NCBI GenBank assembly: GCA_025594325.1
Contig: JANHCV010000013.1
Span: forward strand, 1,302,001-1,366,000
Length of the DNA stretch: 64,000 nt
Source: Blastocladiella emersonii ATCC 22665
Taxonomy: Eukaryota > Fungi > Blastocladiomycota
Direction of reading: 5' to 3'
Part shown: positions 1 to 64,000 of the stretch, in pieces
How positions within the stretch are numbered: position 1 is the stretch's first letter
How the letters are laid out: each line of letters opens with the position of its first letter
Translations under genes and position numbers: made by a program
Notes under the pieces: model-generated
The model's database searches: none
What the model was told of the DNA's origin: nothing
What the model saw: the letters and a program-made list of their open reading frames with translations, nothing else

Positions 1-1011
1 CACCTCCGCGTCCCGCGAAACCCGCGCGAGCTCGGCCTCCGCGGCCGCGAGCCGCCCGCCGACCCGCGCGTGCTCGCCCAGGAGCTCCTGCATCTCGGCC
101 TCGCACCGGCGGCGGACCTCGGCCTCGTGCGCGAGCGCGAGCTCGACGTGGCGCAGCTGCGCCGCGGCTTTCGCGCGCGCGGCCTCCGCGTCGCGCGCCG
201 CCGTCTGCGCCGCCTCGAGGGCGAGCTGGACTCCGGCGTGCGACTCGGCGCGCACGCGCAGGTCCGTGACGACTGCCTGCGCCTCGTCGTGCAGGGAACG
301 CCACTTTTCCTCGCGCGCGGTCGCTGCGGCCACGTCGGACTTGAGGCGAACGCACTCGGCCTGCGCCGCGGCCGTCGCGGCTTGCAGGGTTTCGACGGTC
401 TGCTTCGCGCGCGCGGCCGCCGAGGTGAGGCGCGAGACTTCGGCGTGTTTCGCGGCGACCTGCGACTCCCACTCGGCCGTGGCGCGGAGCAAGCGCCGGT
501 GCGATTCCGCGAGGTCGTCGCGGACCTGGGCGAGCTCGGTCTCGAGGTCCCGCGCGCGCGCGGATTCGGACGCCGCGGAGGCGGTGGCCGCGGCGGTCGC
601 GGCGTCAGCGGCGGACAGGCGGTCTTGGAACTGGCGCTTCAGCGCGGTCACGTCCTCGGTGGCTTCTTTTTCGGACAGGGACTTGTTGCTCCGTCTACAC
701 GGCACGCGTGTCAGGTGTGCGGCGAGAGGGAACGCGGTGAGCGTGACGTACAGGAACCGCGTCTCGAGCTCGAGCAGGTAGATCTGCTGCTGCAGCGACT
801 TGACAAAGTCGTCCTGGGTCTTGCGCTGCGCCGCCTTGGACGCCGACGACATGGGCGAGGGCTTTGAGAGAGAGCCCGTCTTGCCGCTCGCGCCTACACA
901 CGGTCACACCGCGTCAGGGCTCGTCGGGTCGGCAGGTCCGGGGCGAGCAAGCGGACCAGGAAACACGGTGCCCTTGACAGGGCTCTTGGCGGGGAACGCG
1001 CTAAAGTTCAT
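1..1011 (-). CDS. Uncharacterised long coiled-coil protein, 3' end runs off the window
   Basis: ATG at 1011. Inferred GT-AG introns 956-894 and 751-695 keep the frame, giving MNFSAFPAK...DFVKSLQQQIYLLELETRFLRSNKSLSEKE followed by A/E/R-rich heptads with host GC3 codon bias. Confidence 0.7.
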
Positions 1012-1255
1012 GGTGTCGCGGAATGCATGTGCTTTCGGTTGTGTAGGTGGTGCGGTTGGTGGAGAGGAGAAGCGGTGAGGTGACGCGACGTGCGCGGCGG
1101 AACGCGTCGAGCAATCACGTTTTGTCTCACGACGCGTCTCGCACCGCGACTCCTCGCAACTGTCGAAACTGAGACGGGCAGTAACACAAACTGTAGCTGT
1201 ATGATGGAGGTGATATGGGAAGACACAAAAAGAGCTGTAGGGGTACAAGTTGGAC

Positions 1256-3167
1256 CTACGCGGCGAGGAGGATCGCCGCGATCGCCGCAACGACCGCGAC
1301 GCCAAACGACGCGGCGGCGGACCGTGGCGCGGGCGACTTGCCGAGCCCGGACGCGCTGGTGTTCACGTCCGTGAGCCCTCCGGTCCCCGCCTTGACGGGG
1401 TCGACGACGCCCGTGGCGGTCGCGGGCGGGACCGTGGCGATGCCCGCGGGCTGGATGTAGTCGCAGCGGAGGTTGCAGTACTCGGAGTCGGGGATGCACC
1501 ATTTCGAGGTGCGCTTGTAGGGCGGGTTGAGGGGGACCGGGTACACCTTGTTGATGGCGTTGATGAGCGAGTCCTCGGGCGCGGGCAGGTCCTGGTTCGA
1601 GTTCCACAGCATGATGCCGCCGAGCCCCTGGTCAATGACCCACTTGGCCTTCTCGGCGACGGTCGCGGGCGAGTCGATGAACCACGACGCCGTGCCGTTG
1701 TTGAAGATGTTGATGCCGCGCTTCGTGTCCACGTACGACTTCCACTTGGCGTCCTTGCGGAACATGTTCATCAGGATGTTGTACGCCGTCGGCTCCGTCA
1801 TCTGCACCTTGTTGGCGCCGACGGGGATCCCGAACCCGGGGATCCCGTCGCGCGACTGCATCCGGTCCGTGAGACCCATCCACCCGTTGCCGTACAGCGG
1901 GATGCCGACCACTACGCGCACCGATCAAGTCAGCAAGCAGATCACTCGCTTTCCTCACCCAAAAAATGACGTACCGAGCTTCTCCTTGGCAAACCCGAGA
2001 TCGAGGTACCCCTTGATCCCGCCCATGACCGTGTTGGCCTTTTCGACGGGCAGGTCGTCGTCGGCGGGGCGCAGGGTGCCGCCGCCGCGCGTGCGCTCGT
2101 CGGGCTTGGCGTGCTGGTACTCGTAGGCCATGACGAGGGCGTAGTCGAGGGCCTGGGCAATACCGCGCCAGCCGGCCGGGGTGCCGCCGAACGCGTAGCC
2201 GGCGAGGGCGGCCGTCACCTCGTACGGCTTGCTCTTGGACGCCCAGTACTGCTTGAGCTCGCGGTAGAAGGTGGCCGCGTTGTCGTGGTCCTCGTTCGGC
2301 CGGCTAGGAAAAGTGGGACAAGTGTTAGTTTTGGGGGTCCGGAGCGGGTTTTAGCGAGGAAAACGAGCGAACCTGGTCCAGTGCGGGAAGTCGGGGTTGC
2401 CCTTCTTGTCGTTAGCGCCTATAAGTCGGATTTTTCGTTAGCTTTCGAGGATCGCGAGCAAAACCAGGGCGCATTGGACGTGCCGGGGAACTCCCAATCA
2501 AAGTCGATTCCGTCGAACCCGAACTTGTCGAGCAGCTCGGTGCCCGTGACGACGGCCTTCTGGCGGGCGGCCTGGGAGGCGAACACGTCCGAGAAGTTGT
2601 CGGACCAGGTCCAGCCGCCGACGGACATGATGAGCTTGAGGTGCGGGTACTTGTCCTTGAGCAGGAACATCTGGTACAGCTCGCCCTTGAGGCACGCGCC
2701 GACGCAGTTGCACCGCTTGTTGTCCATGTACCTGATGACGGGTGAACGGAGGAACAGATCGTGAGCGTGGGTTCGAGGACAGGGAGGGAGGGGAAAGGCG
2801 CGTACCCGAAGACCTTCTCCGTGTACTGGCCGTACGCAGCACGGCCGACCTCGGAGTGGGTCGGGCCCTGCAGCGTGATGGTGCCGTCCTTGAGCATGTT
2901 GGCGAACGAGAAGACGAGGTGCGAGATCTGGTTGCCGGGGGTCTCCCAGTGCTTGATGCCGGTCGTCTGCCAGTAGTAGTACGAGAAGACGACGTTCGGG
3001 CGGCCGCCGTGCGACGTTGGCGCCGTGGGCGCGGCGGGGGTGCCGGCAGCGGCACCGGGGGCACCGGGGGCGGCAGCGGGCGGGGCCTGGGCGCCGGCGA
3101 GGACGGCGAGGCAGACCACGACGAGCGCGAGGGCCGCGCACATGACGCGGGCGAGTTGAGACGTCAT
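1256..3167 (-). CDS. GH18 chitinase, secreted, probably GPI-anchored
   Basis: Signal peptide MTSQLARVMCAALALVVVCLAVLAGA, SVGGW motif, catalytic FDGIDFDWEFPG (DxxDxDxE), VMAYE and GIMLWNSNQD. Introns 2805-2732, 2483-2419 (GC-AG), 2372-2304 and 1974-1912 restore the frame. Ends in an S/T/A-rich stalk and hydrophobic tail. Confidence 0.92.
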
Positions 3168-3262
3168 GATGGTGGTGGTGGTGGTAGTAGTCGGTGGGAT
3201 AGCGAGCTCGAAGTCGATGGCCGGCAGCAACGACGAGGGATGGTGGTGGTGGTGGTAGTCGG
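3168..3262. repeat. Duplicated (GGT)n-TAGTCGG microsatellite block upstream of the chitinase ATG
   Basis: gatggtggtggtggtggtagtagtcgg near 3168 and gatggtggtggtggtggtagtcgg near 3239. Confidence 0.6.
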
Positions 3263-5250
3263 AGGAGGAGGGTACGCCACAGCACTCTAGTGTATGGGCA
3301 GGGCGGCGAGGGAGGTATACAGGACGAGGAGCGCGGACACGGCGTCAGTGCATCGCAAGAGGAGGGGACGGCGGCGATGGTCATGAACGCCTCGCCGGGC
3401 GGGCCCGCGGCGCATCGGCGGTCCTCCCCCGCGCTGCTTCATTCATCGTTCAGGTCGCCGGCGAGTGGCTTACGACAAGCAGCGAGAACAGGGGGAGGGC
3501 GAGGCTTGGCGGCGCCGACCGTGGGGAAGCACGCACCAGCTCGAGGGTGCTCGTTGTCGGGCTCGCTTGTCTATACTGCGCCGGCCGGAGCGAGTGCGCA
3601 GAGTCTATGATGCGTGGAGAGGGCGGCGTCTAGCACGGGGAGCAGCGACGGGTCGGCGGCGAGGGCGACGTGCTCGAGTCGGCGGCGGCCAGCGGAGGAG
3701 GCGCCAGGGCGCCAGCGCCGCACTTGGCCATTTCATATTTCTGCACCGCGCACGTGGGCGGCGTCGGTCCCTGCAGGATGATTGGACCGGCAAAGCGGCA
3801 GGGGGCGGCGGAGGCGTTTTAGCCGCGCGGAATCCGGGTTTCACGTCACCTGACGCCGGTTTTCGGTTCCCCGTCGCGCATCTCTGCGCGTCACCGTTGT
3901 CGCGCTTGCCCCTCGTCAGCTCGCCGATGTGTGCAGGAAGGAATGAAACTCGATGCAAGTGCGTTGATCGACGGAGCCCACTTGCCGGTGGTGCGGCGGC
4001 GCGGGTTCCCATCTGCCCGAGCGCGCTCGGCATGGGTCGGGGACGCCGAGCAGGCCTTCACCGCGGCGGCCGTGCTACCGTGTCGCTCCAGCTGATGCGG
4101 CCATGTGCTCGCGTCTTGATGTCGAGACAGGGATCGCGCAGGGATCACTTTGTCCCTGTCGCGGTGAGGCGGCGAAGCCCCGATGAAGACCTTGCTCCCT
4201 GAGGCCTAGAGCAGGACCTCCCCTCCCGACTATGGGCCCGTTCTCGGCGACGCCTACGAATTACGCCGCCGTCGACGAGCCTGGCGTGCCCGACCAGTCT
4301 CGTTCTCGTCGCTGCAACGGCTCGGCCGCGACCCAGTTGCGATATTCGTGGACTCGATGCTCAACTGCTGCTCACATCCGGCACGCGGTCAACTGCGCGC
4401 GGTGAGCGGTCTAAGCCAACTCGGGCAACAGGCGCTCGATCTCGCGACGCTATGCCGCGTCGCTGCTCTTAACCGCTTGCACGCCTACCCTCACTGCTGC
4501 TTCATGTGTGCCCTCACGGCCAACGGGCCCCGCACCCCAACCGGGTCATGCCAATCGCCACATTCATCGTGCTTACAGCCGAAGGCAACGGGCGGTCTCA
4601 TCTACGAGATGTTCGAGGTCGCCGCGAGCCCGCGTCGGTCCCGTTCGAGCTTGAGTCGATGCGGGCTGCGGCCGCTTGAGCATGCGTCCCCCGCTTCCGT
4701 CGGCCGCCTCGGCATCTGACCGGCGCGCGATGCGCACGCCCGGCGAGCCCAACCTCTGCGCGAACGAAACCATGCGGTTCCCCCGAGACCAGGCACCGAC
4801 CACGCGCGCTGACTCGCCGCTTGGCGACGCGCCTACCCTAGCCCAGGTGTGTGGTCGCGGCGAGGGTACGAGCAGCGCGTCGCTGCAGCCTTGAGGTCCG
4901 ACGTCGGACTGGCTCGCTCTCACTCTCACTCTCAACCGTATCGCTCGCTGGTGCTCTGGTCGTTGTTGCGCGTGCGGCTTCGCGAACCTGTCCGGATCGG
5001 ACGTTCACCGAGCTGGCACCCGCCACGCCGAGCCCGTTCGCTCGGCGCGTGTCGTGCTGGCCCCTCGCATGGCAGCTTGCAAGCGATGGCGGGGTGAGAG
5101 AAGAACGCGCGAGACGCGTCTCCGCGTCACGGTCAGCTGACGGTTTCCACGGGCCCGCGTTTCGGCGCGCCTGTCCGCTTCGCTCGGCGCTCGTCGGCCC
5201 TCCCTCTCCTCTCCCCACCAACCCACCTCAATGCAAGTCACTCTACAACC

Positions 5251-7095
5251 ATGCTAGCAACAACGCACCAGGTCAAGCTCGACATCTTCGACATCGTCGA
5301 CGCCATCCTGTACCGCGCCACGGTCGTGCACGCGTACCTTCACCCGCGCGACGTTGTTGGCCTGGCGCAGTACTCGCGCGTCGCGCAGCGCGACCTGATC
5401 CCGACCGTCGCGCACATGATCCTGCTCAACTGCCCCGCGCTGTCCATCGACACCGGGAGCCGCACGGGCAACGTGGCCGCGCTCGACCTGTGGATGTGGT
5501 CGCGCCTGTCCAAGTCCAAGCGGTACTCGGTCGAGGCCCTCAACTGCGCCATCATGTACAACCTGTGGCCCGTGCTCGCGTGGTGGCGCGACTCGGGCCT
5601 CGAGCTCCGCTACACCACGCTCAACGATAAGGCGCGCACCGCGCTCGACCTCCCCAAGGGCGCCATCGACGCGCCCAACGGCGGACTCAGCTTCCCGCAC
5701 CGCGGGGCGCCGTACCCGACGGGCGACGCGCTCATCCACCGCATCGCGGACGACGTCGCCCGCGTGCGCTACACGGAGGTGATCCTCGAGGGCGAGCGCA
5801 TCACCGTCGCCGGGATGGCCGAGCTCGCGCGCGCGCTCAAGGCCGCCGCCGCGCTCATGGAGAGCCCCGCGCACCCGGCCGCTGAGAAAATGTGCACGCT
5901 CGAGTTCAACTACTGCGACATCGACGCGGCGTCCGCACGCGTGCTCGGCGCCGCCATCCCGCCGTCCGTCACCCGCTTCAACATCTTCGGCAACCACCTG
6001 TGCCGCGACGACCCCGACGGGTTCGCCGTGCTGCGCCTGCCGCCCGGCCTGCGCGAGCTCGACATCAGCGAGAACGGGGACGTCAAGCACGCCGCCGGCA
6101 TGGCGCGGTTCGCCGCGCAGCTGCCGCGCTCGCTCGAGTCGTTCACGCTCAACAAGACGGCGCTCGACGCCCCCGGCGTCATGGCCGCGCTCGCGCCCGG
6201 CCTCGCCCTGCCCAACCTGCGCCGCCTGATCCTCGCGCGCAGCCGCATCGGGTCTGGGGGTGCCCGCGCGCTCGCCGCGCACCTCCCGCCCAACCTCGTC
6301 GAGCTGAACCTCACCGGCGGCAGCATCGACGACGCCGCGTTCTGCGTGCTCGCCCCGCGCCTGCCCCGGTCCCTGCGCATGCTCCTGCTCGGCCCCGGCA
6401 ACGCCATCGAATCCGCGGGCGCCGTCTTGCTCGCGAAACACATGCCGCCGGCGCTCCTGCACCTGAACCTCGGGTACTCAAAGATCGGCGAAGCCGGCGC
6501 CACCGCGCTCGCCGCAGCCCTGCCCGCGACGCTCACCGAGCTCGTCCTGTCGCACAACGAGATCACGGCGCCGGGCATCCGCGCGCTCGCCGCCGCGCTC
6601 GCGTCGCGCGTCCGGTCCCTGCAGGTGCTGGACCTCGCGTGGAACGCCATGGGCACCGCCGCCGGCCTCGACCTGTCGCGCGCGCTCCCGCCGTCGCTCG
6701 TGTCGCTCGACCTGCGCCACGTCGCGCTCGGCACCCGCAGGTCGCGCAGTTTGATCGCGGCGCTCCCGCGCTCCCTGTCGACGCTCGTGGTCGGCGAGAA
6801 CGGCGTCGACGCGGCCGCGGTCCGCGGGATCCCGCCCGCCCTCGCGTGCCTCGATCTCACGGGCAACCACGAGTTTGGCGACGCTGGCGCGCTAGCGCTC
6901 GCGGACGTGATGCCGCGCGAGCTACAGAAACTCGTCCTGTTCGACTGCCAGATCGAGCCCGCCGGGTTCCAGGCGCTCGCGCGACGTGTGCCGCGGTCGC
7001 TCATGGCGTTGGATGTCGCGGGCAACGCGATCGATCAGGCTACGCTCAACCTGCTCGCAGCGGCGTGTCCCGAGGGGTGCCAGCTCCAGTTTTGA
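5251..7095 (+). CDS. RNI-like leucine-rich repeat protein (614 aa) with a degenerate F-box/ankyrin-like N-terminus
   Basis: Intronless ORF with host codon bias. Repeats of the LPxxLxxLxLxxNxIxxxGAxALA type. N-terminus has LDIFDIVDAILY and VLAWWRDSGLELRY. Confidence 0.88.
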   Translation: MLATTHQVKLDIFDIVDAILYRATVVHAYLHPRDVVGLAQYSRVAQRDLIPTVAHMILLNCPALSIDTGSRTGNVAALDLWMWSRLSKSKRYSVEALNCAIMYNLWPVLAWWRDSGLELRYTTLNDKARTALDLPKGAIDAPNGGLSFPHRGAPYPTGDALIHRIADDVARVRYTEVILEGERITVAGMAELARALKAAAALMESPAHPAAEKMCTLEFNYCDIDAASARVLGAAIPPSVTRFNIFGNHLCRDDPDGFAVLRLPPGLRELDISENGDVKHAAGMARFAAQLPRSLESFTLNKTALDAPGVMAALAPGLALPNLRRLILARSRIGSGGARALAAHLPPNLVELNLTGGSIDDAAFCVLAPRLPRSLRMLLLGPGNAIESAGAVLLAKHMPPALLHLNLGYSKIGEAGATALAAALPATLTELVLSHNEITAPGIRALAAALASRVRSLQVLDLAWNAMGTAAGLDLSRALPPSLVSLDLRHVALGTRRSRSLIAALPRSLSTLVVGENGVDAAAVRGIPPALACLDLTGNHEFGDAGALALADVMPRELQKLVLFDCQIEPAGFQALARRVPRSLMALDVAGNAIDQATLNLLAAACPEGCQLQF

Positions 7096-7323
7096 GGGTG
7101 AGCAGGAGAGAGATTAGATGTATATACGCTCTGTTTTGGTTCAACGACGAGCGGAACGACTGGCGACTGCAGTGACCCTCGGCGGCGTTAGCTGTGGTCA
7201 CCGTGGCTGCGCATTCGGTCGCGAGCGGACGACTACTCGTGCGTACGCGGCTGACATGGCGCTTGTAAGCGTTGGCCATCAAGCTGCGCAAGCCCTCGCC
7301 ATCCAGCACGGCAAGTGAAGAAC

Positions 7324-7970
7324 ATGGACCACGACGGGGGCAAGGATCGCGCGCGGTCGACTGCCGCGGCTCGCCGGTCCACGTCGCCGCCCGTGTCCCC
7401 GAACGGCGGCGCGCTCTCGCCCATCCTTGACCTTGTCGGAGACTCGTCTGCACCACCAACACCCACGGCGCCCAGCACGTCGACCAAGTCGGTTTCCTCG
7501 TCGACAGCGGCCACGCGCGGCCAGTCGCCCGTCCCTGAACCCGCGACGGCGTGGACGCGGCCCACACGGCGCGCAACCACCACCACCACGAGGACCACCT
7601 CGAGCCGCGGCGGCCGCGGGTCCGCGGGCGCAATGCGCCGCGTCTCATTCGCGTCGCGTCAACCTCGCCGTCGTGGCTCGAGCTCGACGAAGGCGGGTTC
7701 GCGGGCCAGTCGATCAAGTCGATCCGCAAGCAGACTCGAAGACTCGAACGCGTCGCGCGCCAGGAGCTCAAGCACATGCAGCGGTTCGGCGGCAGAACCT
7801 CGACCGGTTCAGCGCCGGCGTCAAGCGAGCCACGACAAGGCCATGGTGGACGTCGACGACGCGTGCGCGGGACCGTCAACGCCGCGCGCAAGGTTGCAGC
7901 CGACCTCAAGTCGTCCCTCGCGGTTGCGGCGAAGTTCGAGGAGCCGTACCGCGCGCTGCTGTGGCCATGA
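7324..7970 (+). pseudogene. Hypothetical gene or remnant, frame discontinuity near 7540
   Basis: An S/T/P-rich frame from ATG 7324 must switch to a host-codon frame (ELDEGGFAGQSIKSIRKQ...FEEPYRALLWP*) that has an in-frame TGA at 7536. No clear intron bridges them. Confidence 0.3.
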
Positions 7971-9649
7971 GCGCGGGCCAGGTCGCGTGCGCGCGCGCTG
8001 GACTCGCTCACTCACACCGCTCGGTGTGGAAGGAGGAATCGCGCTCCTCAAAGCGCTCCCAGCACAGCCGGAGCGAGTTCACTGCTTGCACCAGCACAGC
8101 GTTGCGGCCGTCAACGGGACGGTATATTGGTCCGGGGTCGACGAGGCACAGCGGTCGAGAGCGGCGAGGTCCACCCAGGAAGCGGTCGTGAGTGACAAGT
8201 GCCGGCCAGGGAGCGGTAGCGAGGGACGATGATCACATCGGGCCCCGACGACAGCGAGCGCTGGAGCTAAGATGGTCGCATCGGGCGCCCGAACGATGGC
8301 CGGCTGCGCCATGATGCCCGCATCGGGTTGCGCCACCACCACAGACTGAGCCACTGAGACGCGCTGGCGACGCGCTGGAGAGCCTAAGGTCGGATGCGTC
8401 ACGATCGCGGCCGAGAGAGGACCCACCGCCACAATGCACAACGAGAGTGACAGGGACGCGGGTCCTTATCCGAGCTTGATAAGGCCGCCGCCACCGAGCA
8501 CTGCTGGCCCCACTTTTTCCTGCAGGGGCGCCGCCCGCTGGCCGCCGCCACATGCGTTCTTATGCGACGAGGCGCAACGCGTTGCGCGCAGTGACGCGCG
8601 CGTGGGACGAGATGATCTTCGTCAAGGACGGCAGCGGTGTTGGGAACGCGTGCGTCATCTGGCCCCACGGTACACTGACCTCATTTTCTCGTCATGAGCT
8701 GCGTGGGACGAGTGCGAGTCAGCAGGGCGCTGGCGCCTCGGCCGAGGGGCGACGCGCGCGGAACTCGCCATGCTGCCCGAACCGCGTGATGGCTGCTGAT
8801 CTTGCTGATCCTGACTGATCCTGTCTAACAAACCCGCTTCAAACTTCGGGCGCGGCATGGCCGCCGGCGTCGGCGAGACCCACGCGGCGATGGCCGAGCC
8901 GTGGGAGTTGCGGGGGACTGGGGCCCACTGCGAGCGCGGAGGACCCACGCGCTGAACCACGCGAGCGGGGCGAGGGACCGTAAGGGAGACAAGCATCGGC
9001 CCATCGGCCGGGATGGGTCGGCGACATCATCGTGCAGGGAGACAAAGCGGCGTCTGGCCCATGCGTTCGCCGGCAGGGTCCCTCATCTCAGGTTTGCACG
9101 CGCTAGTTGAGGCCCTCGCGCTCGCGAAGTCGGGTGGGTCGAACTCCAACACCAAGGCCAATCCCTCCCAAGCGTTGGCGAGTTGTTCAGGAGCGAGGTG
9201 AATCCCATCACTTGCGCCGGAGCCGCACGGGTCAGCGTCGCTCGCCATGACGATGGTCGCGGCGGCGACCACGCTGAACTCTCTAGCCATCGTGGCCACC
9301 GTGGTCACCATGGCCGCCGTGAGGGACAGAGTTTGAGCTCATCGTCGCGGTCGAGGACTCAACATGAGTCGTGTCGTGCGCAGCGCACTGAAATAAAGCG
9401 GACGGCGGGAACCGGGTGAGAAATGATTGGACGTACGATGAAACGAGGCGCGCGCCCAAGAAATAACGGCTGCGACGCCAACAAAGCCACCGCACGGGGC
9501 CTCGCTAGCCACCCCGAGCAATATGGGGGCGCCCGCCGGCCGGGCTGGCCGGGTTGGCCGGGCTGCCGGGCTGGCGTAGAGTTCCTTCGCCGATTTTCCA
9601 TCTTATGTGCTGGATCCCCCATCGGCGCCACGGGGATGCCCGCATCGCC

Positions 9650-9656
9650 TATAAAA
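9650..9656 (+). promoter_or_regulatory. TATA box upstream of sugar transporter copy A
   Basis: TATAAAA in a GC-rich context about 170 nt upstream of ATG 9822, followed by a pyrimidine-rich leader. Confidence 0.55.
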
Positions 9657-9749
9657 CCTGGCCGGCCCCCCGGGCATCCTCCCTCTCTCTCGAACAGCAC
9701 CCACACAAAAGAGCAGCGCTCGACACAACCACTCCTCTCCCACACTCTT

Positions 9750-12045
9750 GAGCGCCGCTGCTGATCTCCCTCCCCTCCACTCCCTGATCCCTCATCACTC
9801 CCTCCCACCTCGACCTCGACCATGACGAACGCGGGCCTGTACTCGGTCTTTGTCAGGTACGTTCCCCCACACCCCCATCACCCACGAAGCCGCCGAAACA
9901 TCTCGACTGACCCGCCGCCGCCGCCCTGTCCCTCAACACGCGTATAGTTTTGCGGCGGCCCTTGGCGGCTTCCTGTTCGGCTATGAGATCGGGATCATCA
10001 ACTCGGTCCTCGAGATGGACCCGTTCCAGCTGTTCTACGGCCTCTCGAACCTCGTCAACGGCGAGCTGGTCAAGACGGACGAGTCGACGTCCCGCACCTC
10101 CAACATCGTGTCCTTCTTCCTGCTCGGCTGCATCCCCGGCGCGCTGTTCATGGCCCTCGCCGCCGACATTCTCGGCCGCAAGAAGTCGATCTGGCTCGGC
10201 GCCATGTTCTTCTCGGCCGGCGCCATGATCCAGGCCCTGGTCCCCGCCTCCGACTCGATCTCGTCGCGCGTCGGTTTTGTCATGGCTGGTCGTTTTGTCG
10301 GTGGTCTTGGCGTCGGTATCCTGTCCATGACCGTGCCCCTGTACATTGCCGAGCTCGCCCCGACCAGCATCCGCGGCCGCCTCACGACCATCCAGCAGCT
10401 CATGATCACCATCGGCATCGCCTTCGCCTCGATCGTCAACGCCATCATCATCACGGTGTACAAGTCGGCTGCCAAGGACGACAACTCGCAGTGGCGCCTC
10501 GCTCTTGGCATCCAGGCCGCGCCCGGCTTCCTGCTCATCCTCATCCTGTTCCTCCTGCCCGAGTCGCCCCGCTGGCTCCTGTCCAAGAACCGCGACGACG
10601 AGGCTGCCGCCCAGCTCGCCAAGCTGCGCCAGACTGACGTCAAGGCCGCCGAGGTGCAGCAGGAGTTCCACGACATCAAGCAGTCGATCGACGCCGAGCG
10701 CCAGATCGGCACCGCGTCGTGGGGCGAGCTCATGCGCCCGGGCATCCGCAACCGTCTCGTCATTGGCGTTATGCTCCAGTTCTTCCAGCAGTGGACCGGG
10801 ATCAATGCGGTCATGTACTTCAGCTCTTCGCTCTTCATCGCAATGGGTTTCTCGCGCAATACCGCTACGACCGTTAATGTCGTTGTCCAAGCACTCGTAA
10901 ATGTGTTCGGCACGCTCCCCGGCATGTACCTCATCGAGCGCGCGGGCCGCACGCAGCTGCTCAAGTGGGGTGGTATCGGCATGGCGACCTTCATGTGGAT
11001 CATCTGCATCGCGGTCAACCTGTTCCAGTCGGCGTCCGCGGGCCTGACGCCCGACGCGTACCCGGCCTCGGCGACCGCCTACTCGCTCATCGGCCTCGTT
11101 GGGATGTATCTTTACGTCCTCTGCTGTACGTGTTCACTTACATTGACCGCGGACCCGCTCTGACACCGATCGACTGACATTTTCTCGCGCTCGCTCCCTC
11201 CACCTCGCTCGCCTCTCCAACCGCCTCGCCACTCACCCACCTCCTTTCTTTTCCCCGCAAAAAAATAGTCGCCTCGACGTGGGGCCCCGTGGTCTGGTCA
11301 TACGTTTCCGAAATCTTCCCGGCCCGTGTGCGCGGCAAGGGCGTCGGGATCGCGACCGCGAGCAACTGGATCAACAACTACATCCTCTCCGCGGTCTGGC
11401 CCTACATCAGCGAGGCTCTGCTCGCCAACCAGTACGCGATCTTCGGTTGCACCGGCCTCGCGATGGCCGCCTACGTCCACTTCCAGGTGCCCGAGACCAA
11501 GGGCAAGTCGCTCGAGGAGATGGACGAGGTGTTCGGGTTCAAGTCCGGCGCGGCCGCTTCGGAGCTCAAGGCCTGATCCCCCCCCCCCCCGGCCTTCTTT
11601 CGTATGGCGTGTCTCCATACTCTCTAGAAAAACCTTGTTTTGTCGTGTTACATACAGTTGTGCATTCTCCACTACTTGCTCGCAACGTCTCTTTCTCGTC
11701 AAGGTCCTCGCCCTCGCCCTTCCCTCGTCTCGCGCAAGACGCTGAGCCTCGACTTCGTGTCTCTTGCGTAACAAACCCTAACAAGCTATAAAGTGAGCCT
11801 TGATATCATGTTGAGTGTTCCGCGAGACCCGATGTTGGCGGAGAAGAGGCGCTCCGACGACGCGTTGCGCCACACCCGAAACGTGGCAGCCCGGTCGCGT
11901 GACCGTAATTAACGCGGTCGCCATTCAAGCCGGCCGCGCGATCCAGTCTCGCTGCTTCCTCCCAAAAACAACCACCACCCACGCAATGAAACCTTATGAA
12001 GTACATGCAACGCGCTCCGCGCGCTTCACGGACCTCCCCGCCGAG
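9750..12045 (+). repeat. Inverted duplication 1, left arm (2296 bp)
   Basis: Reverse complement of 14733-17028 (paired coordinates sum to 26778). ORF translations and the C13 tract are identical in both arms. Confidence 0.97.
9822..11576 (+). CDS. MFS sugar porter (hexose transporter family), copy A
   Basis: Exons 9822-9856, 9948-11125 and 11269-11576. Motifs GGFLFGYE, DILGRKK, VPLYIAELAPTSIRG, PESPRWL, QQWTGIN, SEIFPARVRG and VPETKGKSLEEM. Confidence 0.95.
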
Positions 12046-13634
12046 CTCGTGGCGGCGGTGCTGTGTCTGCCGCCCCTCGGCCTGCCGTCCCGCTCGCGTC
12101 GGATGGTCTCGCGGCGGTTGCGCTAGACTCTGCGACTCAATGGCACTTGCGCTGCATTTATGCGTCCCGTACCGAGCTTTACGGGTGGCAGGATCCCGCT
12201 CCTGCGAGTGCTGATCGTGACCAAGACGAGGTCTCGGACACGAAACCGTTTGGACCTTATATCGCTTACCTTGCCGCACGCGAGAAAGCCGCCGCTTCTA
12301 CTCGGACGAGCGACAAGGTTCGCTGGCTCCCGAGCCCCGACATTTTTGACACGGTGACGCTCAACCGGATCTGCCGTGGTTACGTGCCCGTCCACTTACG
12401 CCGAGTTCAGTGTACTCGATTGCGACCCATCACTTCCAGCGTCCCTCGTGATTGACACCCTTCCTTGGCTCATTGGCAATCGAGGGGAACATCTCTTTCG
12501 AGGCAATCTTTGTTCAGTGGCCTCCCTCTACGCTGGAGCCTGCAGCGTCGAGTGCACGGTCCAGCTGATGCGCCAGTTTGACGGTTACGAGGATTACATG
12601 GCGGCGCTCGGCTCCGTTCGAGACTGGTCCCGCGATTCCTTACGGACACTTCCTCGCTGGGCTTCTGTGCGATCCGAACACCGCCCCAGGCATTCTCTCA
12701 TCGCTTAATACTTTCTACTCTCACGAACACCCTCATGCGCACTGGCATCTGTACAAGTTGATTCGGCCCGAGGTCCGGCGCGGAATTGGCCGCTGGAAGC
12801 CTAGCGCCGAAGCGTCCATGGACTCGCTCCCTCTTGTTCATTTCACGCAAGCCGACTTGCGTGAGGCTCCGCCGATACGTTTGCTCAAATCGGCGTTCGA
12901 GTCGATGACCGACGACGGAGATTCGCCCAATAAGGGATCGTCCATCCACCCGATCGCTCGCGCTGATGAGACGAGCGCGCCGCTGCTGCCCGCTCACCTC
13001 GCTGATTCGTCGTGAGCGCCTTGGCAGTATGCCCTTCACGCGTTGCTCACGCAAGTCCCGCGCTTCACGCTTACGGCCGACGCGATCCCGGACGAGCTTC
13101 GTTGGATTCTGTTCTCGCGAGGCGCTCTGTCGCGCAGACTTTTTGCGCCGCGGCGAGGCCGCCTGCGGCGTGTTGCCTGGCCCAGGCACCGAGACAGCGT
13201 GGATCATTGAGCAGCTCTACCGCGCTGCGCCCGAGGTCCTGATCAGCGAGCTCGTGCGGGTGAGCGTCACGAGTCCCGCTTTTGTCTGGCGCATGCTCCA
13301 GCGCGGTGCCTTGGACGGGCTTTGCTCACCAAAGTGGCTCCTCGCTGCCGCGTCCGTGATCTTTGACCGATGCCGCGGCAAGGAGGCCGCCGGGCACGAG
13401 GCTTTGGTTAAGCTGTTTGCTGCAGCGGATGAGACCGCTCGTTCGGCCAAATTCCTTGGTTTGTACCGGACCGAATGCGAGCAGCGCGGGATTCTCCTGC
13501 TCCATCCACTTTTAGGTCGTCTCCATCTCTGTGAATACATCGCGCATCATAACCATATTTTCCTTTTCTTCGGCTCATTTCCTTCAGTTTTCGGTGACTC
13601 GCGGCTGTGGGGATTGCGCGAGAAGCGAGAGTAG
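11986..13634 (+). pseudogene. F-box-like N-terminus followed by a broken, low-GC coding tract
   Basis: ATG 11986 gives MKPYEVHATRSARFTDLPAELVAAVL (F-box-like LPxE) and stops at 12126. Staggered protein-like ORFs 12063-12455, 12376-12708, 12578-13015 and 12966-13634 follow on the same strand. Confidence 0.45.
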
Positions 13635-14732
13635 ACTATCGTTAAGCACTTGGCGGTCAATGGCGTCTGACAACGAGCAGGCGACTGCGCTATTGCCAAA
13701 AACATGTCTTTATGCCGATCGCGTAAGGTGGATTGACCAATTTCCCCTCGGCACAGCCTCTCGTCAATCCCACCAGGCAAGCATGTTCCACGCGATCACG
13801 TGTTTTGAGCAACGCGTCCCTCGCCGCCCGCCACCACAGCGCCAGGCGGCGAGCCGCGCTTGATCTCGGTCCGCGACGTCGCGCAGCTGCTCGCCGACCT
13901 CGAGTACACCGCCGACCACGCGTCCGGCATGTCGTTCAATAACAAAGTAACGAGGGTCACGGACACGGATGGACCGGAGGTGAATGTATTCGTCGTCAAA
14001 CACGCTCCTCACACTCGTGGCCGGTACCCGTCGTGCGCCGACTGGAACTTGATTTTCTTGAGCTTCTGCGACCCGAGGCTGGATGGGATGGGATGGTGGG
14101 CCGACTACGACGCGAAGGACGACGGACAGCTTGAATCGAGCGAGGCCGACCGAAGCGGCAGCTTGACGGCGGCGGCGGCAGCGGCGGCGCGGTGCGGTAG
14201 GACGAGCGGAGCGTGTGCTGGTTGCAGTCGAACTTGGCCGCCGAAACCGAGCCAAGAAGTTGTGCTCGCCATGATCTCGTTGACGGCAACGCGCGCTTGA
14301 TCTTGATCTCGCGAGAGATATCGTAGGCGTCAGTTTTTTTTTCTGATCGTGACGAGAGTAAGTAGAGGCGGGGACGCGGTACCTCGAACATGCCACGGAT
14401 CACGGCCGTGGCCGACTTGGTGCTGCGCGACGTGAAGCCGCCGCGGCCCAAACAGGTCGCTGAGCGCGCGCGTCGTCTTGGGCTCGACGAGGATGCATGC
14501 ACGCACGCACGGATGACGGTGCCGATGTCGATGAAGATGATCTACACGCGCGGCGGCAGGCGAGGATCTCGAGGTGAGCACTCGGAGCAGCGAGAGCGAG
14601 TGGGGACCAGTCAAGAGCCGCGGGCATCGATACCGCACCGTACCTGCTGCTGCTTGCGAGGCCTCGCGCTCGCTCAACTTGGGTCGTCAAGTCCCTAGGG
14701 CGCCAGCGCAACATGACGGTACGCGGCTTTCA

Positions 14733-17028
14733 CTCGGCGGGGAGGTCCGTGAAGCGCGCGGAGCGCGTTGCATGTACTTCATAAGGTTTCATTGCGTGGG
14801 TGGTGGTTGTTTTTGGGAGGAAGCAGCGAGACTGGATCGCGCGGCCGGCTTGAATGGCGACCGCGTTAATTACGGTCACGCGACCGGGCTGCCACGTTTC
14901 GGGTGTGGCGCAACGCGTCGTCGGAGCGCCTCTTCTCCGCCAACATCGGGTCTCGCGGAACACTCAACATGATATCAAGGCTCACTTTATAGCTTGTTAG
15001 GGTTTGTTACGCAAGAGACACGAAGTCGAGGCTCAGCGTCTTGCGCGAGACGAGGGAAGGGCGAGGGCGAGGACCTTGACGAGAAAGAGACGTTGCGAGC
15101 AAGTAGTGGAGAATGCACAACTGTATGTAACACGACAAAACAAGGTTTTTCTAGAGAGTATGGAGACACGCCATACGAAAGAAGGCCGGGGGGGGGGGGG
15201 ATCAGGCCTTGAGCTCCGAAGCGGCCGCGCCGGACTTGAACCCGAACACCTCGTCCATCTCCTCGAGCGACTTGCCCTTGGTCTCGGGCACCTGGAAGTG
15301 GACGTAGGCGGCCATCGCGAGGCCGGTGCAACCGAAGATCGCGTACTGGTTGGCGAGCAGAGCCTCGCTGATGTAGGGCCAGACCGCGGAGAGGATGTAG
15401 TTGTTGATCCAGTTGCTCGCGGTCGCGATCCCGACGCCCTTGCCGCGCACACGGGCCGGGAAGATTTCGGAAACGTATGACCAGACCACGGGGCCCCACG
15501 TCGAGGCGACTATTTTTTTGCGGGGAAAAGAAAGGAGGTGGGTGAGTGGCGAGGCGGTTGGAGAGGCGAGCGAGGTGGAGGGAGCGAGCGCGAGAAAATG
15601 TCAGTCGATCGGTGTCAGAGCGGGTCCGCGGTCAATGTAAGTGAACACGTACAGCAGAGGACGTAAAGATACATCCCAACGAGGCCGATGAGCGAGTAGG
15701 CGGTCGCCGAGGCCGGGTACGCGTCGGGCGTCAGGCCCGCGGACGCCGACTGGAACAGGTTGACCGCGATGCAGATGATCCACATGAAGGTCGCCATGCC
15801 GATACCACCCCACTTGAGCAGCTGCGTGCGGCCCGCGCGCTCGATGAGGTACATGCCGGGGAGCGTGCCGAACACATTTACGAGTGCTTGGACAACGACA
15901 TTAACGGTCGTAGCGGTATTGCGCGAGAAACCCATTGCGATGAAGAGCGAAGAGCTGAAGTACATGACCGCATTGATCCCGGTCCACTGCTGGAAGAACT
16001 GGAGCATAACGCCAATGACGAGACGGTTGCGGATGCCCGGGCGCATGAGCTCGCCCCACGACGCGGTGCCGATCTGGCGCTCGGCGTCGATCGACTGCTT
16101 GATGTCGTGGAACTCCTGCTGCACCTCGGCGGCCTTGACGTCAGTCTGGCGCAGCTTGGCGAGCTGGGCGGCAGCCTCGTCGTCGCGGTTCTTGGACAGG
16201 AGCCAGCGGGGCGACTCGGGCAGGAGGAACAGGATGAGGATGAGCAGGAAGCCGGGCGCGGCCTGGATGCCAAGAGCGAGGCGCCACTGCGAGTTGTCGT
16301 CCTTGGCAGCCGACTTGTACACCGTGATGATGATGGCGTTGACGATCGAGGCGAAGGCGATGCCGATGGTGATCATGAGCTGCTGGATGGTCGTGAGGCG
16401 GCCGCGGATGCTGGTCGGGGCGAGCTCGGCAATGTACAGGGGCACGGTCATGGACAGGATACCGACGCCAAGACCACCGACAAAACGACCAGCCATGACA
16501 AAACCGACGCGCGACGAGATCGAGTCGGAGGCGGGGACCAGGGCCTGGATCATGGCGCCGGCCGAGAAGAACATGGCGCCGAGCCAGATCGACTTCTTGC
16601 GGCCGAGAATGTCGGCGGCGAGGGCCATGAACAGCGCGCCGGGGATGCAGCCGAGCAGGAAGAAGGACACGATGTTGGAGGTGCGGGACGTCGACTCGTC
16701 CGTCTTGACCAGCTCGCCGTTGACGAGGTTCGAGAGGCCGTAGAACAGCTGGAACGGGTCCATCTCGAGGACCGAGTTGATGATCCCGATCTCATAGCCG
16801 AACAGGAAGCCGCCAAGGGCCGCCGCAAAACTATACGCGTGTTGAGGGACAGGGCGGCGGCGGCGGGTCAGTCGAGATGTTTCGGCGGCTTCGTGGGTGA
16901 TGGGGGTGTGGGGGAACGTACCTGACAAAGACCGAGTACAGGCCCGCGTTCGTCATGGTCGAGGTCGAGGTGGGAGGGAGTGATGAGGGATCAGGGAGTG
17001 GAGGGGAGGGAGATCAGCAGCGGCGCTC
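14733..17028 (-). repeat. Inverted duplication 1, right arm
   Basis: Reverse complement of 9750-12045 with no difference seen. The match stops abruptly at 14732 and 17029. Confidence 0.97.
15202..16956 (-). CDS. MFS sugar porter, copy B (identical CDS, native promoter absent)
   Basis: Mirror of 9822-11576 with exons 16956-16922, 16830-15653 and 15509-15202. Only 72 nt of upstream sequence are duplicated. Confidence 0.9.
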
Positions 17029-17993
17029 GACGCCGCGCAGACGTTTGCTCTCCGCCCTACTCAGCCGGCCAAGTGCGAGTTCCACATCGTGCCGCTGTCG
17101 GCCATCTCGGCCTTGCTTCACGTCGCGCCGAACGGGAGCCGGCCATCGTCTGCACACCAGCGCGGGTGCAACGAGTACCTCATCAACGTGTACGACGACG
17201 CTGCGAGCCTCACGCCGCTTACGATGCCGCAGATCGCCAACTCGCTTGACCTTGTGGACCGCCGCGATCTCGACGGCGCAAACACGACGCGCTGCAAGCA
17301 CACGAGCCTGACCATGACAATACAATGCAGACTCTACGCGCTACTTAACGGATAGCTCATTCTCATCAGTTGATACGGAGCTGCAAATTAGCTGCAACTC
17401 AATCGGCCCGAGTGAAGACATCATTCGATGCACGTCTCGCGCCGCTCGACCACTTGTCTGACATTCTGCTGGGACAGATCGGCATTTTATCAATTGGCGC
17501 GAGGCATATCTCGATCCACACTCGTTCGATGAGTCGTTCGAGCTTTTTACTTGATCGATCAACCATGTCCATGGGTCAGATGACAAGCAAGTCGATCAAC
17601 AGGTCGAATGACTTGAGCTCACGCCGATCGATAGTTATTCGACGCGTGGATCGATTTTCTCGGCCATCTCGAACGAGAACAAGTCGATCGACATTGGATC
17701 GACTTGGCGGGTCCGGCGCGGTTTGGTGATGCTAGCCGCGGCATCGGTCAAAGATCACGGACGCGGCAGCGAGGAGCCACTTTGGTGAGCGGAGCCCGTC
17801 CGAGGCCGGGTCGGCGTCGGGCGTGAGAGCGGGGAGGGTCCGATGGGGACGCGTCGCTTTCGGGCACGGGCCGGGCATGCGGTGGCAGTGAGTCCCACCG
17901 GTGCGCGGACAGTCGGCCGTGTCTCAGGCCGGTCGGCTTGCCGCGGCCGCTTTCGACCTCCCCTCTCCCGACCCCGCCGCGGACCCGAATGCA

Positions 17994-20900
17994 ATGAACC
18001 CGTTCAACCACACGCCGCGCCCGCCGCCCCATGCAACTGCCGGCAACGGCCCCGCCAACGGGCCGCGCGTCGGTGGCGGCGCGCCCGGCGCCCCTCCGCC
18101 GCCCGCCGCCGGGTCGCTCGCCGCGCTCGCCGGCGTCAACGCCATGAACGCCAACTTTGTGCCCCTCCACGGCCACGGCCCGGTCGCGCAGCACCCGCAC
18201 CTCCCTACGCGCCCGCGGCCGAACATCATCCAGGCCCCGCCGCCCGTGCTGCCCCACCACCACCCGCACATGCACCCGCACCCGATGCCGCCGGCCGGGC
18301 TCCAGCGCACCCACTCGATGCCGTCGCCCTCGATGCAGCACCCGCACCCGCCCGCGATGCAGCGCCCGCCCATGTACCAGCAGCAGCCGCAGCAGACCGG
18401 GCTGCAGCGCACCTTCTCCATGCCGCCCGCCCCGCACTCGATGCAACACTCTCAGCAACAGCAGCAACATCCTCTCGGCCGACCAGGAACGGCCCCTCCG
18501 CCGCACCATGGGCCCGCTGCCCCACCCCCGTCGATGCCGCCGTCGGCCGCGTCGCCGCACTTCCCGCCCAGCCGCTCCGGCCCCGTCGCGCCCGCTGCCT
18601 TCCCGCCACCTGCGCAGCAGCAGCCACCTCCCGCACCACCACCGGCTGCTCCCGCGGCCGCACCCGCGCCAGCCCCGCCCACCGCCGCCTCGCCCGCCGC
18701 GACGCCGAAGCGCGCGCTCCCGTGGGCCGACTCGGGCCCGACCAGCGCCAAACGGCCCGCCGCCTCGCCGTCCGTCGGCCCGCGCAAGGTGTTCCGCCGC
18801 GACGCGCCGCCCGCTGCGCCGGCACCGACGCCCGCCACCGCCAGCCTCAACCTGACCGTCGAGCGGCTGCTGCAGTCGACCACCGCCGCCGCGATCGCCG
18901 CCAAGGCCGACGGCGGCGGCGGTGGCAAGGGCAAAAAGAAGCGCGGCGACGGCAAGGTGCAGACCAAGATCGACTTTTCGGGCGCCAAGCCCAAGGACGA
19001 GCCGTCGTCCGCGACGCCCGCCTCCGCCTCAACCCCCTCCTCCTCCACCGACACCGCCGCCAAGCCGGCCGGCCGCACCTACACCATGATGGGCGTCGAG
19101 GTGCGCTTCCCGTTCGACGCGTACCCGTCGCAGCTCAGCATGATGTCCAAGATCATCGCCGCGCTCCGCGCCGGGTCCAACGCCCTGCTCGAGTCGCCCA
19201 CCGGGTCCGGCAAGTCGCTCGCCCTCCTGTGCGCGACGCTCGCGTGGCGCGACGCCGAGGTCGGCCGCCGCCGCACCGCCTACGAGGCCGAAATGGCTGA
19301 GTACCACGTCAAGGTCAAGGCCTGGAGCGAGCGCATGGCTAAGGTCCGCAAGGAGAACGGCGCGGGCGCCGCCAAGGCTTCGGCGGCCGCCGCGCGCGCT
19401 GCCCGCGGACACGTCAAGGTCGAGCTCGAGAGCGGGTCCGACTGGTCCAGCGACGACGACTTTTTGCCCGAGGCCAAACCCAAGCCGCCGCCGCGGTTCG
19501 CCAAGGACTCCGACACCGCGAAACGCGATATCCGCGCCGCCCTGCACCCCGTCGCGCCCGTGGTCCCTGCGCTCGCGGCGGCGGCTGCCGCCAAGAAGGA
19601 GCCCGGAACCACCGCTGCCGACCCCGCTGCGCCCGCGCCTGCTGCTGCCGAAGACGACGACCCGTACTCGCCGCCCAAGCGCCCCGAGCTCGTCCCCGTC
19701 CCGCGCATCTACTTTGGTTCGCGCACGCACCGGCAGCTCGCGCAGGTCGTGCAGGAGCTGCGCGGCAACGCGACGTACCGCCCGCGCATGGCGGTGCTCG
19801 GGTCGCGCAACCAGTACTGCGTGGACAAGGACGTGCAGCGCGCGGCGAACCGCAACGACGCGTGTGCGGCGGCCGTCGACTCCAAGTCGTGCCGGTACTT
19901 CGAGGGCGCGCGCGCGCTGTCCATGTCGCGGCGGCTGCCGGCGATCTGGGACGTCGAGGACATGCGCGACCTCGGGCTCAAGTCGCGCGGGTGCCCGTAT
20001 TTTGCGTCGCGCACGCTCGCCGAGACGGCCGACCTCATCCTCTGCCCGTACAACTACCTGCTCGACCCGCAGATCCGCGCGTCTATGGGCATCAAGCTCG
20101 ATAACGCTATCGTCGTGCTCGACGAGGCGCATAACGTCGAGGACGTGGCGCGCGAGGCCGCCGGGTCCGAGATCGAGGATATCCAGCTCGCCGCGCTCGC
20201 CAAGGAGCTCGCCGATCTCATCAAGTTCTTTGGCGAGATGGACGAGGGCGACGTCATTGCCCACTACGTCAGCGGTGTGCCCGACTACGCCGTGCTGCTC
20301 CGGCTCGTCGAGGCGCTCCAGGCGTTCCTCGCCGACCACGTCAAGTCGTTCCAGGAGGTGACGTTCGACCACAAGCTCAACGTGTACGCTTTGCCGACTC
20401 TCCGAGCCGACACGGACCAAACTCACACTCGCTTGCTCGCCCGCGCGTAGCGTCAACCCAGACACGTTCGTGCGACACCTCGGGACCAGCGGCGTGACGC
20501 TCGACACGCTCGTCGATGTGCAGGCCGCGCTCGAGACGGTCAGCGCGTGCAAGGCCGACCAGCGCGAGAACTCCATGGTGCAGGTGATCTCGGACCCGGC
20601 GTTCCGCCTGCTCGGCTCGCTGCTCCTGTCGCTTGGCAACCTGTTCGACCCGCGGTTCACGGCCGACTTCCATGTCATCGCCGTCGAGCGTATCGTGCGC
20701 GCCAACACGGGCAAGACCAACGGCCGCAGCACCGGCGCGGGGAGCCGGCGGTCGAACAACAGCACGATTGCCGACTGCACGTTTCCCTGCTTCATCATGT
20801 CCCCCGACTCTGAACTGACCTGCGGTTGATCATGTAGACATGCGCGAGGAGTGGAAGCACAAGATGGCGCTGTGGTGCATGAACCCGGGCGTGACCTTCT

Positions 20901-22037
20901 CGGCGCTCGGCAAGCAGGCGCACTCGGTGCTCCTCACGAGCGGTACGCTGTCGCCCATGGGCACGTTCGCGTCGGAGCTGCAGGCCGACTTCCCGATCCG
21001 GCTCGAGGCCGACCACGTCATCCAGCTCGACCAGACGTGGGTCGGCGCCGTCAACTCGCCCGAGCTGATCGGCACCTACCAGCAGTCCGAGACGCTCGAG
21101 TACCAGGACGCGATCGGGTGGGCCGTTGTCGAGCTCGCACGGCACGTCCCGCACGGCATGCTCGTGTTCGCGCCCAGCTACGCGTTCCTCGACAAGCTCA
21201 TCAACCGGTGGCGCCTCACGGGCGCCTACGACGCGCTCGAGCGCGTGAAAAAGGTCTTCACCGAGCCGCGCGCCGGTAAGGAGGCCGCGTTCGAGGACGC
21301 CATCAACGGGTTCTACGAGGCCGTCGAGGAGAGCTCGCAGCGCGAGCGCGATGTCGGGCACTGGCTCGGCGGCGGGTACGCTACTCTCATGTTGCTGTGG
21401 GAACCGTGTGCGGGAGGCGGACTGACTCGACTCGCTCCGTTTGTGTAGCGCGCTCATGTTTGGCGTGTACCGCGGCAAGGTGTCCGAGGGCATCGACTTT
21501 TCCAACAACCGCGCGCGCGCCGTCGTGTGCATCGGGATCCCGTACCCGAGCGTGTACGTTCTCTCGCGTTGTCCTTCGCCCCGACGCTCGCACTCACTGC
21601 GTTCTTCACCGCGTAGCATGGACAAGAAGGTGCAGCTCAAGAAGGCGTACAACGACCGGCACCGGTACGCGCGCAGGCTCCTGTCGGGCAGCGAGTGGTA
21701 CGACATCCAGGCGTACCGCGCCATCAACCAGGCGCTCGGCCGGTGCATCCGCCACCGCAACGACTGGGGCGCGCTCGTCCTGCTCGACCGCCGCTTCGCC
21801 ACCCCCAAGGCGCAGCAGGGCCTGTCCAAGTGGGTCCGCCCGCGCATCACCGTGTGGAACCACCTCGGTGCCGCGCTCGAGAACGTCGTCGGGTTCCTCG
21901 AGTACCGTGGCGTCAAGTACGCCCCGCCGCAGCCGCCGCCAGGGTCCGAGGCGAGGATCGAGGAGGTGCAGGAGGGTGACGCGGACGCGAGCGATGGCGG
22001 CAGCGACGAGGGCGGGTTCATGCCTGCACAACCCTGA
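17994..22037 (+). CDS. BRIP1: FANCJ/BRIP1-like Fe-S DEAH helicase (XPD/Chl1/RTEL1 family) with a Pro/Gln-rich N-terminus
   Basis: Motifs LESPTGSGKS, SRTHRQLAQV, LGSRNQYC, CPYF, CPYNYLLDP, DEAHNVED, SGTLSP, GKVSEGIDF and QALGRCIRHRNDWG. Introns 20384-20450, 20777-20837 (GC-AG), 21376-21448 and 21554-21616. BRIP1 versus RTEL1 orthology is not resolved without a tree. Confidence 0.88.
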
Positions 22038-22655
22038 GATTGTAAGCTAGCAATATACACCGTAGGCTACATCCGAAACGATTGATGCAGGGGCCGGCAG
22101 CGCGGAGGCATCTCGCGAGCTGAAGGCGGGCGACAGGGCAGGCGACTTGGCCGACAGTCCAGGCGAGGGCGGCGCTGAGACACGACGCGCCGGCGCCGAC
22201 CTGAGCTGCTGAACGACGGGCCACGCTCCGACTTGGACTCGCCGCTCGTGCGGGGTCAACCTACGTCCTTCCTGCCCGTTTCATCTCGGTGATAGAGGAG
22301 GCGGGGCGTGACTCGCGGTGCTTGGTGACGTAGTCCATCAAAACCAACGGATCACCGCCGCGGAGCCCATGGCGGCAGATGGGGATGACCGTGAGGTCGG
22401 TAGCGCGGCGGTGGCGCACCCATTCGGCGTTGACAAGGACGGACAGGATACACAGGCTCTTCGGACCTCCAGGACTGCCGCATGTAGAAGTCGATCGCGC
22501 GCGACGCCGGCGTGGCTCGTGAGCAGGGATCGAGCTCACGCACCCTCGCACGCGCGGGCGGCGAATGCAACGACGCGAGAACGTTCGAGAGGCCCAGCGT
22601 CGGGTTCGGTGAAGGCCTAGTACATAAACTGCGCGGCCGCGAAAGCACGCTCGCT

Positions 22656-25600
22656 CAGGGCGGCCACGTTCGGGGGCGGCCCACACCGAGCCGAGCGAGA
22701 ATCTCGGAGATCGTCGGTGCGCCCAGCCGCTGCTGCAGCGGGCGCGCCGCGCGAGGAAGAAACGAGGGCCAGAAGCCGCGGACACATAAAGTACAAGCCG
22801 AGAGAGGTAGCTGTAGCGAGAGACGACGGGCCTGCTGCTAGTCCGCGACGGGGGCGGCGACAGCAGATGGCGCGCGCGCCGCTCGAGCTCCGACCGTCGT
22901 TCCAACTTTGGGGGAAGAAGAGGGCGTGTGCGAGCAGGAGCAGCAGCTCGGCACCAGCTCGGCAGCGACGACTCGACTCGACTCGAGGTGCGCCGAGTTG
23001 GGGAGGGCAGGGCGAGCTGATTCGAAGCAGGGTCCGCAGCGTCGAGGGACGGGCGGTGGTCAAGGGCGATGGCGCGCAAACGACACTCGAAGCGGTGCAC
23101 GACCGTGAGCGGAAACGTTGGTCGGCGCGACTGACGGAGGCAGCAGGTCAGGTCGGGACGCGGTGGGGCAGAGCAGGGCGACGCGCGCGTTGGGTTACAC
23201 ACGGAGGGAGGAGTGGCGACGATTGGGGGCGACGGCGCGGACGTGCGCGTGCGAAGGCCGTCGAGCTCGCGGGCGAGGGCAAACGCGCTGGTTGGCACGT
23301 AGAGCGTGGAGTGGTGGTGGTGGCGGCGGCGGGCAAGCGCGGCGCATGCGACAGCACCCGCTCGGCCACATGCATACGGAACGAGGAGAGGACCACCAGC
23401 TGTGCTGCCGTTTGACGCCGACAGAAGGAGGTTGCTTGCTGCAGCGCTCAAGCGCGAGAGCGATGCCATGGGGCGAGCAGCCCGCGGAGCACGCTGCGGG
23501 CGAGGTTCATGCGATTCCATCAAGTTACAGTGCCACGTCGTGCCTTGCCTTGTTGACGTGCACATGGACATGGAGGTGAGCGGGGTGCCTGACCGACCGA
23601 GGCCGCGCCACGCCACACGGTGGCCATGGCCGTGGCCGCCGCGCTGCGCGTCCTTGTCAGCTGACGGCGACTGACGCGTCGCGGGGCGCGCTTCGGGAGG
23701 GAGAGGTGAGGAGGCCCGAGCCTTCCTCTTCTTCTCTCTCTTCGCCGACTGACGCCCCATGCACCATGACCATGAAAGCCGATGCAACGTGATAACTTGG
23801 TGCAACATCACGCCGGACAGGCCCTGACGCGGATCGGCGCCGTCGTGAGGTGCCCAGCCGCATCTGCTGTACCGCTACTACTGTATGACTGAGCTGAGCG
23901 TCAGTCGGACTGCTTCGTCAGCTATGCAGATGCAGCTCGTCCGTCCCCGTCGTCCTTGTCGGGAACGCCGCCTTCCGCTTGCCGTGCCCTACGTTAGTCG
24001 CGCGCGAACGTTTGCTTCAGCGGCGGGCCCCGCTAGCCAGCGTCCCTCGCTCGCTCGCCTCGTTCCGGTCCCCCTGTCGCCCCACGCCGCCGATCTGCAC
24101 TGCCGAACCTCACCCGACCACCGTGACCGCTTCGTCGTCCTCGCCAGCCACCTGCTCGTCCCCCGCTGGCATGCATTCCCGAGCCGCACGACCTCCGTTC
24201 GAGCCGACCTACATGGACGTGCTCACAGCCTCGGCAACTTCATGGCGGGCCAGGTGAGTCGTCGCCACACGCGCACGCACGAGCGGGGCCAGCGTTTGGT
24301 GTGCGCGCGAGGTGCGCGCGAGGTACGCCGCCGCGAGCGGCTACCGCGGCTCGGTGCGCTTCGGGGTCCGCTGCTGCTCGTCGGCCGCAATCGCCGCCTT
24401 TCGCACCTGCTGCTTTATGACCTCGCGCTTTCGTAGCCTAGCCCAGCTGGCGGGCGGCCTGCTGCTTCGCGAGAGCATGGATGCTGCCGCCTCGCTCAAC
24501 TGGCGGCCACGGCGGCGGGAACCCCTTGGATCGTCGCCCTTGACGTGCGCGTGCACCCGCCGTACCGCGTTGATTCACGCTTTCGCCGCGCGGCCCGAGC
24601 GAGGCCTTAGGATGCGTCCGTTGCTCAGCGTGTACACACGCGCGAGGTGAGCGTGCGTGCGTGCCGACGGCGAGCCGAATTCGCGCGCGGTCTACTACCC
24701 TCCCCGCCACCCCTGCCGACACTCTGACGAGACCGAGTGAGCGGAGGCACGCACGCGTGGTGATGATGATGTGCGGCGCCTTTGTTACGACGCTCGGGCC
24801 AGAAAGGCGCCTGTCTGGACTTGCGCGCGCTCGCGCGCGTGGCGGCCACGATGGCGCGGCGGGGGACGCTGGCCGCCGCCCGGCCCAGCCAGCCCGCCGC
24901 CCGCCGCCCGCCGCCCGCCGACTTAGACACATGAATTCCCCCAAAAACAATAATTCTTGTTTATCACTGAATCGTGATCAGGGACCATCAGGGACCCCAG
25001 AAATGCAAAAATCCCCGAGTCAAAGCATGGGGGTGTTGAGATCGTGTTCGGGCGCGCCGAGGCGAAAAAGTTTTTCACTCGCGGCCGTCGCGACGAGCTC
25101 GCGGCGCGGGTGGGCAATTCAAGCACGTAACGCTCAATCTGGCAGCTCCCGACCTGTCTCGGATCTGGCTCAAACTTTGCACGTAATCTTCTGATATATC
25201 ATGAGATATTTTAGACTAGTGAGCATAATTTTACGGCGTCGTTTGACGGCCCTGCATGCATCGGGGGTGGTTAGTTCACGTATTCGAGCTCCACCTCGCT
25301 CGCTCACTGGGTTGGCCACCGGGCCGGGCGACACTCTGCTCCCACTGCTCGGGCCCGCGACCGCGTCCACTGGCTTCGCTCGCCATCCTTTGCCCACGAT
25401 CACGATCACGATCGCCGCTAATCAGCATCATGACCGCCGGCCGGGTCGACGACCAAGGCAAAGCGCGGCAACATGGCCGCCGGGTCGACGACCAAGGCGA
25501 AGAAGCAGCAAGCAACATGGCCGACCGCCGGGTCCTGGACCTGCGTGTGGTCGACGCGGCGGCGACGCGCGAGACACGGGCGCTGTAGTGGCGGCGGTGG

Positions 25601-28600
25601 CCGTTCCAAGGCGCGCGCGCGCGAGGAGGTGTGTGCGCCGCCTCGTACGCGGGAGGAACGAGCGGCGGGTTGCCCGACGTTCATGAGCTCGCCGTCCGCG
25701 AGCTAAGCTAACCCGTTGCGTCCGTTTGATGTTCCCGTCCGGCGCGCGCCCAACCTGTCGTCGTCCAACCTGTCGTCGCCCGCGATCGCGCCCCGCGACG
25801 GCGCGCGCGCAAGTTCGGAAGTTCGGCATGCCGACCGCCGCCGAGCTGGTTGACGAGAACGAAGATCCCCACCCGACTCGTGTCCTGCGGTCGGCCGACC
25901 TCACGCGCATCGCCACGCATCGCCAAGAAGCGGGGCGGCGGCCCGCGGCAAAGGAACCGTTGGCGCTGTTTGGCGTCGACCTGCTGTCGCGCGAGGACAT
26001 GAGCTCCGAGGAGGACGGCGATGTGGCCGGCACGAAGCATCGCGGCTTGGGCGCCACCAAGTACGCGAGATTCGCGCCGAGCCGCGCCGCGCGGAAAAGG
26101 GTTGCCGATGCTGGCACGCGTCCAAGAGGGACCTGGCCCGACGCGACGACGGCAGCATAAAGTAGAAGCGGGGCCGGCTGCCGGGATGAGCCGCGGCACG
26201 CAGCGGCGCTCGAGGACGGCGACGCTCTCGCCGGGTAGCGGGGAGCATGTTTGGACGCAGCAAGGTTGAGTGAGCGTGGACGGCGACGGGTTGAAGGCGC
26301 GCACCTGAGCGCGAGAGCGAAAGCGCTGCTTCAGCCAGACGGCAAAGCAGTAGCAAGCGGTCGAGGAACACGGTGGCTCGCGAGCGACCGAGCCAAGCGT
26401 GCTGCTGCTGGCGCTGCTTCGGGTGGCAACGACCCAAGGGGCGGCGGCGGCGGCTTACAACGGGTGTGCAGCTGGCGTGTGCCAGCACACGCGGGGCAGC
26501 GGCAGCGGGCAGAGTGTCGCGTGCGCGCGGGATGGCCATGCCACCGACCGCAGCCGCTCCAGCACAACGGCCGCAGCGAGGGAGCGAGCGAGCGCGGACA
26601 TCACCACCACGGCTCACGCTGCAGTCTGACACCGTAGGAGAGAAAGTGCAGGGTGCGGTCGGCGAGGGGGCGATGCGCGCGGGGACACGATGGCGAGTCG
26701 TTTGAGCGGTGGCGCGCTCGCCGGCGGCAACAAGCGTCTAGGGTCATGCATGGGTCATGGGCGCATGGTACCGCCGCGGCGTGTGCGACGTGTTGATGTG
26801 GTATACATGGATGCGTTTCATGGAGTGGTGAGGTAATATAGCGGGTCATGATCAGGCGAGAGAGCGAGGACCGCGCGCGGCGACGAGGCGCCCTTTATAC
26901 TCCTCCGCCCGTGCCCCGCTGCCTGCCACGCGGCGGCCACCGCCACCGACAAGGACTCTGGCGCTCTGACGCGAGCAGCGAGCAGCGAGCAGCGAGCAGG
27001 TCGCTGGCTCGCGGCGGTCGCCCACAGACTTTCGACGTGCCGCTCATGCGAGGTCGCGTCGCTCACCATCCGCTGCCCTTGACATCTCGTGCGCAGCTCG
27101 GGTTGCACACGACGAAGTCTCTAGCTCTCGCGACCATCAACTTCTCAAGCACGACACCAGGACGACTACAACCTCGCTACATTCATCCCCACATCAAACG
27201 ATCGTCTACAGATCTACTCGGACTTCTTCTCGGCGGCCTCCTTGAGGACCTTGTCGAGGTCGTCCTTGGCGAGCCACTTGCCCTCGACCTCCTTGATCTT
27301 CTTCTCGAGCTCCTCGACGCGCTTGGTGAGGGCGGCCACCTCGGGCACCTTGTTCCCAGTACTGCCGCGGGCGCGGGTGATGGTGCGCTTGAGCGCGGGC
27401 TTGTCCTGCTCGGCGGCTAGCACGAGGGCCGCGTCGGCGGCGCCCGCGAACTGGGCGGGCAGGCCGTAGGGCAGGTTGGCGATGGCGGCCGTGGCCGACG
27501 CGCGCACGCGGAAGTGCGGGTCGTACAGGACCTCGGCGATCGCCTCGCCAATGGTGCGCGCGAGCGGCTCGGGGACCCACGCGGCGGCCGACGCGAGCGC
27601 CTGCACGAGGTTGGCCTTGACCGAGAACGGGAAGTCGGCGCCCATGACCGCGGCGTGCTGCGCGAGCAGGAACTCGGCCGCCTCGACGGTGCGGAACGCG
27701 GCCACGTCGTGGTACGACATGGCGCGCACCGAGTCCTTGTAGTCGGTAAACTCGGGGGTCGTGCCGGCGGCGTAGGCGGCGACGAGCGCGAAATCCTCGG
27801 GGCGGCGCTGCGCCGCGATCGCCGTGATGAGCGCCGAGCGCTGCACGTACGTCAGGTCGGCCTTGGGGTCGGCGAGCGTCGCGTGCGCAAACTTGGCGAT
27901 GGCCGGGTGCTTGAAGTTGAGGCGGTTGAAGATGAGCTTGCGCGCGACATCGTCCGTCTCCTGCGCCGCCAGATCGACGAGCAGGTCGACGGCGGGCGCG
28001 TGGCGCAGACCGGCGAGCGCCATGGCGATCTTGGCGCGGACCATGGGCATCTTCTCGGCGAGCGCGATCGGGCGCACCTTGCGCAGCGTGTAAAAGTCGG
28101 CGTCCTTGAGCAGCGTGCGGTACGCGCGGACGCGGTTGACGCAGTCGCGCGCACCCGCGGCCGTGGCGAGCAGCACGTCGTGGCCCGGGTTGAACTCGCC
28201 TTCGAAGGCGAACAGCTGGAAGCCGTCGGGGTCGACCTCGACGCGCACGGGCTTGCCGCCGGGACCCGCAGCAGTGCCGGTGTGGGCGGCAGCAACGGCC
28301 TTGGCCGAGTTGCCGTCAAACGACGCGACCGCGCGGTGCACGGCGCCGTCGGCCGTGGCAAACTCGACGGGCACGTCCATGGCGAACAGCGGGACGCCCT
28401 TGGCGGCGTCGGCCTGGGTCTGCTCGAGCGTGACGTGCGCGACGCCCTTGGCCTCGTCGTAGGCGTACTCGGCCTTGAACTTGGGGAAGCCCTTGGAGTA
28501 GAACCACTGGTCGAAGAAGCGCGTCAGGTTGAGGCCCGAGAACTCCTCGAGCACCTTGCGGAAGTCGTCGGTCTCGACCGTCTTGCCCGTGAACCGGCGC

Positions 28601-29807
28601 ACGTACTCGCCGACGGCGGGCCAGAACACGTCGTCGCCGAGCAGGCCGCGCAGCATGTGGATGCGCGCGCCGCCGCCCGGGTACAGGTGGCCGTCGAACA
28701 TGTTCCACGAGTGGTCGTACTGGCGGCAAACGACGGGGCGGAGATAGCGCTGGGTCTCGCGGATGTAGGCCTCCTGGTCGTCGAAGCGGTACATGCGGGC
28801 ACGCTGGCGCATCTCCTCGGGCGTGGCGCCGACGTGCTCCTCGACCCAGACCGACTCGATGTAGGTGGCCCACGACTCCTTGAGCCAGGCGTGCTCGAAG
28901 AAGCGGACGACGGTCTAGCGAGCGGTTCGGGTGGGCGTGCGTAAGTCGGCGGCGGTTCCAGGTGTGTTCTGGGAGAAGCGAGAGCGTACCATGTCGCCCT
29001 GGATGTCGAGAATGATGATGGGTACAAGTGGGGAAGCGAGGGGGCGCGGGTTAGTGGTCGGCGACGCGCGACGCGGTCCACTCGAGCGAGACGCGTACGA
29101 AGAGCGAGTGGGCCATCTCGTGGATGTTGATCGTGTCCATGACAAACTTGTTGTCGCGCTCGTGGGTCTTGTCCATGGCGAGGAAGCTGCCCCAGCTACA
29201 AGGGACAACGAGGTGACGAGGGTGAGTGACCAGTCGGTCGCGGCACGACGCTCCGCCCAACGATTCCGAGGACCCGCCCAACGATTCCAGGGCCCCATAT
29301 AGGTCAGGAGAACAGGAAAACACGTACGAAACAGAAGAAATGTTCTCCATGGCCCCACCAATGAATGGAGACATGACTTGGTGATACTTTGGCCACGGGA
29401 TGGGCGTAATTTTGGCGCACAACCACGAGTACATGGCCGGCGTCGAGTCCAGGCCGCGCTTGACGTCCTCAATGGCAAAGTTCTTGGGCGCATAGTACTT
29501 GATGGGCACCTCGCCGAGCGCGGTCACGGCCGGGCGGTCGTCGATGGTCTTGAAGTCGCCCACGGCGAGGAACAGCAGGTACGACGGGCACGGGAAGTCC
29601 AGGTCCCACACGGTCGTCTTGAGCGAGGCGTCCTCGGCGTTGGGGGTCGACGAGACAAGGGCGCCGTTGGCGACCGTCTCGAAGTCGGCGGGCGCCGTCA
29701 GGCGGAACGTCAGGCGCGGGCGCACCGTCGGGAAGTCGACGCACGGCAGCCAGTAGCGCGCGCGCTCCGTCTCGTGGTCCGTGATCGCGTACGTGCCGTT
29801 CGACGGC
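22656..29807 (+). repeat. Inverted duplication 2, left arm (7152 bp)
   Basis: Reverse complement of 33326-40477 (paired coordinates sum to 63133). One difference seen: T26533 versus G36600, a T/C transition. Confidence 0.97.
25433..25535 (+). repeat. Short imperfect tandem duplication (about 42-48 bp unit), mirrored in the right arm
   Basis: ccgggtcgacgaccaaggc...gcaacatggccg occurs twice, followed by a partial third ccgccgggtc. Confidence 0.7.
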
Positions 29808-30689
29808 GTGTCGACCGAGTTGAAGAAGAGGCCCGACACGGGCTTCTCGACGCGGTACGTGACGGTGATCTTGCGCTCGTCGCCCTTGGCGGCGAAGGGC
29901 TCGGCCCAGCGCAGCGTGATCTCATTGCCGTCGTACTCGAAGCCGGCGAGCTTGTCGCCCGTGACGGCGACGTTGTCGAAGCCGACGGCGTGCAGGGTCA
30001 GGCGCGTCGCGGCGTCGCCGAGGGCGGCGGCCGTCGGGACGGCGGCGTTGCAGCGGACCGTGTGGGTGACGGTGCCGTCGACGGCGTTGTTGGGGAAGTC
30101 GAAGACGAGGCCGATGTCCATGTGAACAGGCTCCAGCGTGATGTTGGGCGCATAGTGCTTGACGGCGTCGGCGGCGGCGAAGCCGGCGAGGTCGTTGTGC
30201 GGCTCGGCACCGGCGGCTTCGCCGAAGAGCTCGGCAGCGGCGCGGACGTGCGCGCAGGACGAGGAGCAGGGCATGGTTTGGTTGCGTAGCAAAGAGTGCG
30301 GGCGGGGAGCGAGGACGGCGTGCGGCGGGCGCGCTCGCTATTTGTAGGGCGGGCGGGTTGGGGAGGATCGGGAGGGGTCCGGCAGGAATCCGACGTCAGC
30401 GCGTCACAAGAGGCACAACAAGGGCGGGTCGGGGGAGGAGACGTGCCGCGAAAAGGGCCGAGGAGAACCCGCGCGCCTGCGGCACCGTCACCTGATCAAA
30501 TCGCCACACGGCCGGCCCGCCGTGCAGCGTGCGCGAGGCCCCCGTAGCTGGCGTCGTCGACGCGGAAGTTGACGCACTCGGCGGCCACCAGATCGACATG
30601 GCGGCAGCGGTGCGGGCTGGCGCGATCAGGGACCCGTGTGCCGCGAGCGCGCTGGCGCGGCGGGCGAGGTGACGGGTGAGCGACAGCAT
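27214..30689 (-). CDS. M1 family zinc aminopeptidase with a C-terminal HEAT-like helical domain, full-length copy
   Basis: GGAMEN motif and HEMAH-x18-E after splicing, using the 9-nt exon 28998-28990. ATG at 30274, with a possible upstream exon 30689-30492 joined by intron 30491-30338. Confidence 0.92.
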
Positions 30690-31315
30690 CGGCCTAATTC
30701 AGTCTAGGCTGCGAGGGAGAGCAGCACGGTGGCCCTGCGTTGCACTAAGTTACGTGGCAATCGTCCTTCTCGATGGGACGCCGATCGCGGCAGCGGGGGT
30801 GGCTCAGCATCGGCGAGCGCGCGCCCGCCGTGGCAACGCGGTCAGCTGACACCGTGTGAGCGGCGCAGCGCGTCCTTCCGCCCCGCTTCGCGTTACCCGT
30901 TACATTGCGCCCGCGCGCTCCTAGACCTCGATGCAACCCATACATTCCGCTATGCGACGTCATGCACTGACTAGCGCGAGCACTCTTTGGGCACTTGCCG
31001 CTTGCCGCTCCAGGATCCCGCCCATGGTTGAGCAACGGGACGACGACGCGCCTTCCGATTCGACTTTGACTAGCTGTTCGCGTCGCGGCCGCGACGTGCC
31101 CCATGAACACATCGCACTTACCAATCACCATTTCATTGCAGAATCCACGAGAGATCAACATGCTGAGAGGAGGAACGCGACCACTCGACTGTGCTGTTAG
31201 TCGGACAAGTTTAAGCCATGCTCGCGAGCAAAGTCATAAATGAGAGACACCCCTGGAACGTAGCTATGGCAGCTCAGGAGATCTTCATGGACTAGAAATA
31301 GCGGATAAGCAGCTG

Positions 31316-32695
31316 TTAGCAGCCGTTCGCGCGAGTGCAGATTATCAGAGAAGTGCTTGTACCTTCTCGGAACAGAGGTGTGATCCGCTCACGGCCAAGC
31401 AATGTGAGCAACTCATCAAGATTGGCGCGGCCCTCGTCAAAGCTGGAGTTGAGCACGTCGTAGATGACGAGGACGTAGTCTGAATCCTTCAAATACCCAG
31501 TTGGACGAAACTCTTTGAGGACGGTAAGGCCTGCTCCGCTGGAATGCAAAAACAGGACGGGCGCTTCGCTCGCAGAAGAATTGGGGAATTTGGAAAGGTG
31601 GTCCGCCACGTCGTGGGGGCGATCGAAGCACTCGTAAATCGCAAGACAAGCTTTAGCTGACCGGGTAGCGGCAGACTTGCACGCTTTTCCATAGGTATAT
31701 GTGCGTGGGTCGTCCGGGTTCCAGCCGTGCGCGACGAGGTAGTTGTACATTTGCAGGACGCCGGCGGCAGTCATCGGCACTGAATCAAGAAACGGATGCC
31801 GGTCATTGCTGCGCTGCACGTTTGACTCGAGTACCTGCTGCACAAGCCGGCGGCCGTCCATACCGAACCGAGACGCCGAAAAGAGTGAAAACGCGGTTTC
31901 GTGGAAGCTTTGGACTGCATACGCCGCGCAGAATTCAATGATGGTCGGCGGTAGTGCCGTATTTTTGTAGGTGTGGAGGTCGACCAATTGGCGGGACGAC
32001 TTGCCGTACAGCGAAGAGATCCCTCTCCAAACGTTGAGGTCGACCGGAATGGAAAGCAGCCCAGGGGCGGAGATGCGCATCGAATCAAGGAGATGCTCGA
32101 GCATGACCATGTCGTTAATGTCTGCAAGGAAAAGGCACAACAAGGCTACTGTGAGCACTGGCGACCGCGAGGCAGCGCGTTTGGCATAATGATCGTCAGG
32201 GCGCTGCAAAAATTCGAGGAGCTTACCAAGATGAGCAGAGAGGACGAGTGTGGATGGAGCGCGTGGAAGTGCGGCAGCGGATTGTTGCACGAGGTGAGAA
32301 ACGAACAAGTGAGAGACCACGTTCGAGCTGTTGGATTGTGCGTCAATGAAGAGGAGGTTGCAGATGTAGTCGAGATCGGAAAAAATCGACCAGTCGCTCC
32401 AACTTGCGGTTGAGGCGCCCAGCCCCAAAAAACTGGGCGACAGGTCCCAGTCATCGTCGTTCGAATGGTCGGAATCGAGGTCGTCCTCCTCCGAACCATG
32501 GAACTTACGAGCGCGCGTTGAGATCGCGCGAAATCCCCAGTTCAGAGTTACCGAGGAGTCGCGCGAGGCCTCGCTGAGTGCCCGGGACGCGACGGGGACC
32601 GTGGAGCGCAGCGCGGCGAGCTGCAGGATCATGGTGCCTGGGACCGAGTGGAAAATTGCATCAAGATTCATTTGCATGTAGTCATTGGCTTCCAT
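31316..32695 (-). CDS. Orphan protein (459 aa) with atypical codon usage in the IR2 spacer
   Basis: True ATG and a stop-free 459-codon frame in lower-GC DNA (line 31501-31560 is 32/60 GC versus 48/60 at 6181-6240). No recognised domain. Weak F-box-like FHSVPGTMILQL near the N-terminus. Confidence 0.65.
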   Translation of the reverse strand: MEANDYMQMNLDAIFHSVPGTMILQLAALRSTVPVASRALSEASRDSSVTLNWGFRAISTRARKFHGSEEDDLDSDHSNDDDWDLSPSFLGLGASTASWSDWSIFSDLDYICNLLFIDAQSNSSNVVSHLFVSHLVQQSAAALPRAPSTLVLSAHLGKLLEFLQRPDDHYAKRAASRSPVLTVALLCLFLADINDMVMLEHLLDSMRISAPGLLSIPVDLNVWRGISSLYGKSSRQLVDLHTYKNTALPPTIIEFCAAYAVQSFHETAFSLFSASRFGMDGRRLVQQVLESNVQRSNDRHPFLDSVPMTAAGVLQMYNYLVAHGWNPDDPRTYTYGKACKSAATRSAKACLAIYECFDRPHDVADHLSKFPNSSASEAPVLFLHSSGAGLTVLKEFRPTGYLKDSDYVLVIYDVLNSSFDEGRANLDELLTLLGRERITPLFREGTSTSLIICTRANGC

Positions 32696-33266
32696 TGCTG
32701 GGTGCTAGTGGTTGTCGAGGGAGCGCAAACCGTGAGAGCCGCCAGACGAGCTCAAGAACGCGAAGCAAAGGCGACGCGTTCCGATTGCCTTGACAGGGCT
32801 CTCGCGCCGCGGTCATCAACCTTTGATCAACGAAGCCAGGCTCGTCGGTCGCGTCGTTCATCCCGTCGTCAGGCTAGGGATCAAGTACCAGTGCGACCTC
32901 GGCCACTGCGCACCTGCTGATGACCAACAAGTCCCTTTCTCGTCGCTATATCGAGAAATGAAGGAAGCACACTGGCTGAGTGATATCGTGTTGCGCTCGC
33001 GACCTGGCTCATGAACACGATTGTAAGTGGGTCGTGGTCGAGACCGGATACCGGTGAGGTGAGCGCGCAACAGGCGCGTCGCGGTTGGCTGCGAGACATC
33101 GCGTGAGTGGCTGAGGCGCGCAGCCCCACCGAAACAGTTCCCTTGCGAGAAATCGCGCAGGGACGACTCGCACCTCCGCTTGACGACAAACTGGCAACCA
33201 TGGAACACCGGATTATTGGATGTAACATCGTGCAACGCTCAGCGGCGAAACGTATCATCAGGCTCC

Positions 33267-35919
33267 ATGAACGCGTCGCTTGACAGAAGTTCGCGGAGCC
33301 AAAGTGCCTTCAACTCGTCGGACCTGCCGTCGAACGGCACGTACGCGATCACGGACCACGAGACGGAGCGCGCGCGCTACTGGCTGCCGTGCGTCGACTT
33401 CCCGACGGTGCGCCCGCGCCTGACGTTCCGCCTGACGGCGCCCGCCGACTTCGAGACGGTCGCCAACGGCGCCCTTGTCTCGTCGACCCCCAACGCCGAG
33501 GACGCCTCGCTCAAGACGACCGTGTGGGACCTGGACTTCCCGTGCCCGTCGTACCTGCTGTTCCTCGCCGTGGGCGACTTCAAGACCATCGACGACCGCC
33601 CGGCCGTGACCGCGCTCGGCGAGGTGCCCATCAAGTACTATGCGCCCAAGAACTTTGCCATTGAGGACGTCAAGCGCGGCCTGGACTCGACGCCGGCCAT
33701 GTACTCGTGGTTGTGCGCCAAAATTACGCCCATCCCGTGGCCAAAGTATCACCAAGTCATGTCTCCATTCATTGGTGGGGCCATGGAGAACATTTCTTCT
33801 GTTTCGTACGTGTTTTCCTGTTCTCCTGACCTATATGGGGCCCTGGAATCGTTGGGCGGGTCCTCGGAATCGTTGGGCGGAGCGTCGTGCCGCGACCGAC
33901 TGGTCACTCACCCTCGTCACCTCGTTGTCCCTTGTAGCTGGGGCAGCTTCCTCGCCATGGACAAGACCCACGAGCGCGACAACAAGTTTGTCATGGACAC
34001 GATCAACATCCACGAGATGGCCCACTCGCTCTTCGTACGCGTCTCGCTCGAGTGGACCGCGTCGCGCGTCGCCGACCACTAACCCGCGCCCCCTCGCTTC
34101 CCCACTTGTACCCATCATCATTCTCGACATCCAGGGCGACATGGTACGCTCTCGCTTCTCCCAGAACACACCTGGAACCGCCGCCGACTTACGCACGCCC
34201 ACCCGAACCGCTCGCTAGACCGTCGTCCGCTTCTTCGAGCACGCCTGGCTCAAGGAGTCGTGGGCCACCTACATCGAGTCGGTCTGGGTCGAGGAGCACG
34301 TCGGCGCCACGCCCGAGGAGATGCGCCAGCGTGCCCGCATGTACCGCTTCGACGACCAGGAGGCCTACATCCGCGAGACCCAGCGCTATCTCCGCCCCGT
34401 CGTTTGCCGCCAGTACGACCACTCGTGGAACATGTTCGACGGCCACCTGTACCCGGGCGGCGGCGCGCGCATCCACATGCTGCGCGGCCTGCTCGGCGAC
34501 GACGTGTTCTGGCCCGCCGTCGGCGAGTACGTGCGCCGGTTCACGGGCAAGACGGTCGAGACCGACGACTTCCGCAAGGTGCTCGAGGAGTTCTCGGGCC
34601 TCAACCTGACGCGCTTCTTCGACCAGTGGTTCTACTCCAAGGGCTTCCCCAAGTTCAAGGCCGAGTACGCCTACGACGAGGCCAAGGGCGTCGCGCACGT
34701 CACGCTCGAGCAGACCCAGGCCGACGCCGCCAAGGGCGTCCCGCTGTTCGCCATGGACGTGCCCGTCGAGTTTGCCACGGCCGACGGCGCCGTGCACCGC
34801 GCGGTCGCGTCGTTTGACGGCAACTCGGCCAAGGCCGTTGCTGCCGCCCACACCGGCACTGCTGCGGGTCCCGGCGGCAAGCCCGTGCGCGTCGAGGTCG
34901 ACCCCGACGGCTTCCAGCTGTTCGCCTTCGAAGGCGAGTTCAACCCGGGCCACGACGTGCTGCTCGCCACGGCCGCGGGTGCGCGCGACTGCGTCAACCG
35001 CGTCCGCGCGTACCGCACGCTGCTCAAGGACGCCGACTTTTACACGCTGCGCAAGGTGCGCCCGATCGCGCTCGCCGAGAAGATGCCCATGGTCCGCGCC
35101 AAGATCGCCATGGCGCTCGCCGGTCTGCGCCACGCGCCCGCCGTCGACCTGCTCGTCGATCTGGCGGCGCAGGAGACGGACGATGTCGCGCGCAAGCTCA
35201 TCTTCAACCGCCTCAACTTCAAGCACCCGGCCATCGCCAAGTTTGCGCACGCGACGCTCGCCGACCCCAAGGCCGACCTGACGTACGTGCAGCGCTCGGC
35301 GCTCATCACGGCGATCGCGGCGCAGCGCCGCCCCGAGGATTTCGCGCTCGTCGCCGCCTACGCCGCCGGCACGACCCCCGAGTTTACCGACTACAAGGAC
35401 TCGGTGCGCGCCATGTCGTACCACGACGTGGCCGCGTTCCGCACCGTCGAGGCGGCCGAGTTCCTGCTCGCGCAGCACGCCGCGGTCATGGGCGCCGACT
35501 TCCCGTTCTCGGTCAAGGCCAACCTCGTGCAGGCGCTCGCGTCGGCCGCCGCGTGGGTCCCCGAGCCGCTCGCGCGCACCATTGGCGAGGCGATCGCCGA
35601 GGTCCTGTACGACCCGCACTTCCGCGTGCGCGCGTCGGCCACGGCCGCCATCGCCAACCTGCCCTACGGCCTGCCCGCCCAGTTCGCGGGCGCCGCCGAC
35701 GCGGCCCTCGTGCTAGCCGCCGAGCAGGACAAGCCCGCGCTCAAGCGCACCATCACCCGCGCCCGCGGCAGTACTGGGAACAAGGTGCCCGAGGTGGCCG
35801 CCCTCACCAAGCGCGTCGAGGAGCTCGAGAAGAAGATCAAGGAGGTCGAGGGCAAGTGGCTCGCCAAGGACGACCTCGACAAGGTCCTCAAGGAGGCCGC
35901 CGAGAAGAAGTCCGAGTAG
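33267..35919 (+). CDS. N-terminally truncated chimeric copy of the M1 aminopeptidase
   Basis: Identity to the left copy starts at 33326 (PSNGTYAITDHE). An in-frame ATG at 33267 in island DNA adds MNASLDRSSRSQSAFNSSDL. Introns, GAMEN and HEXXH-x18-E are all retained. Confidence 0.7.
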
Positions 35920-38900
35920 ATCTGTAGACGATCGTTTGATGTGGGGATGAATGTAGCGAGGTTGTAGTCGTCCTGGTGTCGTGCTTGAGAAGTTGATGGT
36001 CGCGAGAGCTAGAGACTTCGTCGTGTGCAACCCGAGCTGCGCACGAGATGTCAAGGGCAGCGGATGGTGAGCGACGCGACCTCGCATGAGCGGCACGTCG
36101 AAAGTCTGTGGGCGACCGCCGCGAGCCAGCGACCTGCTCGCTGCTCGCTGCTCGCTGCTCGCGTCAGAGCGCCAGAGTCCTTGTCGGTGGCGGTGGCCGC
36201 CGCGTGGCAGGCAGCGGGGCACGGGCGGAGGAGTATAAAGGGCGCCTCGTCGCCGCGCGCGGTCCTCGCTCTCTCGCCTGATCATGACCCGCTATATTAC
36301 CTCACCACTCCATGAAACGCATCCATGTATACCACATCAACACGTCGCACACGCCGCGGCGGTACCATGCGCCCATGACCCATGCATGACCCTAGACGCT
36401 TGTTGCCGCCGGCGAGCGCGCCACCGCTCAAACGACTCGCCATCGTGTCCCCGCGCGCATCGCCCCCTCGCCGACCGCACCCTGCACTTTCTCTCCTACG
36501 GTGTCAGACTGCAGCGTGAGCCGTGGTGGTGATGTCCGCGCTCGCTCGCTCCCTCGCTGCGGCCGTTGTGCTGGAGCGGCTGCGGTCGGTGGCATGGCCG
36601 TCCCGCGCGCACGCGACACTCTGCCCGCTGCCGCTGCCCCGCGTGTGCTGGCACACGCCAGCTGCACACCCGTTGTAAGCCGCCGCCGCCGCCCCTTGGG
36701 TCGTTGCCACCCGAAGCAGCGCCAGCAGCAGCACGCTTGGCTCGGTCGCTCGCGAGCCACCGTGTTCCTCGACCGCTTGCTACTGCTTTGCCGTCTGGCT
36801 GAAGCAGCGCTTTCGCTCTCGCGCTCAGGTGCGCGCCTTCAACCCGTCGCCGTCCACGCTCACTCAACCTTGCTGCGTCCAAACATGCTCCCCGCTACCC
36901 GGCGAGAGCGTCGCCGTCCTCGAGCGCCGCTGCGTGCCGCGGCTCATCCCGGCAGCCGGCCCCGCTTCTACTTTATGCTGCCGTCGTCGCGTCGGGCCAG
37001 GTCCCTCTTGGACGCGTGCCAGCATCGGCAACCCTTTTCCGCGCGGCGCGGCTCGGCGCGAATCTCGCGTACTTGGTGGCGCCCAAGCCGCGATGCTTCG
37101 TGCCGGCCACATCGCCGTCCTCCTCGGAGCTCATGTCCTCGCGCGACAGCAGGTCGACGCCAAACAGCGCCAACGGTTCCTTTGCCGCGGGCCGCCGCCC
37201 CGCTTCTTGGCGATGCGTGGCGATGCGCGTGAGGTCGGCCGACCGCAGGACACGAGTCGGGTGGGGATCTTCGTTCTCGTCAACCAGCTCGGCGGCGGTC
37301 GGCATGCCGAACTTCCGAACTTGCGCGCGCGCCGTCGCGGGGCGCGATCGCGGGCGACGACAGGTTGGACGACGACAGGTTGGGCGCGCGCCGGACGGGA
37401 ACATCAAACGGACGCAACGGGTTAGCTTAGCTCGCGGACGGCGAGCTCATGAACGTCGGGCAACCCGCCGCTCGTTCCTCCCGCGTACGAGGCGGCGCAC
37501 ACACCTCCTCGCGCGCGCGCGCCTTGGAACGGCCACCGCCGCCACTACAGCGCCCGTGTCTCGCGCGTCGCCGCCGCGTCGACCACACGCAGGTCCAGGA
37601 CCCGGCGGTCGGCCATGTTGCTTGCTGCTTCTTCGCCTTGGTCGTCGACCCGGCGGCCATGTTGCCGCGCTTTGCCTTGGTCGTCGACCCGGCCGGCGGT
37701 CATGATGCTGATTAGCGGCGATCGTGATCGTGATCGTGGGCAAAGGATGGCGAGCGAAGCCAGTGGACGCGGTCGCGGGCCCGAGCAGTGGGAGCAGAGT
37801 GTCGCCCGGCCCGGTGGCCAACCCAGTGAGCGAGCGAGGTGGAGCTCGAATACGTGAACTAACCACCCCCGATGCATGCAGGGCCGTCAAACGACGCCGT
37901 AAAATTATGCTCACTAGTCTAAAATATCTCATGATATATCAGAAGATTACGTGCAAAGTTTGAGCCAGATCCGAGACAGGTCGGGAGCTGCCAGATTGAG
38001 CGTTACGTGCTTGAATTGCCCACCCGCGCCGCGAGCTCGTCGCGACGGCCGCGAGTGAAAAACTTTTTCGCCTCGGCGCGCCCGAACACGATCTCAACAC
38101 CCCCATGCTTTGACTCGGGGATTTTTGCATTTCTGGGGTCCCTGATGGTCCCTGATCACGATTCAGTGATAAACAAGAATTATTGTTTTTGGGGGAATTC
38201 ATGTGTCTAAGTCGGCGGGCGGCGGGCGGCGGGCGGCGGGCTGGCTGGGCCGGGCGGCGGCCAGCGTCCCCCGCCGCGCCATCGTGGCCGCCACGCGCGC
38301 GAGCGCGCGCAAGTCCAGACAGGCGCCTTTCTGGCCCGAGCGTCGTAACAAAGGCGCCGCACATCATCATCACCACGCGTGCGTGCCTCCGCTCACTCGG
38401 TCTCGTCAGAGTGTCGGCAGGGGTGGCGGGGAGGGTAGTAGACCGCGCGCGAATTCGGCTCGCCGTCGGCACGCACGCACGCTCACCTCGCGCGTGTGTA
38501 CACGCTGAGCAACGGACGCATCCTAAGGCCTCGCTCGGGCCGCGCGGCGAAAGCGTGAATCAACGCGGTACGGCGGGTGCACGCGCACGTCAAGGGCGAC
38601 GATCCAAGGGGTTCCCGCCGCCGTGGCCGCCAGTTGAGCGAGGCGGCAGCATCCATGCTCTCGCGAAGCAGCAGGCCGCCCGCCAGCTGGGCTAGGCTAC
38701 GAAAGCGCGAGGTCATAAAGCAGCAGGTGCGAAAGGCGGCGATTGCGGCCGACGAGCAGCAGCGGACCCCGAAGCGCACCGAGCCGCGGTAGCCGCTCGC
38801 GGCGGCGTACCTCGCGCGCACCTCGCGCGCACACCAAACGCTGGCCCCGCTCGTGCGTGCGCGTGTGGCGACGACTCACCTGGCCCGCCATGAAGTTGCC

Positions 38901-40477
38901 GAGGCTGTGAGCACGTCCATGTAGGTCGGCTCGAACGGAGGTCGTGCGGCTCGGGAATGCATGCCAGCGGGGGACGAGCAGGTGGCTGGCGAGGACGACG
39001 AAGCGGTCACGGTGGTCGGGTGAGGTTCGGCAGTGCAGATCGGCGGCGTGGGGCGACAGGGGGACCGGAACGAGGCGAGCGAGCGAGGGACGCTGGCTAG
39101 CGGGGCCCGCCGCTGAAGCAAACGTTCGCGCGCGACTAACGTAGGGCACGGCAAGCGGAAGGCGGCGTTCCCGACAAGGACGACGGGGACGGACGAGCTG
39201 CATCTGCATAGCTGACGAAGCAGTCCGACTGACGCTCAGCTCAGTCATACAGTAGTAGCGGTACAGCAGATGCGGCTGGGCACCTCACGACGGCGCCGAT
39301 CCGCGTCAGGGCCTGTCCGGCGTGATGTTGCACCAAGTTATCACGTTGCATCGGCTTTCATGGTCATGGTGCATGGGGCGTCAGTCGGCGAAGAGAGAGA
39401 AGAAGAGGAAGGCTCGGGCCTCCTCACCTCTCCCTCCCGAAGCGCGCCCCGCGACGCGTCAGTCGCCGTCAGCTGACAAGGACGCGCAGCGCGGCGGCCA
39501 CGGCCATGGCCACCGTGTGGCGTGGCGCGGCCTCGGTCGGTCAGGCACCCCGCTCACCTCCATGTCCATGTGCACGTCAACAAGGCAAGGCACGACGTGG
39601 CACTGTAACTTGATGGAATCGCATGAACCTCGCCCGCAGCGTGCTCCGCGGGCTGCTCGCCCCATGGCATCGCTCTCGCGCTTGAGCGCTGCAGCAAGCA
39701 ACCTCCTTCTGTCGGCGTCAAACGGCAGCACAGCTGGTGGTCCTCTCCTCGTTCCGTATGCATGTGGCCGAGCGGGTGCTGTCGCATGCGCCGCGCTTGC
39801 CCGCCGCCGCCACCACCACCACTCCACGCTCTACGTGCCAACCAGCGCGTTTGCCCTCGCCCGCGAGCTCGACGGCCTTCGCACGCGCACGTCCGCGCCG
39901 TCGCCCCCAATCGTCGCCACTCCTCCCTCCGTGTGTAACCCAACGCGCGCGTCGCCCTGCTCTGCCCCACCGCGTCCCGACCTGACCTGCTGCCTCCGTC
40001 AGTCGCGCCGACCAACGTTTCCGCTCACGGTCGTGCACCGCTTCGAGTGTCGTTTGCGCGCCATCGCCCTTGACCACCGCCCGTCCCTCGACGCTGCGGA
40101 CCCTGCTTCGAATCAGCTCGCCCTGCCCTCCCCAACTCGGCGCACCTCGAGTCGAGTCGAGTCGTCGCTGCCGAGCTGGTGCCGAGCTGCTGCTCCTGCT
40201 CGCACACGCCCTCTTCTTCCCCCAAAGTTGGAACGACGGTCGGAGCTCGAGCGGCGCGCGCGCCATCTGCTGTCGCCGCCCCCGTCGCGGACTAGCAGCA
40301 GGCCCGTCGTCTCTCGCTACAGCTACCTCTCTCGGCTTGTACTTTATGTGTCCGCGGCTTCTGGCCCTCGTTTCTTCCTCGCGCGGCGCGCCCGCTGCAG
40401 CAGCGGCTGGGCGCACCGACGATCTCCGAGATTCTCGCTCGGCTCGGTGTGGGCCGCCCCCGAACGTGGCCGCCCTG
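33326..40477 (-). repeat. Inverted duplication 2, right arm
   Basis: Reverse complement of 22656-29807. Confidence 0.97.
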
Positions 40478-40843
40478 GGCGAGCGAGCGAGCGCGGCGCA
40501 GCGCAGCTGTGGGATCAACGTCGGTATGTCCGTGGACGCAGCCGGCCGGCCAGCTGAGCAACGAACGTCTCGGCCGTCACGCTGGCTGGTAAGCGTACGG
40601 GGCGGCGAAACGCCATCGAAACGGCCGCGCCGGGCGTGCGTGCTGCTGTGCCGCGCCCGCAGCCTTACGATGCCTTTCGATGCCTTCGCCCGAACCTGAC
40701 GCTTGGCCGCTCAAACGTTTCCGCGTCGTTGCATTCGCCGCTTGCGCGCGAGGGTGTGTGTGTTCGATCTCAGCTCGCGAGCCACGCCGGCGTCGAGCTT
40801 GTATTGTAGCTACGACGCTTTCTTATCATAGTATTCACATCTC

Positions 40844-42031
40844 GTGCGACCAGGCGAGCGGCACTGTCCATGCGATCTGGTACTTGGTACCTTACGACGA
40901 GCTCGCGCCCGCAACCTGGGTTTCGCTGTATGCGGCTCCTGCACTCCTTTCCCGCGACGCGTATCCCTTCGCGATGCCTGTGCGCATCAGTTAACGCGTC
41001 CGACTTCTCGGACTGGGCGCGAAAAACGACGACGCTGCTGTGGGTCCGTTTGCGACCATGACACGTGTACCGCTCGCCGATATGCGAGCCGGGTTTGTCC
41101 CGCATCGACGCCCCTTGACACCCTCATCGCCTGTGTAGCTTCTTGTGAACCAGCCTTTGGGGATCCCGCCACTTGGCCACAGTTCTGCAGCTTCGCTGTC
41201 GCCCTGAACGTTGACCTGCTCGCGTTAGTATCGGCTGCGCTTGCCGGCCATGTGTCTGATCTTCTCATCGAGTATTTGAGCAGCCCTCAGTCGCCTGTCG
41301 ACCCTTACTTGGTCTGTGTGATCGTTCTGGTGCGAGTGTTCGCAGGGCTCCTTCAGCCAATTATGGAGCACAAGTTCATGTGGCTCCTTCTTTCGCACTC
41401 GTGGGACGATGTTGGTTTTGGGCGCGCGCTCGACTTCTTTGACCAAGAATGTTCTCGCCTTTCAGCAGATGACCCCAATCTCGACCCGCAGATCCTGGCG
41501 GGTTACTTCATAGGCGCAGCCGCCAACGAACGCGCCCTGACTTTGACGCAGCAAGCTCAGCCATTCAATGCGGGCCGACTCGCCGACCTACTCGCGGCGC
41601 TCGTTGAGCGGTACCCCGGCACAGCGATCTCTGGTGACCAAGCTCCAAAGATCTTGACCTGGTTAAGCCCTCTTCTTGATGGTCGATCTCTTCCGACCCC
41701 GTCCGAGCACCAGTTTTTCACCACCTTGCTGTCTCACGATCCGGCTTATGTTGTCAGCTTTCTGATCATGGATTGGTCGAGCGAGCTACCGCACTGGATC
41801 TGGGAGGCTGTCGCCGACCACGAGTTTGCCCGCGCTGTGCTTTTCGAGAACCTCAACTATCGCATGGGCTCGATCCGGGACACGCTTCGCTTGCTCGTGC
41901 ATCGCAATGACCTAGCGCGGGCGCGGGCGGTCCTTCGCGCGGTTCCTCAGCTGCTTGATGACATGGATCTTTGCGAGTCGATTTCTCACATGGAGGGCAT
42001 CGATCTCGCGAGCCTTCGTCCCAATCCATGA
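40844..42031 (+). CDS. Orphan helical protein, 5' end uncertain or disrupted
   Basis: 395-codon open frame (GTG start in the track) in lower-GC DNA (41341-41400 is 32/60 GC). Protein-like from about DTLIACVASCEP onward. Protein-like fragments in other frames at 40680-41061 suggest frameshifts or introns upstream. Confidence 0.5.
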   Translation: MRPGERHCPCDLVLGTLRRARARNLGFAVCGSCTPFPRRVSLRDACAHQLTRPTSRTGREKRRRCCGSVCDHDTCTARRYASRVCPASTPLDTLIACVASCEPAFGDPATWPQFCSFAVALNVDLLALVSAALAGHVSDLLIEYLSSPQSPVDPYLVCVIVLVRVFAGLLQPIMEHKFMWLLLSHSWDDVGFGRALDFFDQECSRLSADDPNLDPQILAGYFIGAAANERALTLTQQAQPFNAGRLADLLAALVERYPGTAISGDQAPKILTWLSPLLDGRSLPTPSEHQFFTTLLSHDPAYVVSFLIMDWSSELPHWIWEAVADHEFARAVLFENLNYRMGSIRDTLRLLVHRNDLARARAVLRAVPQLLDDMDLCESISHMEGIDLASLRPNP

Positions 42032-42123
42032 ACTCAGTGGCCTCGTTCAAAAACACGTCGTCATTTCCGTGTTTCTTCAGGGGGAAGGAGTAATATATTT
42101 GATTTGAGCGACCTAGGAGAGTG

Positions 42124-43353
42124 TCACGATTGAGAACCAAGACCCGACTCGCGCCACCATCGAGCAACCTGGCCGAATCCGAGCTTCAGTGCGAGCTCCT
42201 GAGCATGACAGACATGGTCACGCCCAAGTGCGAGTGGGACCTCCGAGTTGAGCCACCACTGGAGCCGCGCGACAACGTCCGTTTCGTCGTCGGTGGCCTC
42301 GATCGTAAACCAGCCAAACGGGCACACGAACTCGTCGCGCGGGAGAGTCACAAGCAACCAGTCGAGGACCTGGATGCGGTTGAGCTTGCTCGCGTAGCCG
42401 ATCATGAATGACCAATATGGCCTCGAGTCCGTAGCTTCACGATCGCAGTTGTTGCCCTCGTCGACTGCGCTCTCGACCAAGTCGACGCCGTACGCCTCGG
42501 GCTCCCACGCAGGGTTGCTATGGCGGCGGAGGCACTCGTCGTCGCAGCGCCGGTAGATCCACGCCAACAAATCAAAGTCGGCGGGCTCCGAGCAGATCAC
42601 GGCGCGGACCAACGCGGTCCAGTCGATGGCTCCCATAAAAAAGGCGCCCGAGCGAGGCGAGCTTCGGAAGCATTCGAAAACCTGGACGCTCGGGCGCCGG
42701 AGGGCAAGCAACGTCAAGTCGTACAGATCCAACTCGGCGTAATCAAGATGAAGCTCGAGCAGGTACGGAAGAAGCTCGATATCCTGCTGCTCGACGGCGT
42801 TGTGGAGGACTGCAGCGGAGACCTTGATCACGGGAGTCGTTTTCCACCACTCGAGGACGCGGTAGTGGCGGTCGCGCGCCGCTCTGTCGACCGCGGCCTT
42901 GGTGCACCAGGACCCAGAAAAGTGCTCTTCAAGCCAGTGCAGGACGTCGGCGTGGCCACGGGCCGACGCCAGGTCCACGTAAAGCGGCGTGGTCACGCTT
43001 ATCTCGATCAAGGTGCTCAAGTCGCCCAGCAAGTCGGCGCGACCGGCCGCGCAAAGCAGGGCGCCGTAGAAAGTGGCCTGATCGACGTCCGCCTTGGGCA
43101 ACGGCCGGCGGTGCTCAATGAGCTGAGCCAAGACATGGTTCCCGCCGTGCAAGAGAAGTGTCCACATGCGTTCGTGAACCGAGCGAGCAAAGACAGTGCT
43201 GCGTAGGTCGGAAAGATCGGGGGCGACGCAAAGTAGCGGCAGTGGGTCGGCACCGCAAGGATCGTCCAGCACGACGCGGATGAGGATCTGCTCGATGAGT
43301 TTGATCTTTGGGAGTTGCATGGTGTGCTTCGGGCGCTGCATGGGAACCGGCAT
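42124..43353 (-). CDS. Divergent ankyrin-repeat-like protein with an F-box-like N-terminus (409 aa)
   Basis: ATG at 43353. Motifs QLPKIKLIEQILIRV, VDLASARGHADVLHWL, AVDRAARDRHYRVLEWWK, IGYASKLNRIQVLDWL and VARWWRESGL. Confidence 0.72.
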   Translation of the reverse strand: MPVPMQRPKHTMQLPKIKLIEQILIRVVLDDPCGADPLPLLCVAPDLSDLRSTVFARSVHERMWTLLLHGGNHVLAQLIEHRRPLPKADVDQATFYGALLCAAGRADLLGDLSTLIEISVTTPLYVDLASARGHADVLHWLEEHFSGSWCTKAAVDRAARDRHYRVLEWWKTTPVIKVSAAVLHNAVEQQDIELLPYLLELHLDYAELDLYDLTLLALRRPSVQVFECFRSSPRSGAFFMGAIDWTALVRAVICSEPADFDLLAWIYRRCDDECLRRHSNPAWEPEAYGVDLVESAVDEGNNCDREATDSRPYWSFMIGYASKLNRIQVLDWLLVTLPRDEFVCPFGWFTIEATDDETDVVARLQWWLNSEVPLALGRDHVCHAQELALKLGFGQVARWWRESGLGSQS

Positions 43354-43523
43354 AGTTTTGCGCGACAGAGGGAGGAAGCGATCACGAACGAGGGCCGGGG
43401 GACGCGTCTCTCATGCGCACGTGCGAAGCGACTTTCGGCCGCTTCTCCTGAGAGCTCAACGACGTCTCGAGGGAAGCCCTTACGAAGCATCACAAGTGGA
43501 TCAAACACGTTCTATTCGACTAA

Positions 43524-45695
43524 TTACTCGTCATCCTCGTCGCTGTCAGGTCCCGAATCCACGATCTCGACGCCGTCCATGGCATCCAGGTCGTCATCTT
43601 CGTCGCTGTCACCGTCCACGTCCATGGCCGCCGCCGCCGCGGGAGCGGGCTTGGTGGGAGACGCACTCGACTTGGCAGCCGCCGCCGACGCAACGACGAC
43701 GGGCGCGGGGACGGGCGCGAGCTTAACGGGCACCGGCGCGGGCGCCGCGAGCTTGGGCATCGGCGCCGGGGCGGGCTTGGCGACCGGGACGGGTTCCTGG
43801 GCGGGAGCAGCGGCAGCTTCGGGCTCGTCAGCGGCAGCAGTGTCGACGACCATCGCCTGCGCCTCCTCCTCGTCATCACTTTCCTCGCCGCCAGCCGCCT
43901 TTTCGATGGCCTCGCGTGCCTGAGCCGCGGGATCAACAAACGAGAGGCCCATCCCGACAACGACGGGTGCGGGCCCCGTCGGCGCAGCGCGCTCGGCGAG
44001 GACGACGACGGGGCGCGGGTCGGGGACGCGGCGCGGGTGCGCGACGGCGTCGAGCGCGGCGTCGCTGCCCTTGGCGACGGACCCGTGGACGAGCGGGAGC
44101 ACGTTGTAGGCGCCGACGCCCTGGGTGGTGACGACCGACGGCAGCGTGGCCGAGGCCGTAAGGGCGGAGATGGTCGCGCGGGTGCGGGCGGCGTGGCGGC
44201 GCGCGTGCGAGGTCGACGCGAGCGCCGAGTGCAGCATGGCCGAGTCCCACTCGACGCGGACCGGGGTCGGGATGCGGGACCCCGCGGCGGCGATGATGGC
44301 GTGCACGGCGCGGGTGGCGTGCGGGTCGGCGGCGCGCAGGCTCGCGGCGAGGGTCGGCGAGGTGGTGAGAAGACGCAGGGCGCGGTCGAGCGGGAGGACG
44401 GCGACGAGGTCGGCGAACAGCGTGAGGGCAGCGGGGAGGTGCATGGCGCGCGCGAGAACCGAGGCGAGGGCGGGCGCGTGCGGGGTCAGCGACGCGAGGG
44501 CGTCGGCCTGGGCGATGGGCGTGACGAGGGCGCCGTGCACGAGGTCGGCGAGGGCCGAGGCGCGGAGCGCGGGGAGGAAGGCGACCGAGAGCTGGAACAG
44601 GCGGGCGTCCTGGCCGAGGGCGACCTGCGGGGCGGCGAGCACGCGCTCGGCGGCGGCGAGGATCAGGGCGGCCGGGATGGCAGCGAGCGGCGACTTGGAG
44701 GCGTCGGTCGCGTGCGCCGCCGGGCGGTGCGTGGCGAGGGCGGCGAGGACCTTGACGGCGGCGTCCCACCGGTTGCGGGCGTCGGTCCAGGCGGCCCAGG
44801 AGGGGTCCTCCAGGCGCACCTGCGGCCACAGCAGGCCGAGGTCGGCGGGCTGCGAGTCGGACGACCAGTCCTCGTCGATGCCGATGAGCAGCACGTCGAG
44901 CGCGGCGTGCAGCGAGCCGACGGTGGCACGCGCAACGGCGAGCCAGTCGCCGGCAATCTTGGCGTCGGCAGTCCCCAGAGCCACAGCGCGCGCGAGGAGG
45001 GTGGCGGCGGCGGTCGGGTGGGTGAGCAGGGCCGACTCGGCAGCGGCACGCAGCTTGGCGGCCCAGTAGCGCGAGGGGGCGGGGAATGCGACGACGATAT
45101 CGGTGAGCGCGGCGAGGGCGGCGGGCGCGAGCGCGGGGGACGCGACCCACGGGAGGAGGGCGGGGATCACGACCTTGAGGGCGGGGGCGACGACGTGGGT
45201 GTAGACCTGCGGGTTCTTGGCGGCGGCGCGCAGCAGGTTGACGGTGACGGCAAGGGCGTGCTTGCGGACGGCATCCGAGTTGGCTGTGGACTTGACGAGG
45301 TCGGTGAGGGCGTCGGCCCATGCGAGGCGGCGGTCGGCGTAGAGGGCGTCGATGACGGCGGGCCACTGGTCGACCCACTGGGCGACGAAGAGCATGCCGA
45401 GGATGCGGGCGGCGTCGGGCTTGGCGTTGAGCAGGGTGTTGACGAGGGCGCTCCACCGCTTGAGGGCGCGGTCGACGTCGGGATGGCGCGCGGCGAGGGC
45501 GTGCGAGCGGGCGAGCAGGCGGTGGTGGGCGATCATGTCCCCGACGCCGGCGCCGCGGCGCAGCTCGTCGGGCATGTCCGGGTTGCTGGGGGCGAAGGTG
45601 GCAGGGGTCCACTCCTGGGCGAGGACCAGGGCCCACACCTGCGAGACGGCCTGCGCGGCCTCGGCGGCGGCCTGGCGCTGCTGAACGGATTCCAT
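43524..45695 (-). CDS. HEAT/ARM-like protein with an acidic low-complexity tail, Rix1/PELP1-like
   Basis: ATG at 45695 (MESVQQRQ), intronless with strong host codon bias. Helical Ala/Leu-rich body, P/A-rich linker and DSDEDDDLDAMDGVEIVDSGPDSDEDDE tail. Family assignment rests on architecture only. Confidence 0.6.
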   Translation of the reverse strand: MESVQQRQAAAEAAQAVSQVWALVLAQEWTPATFAPSNPDMPDELRRGAGVGDMIAHHRLLARSHALAARHPDVDRALKRWSALVNTLLNAKPDAARILGMLFVAQWVDQWPAVIDALYADRRLAWADALTDLVKSTANSDAVRKHALAVTVNLLRAAAKNPQVYTHVVAPALKVVIPALLPWVASPALAPAALAALTDIVVAFPAPSRYWAAKLRAAAESALLTHPTAAATLLARAVALGTADAKIAGDWLAVARATVGSLHAALDVLLIGIDEDWSSDSQPADLGLLWPQVRLEDPSWAAWTDARNRWDAAVKVLAALATHRPAAHATDASKSPLAAIPAALILAAAERVLAAPQVALGQDARLFQLSVAFLPALRASALADLVHGALVTPIAQADALASLTPHAPALASVLARAMHLPAALTLFADLVAVLPLDRALRLLTTSPTLAASLRAADPHATRAVHAIIAAAGSRIPTPVRVEWDSAMLHSALASTSHARRHAARTRATISALTASATLPSVVTTQGVGAYNVLPLVHGSVAKGSDAALDAVAHPRRVPDPRPVVVLAERAAPTGPAPVVVGMGLSFVDPAAQAREAIEKAAGGEESDDEEEAQAMVVDTAAADEPEAAAAPAQEPVPVAKPAPAPMPKLAAPAPVPVKLAPVPAPVVVASAAAAKSSASPTKPAPAAAAAMDVDGDSDEDDDLDAMDGVEIVDSGPDSDEDDE

Positions 45696-46035
45696 TTGAT
45701 TGATCGTATCTTCTGGTGGGGATCGGAGGCGTACGTCGCGTCGCGCGGACCAGCGAGGGAGGAGGGGAGGTCCAAGTCGCGCGGCTCGAGTCACGCAGGG
45801 GTCAGGTGACCGGTCGCGAGGGCGGCCGCGAGGTGGCGCAACGCGTTCCCACGCCCAGGATGCGCCAGTCCAGCGCCGATCCAATCGCGCGCCCCGGATC
45901 CGTCAGCGCCAAGGCCGATCCGATGCCGGCGTCCGCCGCAGGGGTGGCACGCCAGGCTGCGTGCCAGGGTTCGGGGATCTTGGCGCGGCGCAGGGCGCGG
46001 CGCGCGCGCGGGAGGGTTCCCGTGGCCGCCGACCC

Positions 46036-46042
46036 TATAAAG
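46036..46042 (+). promoter_or_regulatory. TATA box upstream of the AAA ATPase, in a divergent intergenic region
   Basis: TATAAAG about 70 nt before ATG 46107. Confidence 0.5.
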
Positions 46043-46106
46043 GTGGCCTGGTGCACGGCTGGCGTCCTCTCTCTCGCAACCTCGTCACCAACTGCAACGT
46101 ATCACC

Positions 46107-48122
46107 ATGACACCGAGCCCGCCACCGCCGCCGCCCCCGCCGGGCCACCCCGCACCCGCTGTGTGGACCTCCGAGACGACCAATGCCGCCAAGGCCGACG
46201 GCACCGCGCCCGCCTTCGCCGTCACGGTCAACGTGTCCAACGAGCCCATCTTCGTGTTCGCGCCCAAGGCCGAGTCGACGCCCGCCGGCGCCGTGTGGCT
46301 GTACGACGTGGTCAAGGTGTCGATCCCGGGCGCCCCGCTCTCGCGCATCCTGCCGCCGCTGCAGCTGCTGTACGCCCTCGGCAAGCTGCGCGCCGTGCGC
46401 CTGACCGTCGACGAGTACAATGCCTCGCTCGCCCTCGACGAGGACGACGGCCGCAAGCGCTACGCCCGCCACCACGCATCGGACCTCTTCTCCGTGCTCG
46501 CCTTCCGCCCGACCGACCCCGCCGCGCCCCTCGTCGTCCCCGGGCTCGCCGAGCTGATCGCCGCCGTCGAGGCGCACTTTGCGACTGAGCTCGCGACGCA
46601 CCGCGCAACTGTCGCTGCTGGGTCCGTCGAGTTTGCCGGTTTGGGAGAACTCTACGTCCCGGGTACCACCGTCGTCGGCGCCACCTCGCTCGGGCCCGGT
46701 GCCACCGCGCGCGCCGCGTACCGCGTGCGCTCGTCGTGGTTCGAGGAGAAGCGCACCCTGTTCCGCGTCGAGACCAGCTTCCACCTGCGCCTCGAGGCCC
46801 TCGTCAACTTTGGCCGCCACCTCGTCCTCGTCTCGTTCGAGGAGGTCTACTCGGGCTGGACCGGCGCCAAGGTCCGCGGCCTCGCCGAGCTCGGCGCCGT
46901 GCTCCCCGCCACTCCCGACGACCTCGCTACCCTCACCGCGCGCACCGAAAAGATCCTCGGCGTGCTCGGCCAGGGCCCGCACCCGTTCGTCGAGTACTCG
47001 GCCGGCGCCTTCTTCCCGCACGCCCGCGGCACCACCAAGCCCTCGCTCTCCGCCTCGGTCGGCGGCGGCCGCCTCGTCGTCGACGGGAAGCGCGGCCTGA
47101 TGCTCGGCCACTTCCCCTCGCAGGGCTCCGACGAGGTCACCCTCGCCATCCTCAACACGGCCGGCCGCTACAAGCGCCACGCCGCCTCCCTCAAGTCCGA
47201 CGACGAGCTGCCGCCCGTCGGCACTGACGCGCCGCTCGCATTCCCGATCTCCCCGTCGGCCGTCCCGCCCTTCCTCGTCCCGACCGTGTGGCCCGCGCTC
47301 GTCGGGTTCAGCTTCGCCGCCAAGGCGTGGGGCCACGTCCTCGTCGACGCCCTCGCGCCCATCCAGTTCAACGACACGGCGTTTGACCAGCTTGTCATCC
47401 CGCCCGCGCGCAAGCGCCTGATCCGCGCCCTCGTCAAGTTTGGCGGCCGCGCCGCCGTCGACGATCTCGTCGCGGGCAAGTCGGGCGGGTCCGTGTTCCT
47501 CCTCTACGGGCCGCCGGGCACGGGCAAGACGGTCAGCGCTGAGGCGATTGCCGAGCTGCTGCACAAGCCGCTGTACTACGTGACCATGGGCGAGCTCGGC
47601 ACCACGCCCGAGGCCATGGAGACGCGGCTCGGCGAGGTGCTCGACCTGTGCGCCGGGTGGGACGCGCTCGTGCTAATTGACGAGGTGGACACGTTCGTCG
47701 AGCGGCGCACCACGTCCGACGTGGTCCGCAACGCCATGGTGTGCGTGATGCTGCGCCTGCTCGAGTACCACCCGGGCCTGCTGTTCCTGACCACGAACCG
47801 CGTGCGCGAGTTCGACCCGGCGTTCGAGAGCCGCATCACGGTCGCGCTTCGCTACGACAACCTCGACGAGCCTGCGCGCGCCCAGGTCTGGCGCAACCTC
47901 GTCGCCCGCGTCCGCGGCATCGACGTGGCCCACGACCTTGACTACTCTGCGCTCGCCAAGGAGCCCATGAACGGCCGCCAGATCAAGAACGCGGTCCGGC
48001 TCGCTGTCGCGCTCGCCGAGGATATCGGTGAGCCCCTGTCGCAGGCCCTCGTCGAGGAGACGGTCGCGATCGCGGCGCTCGGCCGACTCCAGATGGCCGA
48101 CAAGGACACGTACTCGCTCTAG
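46107..48122 (+). CDS. AAA+ ATPase (single module, long N-terminal domain)
   Basis: Walker A GPPGTGKT, Walker B VLIDEVD, sensor FLTTNR, FDPAFESRI and MNGRQIKNAVR. Intronless. Confidence 0.92.
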   Translation: MTPSPPPPPPPPGHPAPAVWTSETTNAAKADGTAPAFAVTVNVSNEPIFVFAPKAESTPAGAVWLYDVVKVSIPGAPLSRILPPLQLLYALGKLRAVRLTVDEYNASLALDEDDGRKRYARHHASDLFSVLAFRPTDPAAPLVVPGLAELIAAVEAHFATELATHRATVAAGSVEFAGLGELYVPGTTVVGATSLGPGATARAAYRVRSSWFEEKRTLFRVETSFHLRLEALVNFGRHLVLVSFEEVYSGWTGAKVRGLAELGAVLPATPDDLATLTARTEKILGVLGQGPHPFVEYSAGAFFPHARGTTKPSLSASVGGGRLVVDGKRGLMLGHFPSQGSDEVTLAILNTAGRYKRHAASLKSDDELPPVGTDAPLAFPISPSAVPPFLVPTVWPALVGFSFAAKAWGHVLVDALAPIQFNDTAFDQLVIPPARKRLIRALVKFGGRAAVDDLVAGKSGGSVFLLYGPPGTGKTVSAEAIAELLHKPLYYVTMGELGTTPEAMETRLGEVLDLCAGWDALVLIDEVDTFVERRTTSDVVRNAMVCVMLRLLEYHPGLLFLTTNRVREFDPAFESRITVALRYDNLDEPARAQVWRNLVARVRGIDVAHDLDYSALAKEPMNGRQIKNAVRLAVALAEDIGEPLSQALVEETVAIAALGRLQMADKDTYSL

Positions 48123-48354
48123 GAGCGGGGTGTACATGATTATATGCCAGCAATTTTGCACATACGTTACTCTTGTGACCTCCTTGCCTCCTGTAAGTCG
48201 CGGCGGTGATCGCCCTTTTGATGGGGGTCAGCGGGACGCGACGTGGACGTCGCGTCGGACGCCACGCCGCATCGCGGCTCAGATCGCGGCTCTCCCTCAG
48301 CAATGGCGCACTCACTACTCCCATGAAAGCTTCATGAATTGACTTGCTGAAACT

Positions 48355-49977
48355 ATGAGCTCCGATCGTGACCAGCCACCGGCATCGCTCGCAGGCCGGC
48401 GATCCATGCCGCGATCGCCGACGCTCCGCGGCGCTCGCAGGTCACGGTCGCCGAGAGCAGACTCGTGCAGCTCGAGCAACGACGACGGCGATCTTGAGTC
48501 CATGTCGTCGCTATCGACGTGTCTTTCCTCTCCTGCAGCTCGTGCGGAGCACGCCGGCTGGTCTCGCGACCCACCTGCTACTCCGCCCCGTGCCAACTCG
48601 GCCCACTCCCCGCGCGCTGTCACGCTCTCGCCGTTGCTCGCCAACTCGGCGGCGCCCAAACGCTCGGTGGTCGCCGAACTTGCGCCGCCGTCCTTGCAAA
48701 CGTGCCCTTCCTCCACTCCGCCACGATCTCGTGCCGTCCGCTCTCCGTCCACCATCACACTCTCGCCGTTGCTCGCTGCTTCTGCGGTCGAAGGATCGGA
48801 CGCGGACGAGCCTGCACCGTTGCAGGAGCCCGATCCCGACGACGCCCCGCGGCGGCGGCGGCATCGCAAGCGGGATACGGACGCGCGTCGGTACCTGTGC
48901 CCGGACTGCGGCGAGCAGTTTAAACGCGCCGAGCACCTGCACCGCCACTCTCGGACCCACACAGGTGCTAAGCCGTTCCCGTGCCCGTATCCCGATTGCA
49001 CCAAGGCCTTCTCGCGCCCCGACACGCTGGCGGCTCACGTCAAGGTGCACGAGCGCCGCGGGGAAACGTGTCCGGACGCGGATGCTGCGGCGCCGTCTGT
49101 GGGTGGCGACGGCGACGTGTCGACGAGCTCGGCCGTCTTGGAGGCCGACGAGGATGCCGAGGACTCGATTGAGCCGCCCAAGAAGAAGCGCAAACCGGCG
49201 CCACGGCTACATCCTCGCCGATTGGACGGCAGCACGGCGGCGAACATCGCGCCTGACATTGTTGCGGCCGCTGCAGCCGAGAGCGCCCAGCGACACGTAC
49301 TCGCTACATCTGCACCGCCCGAGGAGGCCGTTGCCGCGCCGACTGTTCGGCCCTTGCCCGTCGCCCCGCGTCCGCCTCCGCCCGCCGCAGTGTACAGCAG
49401 CGAGTACCATGAATCGACAGGCTGGGGCCTCCTGCCTTTGCCGCCCAACTCGCAACCCCCGCCCGAGCAGCAACTCCCACCCAGCCCGCAACCCCCACCC
49501 AACCCGCAACCTCCACTCGAGCCGCTTCCCGCACAACCTCCACCAGTCCCGCAAACTTTACCCGACCCGCACCTCATGGACTACTGGTCATCGCTGCAGC
49601 TCATGTACCAGGCGCACCCGCTTCTCGGGTACCAGCTGCCGTTGCCTGTGGATCCGTACCTGGTCCCCTTCGCGTTTCCGGGCTTCACTCACCCCACGCC
49701 GCTGTACTCGCCGCCGCCCGGATACCCGGCAGCGAATGCAATTTTTGCTGGCCTTCCGCTGCTTCCCGCCCACGACCCGCTCTCAGTCGCGTTTCAGTCG
49801 AACCCCTACGGTCCCCCGCAAGCTCAGCAGCATTCTCACTCAGTCGTGGCGGGCACGAGCGCCGGACCTGCGACACCGCTCGACGGGATCGCTTCTGGCT
49901 CGACGGCGCCCATCGCGCTTCAGCAGGCCGCGGGCAGCGACGGGGACCGAGCGCCGGCGCCAGATCGGACGCAGTGA
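48355..49977 (+). CDS. C2H2 zinc-finger transcription factor with two fingers
   Basis: YLCPDCGEQFKRAEHLHRHSRTH, TGAKPF linker, CPYPDCTKAFSRPDTLAAHVKVH, basic PPKKKRK and a Pro/Gln-rich C-terminus. Confidence 0.88.
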   Translation: MSSDRDQPPASLAGRRSMPRSPTLRGARRSRSPRADSCSSSNDDGDLESMSSLSTCLSSPAARAEHAGWSRDPPATPPRANSAHSPRAVTLSPLLANSAAPKRSVVAELAPPSLQTCPSSTPPRSRAVRSPSTITLSPLLAASAVEGSDADEPAPLQEPDPDDAPRRRRHRKRDTDARRYLCPDCGEQFKRAEHLHRHSRTHTGAKPFPCPYPDCTKAFSRPDTLAAHVKVHERRGETCPDADAAAPSVGGDGDVSTSSAVLEADEDAEDSIEPPKKKRKPAPRLHPRRLDGSTAANIAPDIVAAAAAESAQRHVLATSAPPEEAVAAPTVRPLPVAPRPPPPAAVYSSEYHESTGWGLLPLPPNSQPPPEQQLPPSPQPPPNPQPPLEPLPAQPPPVPQTLPDPHLMDYWSSLQLMYQAHPLLGYQLPLPVDPYLVPFAFPGFTHPTPLYSPPPGYPAANAIFAGLPLLPAHDPLSVAFQSNPYGPPQAQQHSHSVVAGTSAGPATPLDGIASGSTAPIALQQAAGSDGDRAPAPDRTQ

Positions 49978-50336
49978 TCAAGTCCTCCTCTGTCGCGGGA
50001 GCGCCATTTGTATATACTCAATCAATCCATTTCTAACTCATAGCCGTCTCGATCGAGCGAAAAGACGAGATGCGTCGAAGCGAGCATCACCTGACGAGCA
50101 TCACCTGACCGAATGTCTCGCGTTTCACGACGCGTCTCGCACGCGTCGCCCACCGTGTCCCTTGTCGCGCCACTTGTCCGCAAACTTGTCGCGCACTCAA
50201 GACCACGGACAACCGCGGCAAATCACTCGATCCGCTAGCGCTGGGAGACGCGCAAAGTCAGCTCCGACCATGAGCGGCCGCGTCCGCGAACTCTTACCGC
50301 CACTATGCTTCATGAAACTCAACGAACGATCATGCA

Positions 50337-53300
50337 ATGAGGCTGAAATGTAAACCTCATCGAGCGGCGGCACGATGCTCGCTCGCCTTCTCGCTCGTCG
50401 TCCTCGCGCTCCTCGTGATCGGCGCACCGCGATCCGCGACTGCTGCCAACTTCACAATTGGCATCGGGATTCCGACGGGGCTGACGGGATATGTCGGCGC
50501 ACTGGCAAGATGGATGCAGATGATCATGGAAATGAATCTCGCACAGCTCAACGCCGAGATCGCGCAGCCGAAAGGTACGCGGCGCTGGTACCGACTGAAC
50601 CGGTATGCGCTGAACCTGCCTGCCGTGTCTAGGCCACAACTTTAGCCTAACCTTTCGCGACACCAACTCGCTCCGTGTGACGGGCGTGAGCCGCATGCTC
50701 GAGCTGGTCGACGCGGGCGCCGTGGCCGTCGTCGGCGACCTGTACTCGGACATGACCATGTCGCAGGCCTACGCCATCGCGCGCAACCGCGTCTTCCAGT
50801 GTACCGGGTCGGCCACCTCGGACACGCTGTCCAACAAGGCCGAGTTCCCGTACGTGTACCGCACGGTGCCTACCGACAGCTACCAGGCCGTGGTCATGCT
50901 GCGCACACTCCAGCATCTCGGCTGGACCGGGGTCAACGTGATCAGCGCGACCTCGTCGTACGGGACCTCGCGTACGTGCTCGCCGTGCCGCCGCGCCGAC
51001 CGACGCTGACTGAACATCCGAGTAGTTCTCTCAACCTTCAACCAGTACGCCGCCCAGTACCAGATCACGTCGTACCTCCAAACGCGCCTCGACGCCTCCC
51101 CAAAAGACGCCGATGTGCAGGCTGTGGTCCAGCAGCTCGCCGATAGCCCGTCACGCGTGATCGTGACCATGGCCGATGTCGATCTGCTATACCGCATCGC
51201 GACCGAGGCCGCGCGCCAGGGCCTCAACCCGCAGGACTGGGTGTGGCTCGCATCCGAGACCGTGCTGCTGCTTCCGCAGTTCCTCGGCTCGCTGACCAAC
51301 GACACGGCGCCCGCCAACTCGTTCCTGCAGGGGATCCTCGGCACTTCGCCGCTCGAGCAGGACGCGTCGGCCGCACGATACCAGACGCTGGTGCAGCAGT
51401 GGAAGGCGACGTACAACAACTCGATCATCACCGACCAGTGCGTCTATTGTTTTTTCTTCCACGCGTGCCTCGAGGCCAGCGTCCGTGGCGTCGTCGCCCT
51501 CGCCGACAAGTTCGGCACACCCGCGGTCCTCGCGCGGACACACAACGCGACGCTCGCCGACTTTCTCGTGCCCTTCGACAGCGCCACGGGGCCCGTGCGG
51601 TACTCGGCCAGCGGCGACCGCCTCGGCCTGTACCAGATCATCAACCTGCAGGGCGCCGCGACGCAGCCCGTGCTCTCGGTCGCGGCGGACCTCAGCATGA
51701 CGCCGACCGGGATCCCGATCGTGTACACGGGCGGCAAGACGGCCGTCAAGTCGTGGCGCACCGAGATCTCGGTCTCGGTCCCGTCCTACTCGTCGCCCGG
51801 CGTCATCGTGCTGCTGACCGTGAGCGCGCTGTCGGCGGTCCTTGTGATCGGCACCTTCGTGTACCTGTTTACGTTCCGCAAGTCGAAACGCGTACGTCAC
51901 ATTGGCGTACCGTTCCTCATGGCCTTTTCGGTCGGGCTCGTCGCCAACCTGCTGTCGCCGTTCGTGTGGGCGGACATTCCGACCGAGGCAGGATGCACCG
52001 TGTCGAGCTGGCTCGCGATCTTTGGCTCGTGCATGACGCTCTCGGCGCTCGGGATGAAGGCGTTCCGCATCGTACGCATCTACGACAAGTACGTGCCGTC
52101 CGCTGTTCGTGCCGAGCGCTTCACTCACAATCGCCCGCGCCCGTAGCCGCATTCTCGCCAACTCCAAGTCGCTCGGGACACGACACCTGCTCGCGCGCAT
52201 GGTGATTCTACCCCTCGCCCAGATCGCCATGTTCATCGTATCGGCCACGGTCGCGCCGTCGCACCCGACGTCGAGCGTGTCCAAGGCCGTCATGACGTAC
52301 GCGTGCACGTCGACGAAACCCACGGTCGCCGACGCGCTGGCTGCCGTGGCCGGGTGCGCGGACCTGGTCCTTCTCCTCGCCAACGTGTACCTGGCGACCA
52401 AGATCCGGCGCACGCACACGACCTACCTCGAAACCTCGTTCATCGCCATGAGCATCCACCACCTCACGCTCACGGTGGCCATCGCCGTGTCGCTGCTCCT
52501 GCTGCTCCCCGTCAACGCCGTGTCCGGGTTCTACATCAAGTCGGTCGCCGTCGTGTACCCGAACCTGGTCGCGTTCTACGCCATGAGTACGTTCGCCGGG
52601 CGCCTGAGTGTGCGAACGCTGATCGTGACTGCGCTGCGTAGCGCTCCGCCACGTCCACCTGGTGCGCCGCGAGGCCATCGAGGACTCGGATGGGACCATC
52701 GTGTCGCATCACCGCGACGCGGGCTCGTCGTCCAACTCGGAATGGACCGCGTCCGGCCAGGCGAGTGGTTCGCGATCCACGGCGGCCAAGGTACGCTAGC
52801 GACTCTCTCGTGGCTGTTTGAGCTTCCACTCACTCTCTATATGCGCGTGTAGTCGATCACGGGCAAGTTCGCCATGAAGCGGTCCAACCGATTCTTCGCC
52901 AACTGGGAGATGCGGTCGCTGACCGTCGTCCCGTTCGAGGGTACCTCACACTCTCGCCCAAACCGCGCCTCGACATTCCGCTGACCCGCTCGCTTGGTAG
53001 GCGTGATCCTGGTCGGCAACCCGAACCCCGACAAGCCAAGCCTCGCGCTAGCCATCGCCACGTCGACCGTGACGACGGACGTGCCCGAGTACCCGATGTG
53101 CATCGTGCTCTCGCACCGCGGCACCGACCCGCTGCTCGTCCAGTTCGTCTCGGAGCTCGAGCAGAAGTCGTGGCTCACAGTGCTCGGCAAGGCAGGCGTC
53201 GTCGCGCGGCAGTCGCAGTCCGGGTCCCGGTCGTCGGGCAGCGGCGGCAAGCGAAGCGGACCTGTGCCGCAGGCTCCGGGATCGAGTAAGAGCGGCGGCG

Positions 53301-53401
53301 GTGCGGCGGCGGGCGCCAGGCTGCCGGCCGTTGCTTCAACGCACTCGCTGTCGGAGTTGGATGAGGAAGAGAGCGGCCCGGTTTCACTCCCGCGGACATA
53401 G
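50337..53401 (+). CDS. Class C GPCR-like receptor: Venus-flytrap domain, 7TM_3 and a PH-like C-terminal domain
   Basis: Signal peptide and flytrap motifs AVVGDLYS and SATSDTLSNKAEFPYVYRTVPTD. Seven hydrophobic segments with CTVSSWL...KAFRIVRIY and KIRRTHTTYLETSFIAMSI. Six GT-AG introns give one continuous frame to the stop at 53401. Confidence 0.85.
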
Positions 53402-54080
53402 ATTGCGCGCGTTCGTTATATTCATTGAATCGAAGCGCACGCCACCGCGTCTGCGGTAGCGCCAGCGCGACAGACTCCTCGTCGTTCGCGTGGACCACGA
53501 GCGGCAGCGGCCCACGGATGAGCACCGACTGCAGGACGGCGATGACGAGCTCGGCCAATGCGGCGGAGTCAGGAGGCACGGCGATTGCGGAGACGGGCGA
53601 GGATATGAGTACTTTTGGCCGCCGCGGCTGCGTCGTGGTCCCATCGAGAAGCACGATGAAGTACGCCAACGACGGGAAGCAGTCGATGTTAAGGTCGCAG
53701 AGGTGCGCGGTGCGCGGGTTGCCGTGGTCGAGGTTCGTGGTGTGGTGGTCGTGGTAGCGTTGGCGGGCTGGATCGAAGCGAACGACGACTTGCCCTTGAC
53801 GGTCAGCTTGCAGTTGTCGGGCTCGGCGGACACAGCGCACAACTCTTGCCGCCGGCCTCACAGCCGCGGTGCCCAGCGCCGCTTCTTGGCCCGCGTGTGC
53901 GCGAGGCGGGACTTCGACTGCAAGCAGCCCGGCGCGTTGCGCGAGCCGGCGCAGACGGATCGGTCGCCCGTGCGCCGCTCCGCGCGGTTCCGGTCGTGTA
54001 GCTCGAGGAGGAGCTGCGCGATCTCGAGAGCCACGCAGTTCGCTGCAGCATCGTCGGTCGCATCCGAGACCTGGATCTAG
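53400..54080 (-). pseudogene. Degenerate coding remnant
   Basis: Protein-like stretches in different frames (VALEIAQLLLEL, ELCAVSAEPDNCKLTVKG, FPSLAYFIVLLDG...ELVIAVLQSVL) separated by stops and frameshifts. Confidence 0.3.
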
Positions 54081-54529
54081 GGCGCGCCGGGCTCGGCCGG
54101 TAAACGGCCAAAACCCGACGATCAGGTTCGCCGCGCGGTTTGTGGGTTCTGCTGAGAAGATACATAGCGACGACTTGCAACCACTCGGTCGGTCACGTTG
54201 AGCGGAACGCCCGCCTCAGCTCCGCGCTCCGCTCGATTCAACGCGCGGCGCACGCGCGGCGTAGCGAGGCTCGAGCTAAGGCCCACTCAAGGCTGTGCCG
54301 CGTTGCGCCACGGTGCACCCGGCGCAGCGTCCGCCGCAGCGGGTGCGGCTGCGGAGACAGCGATGAGAGACGCGACTTGAAACGGCGTGAGCGCCACGTG
54401 CCGAATGTCCCGCGCGCTCGGCTTTCGGTGTCTCCCGCCGCGACCCGGTGCCACACGCGCCGCCCTCAAATCGCGTGTCTGCCCGCCCGCACCCGCGCCT
54501 GCTCTCCAACGATAATCCAGCACACTGCA

Positions 54530-56880
54530 ATGTCATCAACACTCTCCACCGGCACCGGCACGGGCAGCGGCACCAGCACGCCGCGCGAGCGGAGCGGTAG
54601 CGCCGCGGGGCTCCCCGCGGGGACCGCCGACCCCGAAGCCGCCGTCGACGTCGAGGACGAGGACGCGGGGCCCAAGCTGACGGACGCCGAGGCCGCGCGG
54701 GTCCGCGACCTCGCCGACGTGCCCATCTCGGACCTCGAGGCTCACGACGCCGAGGTCGTTCGCGCGGTATGCGGGGGTTTGCTCGAGCCCGCTCCCCGAC
54801 GCGAGCTGACGTGCGCCGTCCCGCGAGTAGATTGCGCTCTTCTTCGACAACGACTTCAAGGGCGCGCTCGCCGTCATGCAGTCGCAGAGCGACCGCGACG
54901 CGCTGTACGCGCTGGGCGAGGGCACCTTCTCGATGCTCAAGGGTCCGTCCGTCTCCCCTTCCACGCCGCACTCCGTCTCTGACACCCCGATCCGCGCGTC
55001 TAGCCATGACGACCTTCGACCCGGACCACATCGCGACCGCCACCACGCTGCTGCAGCGCGCCGAGGCGCTGGCGAGCACGCAGTACAAGCTGGCCACCCC
55101 GAAAACCAACTCGTTCCGGCTGACCAAGTGGATCCGCGGCGGCGCGTCGTACCTGGCGCAGACCACGGGGCTCGCGGCCGCGCCCAAGCTGACGCCTGGC
55201 CAGCTGCGGTCGACGATCGTGCGCGCCGAGGCCTCGCTCATCTCGTCGTTCCTGTACCTGTTCCAGGAGTCGCTCATGGCCTTCGTCAAGGCCGGACTCG
55301 GTCTCCGCAAGTCGCAGACCAACTATGCACAGGCGTGGCAGACGTACCAGGCGCTCGCGGACGCGGGCGGCGACGCGCAGGTTGCGACGGCGATGGATCA
55401 GCATACCCGCGAGGGGATCCAGTTCGGGTACGCCTGGCACCGTGTGCCGTCTTGGGTCCAGTGCTGACGCGCGCGTGCGTGTGTGTAGCATCGGCGCACT
55501 CAACGTGGTCCTCGCGATCCTGCCGAGCAAGGTCGCTCGCGTGATCTCGATCCTCGTACGCTCGCTCCTTGTCGACCCACTCCGTCACTCCCACTCACCC
55601 TCGTTGCACGACTCCCGCAGGGCTACAAGGGCGACCGTGACCTCGGGTTCGGGCTCATCGAAAAAGCGGCCGCAAGCGACGGCGTGCGCGCGCCCATCGC
55701 CACGCTCTTGTACGCTTCCCCACCTCCCCCCAGCCATCACGCCCCCTCACCCTTCCCTCCCCTCCCCCGCCGTGTAGCATGGGCGGGTACCACGCGGTCC
55801 TGTCCTCGTTCGCGCCGTCGGTCCTGGGCCCCGCGATGCTGCCCGTGGCGGCGCGGCACCTGACGGGCGCGCTGCGCCACTTCCCGCGCTCGCCGTTCCA
55901 CCTGCTCCTGCTCGCGCGCGTAGCGCGGACGGCGCGGGACCTTCCGCGGTCCGACGCGCTACTGCACGCGGCGCAGTCAGCGGCGTCGGGCGCGTGGCCC
56001 GAGCTCGCGCTGCTGGCCATGTACGAGGAGGCGGTCAACGCCATGGCGCAGCTCGACTGGTCGCGCGCCGCGGACCGGTGCGCGCACCTGCGCGCCAACA
56101 CGTACTGGTCGGTCGCCTTCTTCACGTACGCCGAGGCGGCGTGCCGCGCCATGGCGGGCGACGAGGGGCGCGCGAGGGAGCTCATGAAGCTCGCGCCTAC
56201 GTACGTCACGCGCAAGTACGGCGGCAAGGTGATCTCGGTCGAGCAGTGGATTCTCAAGAAGGCCGCCGTGTTTGAGGGACGCGAGAGTATCAGCGAGTAC
56301 CTCCCGGGGTTCGGTGCGTTGCGCCTTCCGTGCTCGCGTCGCTCACGACTCACACTGACGCTTGCGCGCCGGAGTAGAGATCCTGCTGATTTGGAACATG
56401 TTCGCAACAATGCCGCACTCCGCGCTCGTGGCGTGCCGTGACCGCGTGCTCGCGGCGCTCGACCTTCGGCGCGAGGACGAGGTGGACGCGCTGGCCGTAC
56501 TCCACCTGGTCCTCGCGACGGTGGAGCGCGAGCTGGGCAACTGGGAAGCGGCGGGCCGGTCGCTCGAGTACGCGGTGGACGCGGGCGTCGAGGTGGAGAC
56601 GTGGGTGCCGCCGTTTGCGACGTACGCGCGCGCCGTGACGGGGCTCGCCGAGGCGGTGAGCGCGGCGGGCGACGGCGACGACCTGCGCGAGGCGGTGCAG
56701 AAGGCGGACGCGGACGTCAAGCGCGCGGGCAAGGCCAACGACTACTGCTTCGAGTTCCGGCTCGCGTTCCGGATCCACCTCGTCGGCCTGACCTTTGACG
56801 AGTGGCTCGCGCGCGACGGCGGAGTGCCCAGGTCGGTGCTGACGATGCCGACCGCGGCCGAGCTGTTTGGCGACTCGTAG
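54530..56880 (+). CDS. IML2: Iml2/TTC39 family TPR-like protein
   Basis: Six inferred GT-AG introns give IALFFDNDF, IVRAEASLISSFL...QES...FVKAGLGLRKS, GIQFGIGALNVVLAILPSKVARVISILGYKGDRDLG, WSVAFFTYAEA and EILLIWNMF. Confidence 0.82.
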
Positions 56881-56976
56881 GCTGCAATAGAGAACACACC
56901 GTTGTTTGGAATTGAGAGAGAATGGGTACAAAACTGGTTAGGGGACGCGACCACGCGCGCGCGAGCAGTTGATCGA

Positions 56977-58560
56977 TCAGGCCTTGAGGTCGACGCCGTG
57001 CTCGGGCGACGGCTCGAAGCCAAAGACCGAGTCCATGTCCTCGAGCGAGCGGCCCATGGTCTCGGGAACAAAGTAGTGGGCGAAGGCAGCCATGGCGAGC
57101 CCCGTCACGCCAAAGATGGCGTACTGCTGCGGGCCGAGCGCGTCCGAGACGTACGGCCACGTCGCGGCAATGACGTAGTTCCAGGTCCAGTTTGACAGGG
57201 TGGCGAGGCCCGTGCCCTTGCCGCGGATGCGGGCAGGGAACACTTCGGACTGGTACACCCATACAGAGCCCGCCCAGGTGCAAGAGAACGCGAGGACAAA
57301 GAGGTAGAGGAAGAGCAGCGAGAGCGTTGAGTAGGTGCGGGCGGCGGGCGGAAGCTCGGCGTCGACGGGGATGCTGCCGGTGGGGAAGCCGGACGCGGAC
57401 TGGAACAGGTTGACGAAGAGGACGAGGGCCCAGTTGCAGACGGCCATGACGATGCCGCCCCAGGTGAGCAGCTTGACGCGGCCGACGCGCTCGATGAGGT
57501 ACATGCCGGGCAGCGTGCCGAAGACGTTGACGAGGGCCTGGACGACGACGTTGATGGTCGTGGCGGTGGTCTTGTCATTACCGAGGGCGATATAAAACGA
57601 TGCGGAGTAGTACATGACGACGTTGATCCCCGTCCACTGCTGGAAGAACTGGAGGAAGGAGACGATGACGAGCCGGTTCTTGATACCGGGGCGCAGCAGC
57701 TCGCGCCACGAGGCCGACCCGATCTGGCGCTCCGTCTCCAGGGCCTGCTTGTAATCGTGGAACTCTTCCTGGACGGCGGGCGAGCGGGCCTCAGCCTGGC
57801 GCAGCTTGGCGAGGTTGTGGAGGGCCTCGTCCTCGCGGTCGACGGCCATGAGCCAGCGTGGCGACTCGGGGAGGAGGAAGAGCATGAACATGAGGAGGAA
57901 GCCGGGGACGGCCTGGACGCCCAGGGCGATGCGCCACTGGCGGTCGTTGTCGAGCGGCTCGTTCTTGTAGGACTCGATGAGCAGGGCGTTGACCGAGGGG
58001 GCAAAGGCGATGCCGATGGTGATCATGAGCTGCTGGACGGTGGTGAGGCGGCCGCGGATGCGGGTCGGGGCGAGCTCGGCAATGTAGAGGGGCACGGCCA
58101 TGGACAGGATGCCGACGCCGATGCCGGAGAGGAAGCGCCCGGCCATGAACCAGGCGATGCGGGCGTGGACGTGGTCTAGCGGGCCGGCGGGGATGACGGC
58201 CTGCAGGACGGAGCCGATGGTGAAGAAGAGGGCGCCGAGCCACATGGTGCGCTTGCGGCCGGCGCGGTCGGCGACAAAGGAGACGAGGATGGCGCCGGGG
58301 ATGCAGCCGAGCAGGAAGAAGGAGACGAGGCGCGAGATGCGCGCGGTGGCCTCGCCCGTGGTGACGAGGGCGCCGTCGGCGGCGAGGGTGGAGAGGCCGA
58401 AGAAGAGCTTGAAGGGGTCCATCTCGAGGACCGAGTTGATGATGCCAATCTCGTAGCCGAACAGGAAGCCGCCGAGCGAGGCGGTGGCGGAGACGGCCCA
58501 CGTGTACCACGAGGCGGACTGGGCCACGGCCGTCGCGGGCAGGGTGGGCGGCGAGTGCAT
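56977..58560 (-). CDS. MFS sugar porter, intronless diverged paralog of copies A and B
   Basis: ATG at 58560 (MHSPPTLP). Motifs GGFLFGYEIG, DRAGRKR, PESPRWL, QQWTGIN, SEVFPARIRG and VPETMGRSLEDM. Confidence 0.93.
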   Translation of the reverse strand: MHSPPTLPATAVAQSASWYTWAVSATASLGGFLFGYEIGIINSVLEMDPFKLFFGLSTLAADGALVTTGEATARISRLVSFFLLGCIPGAILVSFVADRAGRKRTMWLGALFFTIGSVLQAVIPAGPLDHVHARIAWFMAGRFLSGIGVGILSMAVPLYIAELAPTRIRGRLTTVQQLMITIGIAFAPSVNALLIESYKNEPLDNDRQWRIALGVQAVPGFLLMFMLFLLPESPRWLMAVDREDEALHNLAKLRQAEARSPAVQEEFHDYKQALETERQIGSASWRELLRPGIKNRLVIVSFLQFFQQWTGINVVMYYSASFYIALGNDKTTATTINVVVQALVNVFGTLPGMYLIERVGRVKLLTWGGIVMAVCNWALVLFVNLFQSASGFPTGSIPVDAELPPAARTYSTLSLLFLYLFVLAFSCTWAGSVWVYQSEVFPARIRGKGTGLATLSNWTWNYVIAATWPYVSDALGPQQYAIFGVTGLAMAAFAHYFVPETMGRSLEDMDSVFGFEPSPEHGVDLKA

Positions 58561-58872
58561 GGGGTTAAGTTGGTGCGTAGCAGTTGGGTTGAGGGTGGTG
58601 GTGAGAGAGGGCGAGGGAGGGAGGGCGGGAAGAGGCGAAAAAAGCGGCGCAGCGAGTGGCGCAAGCGACCGGCCGCGACCGGCACGGGTCACGCGGCGCG
58701 AACGTGCGCCAGCGCAGGCCGCGCAGGACGCGTCGCTCGAGGGAAGGAGAGGTGGCCGCGGACACACGTGGGCGAGTCGCGCGGTTCCCGAAAGGGCGCG
58801 CCCCTGTCCCCCTCCTATCATCCCGCCGCGGTCGGTCCCCGCTCTCCCCCTCCCCGCCCACTCATCACAGCT

Positions 58873-61119
58873 ATGGACGACCACGCGCACCACCACCTGC
58901 ACACGCACGCGGCGCACCCGGCGCACCACCCGGCGATGCAGCCGCACCCGCACGCCACGCCGCACCCGGCGACCGCCGGCGGCGTGCTCGCCCCGCCGAA
59001 CTCGGCGCTGCCGCCGCCCACGGTCCACCGCGTCGCCTCGGGCATCCAGCTCTCGGCCCTCACCATGGGCATCCACCGATCCGCGTCGCCGCTGCCGCTG
59101 CCGCACTCGCCGCTCTCGCTCGCCCACCCGTTCCCGCATCAGCACACGCACACGCAGCAGCACCCGCACGCCGGCTCCGCCTCGCCCGCCGCCATGATGT
59201 TCGCCCACTCGCCCGTCGTCGGCCCCATGGGCCCGCTCGCCGACCCGCCCGCCTGGCTCAACTCGCCCCCCTCCTCCTCGGCCGACTCATCAGCTTCCTT
59301 CCGCCGCGCCGACGCCTCCGCCACCGGCCCGCAGCTCGTCGTCTTCATGGTCGGCCTCCCCGCCCGCGGCAAGTCCTACATCTCCAAGAAGCTCACCCGC
59401 TACCTCACCTGGCTCGGCTACTCGACCAGGGTCTTCAACGTCGGCAACCGCCGCCGCGCCGCCGCCGCCGCCGCCTCGGCCGCCAACACACCCGCTCACG
59501 AGGCCCCCGCCGCCGTCCCCGCCGGCGCCGGCACCACCTCCACCTTCTTCGACCCGAGCAACACCCCCGCCGCCTCGCTGCGCGACCAGCTCGCCCTCGA
59601 GGCTCTCGACGAGCTCGTCGCCTGGCTGCGCGCCGGCCGCGGCCGCGTCGCCATCCACGACGCCACCAACTCGACCCAGCTGCGCCGCGACCTGCTCGTC
59701 AACCACCTCAAGCCCCACATGCCGCATATCAAGCTGCTCTTCCTCGAGTCCATCTGCACCGACCAGCGCGTCATCGACGCCAACGTCCGCATGAAGCTCC
59801 AGTCGCCCGACTACCTTGGCATCGACCCCGACACCGCCATCGCCGACTTTACGGCGCGCATGCGCAACTACGAGCGCGCCTACCAGCCCCTCGGCCCGCA
59901 CGAGGACGCCAAGCGCTGGTCCTACATCAAGGTCATCGACGTCGGCAGACAGGTCGTCACCTCCAACCTGCGCGGCTACCTCTCCTCGCAGATCGTCTTC
60001 TACCTCATGAACATCAACATCGAGCACCGCACCATCTGGCTCTCAAGACACGGCGAGTCCGTCTTCAACGTCCAGGGCCGCATCGGCGGCGACGCGCCCC
60101 TGACGGATAACGGCCGACGCTACGCCGCCGCCCTCGCCCGCTTCCTCGCCTCCGTCTACGACGCCGTCCCCGGCCGCCACGCGCCCAAGCTCGAGTCCGA
60201 CGCCGCTGCCGCACTCGGCACACCGACCTCCCCGCTCGTCGCCGCCGCCACCGCCCGCATCGGCCGCGGCGAGCCCGCCCTCCCGCCCGAGGCCTACGAG
60301 TCGGCCCACGACCTCATCCAGCAGCACATCTCGCTCGCCTCGCACGAGCAGCACGACGACGAGGACGACGACGAGTACAGCAGCAGCAGTGGGAGCGGTA
60401 GCGGCTCCGACTCGAGCGACGACGACGACTCGGACCCCGAGGAGCTCAGTCCGACCGACTGCGACGACTGCGCCGCTGCCCACTCGCACCGCCGCCGCCG
60501 CAAGCGCGTCCCCGTGTGGACGTCGACGCTGCGCCGCACCATCGAGACGGCCGCGTACCTGCCGCGCACCGCGCCGCACCTGGTCGGCGTGCGGTCCATG
60601 AAGCTGCTCAACGAGATCCACTCTGGCCAGTTCGAGGGCCTGACGCCCATGGAGATCGAGGCCGGGTGGCCCGGCGAGGTGGCGCGCCGCCAGGCCCACA
60701 AGCTCGCGTACCGGTACCCGGGGCTCGGCGGCGAGTCGTACCTCGACGTGATCGCACGCCTCAAGCCCGTCATCATCGAGACGGAGCGCCTCACCCACGA
60801 CGTGGTCGTCGTCACCCACAACGTCGTCGCCCGCATCATGCTCGCCTACTACCTCGGCGTCGGCTGGGACGAGATGCCGCGCCTCGAGGTCCCGCTCCAC
60901 CACCTCTACGCGCTGCAGCCGCGGCCCTACGGCACCGAGCTCGTCCGCTTCCGCTACGACCCGGACCTCGACGAGATCGTCCGCATCGACGAGCCCGCTG
61001 GCGCCGCCGCTTCCGCCGTCGTCACGCCGCTCATGCGCGGGCTCTCCATCAGCGAGCCGCCCACGCCTATCCACCAGCGCTGCGACCCGCACGCCGCTGC
61101 TGCCCCGCGCTCGAGCTGA
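58873..61119 (+). CDS. Bifunctional 6-phosphofructo-2-kinase/fructose-2,6-bisphosphatase
   Basis: ATG at 58873. Kinase MVGLPARGKSY, FNVGNRRR, DATNST and FLESIC. Phosphatase WLSRHGES, WTSTLRRT, LNEI, YPGLGGESYLD and VVTHNVV. His-rich N-terminus. Confidence 0.93.
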   Translation: MDDHAHHHLHTHAAHPAHHPAMQPHPHATPHPATAGGVLAPPNSALPPPTVHRVASGIQLSALTMGIHRSASPLPLPHSPLSLAHPFPHQHTHTQQHPHAGSASPAAMMFAHSPVVGPMGPLADPPAWLNSPPSSSADSSASFRRADASATGPQLVVFMVGLPARGKSYISKKLTRYLTWLGYSTRVFNVGNRRRAAAAAASAANTPAHEAPAAVPAGAGTTSTFFDPSNTPAASLRDQLALEALDELVAWLRAGRGRVAIHDATNSTQLRRDLLVNHLKPHMPHIKLLFLESICTDQRVIDANVRMKLQSPDYLGIDPDTAIADFTARMRNYERAYQPLGPHEDAKRWSYIKVIDVGRQVVTSNLRGYLSSQIVFYLMNINIEHRTIWLSRHGESVFNVQGRIGGDAPLTDNGRRYAAALARFLASVYDAVPGRHAPKLESDAAAALGTPTSPLVAAATARIGRGEPALPPEAYESAHDLIQQHISLASHEQHDDEDDDEYSSSSGSGSGSDSSDDDDSDPEELSPTDCDDCAAAHSHRRRRKRVPVWTSTLRRTIETAAYLPRTAPHLVGVRSMKLLNEIHSGQFEGLTPMEIEAGWPGEVARRQAHKLAYRYPGLGGESYLDVIARLKPVIIETERLTHDVVVVTHNVVARIMLAYYLGVGWDEMPRLEVPLHHLYALQPRPYGTELVRFRYDPDLDEIVRIDEPAGAAASAVVTPLMRGLSISEPPTPIHQRCDPHAAAAPRSS

Positions 61120-62477
61120 ACCCAACGAGATACCAAACCCAATCCCTACCCGTGTACATATGCATACATCTTACCCGTCCTCCTGCACGCCGATCGACGT
61201 GATTCAAACGAGAGAGAGGGAGCAACGCGCGTTGATGACTGCTCATCGCTGCCGCAGCGCTCGCTCCTTCAGCCGTCCGAGCTCCCGCTCAGGAGGACCA
61301 TGTATTCTTATGGAACTTAATGCATGCTCTTGCTAGACCACAACGTTGCGATCTGCTGCCGTCCAGGCGGTCCCGTGTGTTGGGTTTGACCGAGCCGCGG
61401 AGAGTGCCGCTGCCGGTCGCGGTCTCGCGGCGTCCGATGTGATTCTGCACGAGTGTGCTCCTCGCTGAGGTTGATACTTGCCGCCCATGCTGCACATCGA
61501 CGGCTTGAGCCCGCGCCGCAGTCGTTACTGTGACTGCTGTCTCCCGCGGGTCGCAGGTCGTCGATCTTGACGCCGTCCCTCGCTCGCGGTGCGTTGCGGG
61601 TCGCGCGTGTACTGAGCGACATCCTCCGCGACATCCAATTATCTCTACCACAATAACACGCTTGGCGTTAGTGTTGGTCGCGCGCGAAGCGCAGTGCGTC
61701 GATTTGCTCCACGGCATAGTTCTTGGCAACGCTCCCGCTCACACTCGCACGAATACTCCGGTCCCGGTCCTGTCCCACGACATGGCCGCGCCGCCCGGGT
61801 GCTCTCGCTTCGTCAAGGCTTTCAAGTTCAGACCACCGGCGCAGCGCGCGCGACTGATGCCTTCGCAGCACTCGCGCGGGCGCCGTGAAAAGACGACGCG
61901 CCGCTCACGCGAGTGCTGCGGTTCTGCAACCTGTCGCGCGGCTGCTTCACGGTCTACCTCGAGAGGCGGGATCACGGCAATGCGGCCCGCGCGCGCTGTC
62001 GTTGACGCTGCAAAATCTCTCCCAGGTCGGCTGGCTCTCGTCGATTGCGCTTAGAGTGCGGTGCTGGCGGACCGCACTGCCCGAACAAGCTGGCGCCGCG
62101 GGACCTTGCGACGCGGACGCGCGTAGAGCTGGTCACGGTTTGCTCCCTCGCGCAGAAAGCTGAGTTGCACGGTCGAGTCGGGTGTCATGCTTTTGATTCA
62201 GCCGTAGACTGCTGCTCCTGCTCAAGACCTGCGTTGGCGAGCTTGGCGAGTCGCGCGGCCAGTGGTTGTGCACGCGTGCCCGTTCATGGCCGAGCCTGCT
62301 GAGGGAGAGCATGATACACGTACTTTCGCGGCGACGCCACGGAGAGCATTTGACATAGAATGACGTTTATTGAAATCATCGGCGGCTCAGCGGCGGACAT
62401 AAACGACACGCGCCGATCAGGTTGGCGGTCGGCGGCACGCGTCCGCTCCCCCTAACGCACCAGTGCGCGTCCGTTCT

Positions 62478-63296
62478 CTAGGACCACGCGCCACGCGCGC
62501 TGGTCGACGATGTCCATACCGTAAAGTCGGTGAACCCATCGCACTGGCCGTGGTGCTGCCACTCGTCGACGTTGGGCAGCACGACGAGAGGTTCACCGGG
62601 TGCAGGCGCGGCGGTAGGCGCGGTCCACTCAGTCGTCACGAACTTGGTGAGCTGCGTGATCCCAAGCGCGACCGCGGGGTCCGCAAACTCGAGCCACACG
62701 TCAGCGCGGACGCACGCGGGCGACTCGACCGCCTCGGCGTCTTTGCGGGAGCACTCGTCGGCCTCGTTGGCCAGCGGCGGACGCACGAGGAACTGTCCCA
62801 CCCACACGGGTTTCGCGCCGTGAACCGCGGTACCCCACACCCATACGCGCTCGTTCTCGAGCACAGTGCGCCCGCCGACGACTGCAAGAACACCGCTTGG
62901 CAGCTGCGCGGCGGCCCATGCGCGCGGCGCGAGTCGCAGCGCCAGGTGCCCGTAGCCGAGGTCGCGCGGCACCGACGCGTCCATCCACTCGTTGGTCGCG
63001 ATTGACGCACGCGCGTACCCGGCCGCCCACTTGACCTCGACCACGCCGGCGGCGGCGTTGGGCGCGGGGCCGACCGTGTAGCTGTCCGCGGTGGCGCAGG
63101 ACGCGGCACCCGCGGGTGCGACGGGCAAAGGACGGGAGCTGTCGGCCGAGAGCAGGTCGAACTGCGCGCCCACGATTACCATGTCGGCACCGGCGCCAGC
63201 GCGACCAGGGTCGGCGGACTTGGTGCGGCCAGTGTAGTCGGTGTCGATGAAGACCCACTCTGACGACTCGGGCGGGCAGGTTTGATTGAGATTCAT
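62478..63296 (-). CDS. Hypothetical protein, possibly 5'-truncated
   Basis: Host-like codon usage from about 63280 to the stop at 62478. The first codons abut low-GC island sequence. No domain recognised. Confidence 0.55.
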   Translation of the reverse strand: MNLNQTCPPESSEWVFIDTDYTGRTKSADPGRAGAGADMVIVGAQFDLLSADSSRPLPVAPAGAASCATADSYTVGPAPNAAAGVVEVKWAAGYARASIATNEWMDASVPRDLGYGHLALRLAPRAWAAAQLPSGVLAVVGGRTVLENERVWVWGTAVHGAKPVWVGQFLVRPPLANEADECSRKDAEAVESPACVRADVWLEFADPAVALGITQLTKFVTTEWTAPTAAPAPGEPLVVLPNVDEWQHHGQCDGFTDFTVWTSSTSARGAWS

Positions 63297-63631
63297 GGTG
63301 GCTATCATCAAAGATTTGAGCGTACGAGAGGAGAAAAGAGTCGCCTACTCGACACCTAACCGCGTCAACCAAAGCAGCTGGAACGAGACGTGTCTGGCTG
63401 TCCACTTCGTGTCCTGTTCCTCGCGCGAGTTGAAAGCGATATGGTCTACATACACGGCGGGCAGACGAGTCCGCTCGAGCGGCGCGAGCATCAGGCTGAG
63501 CGTTGCAGCCTCGAAGCAACACCGCATCGCGACAGATTGCAAACCCGACACGGCCGGCGATGGGGTTCCGCCACGCCGTACCCGTATCGGCGAGCATGAC
63601 GGCTTAGCTGAAGCGAAGCTCAGGTTGTCAA

Positions 63632-64000
63632 CCGCGTCCACGGACATGCCGGCGTTAGATCCCACAGCTGCGCTGCGCCGCGCTCGCTCGCTCGCCCAGG
63701 GCGGCCACGTTCGGGGGCGGCCCACACCGAGCCGAGCGAGAGAACTGAAGGTCGGTGCACCCAGCCGCTGCTGCAGCGGGCGCGCCGCGCGAGGAAGAAA
63801 CGAGGGCCAGAAGCCGCGGACACATAAAGTACAAGCCGAGAGAGGTAGCTGTAGCGAGAGACGACGGGCCTGCTGCTAGTCCGCGACGGGGGCGGCGACA
63901 GCAGATGGCGCGCGCGCCGCTCGAGCTCCGACCGTCGTTCCAACTTTGGGGGAAGAAGAGGGCGTGTGCGAGCAGGAGCAGCAGCTCGGCACCAGCTCGG
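63632..64000 (+). repeat. Third copy of the outer end of the IR2 arm, continuing beyond the window
   Basis: 63760-64000 is identical to 22722-22962. 63632-63740 matches the reverse complement of about 40435-40540 with a few differences. Confidence 0.93.

What the first reader, a model, noticed from the sequence alone, without database searches (positions are those of the whole stretch)
50337..53401. Class C GPCR fused to an apparent PH domain
After TM7 and a Ser-rich linker, splicing (introns 52791-52852 and 52941-53000) yields SITGKFAMKRSNRFFANWEMRSLTVVPFEGVILVG...PMCIVLSHRGTDPLLVQFVSELEQKSWLTVL. This matches the PH pattern: a basic beta1-beta2 loop with K...W..R and a C-terminal helix with the invariant Trp. 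Venus-flytrap class C receptors are absent from Dikarya but reported in some early-diverging fungi and Dictyostelium. I do not know of a flytrap-7TM-PH fusion as a described architecture. It could couple nutrient or amino-acid sensing to phosphoinositide or G-beta-gamma binding, for example in zoospore chemotaxis (inference).
Basis: partly seen in the sequence, partly recalled or inferred. Interest (0 to 1): 0.72.

Follow-up and report, generated by a model that had tools for sequence, protein, structure and literature searches.

The report
Fungal nutrient-type receptor with PH tail
This is a real seven-exon gene of the water mould Blastocladiella emersonii encoding a class C G-protein-coupled receptor whose cytoplasmic tail ends in a genuine pleckstrin-homology (PH) domain, an arrangement shared by many relatives in early-diverging fungi but, as far as I could find, never described in a paper.

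Summary
Window 50337-53401 (+) holds a seven-exon gene of 905 codons. Its six short introns all begin GTAC and end TAG. It is GenBank KAI9156063.1, a "hypothetical protein" of Blastocladiella emersonii ATCC 22665. Exons 1-4 encode a signal peptide, a Venus-flytrap domain (ANF_receptor) and a 7tm_3 core with no cysteine-rich domain. Exons 6-7 encode a PH domain. AlphaFold2 gives pLDDT 94.9. The 50 best Foldseek matches are all PH domains, with VIA Z of 11-13.6. A profile of 79 homologous tails hits only PH domains in PDB (best 1.7e-6). The window's own tail scores below Pfam's cut-off, so databases list no PH for it. The fusion is not specific to this gene. 87 of 150 cluster representatives carry the tail, from Blastocladiomycota, Chytridiomycota and one Mucorales species. 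Both tail introns sit at the same positions in Allomyces. One paralog encodes the domain in a single exon. The strict phosphoinositide motif is mostly absent (2/79), but the β1-β2 hairpin is basic. Weak binding to an anionic membrane or to a protein partner is therefore likelier than specific lipid recognition. No RNA run was available. First readers of this scan noted the same architecture on three other pieces of this genome. I rate it a new variant of a known kind, of moderate to high interest.

The parts
50337..50574 (+). Exon 1: start codon, signal peptide (hydrophobic peak at aa 10-28) and the first strand of the Venus-flytrap domain (AANFTIGIGIP).
   Evidence: in-frame stop just upstream. 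Alignment A2 shows the signal peptide and the AANF(T/K)I motif shared with relatives. The GenBank model starts later, at Met 50532.
50633..50971 (+). Exon 2: flytrap lobe 1, including the conserved Ser (GDLYS) and the SATS..LSNK..FPY.YRT motif.
   Evidence: Pfam ANF_receptor 1.3e-17. Aligned to mGluR8. S53 is invariant in A3.
51026..52088 (+). Exon 3: rest of the flytrap domain, joined directly (no cysteine-rich domain) to TM1-TM3.
   Evidence: Pfam ANF_receptor 7.4e-10 and 7tm_3 6.1e-12. Hydropathy peaks.
52147..52586 (+). Exon 4: TM4-TM7 of the 7tm_3 core.
   Evidence: Pfam 7tm_3 5.9e-8, profile positions 113-223. Hydropathy.
52642..52790 (+). Exon 5: cytoplasmic Ser-rich linker of about 50 residues between TM7 and the PH domain.
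   Evidence: The family's median linker length is 51 aa.
52791..52852 (+). Intron 5 (62 nt, GTACGC...TAG), just before PH strand beta1.
   Evidence: The same position is used in Allomyces P0002 and in paralog P0006. Retention gives a stop after 2 codons.
52853..52940 (+). Exon 6: PH strands beta1-beta2, with the conserved beta1 Lys and the invariant Trp.
52941..53000 (+). Intron 6 (60 nt, GTACCT...TAG), phase 1, inside the conserved Gly codon of the EG turn.
   Evidence: The same position is used in Allomyces P0002; the intron is absent from paralog P0006, whose PH domain lies in one exon. Retention gives a stop after 13 codons.
53001..53203 (+). Exon 7, first part: PH strands beta3-beta7 and the C-terminal helix (QF.SELEQKSW...).
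   Evidence: AlphaFold2 pLDDT 94.9. Foldseek and VIA return only PH domains. Profile against PDB.
53204..53401 (+). Exon 7, remainder: low-complexity Ser/Gly-rich tail with an acidic end, then stop TAG at 53399-53401. The GenBank model instead splices 53301-53356 and ends earlier.
   Evidence: The 3' end is unresolved without RNA.

Best explanation
This is an intact gene of Blastocladiella emersonii for a class C (glutamate-family) G-protein-coupled receptor. It has a signal peptide, an extracellular Venus-flytrap ligand-binding domain joined directly to the seven-helix core (GABA-B-like layout, no cysteine-rich domain), and a flexible Ser-rich cytoplasmic linker of about 50 residues. After the linker comes a canonical PH domain, then a short low-complexity tail. 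The architecture, the PH fold and its conservation are shown by the tests here. The rest is inferred. The flytrap probably binds a small nutrient-type ligand such as an amino acid, because it keeps the Ser and Thr that hold the ligand backbone in mGluR and CaSR. The seven-helix core probably signals through a heterotrimeric G protein. The tethered PH domain probably uses its positively charged beta1-beta2 end to lie against the anionic inner leaflet of the plasma membrane, or against a partner held there. That would keep the receptor tail at the membrane and make localisation, turnover or output depend on local lipid or partner state. It would be a low-affinity membrane or adaptor module, not a stereospecific phosphoinositide sensor.
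For: Gene model: seven exons in frame, six uniform introns, one stop. It is identical over 807 residues to KAI9156063.1, which was found with exon 3 alone. Receptor: ANF_receptor and 7tm_3 on separate exons; seven hydrophobic segments plus a signal peptide; nearest solved relatives are the mGluR, CaSR and T1R flytraps. PH domain: the A1 profile hits only PH domains in PDB, and TAPP1 scores 1.7e-6 over the full length, matching the ..VQ..S.EE...W.. motif. 41 of 79 tails hit PF00169, best 1.8e-6. AlphaFold2 gives pLDDT 94.9 and pTM 0.86 with seven strands and a helix. Foldseek's top 50 are all PH, and VIA gives Z 11-13.6 at rmsd 2.1-2.8 A over about 95 residues. Language-model neighbours are all from the PH clan. 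Fusion is real and old: 87 of 150 representatives carry the tail after TM7. They come from Blastocladiella, Allomyces, Catenaria, Sorochytrium, six chytrid genera and Radiomyces. Introns 5 and 6 lie at the same positions in Allomyces, and paralog P0006 encodes the PH domain in one exon. Membrane-facing pole: the beta1 Lys/Arg is present in 75 of 79; the beta1-beta2 hairpin has a median net charge of +3 against -2 for the rest, and +4 against -3 in this protein.
Against: There is no transcript evidence: no RNA run was listed, so splicing rests on comparative data and on gene predictions. The window's own tail is below Pfam's PH cut-off (14.1 against 25.1 bits). The strict phosphoinositide motif K..(K/R)x(K/R) is present in only 2 of 79 tails. 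The key beta2 Arg/Lys is present in 16 of 79, this protein among them, and His is commonest there. No ligand, G-protein coupling, lipid binding or localisation was or could be tested here. The role of the flytrap Ser/Thr pair is recalled from knowledge of mGluR and CaSR structures, not tested.
Confidence: 0.85

Rival explanations
1. The PH domain is mainly a protein-docking module rather than a lipid binder. It could hold G-beta-gamma, as the PH domain of GRK2 does, or a small GTPase or a scaffold, pre-assembling the signalling complex on the receptor or mediating receptor pairing.
For: The canonical phosphoinositide motif is incomplete in 77 of 79 tails. Most PH domains in general are poor lipid binders (general knowledge). 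The GRK2 and GRK3 PH domains are among the profile and fold matches (1bak 0.014 and 9ijj 0.014; 7k7z Z 11.2). The best VIA matches include protein-binding PH folds: SHARPIN, and Exo84 bound to RalA.
Against: The matches to GRK2 are no better than those to dozens of lipid-binding PH domains, so they carry no specific signal. The conserved beta1 Lys (96%) and the basic hairpin are what a membrane-facing PH domain would keep. No partner is identified.
Confidence: 0.3
2. The PH domain is a stereospecific phosphoinositide sensor, for example of PI(3,4)P2 or PIP3, linking receptor activity to PI3-kinase polarity signalling during zoospore chemotaxis.
For: This particular protein keeps the two most important canonical contacts, the beta1 Lys and the beta2 Arg at W+3. 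The best profile match is the PI(3,4)P2-specific TAPP1 PH domain. Good fold matches include ASAP1, centaurin alpha-1, DAPP1 and Akt.
Against: The residue at W+1 is Glu here. Only 2 of 79 relatives have the full motif, and His replaces the beta2 Arg in the plurality, so a family-wide specific lipid sensor is unlikely. Fold similarity does not show function.
Confidence: 0.15
3. The join is an artefact. The receptor ends after exon 5, and the PH exons belong to a separate small gene or to non-coding DNA, or the gene is a pseudogene.
For: No RNA evidence could be obtained. All relatives are themselves computational gene models. The GenBank model differs from mine at both ends.
Against: The same order (7TM, linker, PH) recurs in 87 representatives from three phyla. 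Intron positions are shared with Allomyces, and the paralog has the PH domain as one exon only one intron away from the 7TM exons. The spliced junction restores the conserved EG motif and a domain that folds at pLDDT 94.9. There is no ATG-initiated ORF for the PH part alone and no frame disruption anywhere.
Confidence: 0.04

Closest known systems
GABA-B receptor subunits (class C GPCR: Venus-flytrap domain joined directly to the 7TM core)
   Same: Signal peptide, ANF_receptor flytrap and 7tm_3 core with no nine-cysteine domain between them (no NCD3G hit). One chytrid relative is even named 'GABA type B receptor subunit 1' by its annotators (P0089).
   Different: By sequence the flytrap is closer to the mGluR, CaSR and T1R structures than to GABA-B. 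The cytoplasmic tail carries a PH domain. From general knowledge, the GABA-B subunits instead have a coiled coil there for heterodimerisation.
Fungal 'Glutamate' class GPCRs (class 16 of PMC12842992; Krishnan et al. 2012, PMC3251606)
   Same: This is the same family: 7tm_3 receptors, mostly with ANF_receptor, enriched in Blastocladiomycota and Chytridiomycota and nearly absent from Dikarya.
   Different: Those surveys, and PMC3971589, PMC12716839 and PMC5168858, catalogue N-terminal extracellular domains only. None mentions a C-terminal PH domain.
GPCRs with fused cytoplasmic domains: oomycete GPCR-bigrams and RpkA-type GPCR-PIPK, GPR155 (DEP), plant 7TM-RGS
   Same: A seven-helix receptor with a signalling-related domain fused to its cytoplasmic C-terminus. 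The link to phospholipid signalling in GPCR-PIPK is conceptually close (PMC6033456, PMC5784254).
   Different: Bigrams are defined by catalytic accessory domains on non-class-C cores. Here the partner is a non-catalytic PH adaptor on a flytrap class C receptor, and the lineage is Fungi.
PH domains of TAPP1, ASAP1, centaurin alpha-1, pleckstrin and GRK2
   Same: Same fold, and the same core motifs: the beta1 Lys, the Trp at the start of beta2..Q..S.EE...W in beta7 and the helix.
   Different: Identity is only 12-20%. The beta2 basic pair that defines high-affinity phosphoinositide binders is mostly missing. Those domains sit in soluble proteins that are recruited to membranes, whereas this one is permanently tethered to a membrane receptor.

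Membership tests
Class C (glutamate-family) GPCR | Seven-helix core matching 7tm_3 (PF00003) | tested here: met
   Exon 3 scores 46.2 bits (profile positions 2-101) and exon 4 scores 33.1 bits (113-223). PF00003 is precomputed for P0001. Seven hydrophobic segments.
Class C (glutamate-family) GPCR | Extracellular Venus-flytrap (ANF_receptor / periplasmic-binding-protein type I) domain behind a signal peptide | tested here: met
   PF01094 at 1.3e-17 (exon 2) and 7.4e-10 (exon 3). Hydrophobic N-terminal peak at aa 10-28. mGluR, CaSR and T1R flytraps are the best PDB hits.
mGluR / CaSR / T1R subgroup of class C | Nine-cysteine domain (NCD3G) between the flytrap and the 7TM core | tested here: not met
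   No NCD3G hit at E up to 1 on any exon. About 20 residues separate the end of the flytrap match from TM1. The layout is therefore GABA-B-like.
PH domain (PF00169, PH-like clan) | Seven-stranded beta sandwich closed by a C-terminal helix | tested here: met
   AlphaFold2 model with pLDDT 94.9: strands 5-13, 22-29, 34-37, 47-50, 54-57, 66-71, 77-80 and helix 84-97. Foldseek top 50 all PH with TM 0.6-0.77. VIA Z 11-13.6.
PH domain (PF00169, PH-like clan) | Significant sequence-profile similarity to PH domains | tested here: met
   The family profile A1 against PDB returns PH domains in all 60 hits shown, best 1.7e-6. 41 of 79 tails hit PF00169 at E<0.1 and about 5 reach the gathering level. This protein alone does not: 14.1 bits against the 25.1 cut-off.
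PH domain (PF00169, PH-like clan) | Conserved Trp in the C-terminal helix | tested here: met
   Position 90 of the tail alignment is Trp in 60 and Phe in 14 of 79, and Trp in this protein.
High-affinity phosphoinositide-binding PH domains | Basic motif K-Xn-(K/R)-X-R across beta1-beta2 | tested here: not met
   The full motif is present in 2 of 79. This protein has the beta1 Lys and the beta2 Arg but Glu at W+1. K/R at W+3 is present in 16 of 79 and His in 31 of 79. Actual lipid binding is not testable with these tools.
GPCR-bigram (PMC6033456) | C-terminal catalytic accessory domain | tested here: not met
   The only domain after TM7 is a PH domain, which is non-catalytic. The definition was read.

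The most novel reading that the evidence does not exclude
A PH domain permanently tethered to a class C receptor may be an ancestral fungal device, present in Blastocladiomycota, Chytridiomycota and at least one Mucorales species and lost with the receptor family in Dikarya. It would make the receptor itself read the state of the inner membrane leaflet or hold G-beta-gamma. In that case a nutrient-sensing GPCR would carry its own polarity or desensitisation module, doing in one polypeptide what animals do with soluble PH-domain proteins such as GRK2. This would be a previously unrecognised way of wiring GPCR signalling in motile zoospores.
Probability: 0.25. Interest if true: 0.75.

Novelty: new variant of a known kind. 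Interest (0 to 1): 0.6.

Why it matters
Class C GPCRs are known in zoosporic fungi, but all the surveys I could read looked only at their extracellular domains. A conserved cytoplasmic PH domain, found on 87 of the 150 best-scoring representatives and across three fungal phyla, gives these orphan receptors a concrete and testable intracellular handle. It links amino-acid-type sensing to membrane-lipid or G-beta-gamma biology in cells that swim and crawl. It also adds a non-catalytic member to the short list of GPCRs with fused cytoplasmic signalling domains. Current annotation misses the domain: the protein is listed as hypothetical with no PH hit, and the model lacks its signal peptide. Spizellomyces punctatus can be transformed (PMC7213984) and has several such receptors, so PH-deletion and localisation experiments are feasible.

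Tried and rejected
- **RNA support.** The look-up of sequencing runs listed no run.
- **Single-sequence searches of the tail.** phmmer of exon 7 against PDB gave nothing. Pfam on exon 7 alone gave PH at only E 0.26. The domain became clear only with the family profile.
- **Word-index searches.** P0001 with its region restricted to the tail found only itself. The full-length alignment A3 overflowed with candidates and returned five proteins, among them a bat mGluR6 and a plant GLR. Neither search helped map the family, so one search was left unused.
- **Exon 1 against P0004.** BLASTP was not significant. A multiple alignment was needed to see the shared signal peptide and AANF motif.
- **Supplementary tables of the B. 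emersonii genome paper.** They are not held.
- **tblastn exon mapping.** It gave fragmentary output and was replaced by an exact-match mapper.
- **Rejected ideas.**
  - The conserved C.E and QF.S motifs are not a family-specific interaction surface. The TAPP1 alignment shows that E.. and Q..S.EE...W are ordinary PH core motifs.
  - The long relatives P0039 and P0136 are not new multi-domain fusions. P0136 looks like a merged gene model, with aminotransferase and MOSC domains upstream.
- **Joined model.** Exons were searched by reference, and the database protein P0001 stood in for the spliced product. Exons were joined only inside local scripts, to check frame, length and hydropathy and to compare with P0001.
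Full report
**1. The observation**

Reading 49800-53900 and translating three frames gives a seven-exon gene on the + strand. The exons are 50337-50574, 50633-50971, 51026-52088, 52147-52586, 52642-52790, 52853-52940 and 53001-53401.

Joined in a local script only to check the frame, they make 2718 nt (905 codons) with one stop at the end. The six introns are 54-62 nt long. All begin GTAC, all end TAG, and all have a CTGAC- or CTCAC-like motif 10-25 nt upstream of the acceptor.

An in-frame stop lies 8 codons before the ATG at 50337. Keeping intron 5 or intron 6 would end translation after 2 or 13 codons. The window is about 66% G+C.

**2. Whose gene it is**

The operators' rule is to search a spliced model exon by exon, so I sent exon 3 (353 residues, by reference) to the exhaustive representative search. 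The word search cannot reach proteins of about 900 residues from a 353-residue query, and the family scan had left the tail open (PH E = 0.26).

The top hit, P0001, is 100% identical. It is KAI9156063.1, hypothetical protein H9P43_009173 of Blastocladiella emersonii ATCC 22665. P0001 equals my model from residue 66 to 872, through all six splice junctions.

It differs from my model at both ends:
- It starts at an internal Met (50532) and so lacks the signal peptide and the first flytrap strand. Alignment A2 shows that relatives have both, and share the AANF(T/K)I motif with exon 1.
- It removes a seventh intron, 53301-53356 (GTGCGG...GAG). This intron does not fit the pattern of the other six. 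That end cannot be settled without RNA, but it lies beyond the PH domain.

From here on P0001, a database protein, stands in for the spliced product.

**3. The receptor part**

Pfam on single exons gives:

| Exon | Family | E-value |
|---|---|---|
| 2 | ANF_receptor | 1.3e-17 |
| 3 | ANF_receptor | 7.4e-10 |
| 3 | 7tm_3 | 6.1e-12 |
| 4 | 7tm_3 | 5.9e-8 |

No NCD3G was found. Hydropathy shows a signal peptide and the transmembrane cluster. The layout is therefore flytrap joined directly to 7TM, as in GABA-B receptors.

By sequence, however, the nearest solved structures are the mGluR8/6/3/7, CaSR and T1R3 flytraps, at about 1e-12. In that alignment the Ser of GDLYS (invariant in A3) and the Thr of SATS match the positions that hold the amino-acid backbone in CaSR and mGluR. 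Those roles are recalled from the structural literature and were not tested here. An amino-acid-like ligand is thus a reasonable inference and no more.

**4. The tail is a PH domain**

Alone, the window's tail is weak:
- PF00169 scores 14.1 bits against a cut-off of 25.1.
- phmmer against PDB finds nothing.
- Language-model neighbours are all PH families, but at 0.88, which is only a lead.

The family settles the question. A local iterated search with P0001:679-780 found the same segment after TM7 in most of the 150 representatives. I aligned 79 of these tails as A1.

- **Profile against PDB.** The A1 profile returns PH domains in every one of the 60 rows shown. The best is TAPP1 at 1.7e-6, aligned end to end and matching the beta1 Lys, the Trp at the start of beta2 and the ..VQ..S.EE...W.. 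motif.
- **Pfam on individual tails.** 41 of 79 tails hit PF00169 at E<0.1. About five reach the gathering level, for example P0044 at 32 bits.
- **Predicted structure.** AlphaFold2 on P0001:676-780 with A1 gives pLDDT 94.9 and pTM 0.86, with seven strands and a C-terminal helix.
- **Fold searches.** Foldseek's top 50 are all PH domains at probability 1.00; ASAP1 scores E 1.5e-5 with TM 0.72, and centaurin alpha-1 has TM 0.77. VIA-align gives Z of 11-13.6 at rmsd 2.1-2.8 A over about 95 residues.

**5. The fusion is real, old and common**

With an HMM of A1, 87 of the 150 representatives have a strong PH hit at the C-terminus, and several more have weak hits. Most of those without a hit are short or end within a few residues of the last helix, so they are fragments or truncated models.

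Named members come from:
- Blastocladiomycota: Blastocladiella (at least four genes), three Allomyces species, Catenaria and Sorochytrium.
- Chytridiomycota: Spizellomyces, Powellomyces, Geranomyces, Phlyctochytrium, a Chytridiales isolate and Polychytrium.
- Mucorales: Radiomyces spectabilis, with full ANF_receptor and 7tm_3 matches.

The linker from TM7 to the PH domain has a median of 51 residues.

Mapping proteins back to DNA gives further support:
- The Allomyces ortholog P0002 has introns at the same places as our introns 1, 3, 4, 5 and 6. These include the phase-1 intron inside the Gly codon of the EG turn in the middle of the PH domain.
- The B. emersonii paralog P0006 keeps intron 5 but has no intron 6, so its PH domain is one uninterrupted exon.

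In the absence of RNA (none was listed), this is the best available support that exons 6 and 7 are joined as proposed. First readers of this scan noted the same architecture on three other pieces of this genome. Those notes are unchecked, but they agree with the paralogs I found.

**6. How it probably works**

Column statistics on A1:

| Feature | Count |
|---|---|
| Lys/Arg at the end of beta1 | 75 of 79 |
| Trp at the start of beta2 | invariant |
| Position W+3 (canonical phosphate-binding Arg) as Lys/Arg | 16 of 79 |
| Position W+3 as His | 31 of 79 |
| Full K..(K/R)x(K/R) motif | 2 of 79 |

The window's protein has the beta1 Lys and the beta2 Arg, but Glu at W+1.

The beta1-beta2 hairpin is nevertheless basic. 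Its median net charge is +3 against -2 for the rest of the domain, and +4 against -3 in this protein. This is the usual polarity of PH domains that lie against acidic membranes.

I therefore favour a low-affinity membrane or adaptor role for a domain that is already tethered at the membrane by a 50-residue linker. It would position the tail and make localisation, turnover or coupling sensitive to the local lipid or partner state.

The rivals are:
- A protein-docking role, for example G-beta-gamma as in GRK2. The GRK2 PH domain is among the matches but is not distinguished from the rest.
- A specific phosphoinositide sensor. This is possible for this paralog but unlikely for the family as a whole.
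- An annotation artefact, which the comparative data make very unlikely.

None of the functional steps is shown; all are inference.

**7. What is known**

Fungal class C receptors were reported by Krishnan et al. 2012 (PMC3251606). They are counted as class 16, enriched in Blastocladiomycota and Chytridiomycota and nearly absent from Dikarya, in PMC12842992.

These two papers, PMC3971589, PMC12716839 and the gut-fungus survey PMC5168858 analyse N-terminal domains, and none mentions a PH domain. The B. emersonii genome paper notes GPCRs with "multiple gene architectural forms" but gives no detail in its main text, and its supplements are not held. Oomycete GPCR-bigrams are defined by catalytic accessory domains. 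Further full-text searches found nothing on a flytrap-7TM-PH receptor.

The library excludes most subscription journals, so this is "not found", not "does not exist". A few members pass Pfam's PH threshold, so domain databases very probably already display the architecture without comment.

**8. Verdict**

The finding is a new variant of a known kind: a conserved, apparently undescribed cytoplasmic PH module on the class C receptors of early-diverging fungi. Interest is moderate to high (0.6). The function is open but directly testable.

Noticed in passing
window 50337-50574 against 50532: The GenBank model KAI9156063.1 starts at an internal Met (50532). It therefore lacks the signal peptide and the first flytrap strand, which relatives have. 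The upstream ATG at 50337 follows an in-frame stop and restores both.
   Followed up: yes
window 53301-53356: The GenBank model removes a seventh intron (GTGCGG...GAG) and ends ...SGGVG*. This intron does not fit the GTAC...TAG pattern of the other six. Unspliced reading continues in frame for 33 more codons to TAG at 53401. This is unresolved without RNA.
   Followed up: partly
window 48355-49977 (+): The upstream neighbour is a 540-codon ORF with tandem C2H2 zinc fingers (YLCPDCGEQFKRAEHLHRHSRTH...FPCPYPDC...HVKVH) and long Pro-rich stretches. It is probably a transcription factor gene.
   Followed up: no
L002 (Allomyces macrogynus GG745358.1) and L001 (B. emersonii JANHCV010000011.1): Five of the six intron positions are shared between the Blastocladiella gene and its Allomyces ortholog, including the phase-1 intron inside the PH domain. 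The B. emersonii paralog P0006 has lost that intron but has several extra ones in the 7TM region.
   Followed up: yes
P0120 (Radiomyces spectabilis, Mucorales): A non-flagellated Mucoromycota species has a full ANF_receptor-7tm_3 receptor with the same PH-like tail (residues 839-931). The architecture is therefore not confined to zoosporic fungi.
   Followed up: partly
P0044 (Catenaria), P0136 (Phlyctochytrium), P0039 (B. emersonii, 2664 aa): Some relatives look like merged gene models. P0044 has a second PH-like segment at residues 50-138, ahead of its flytrap, perhaps the tail of a tandem upstream paralog. P0136 carries aminotransferase and MOSC domains in front of the receptor.
   Followed up: partly
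whole family: Only 203 of 1.84 billion cluster representatives match exon 3 at E<=0.001. This fungal receptor clade is small and far from the animal class C receptors at the single-sequence level.
   Followed up: no
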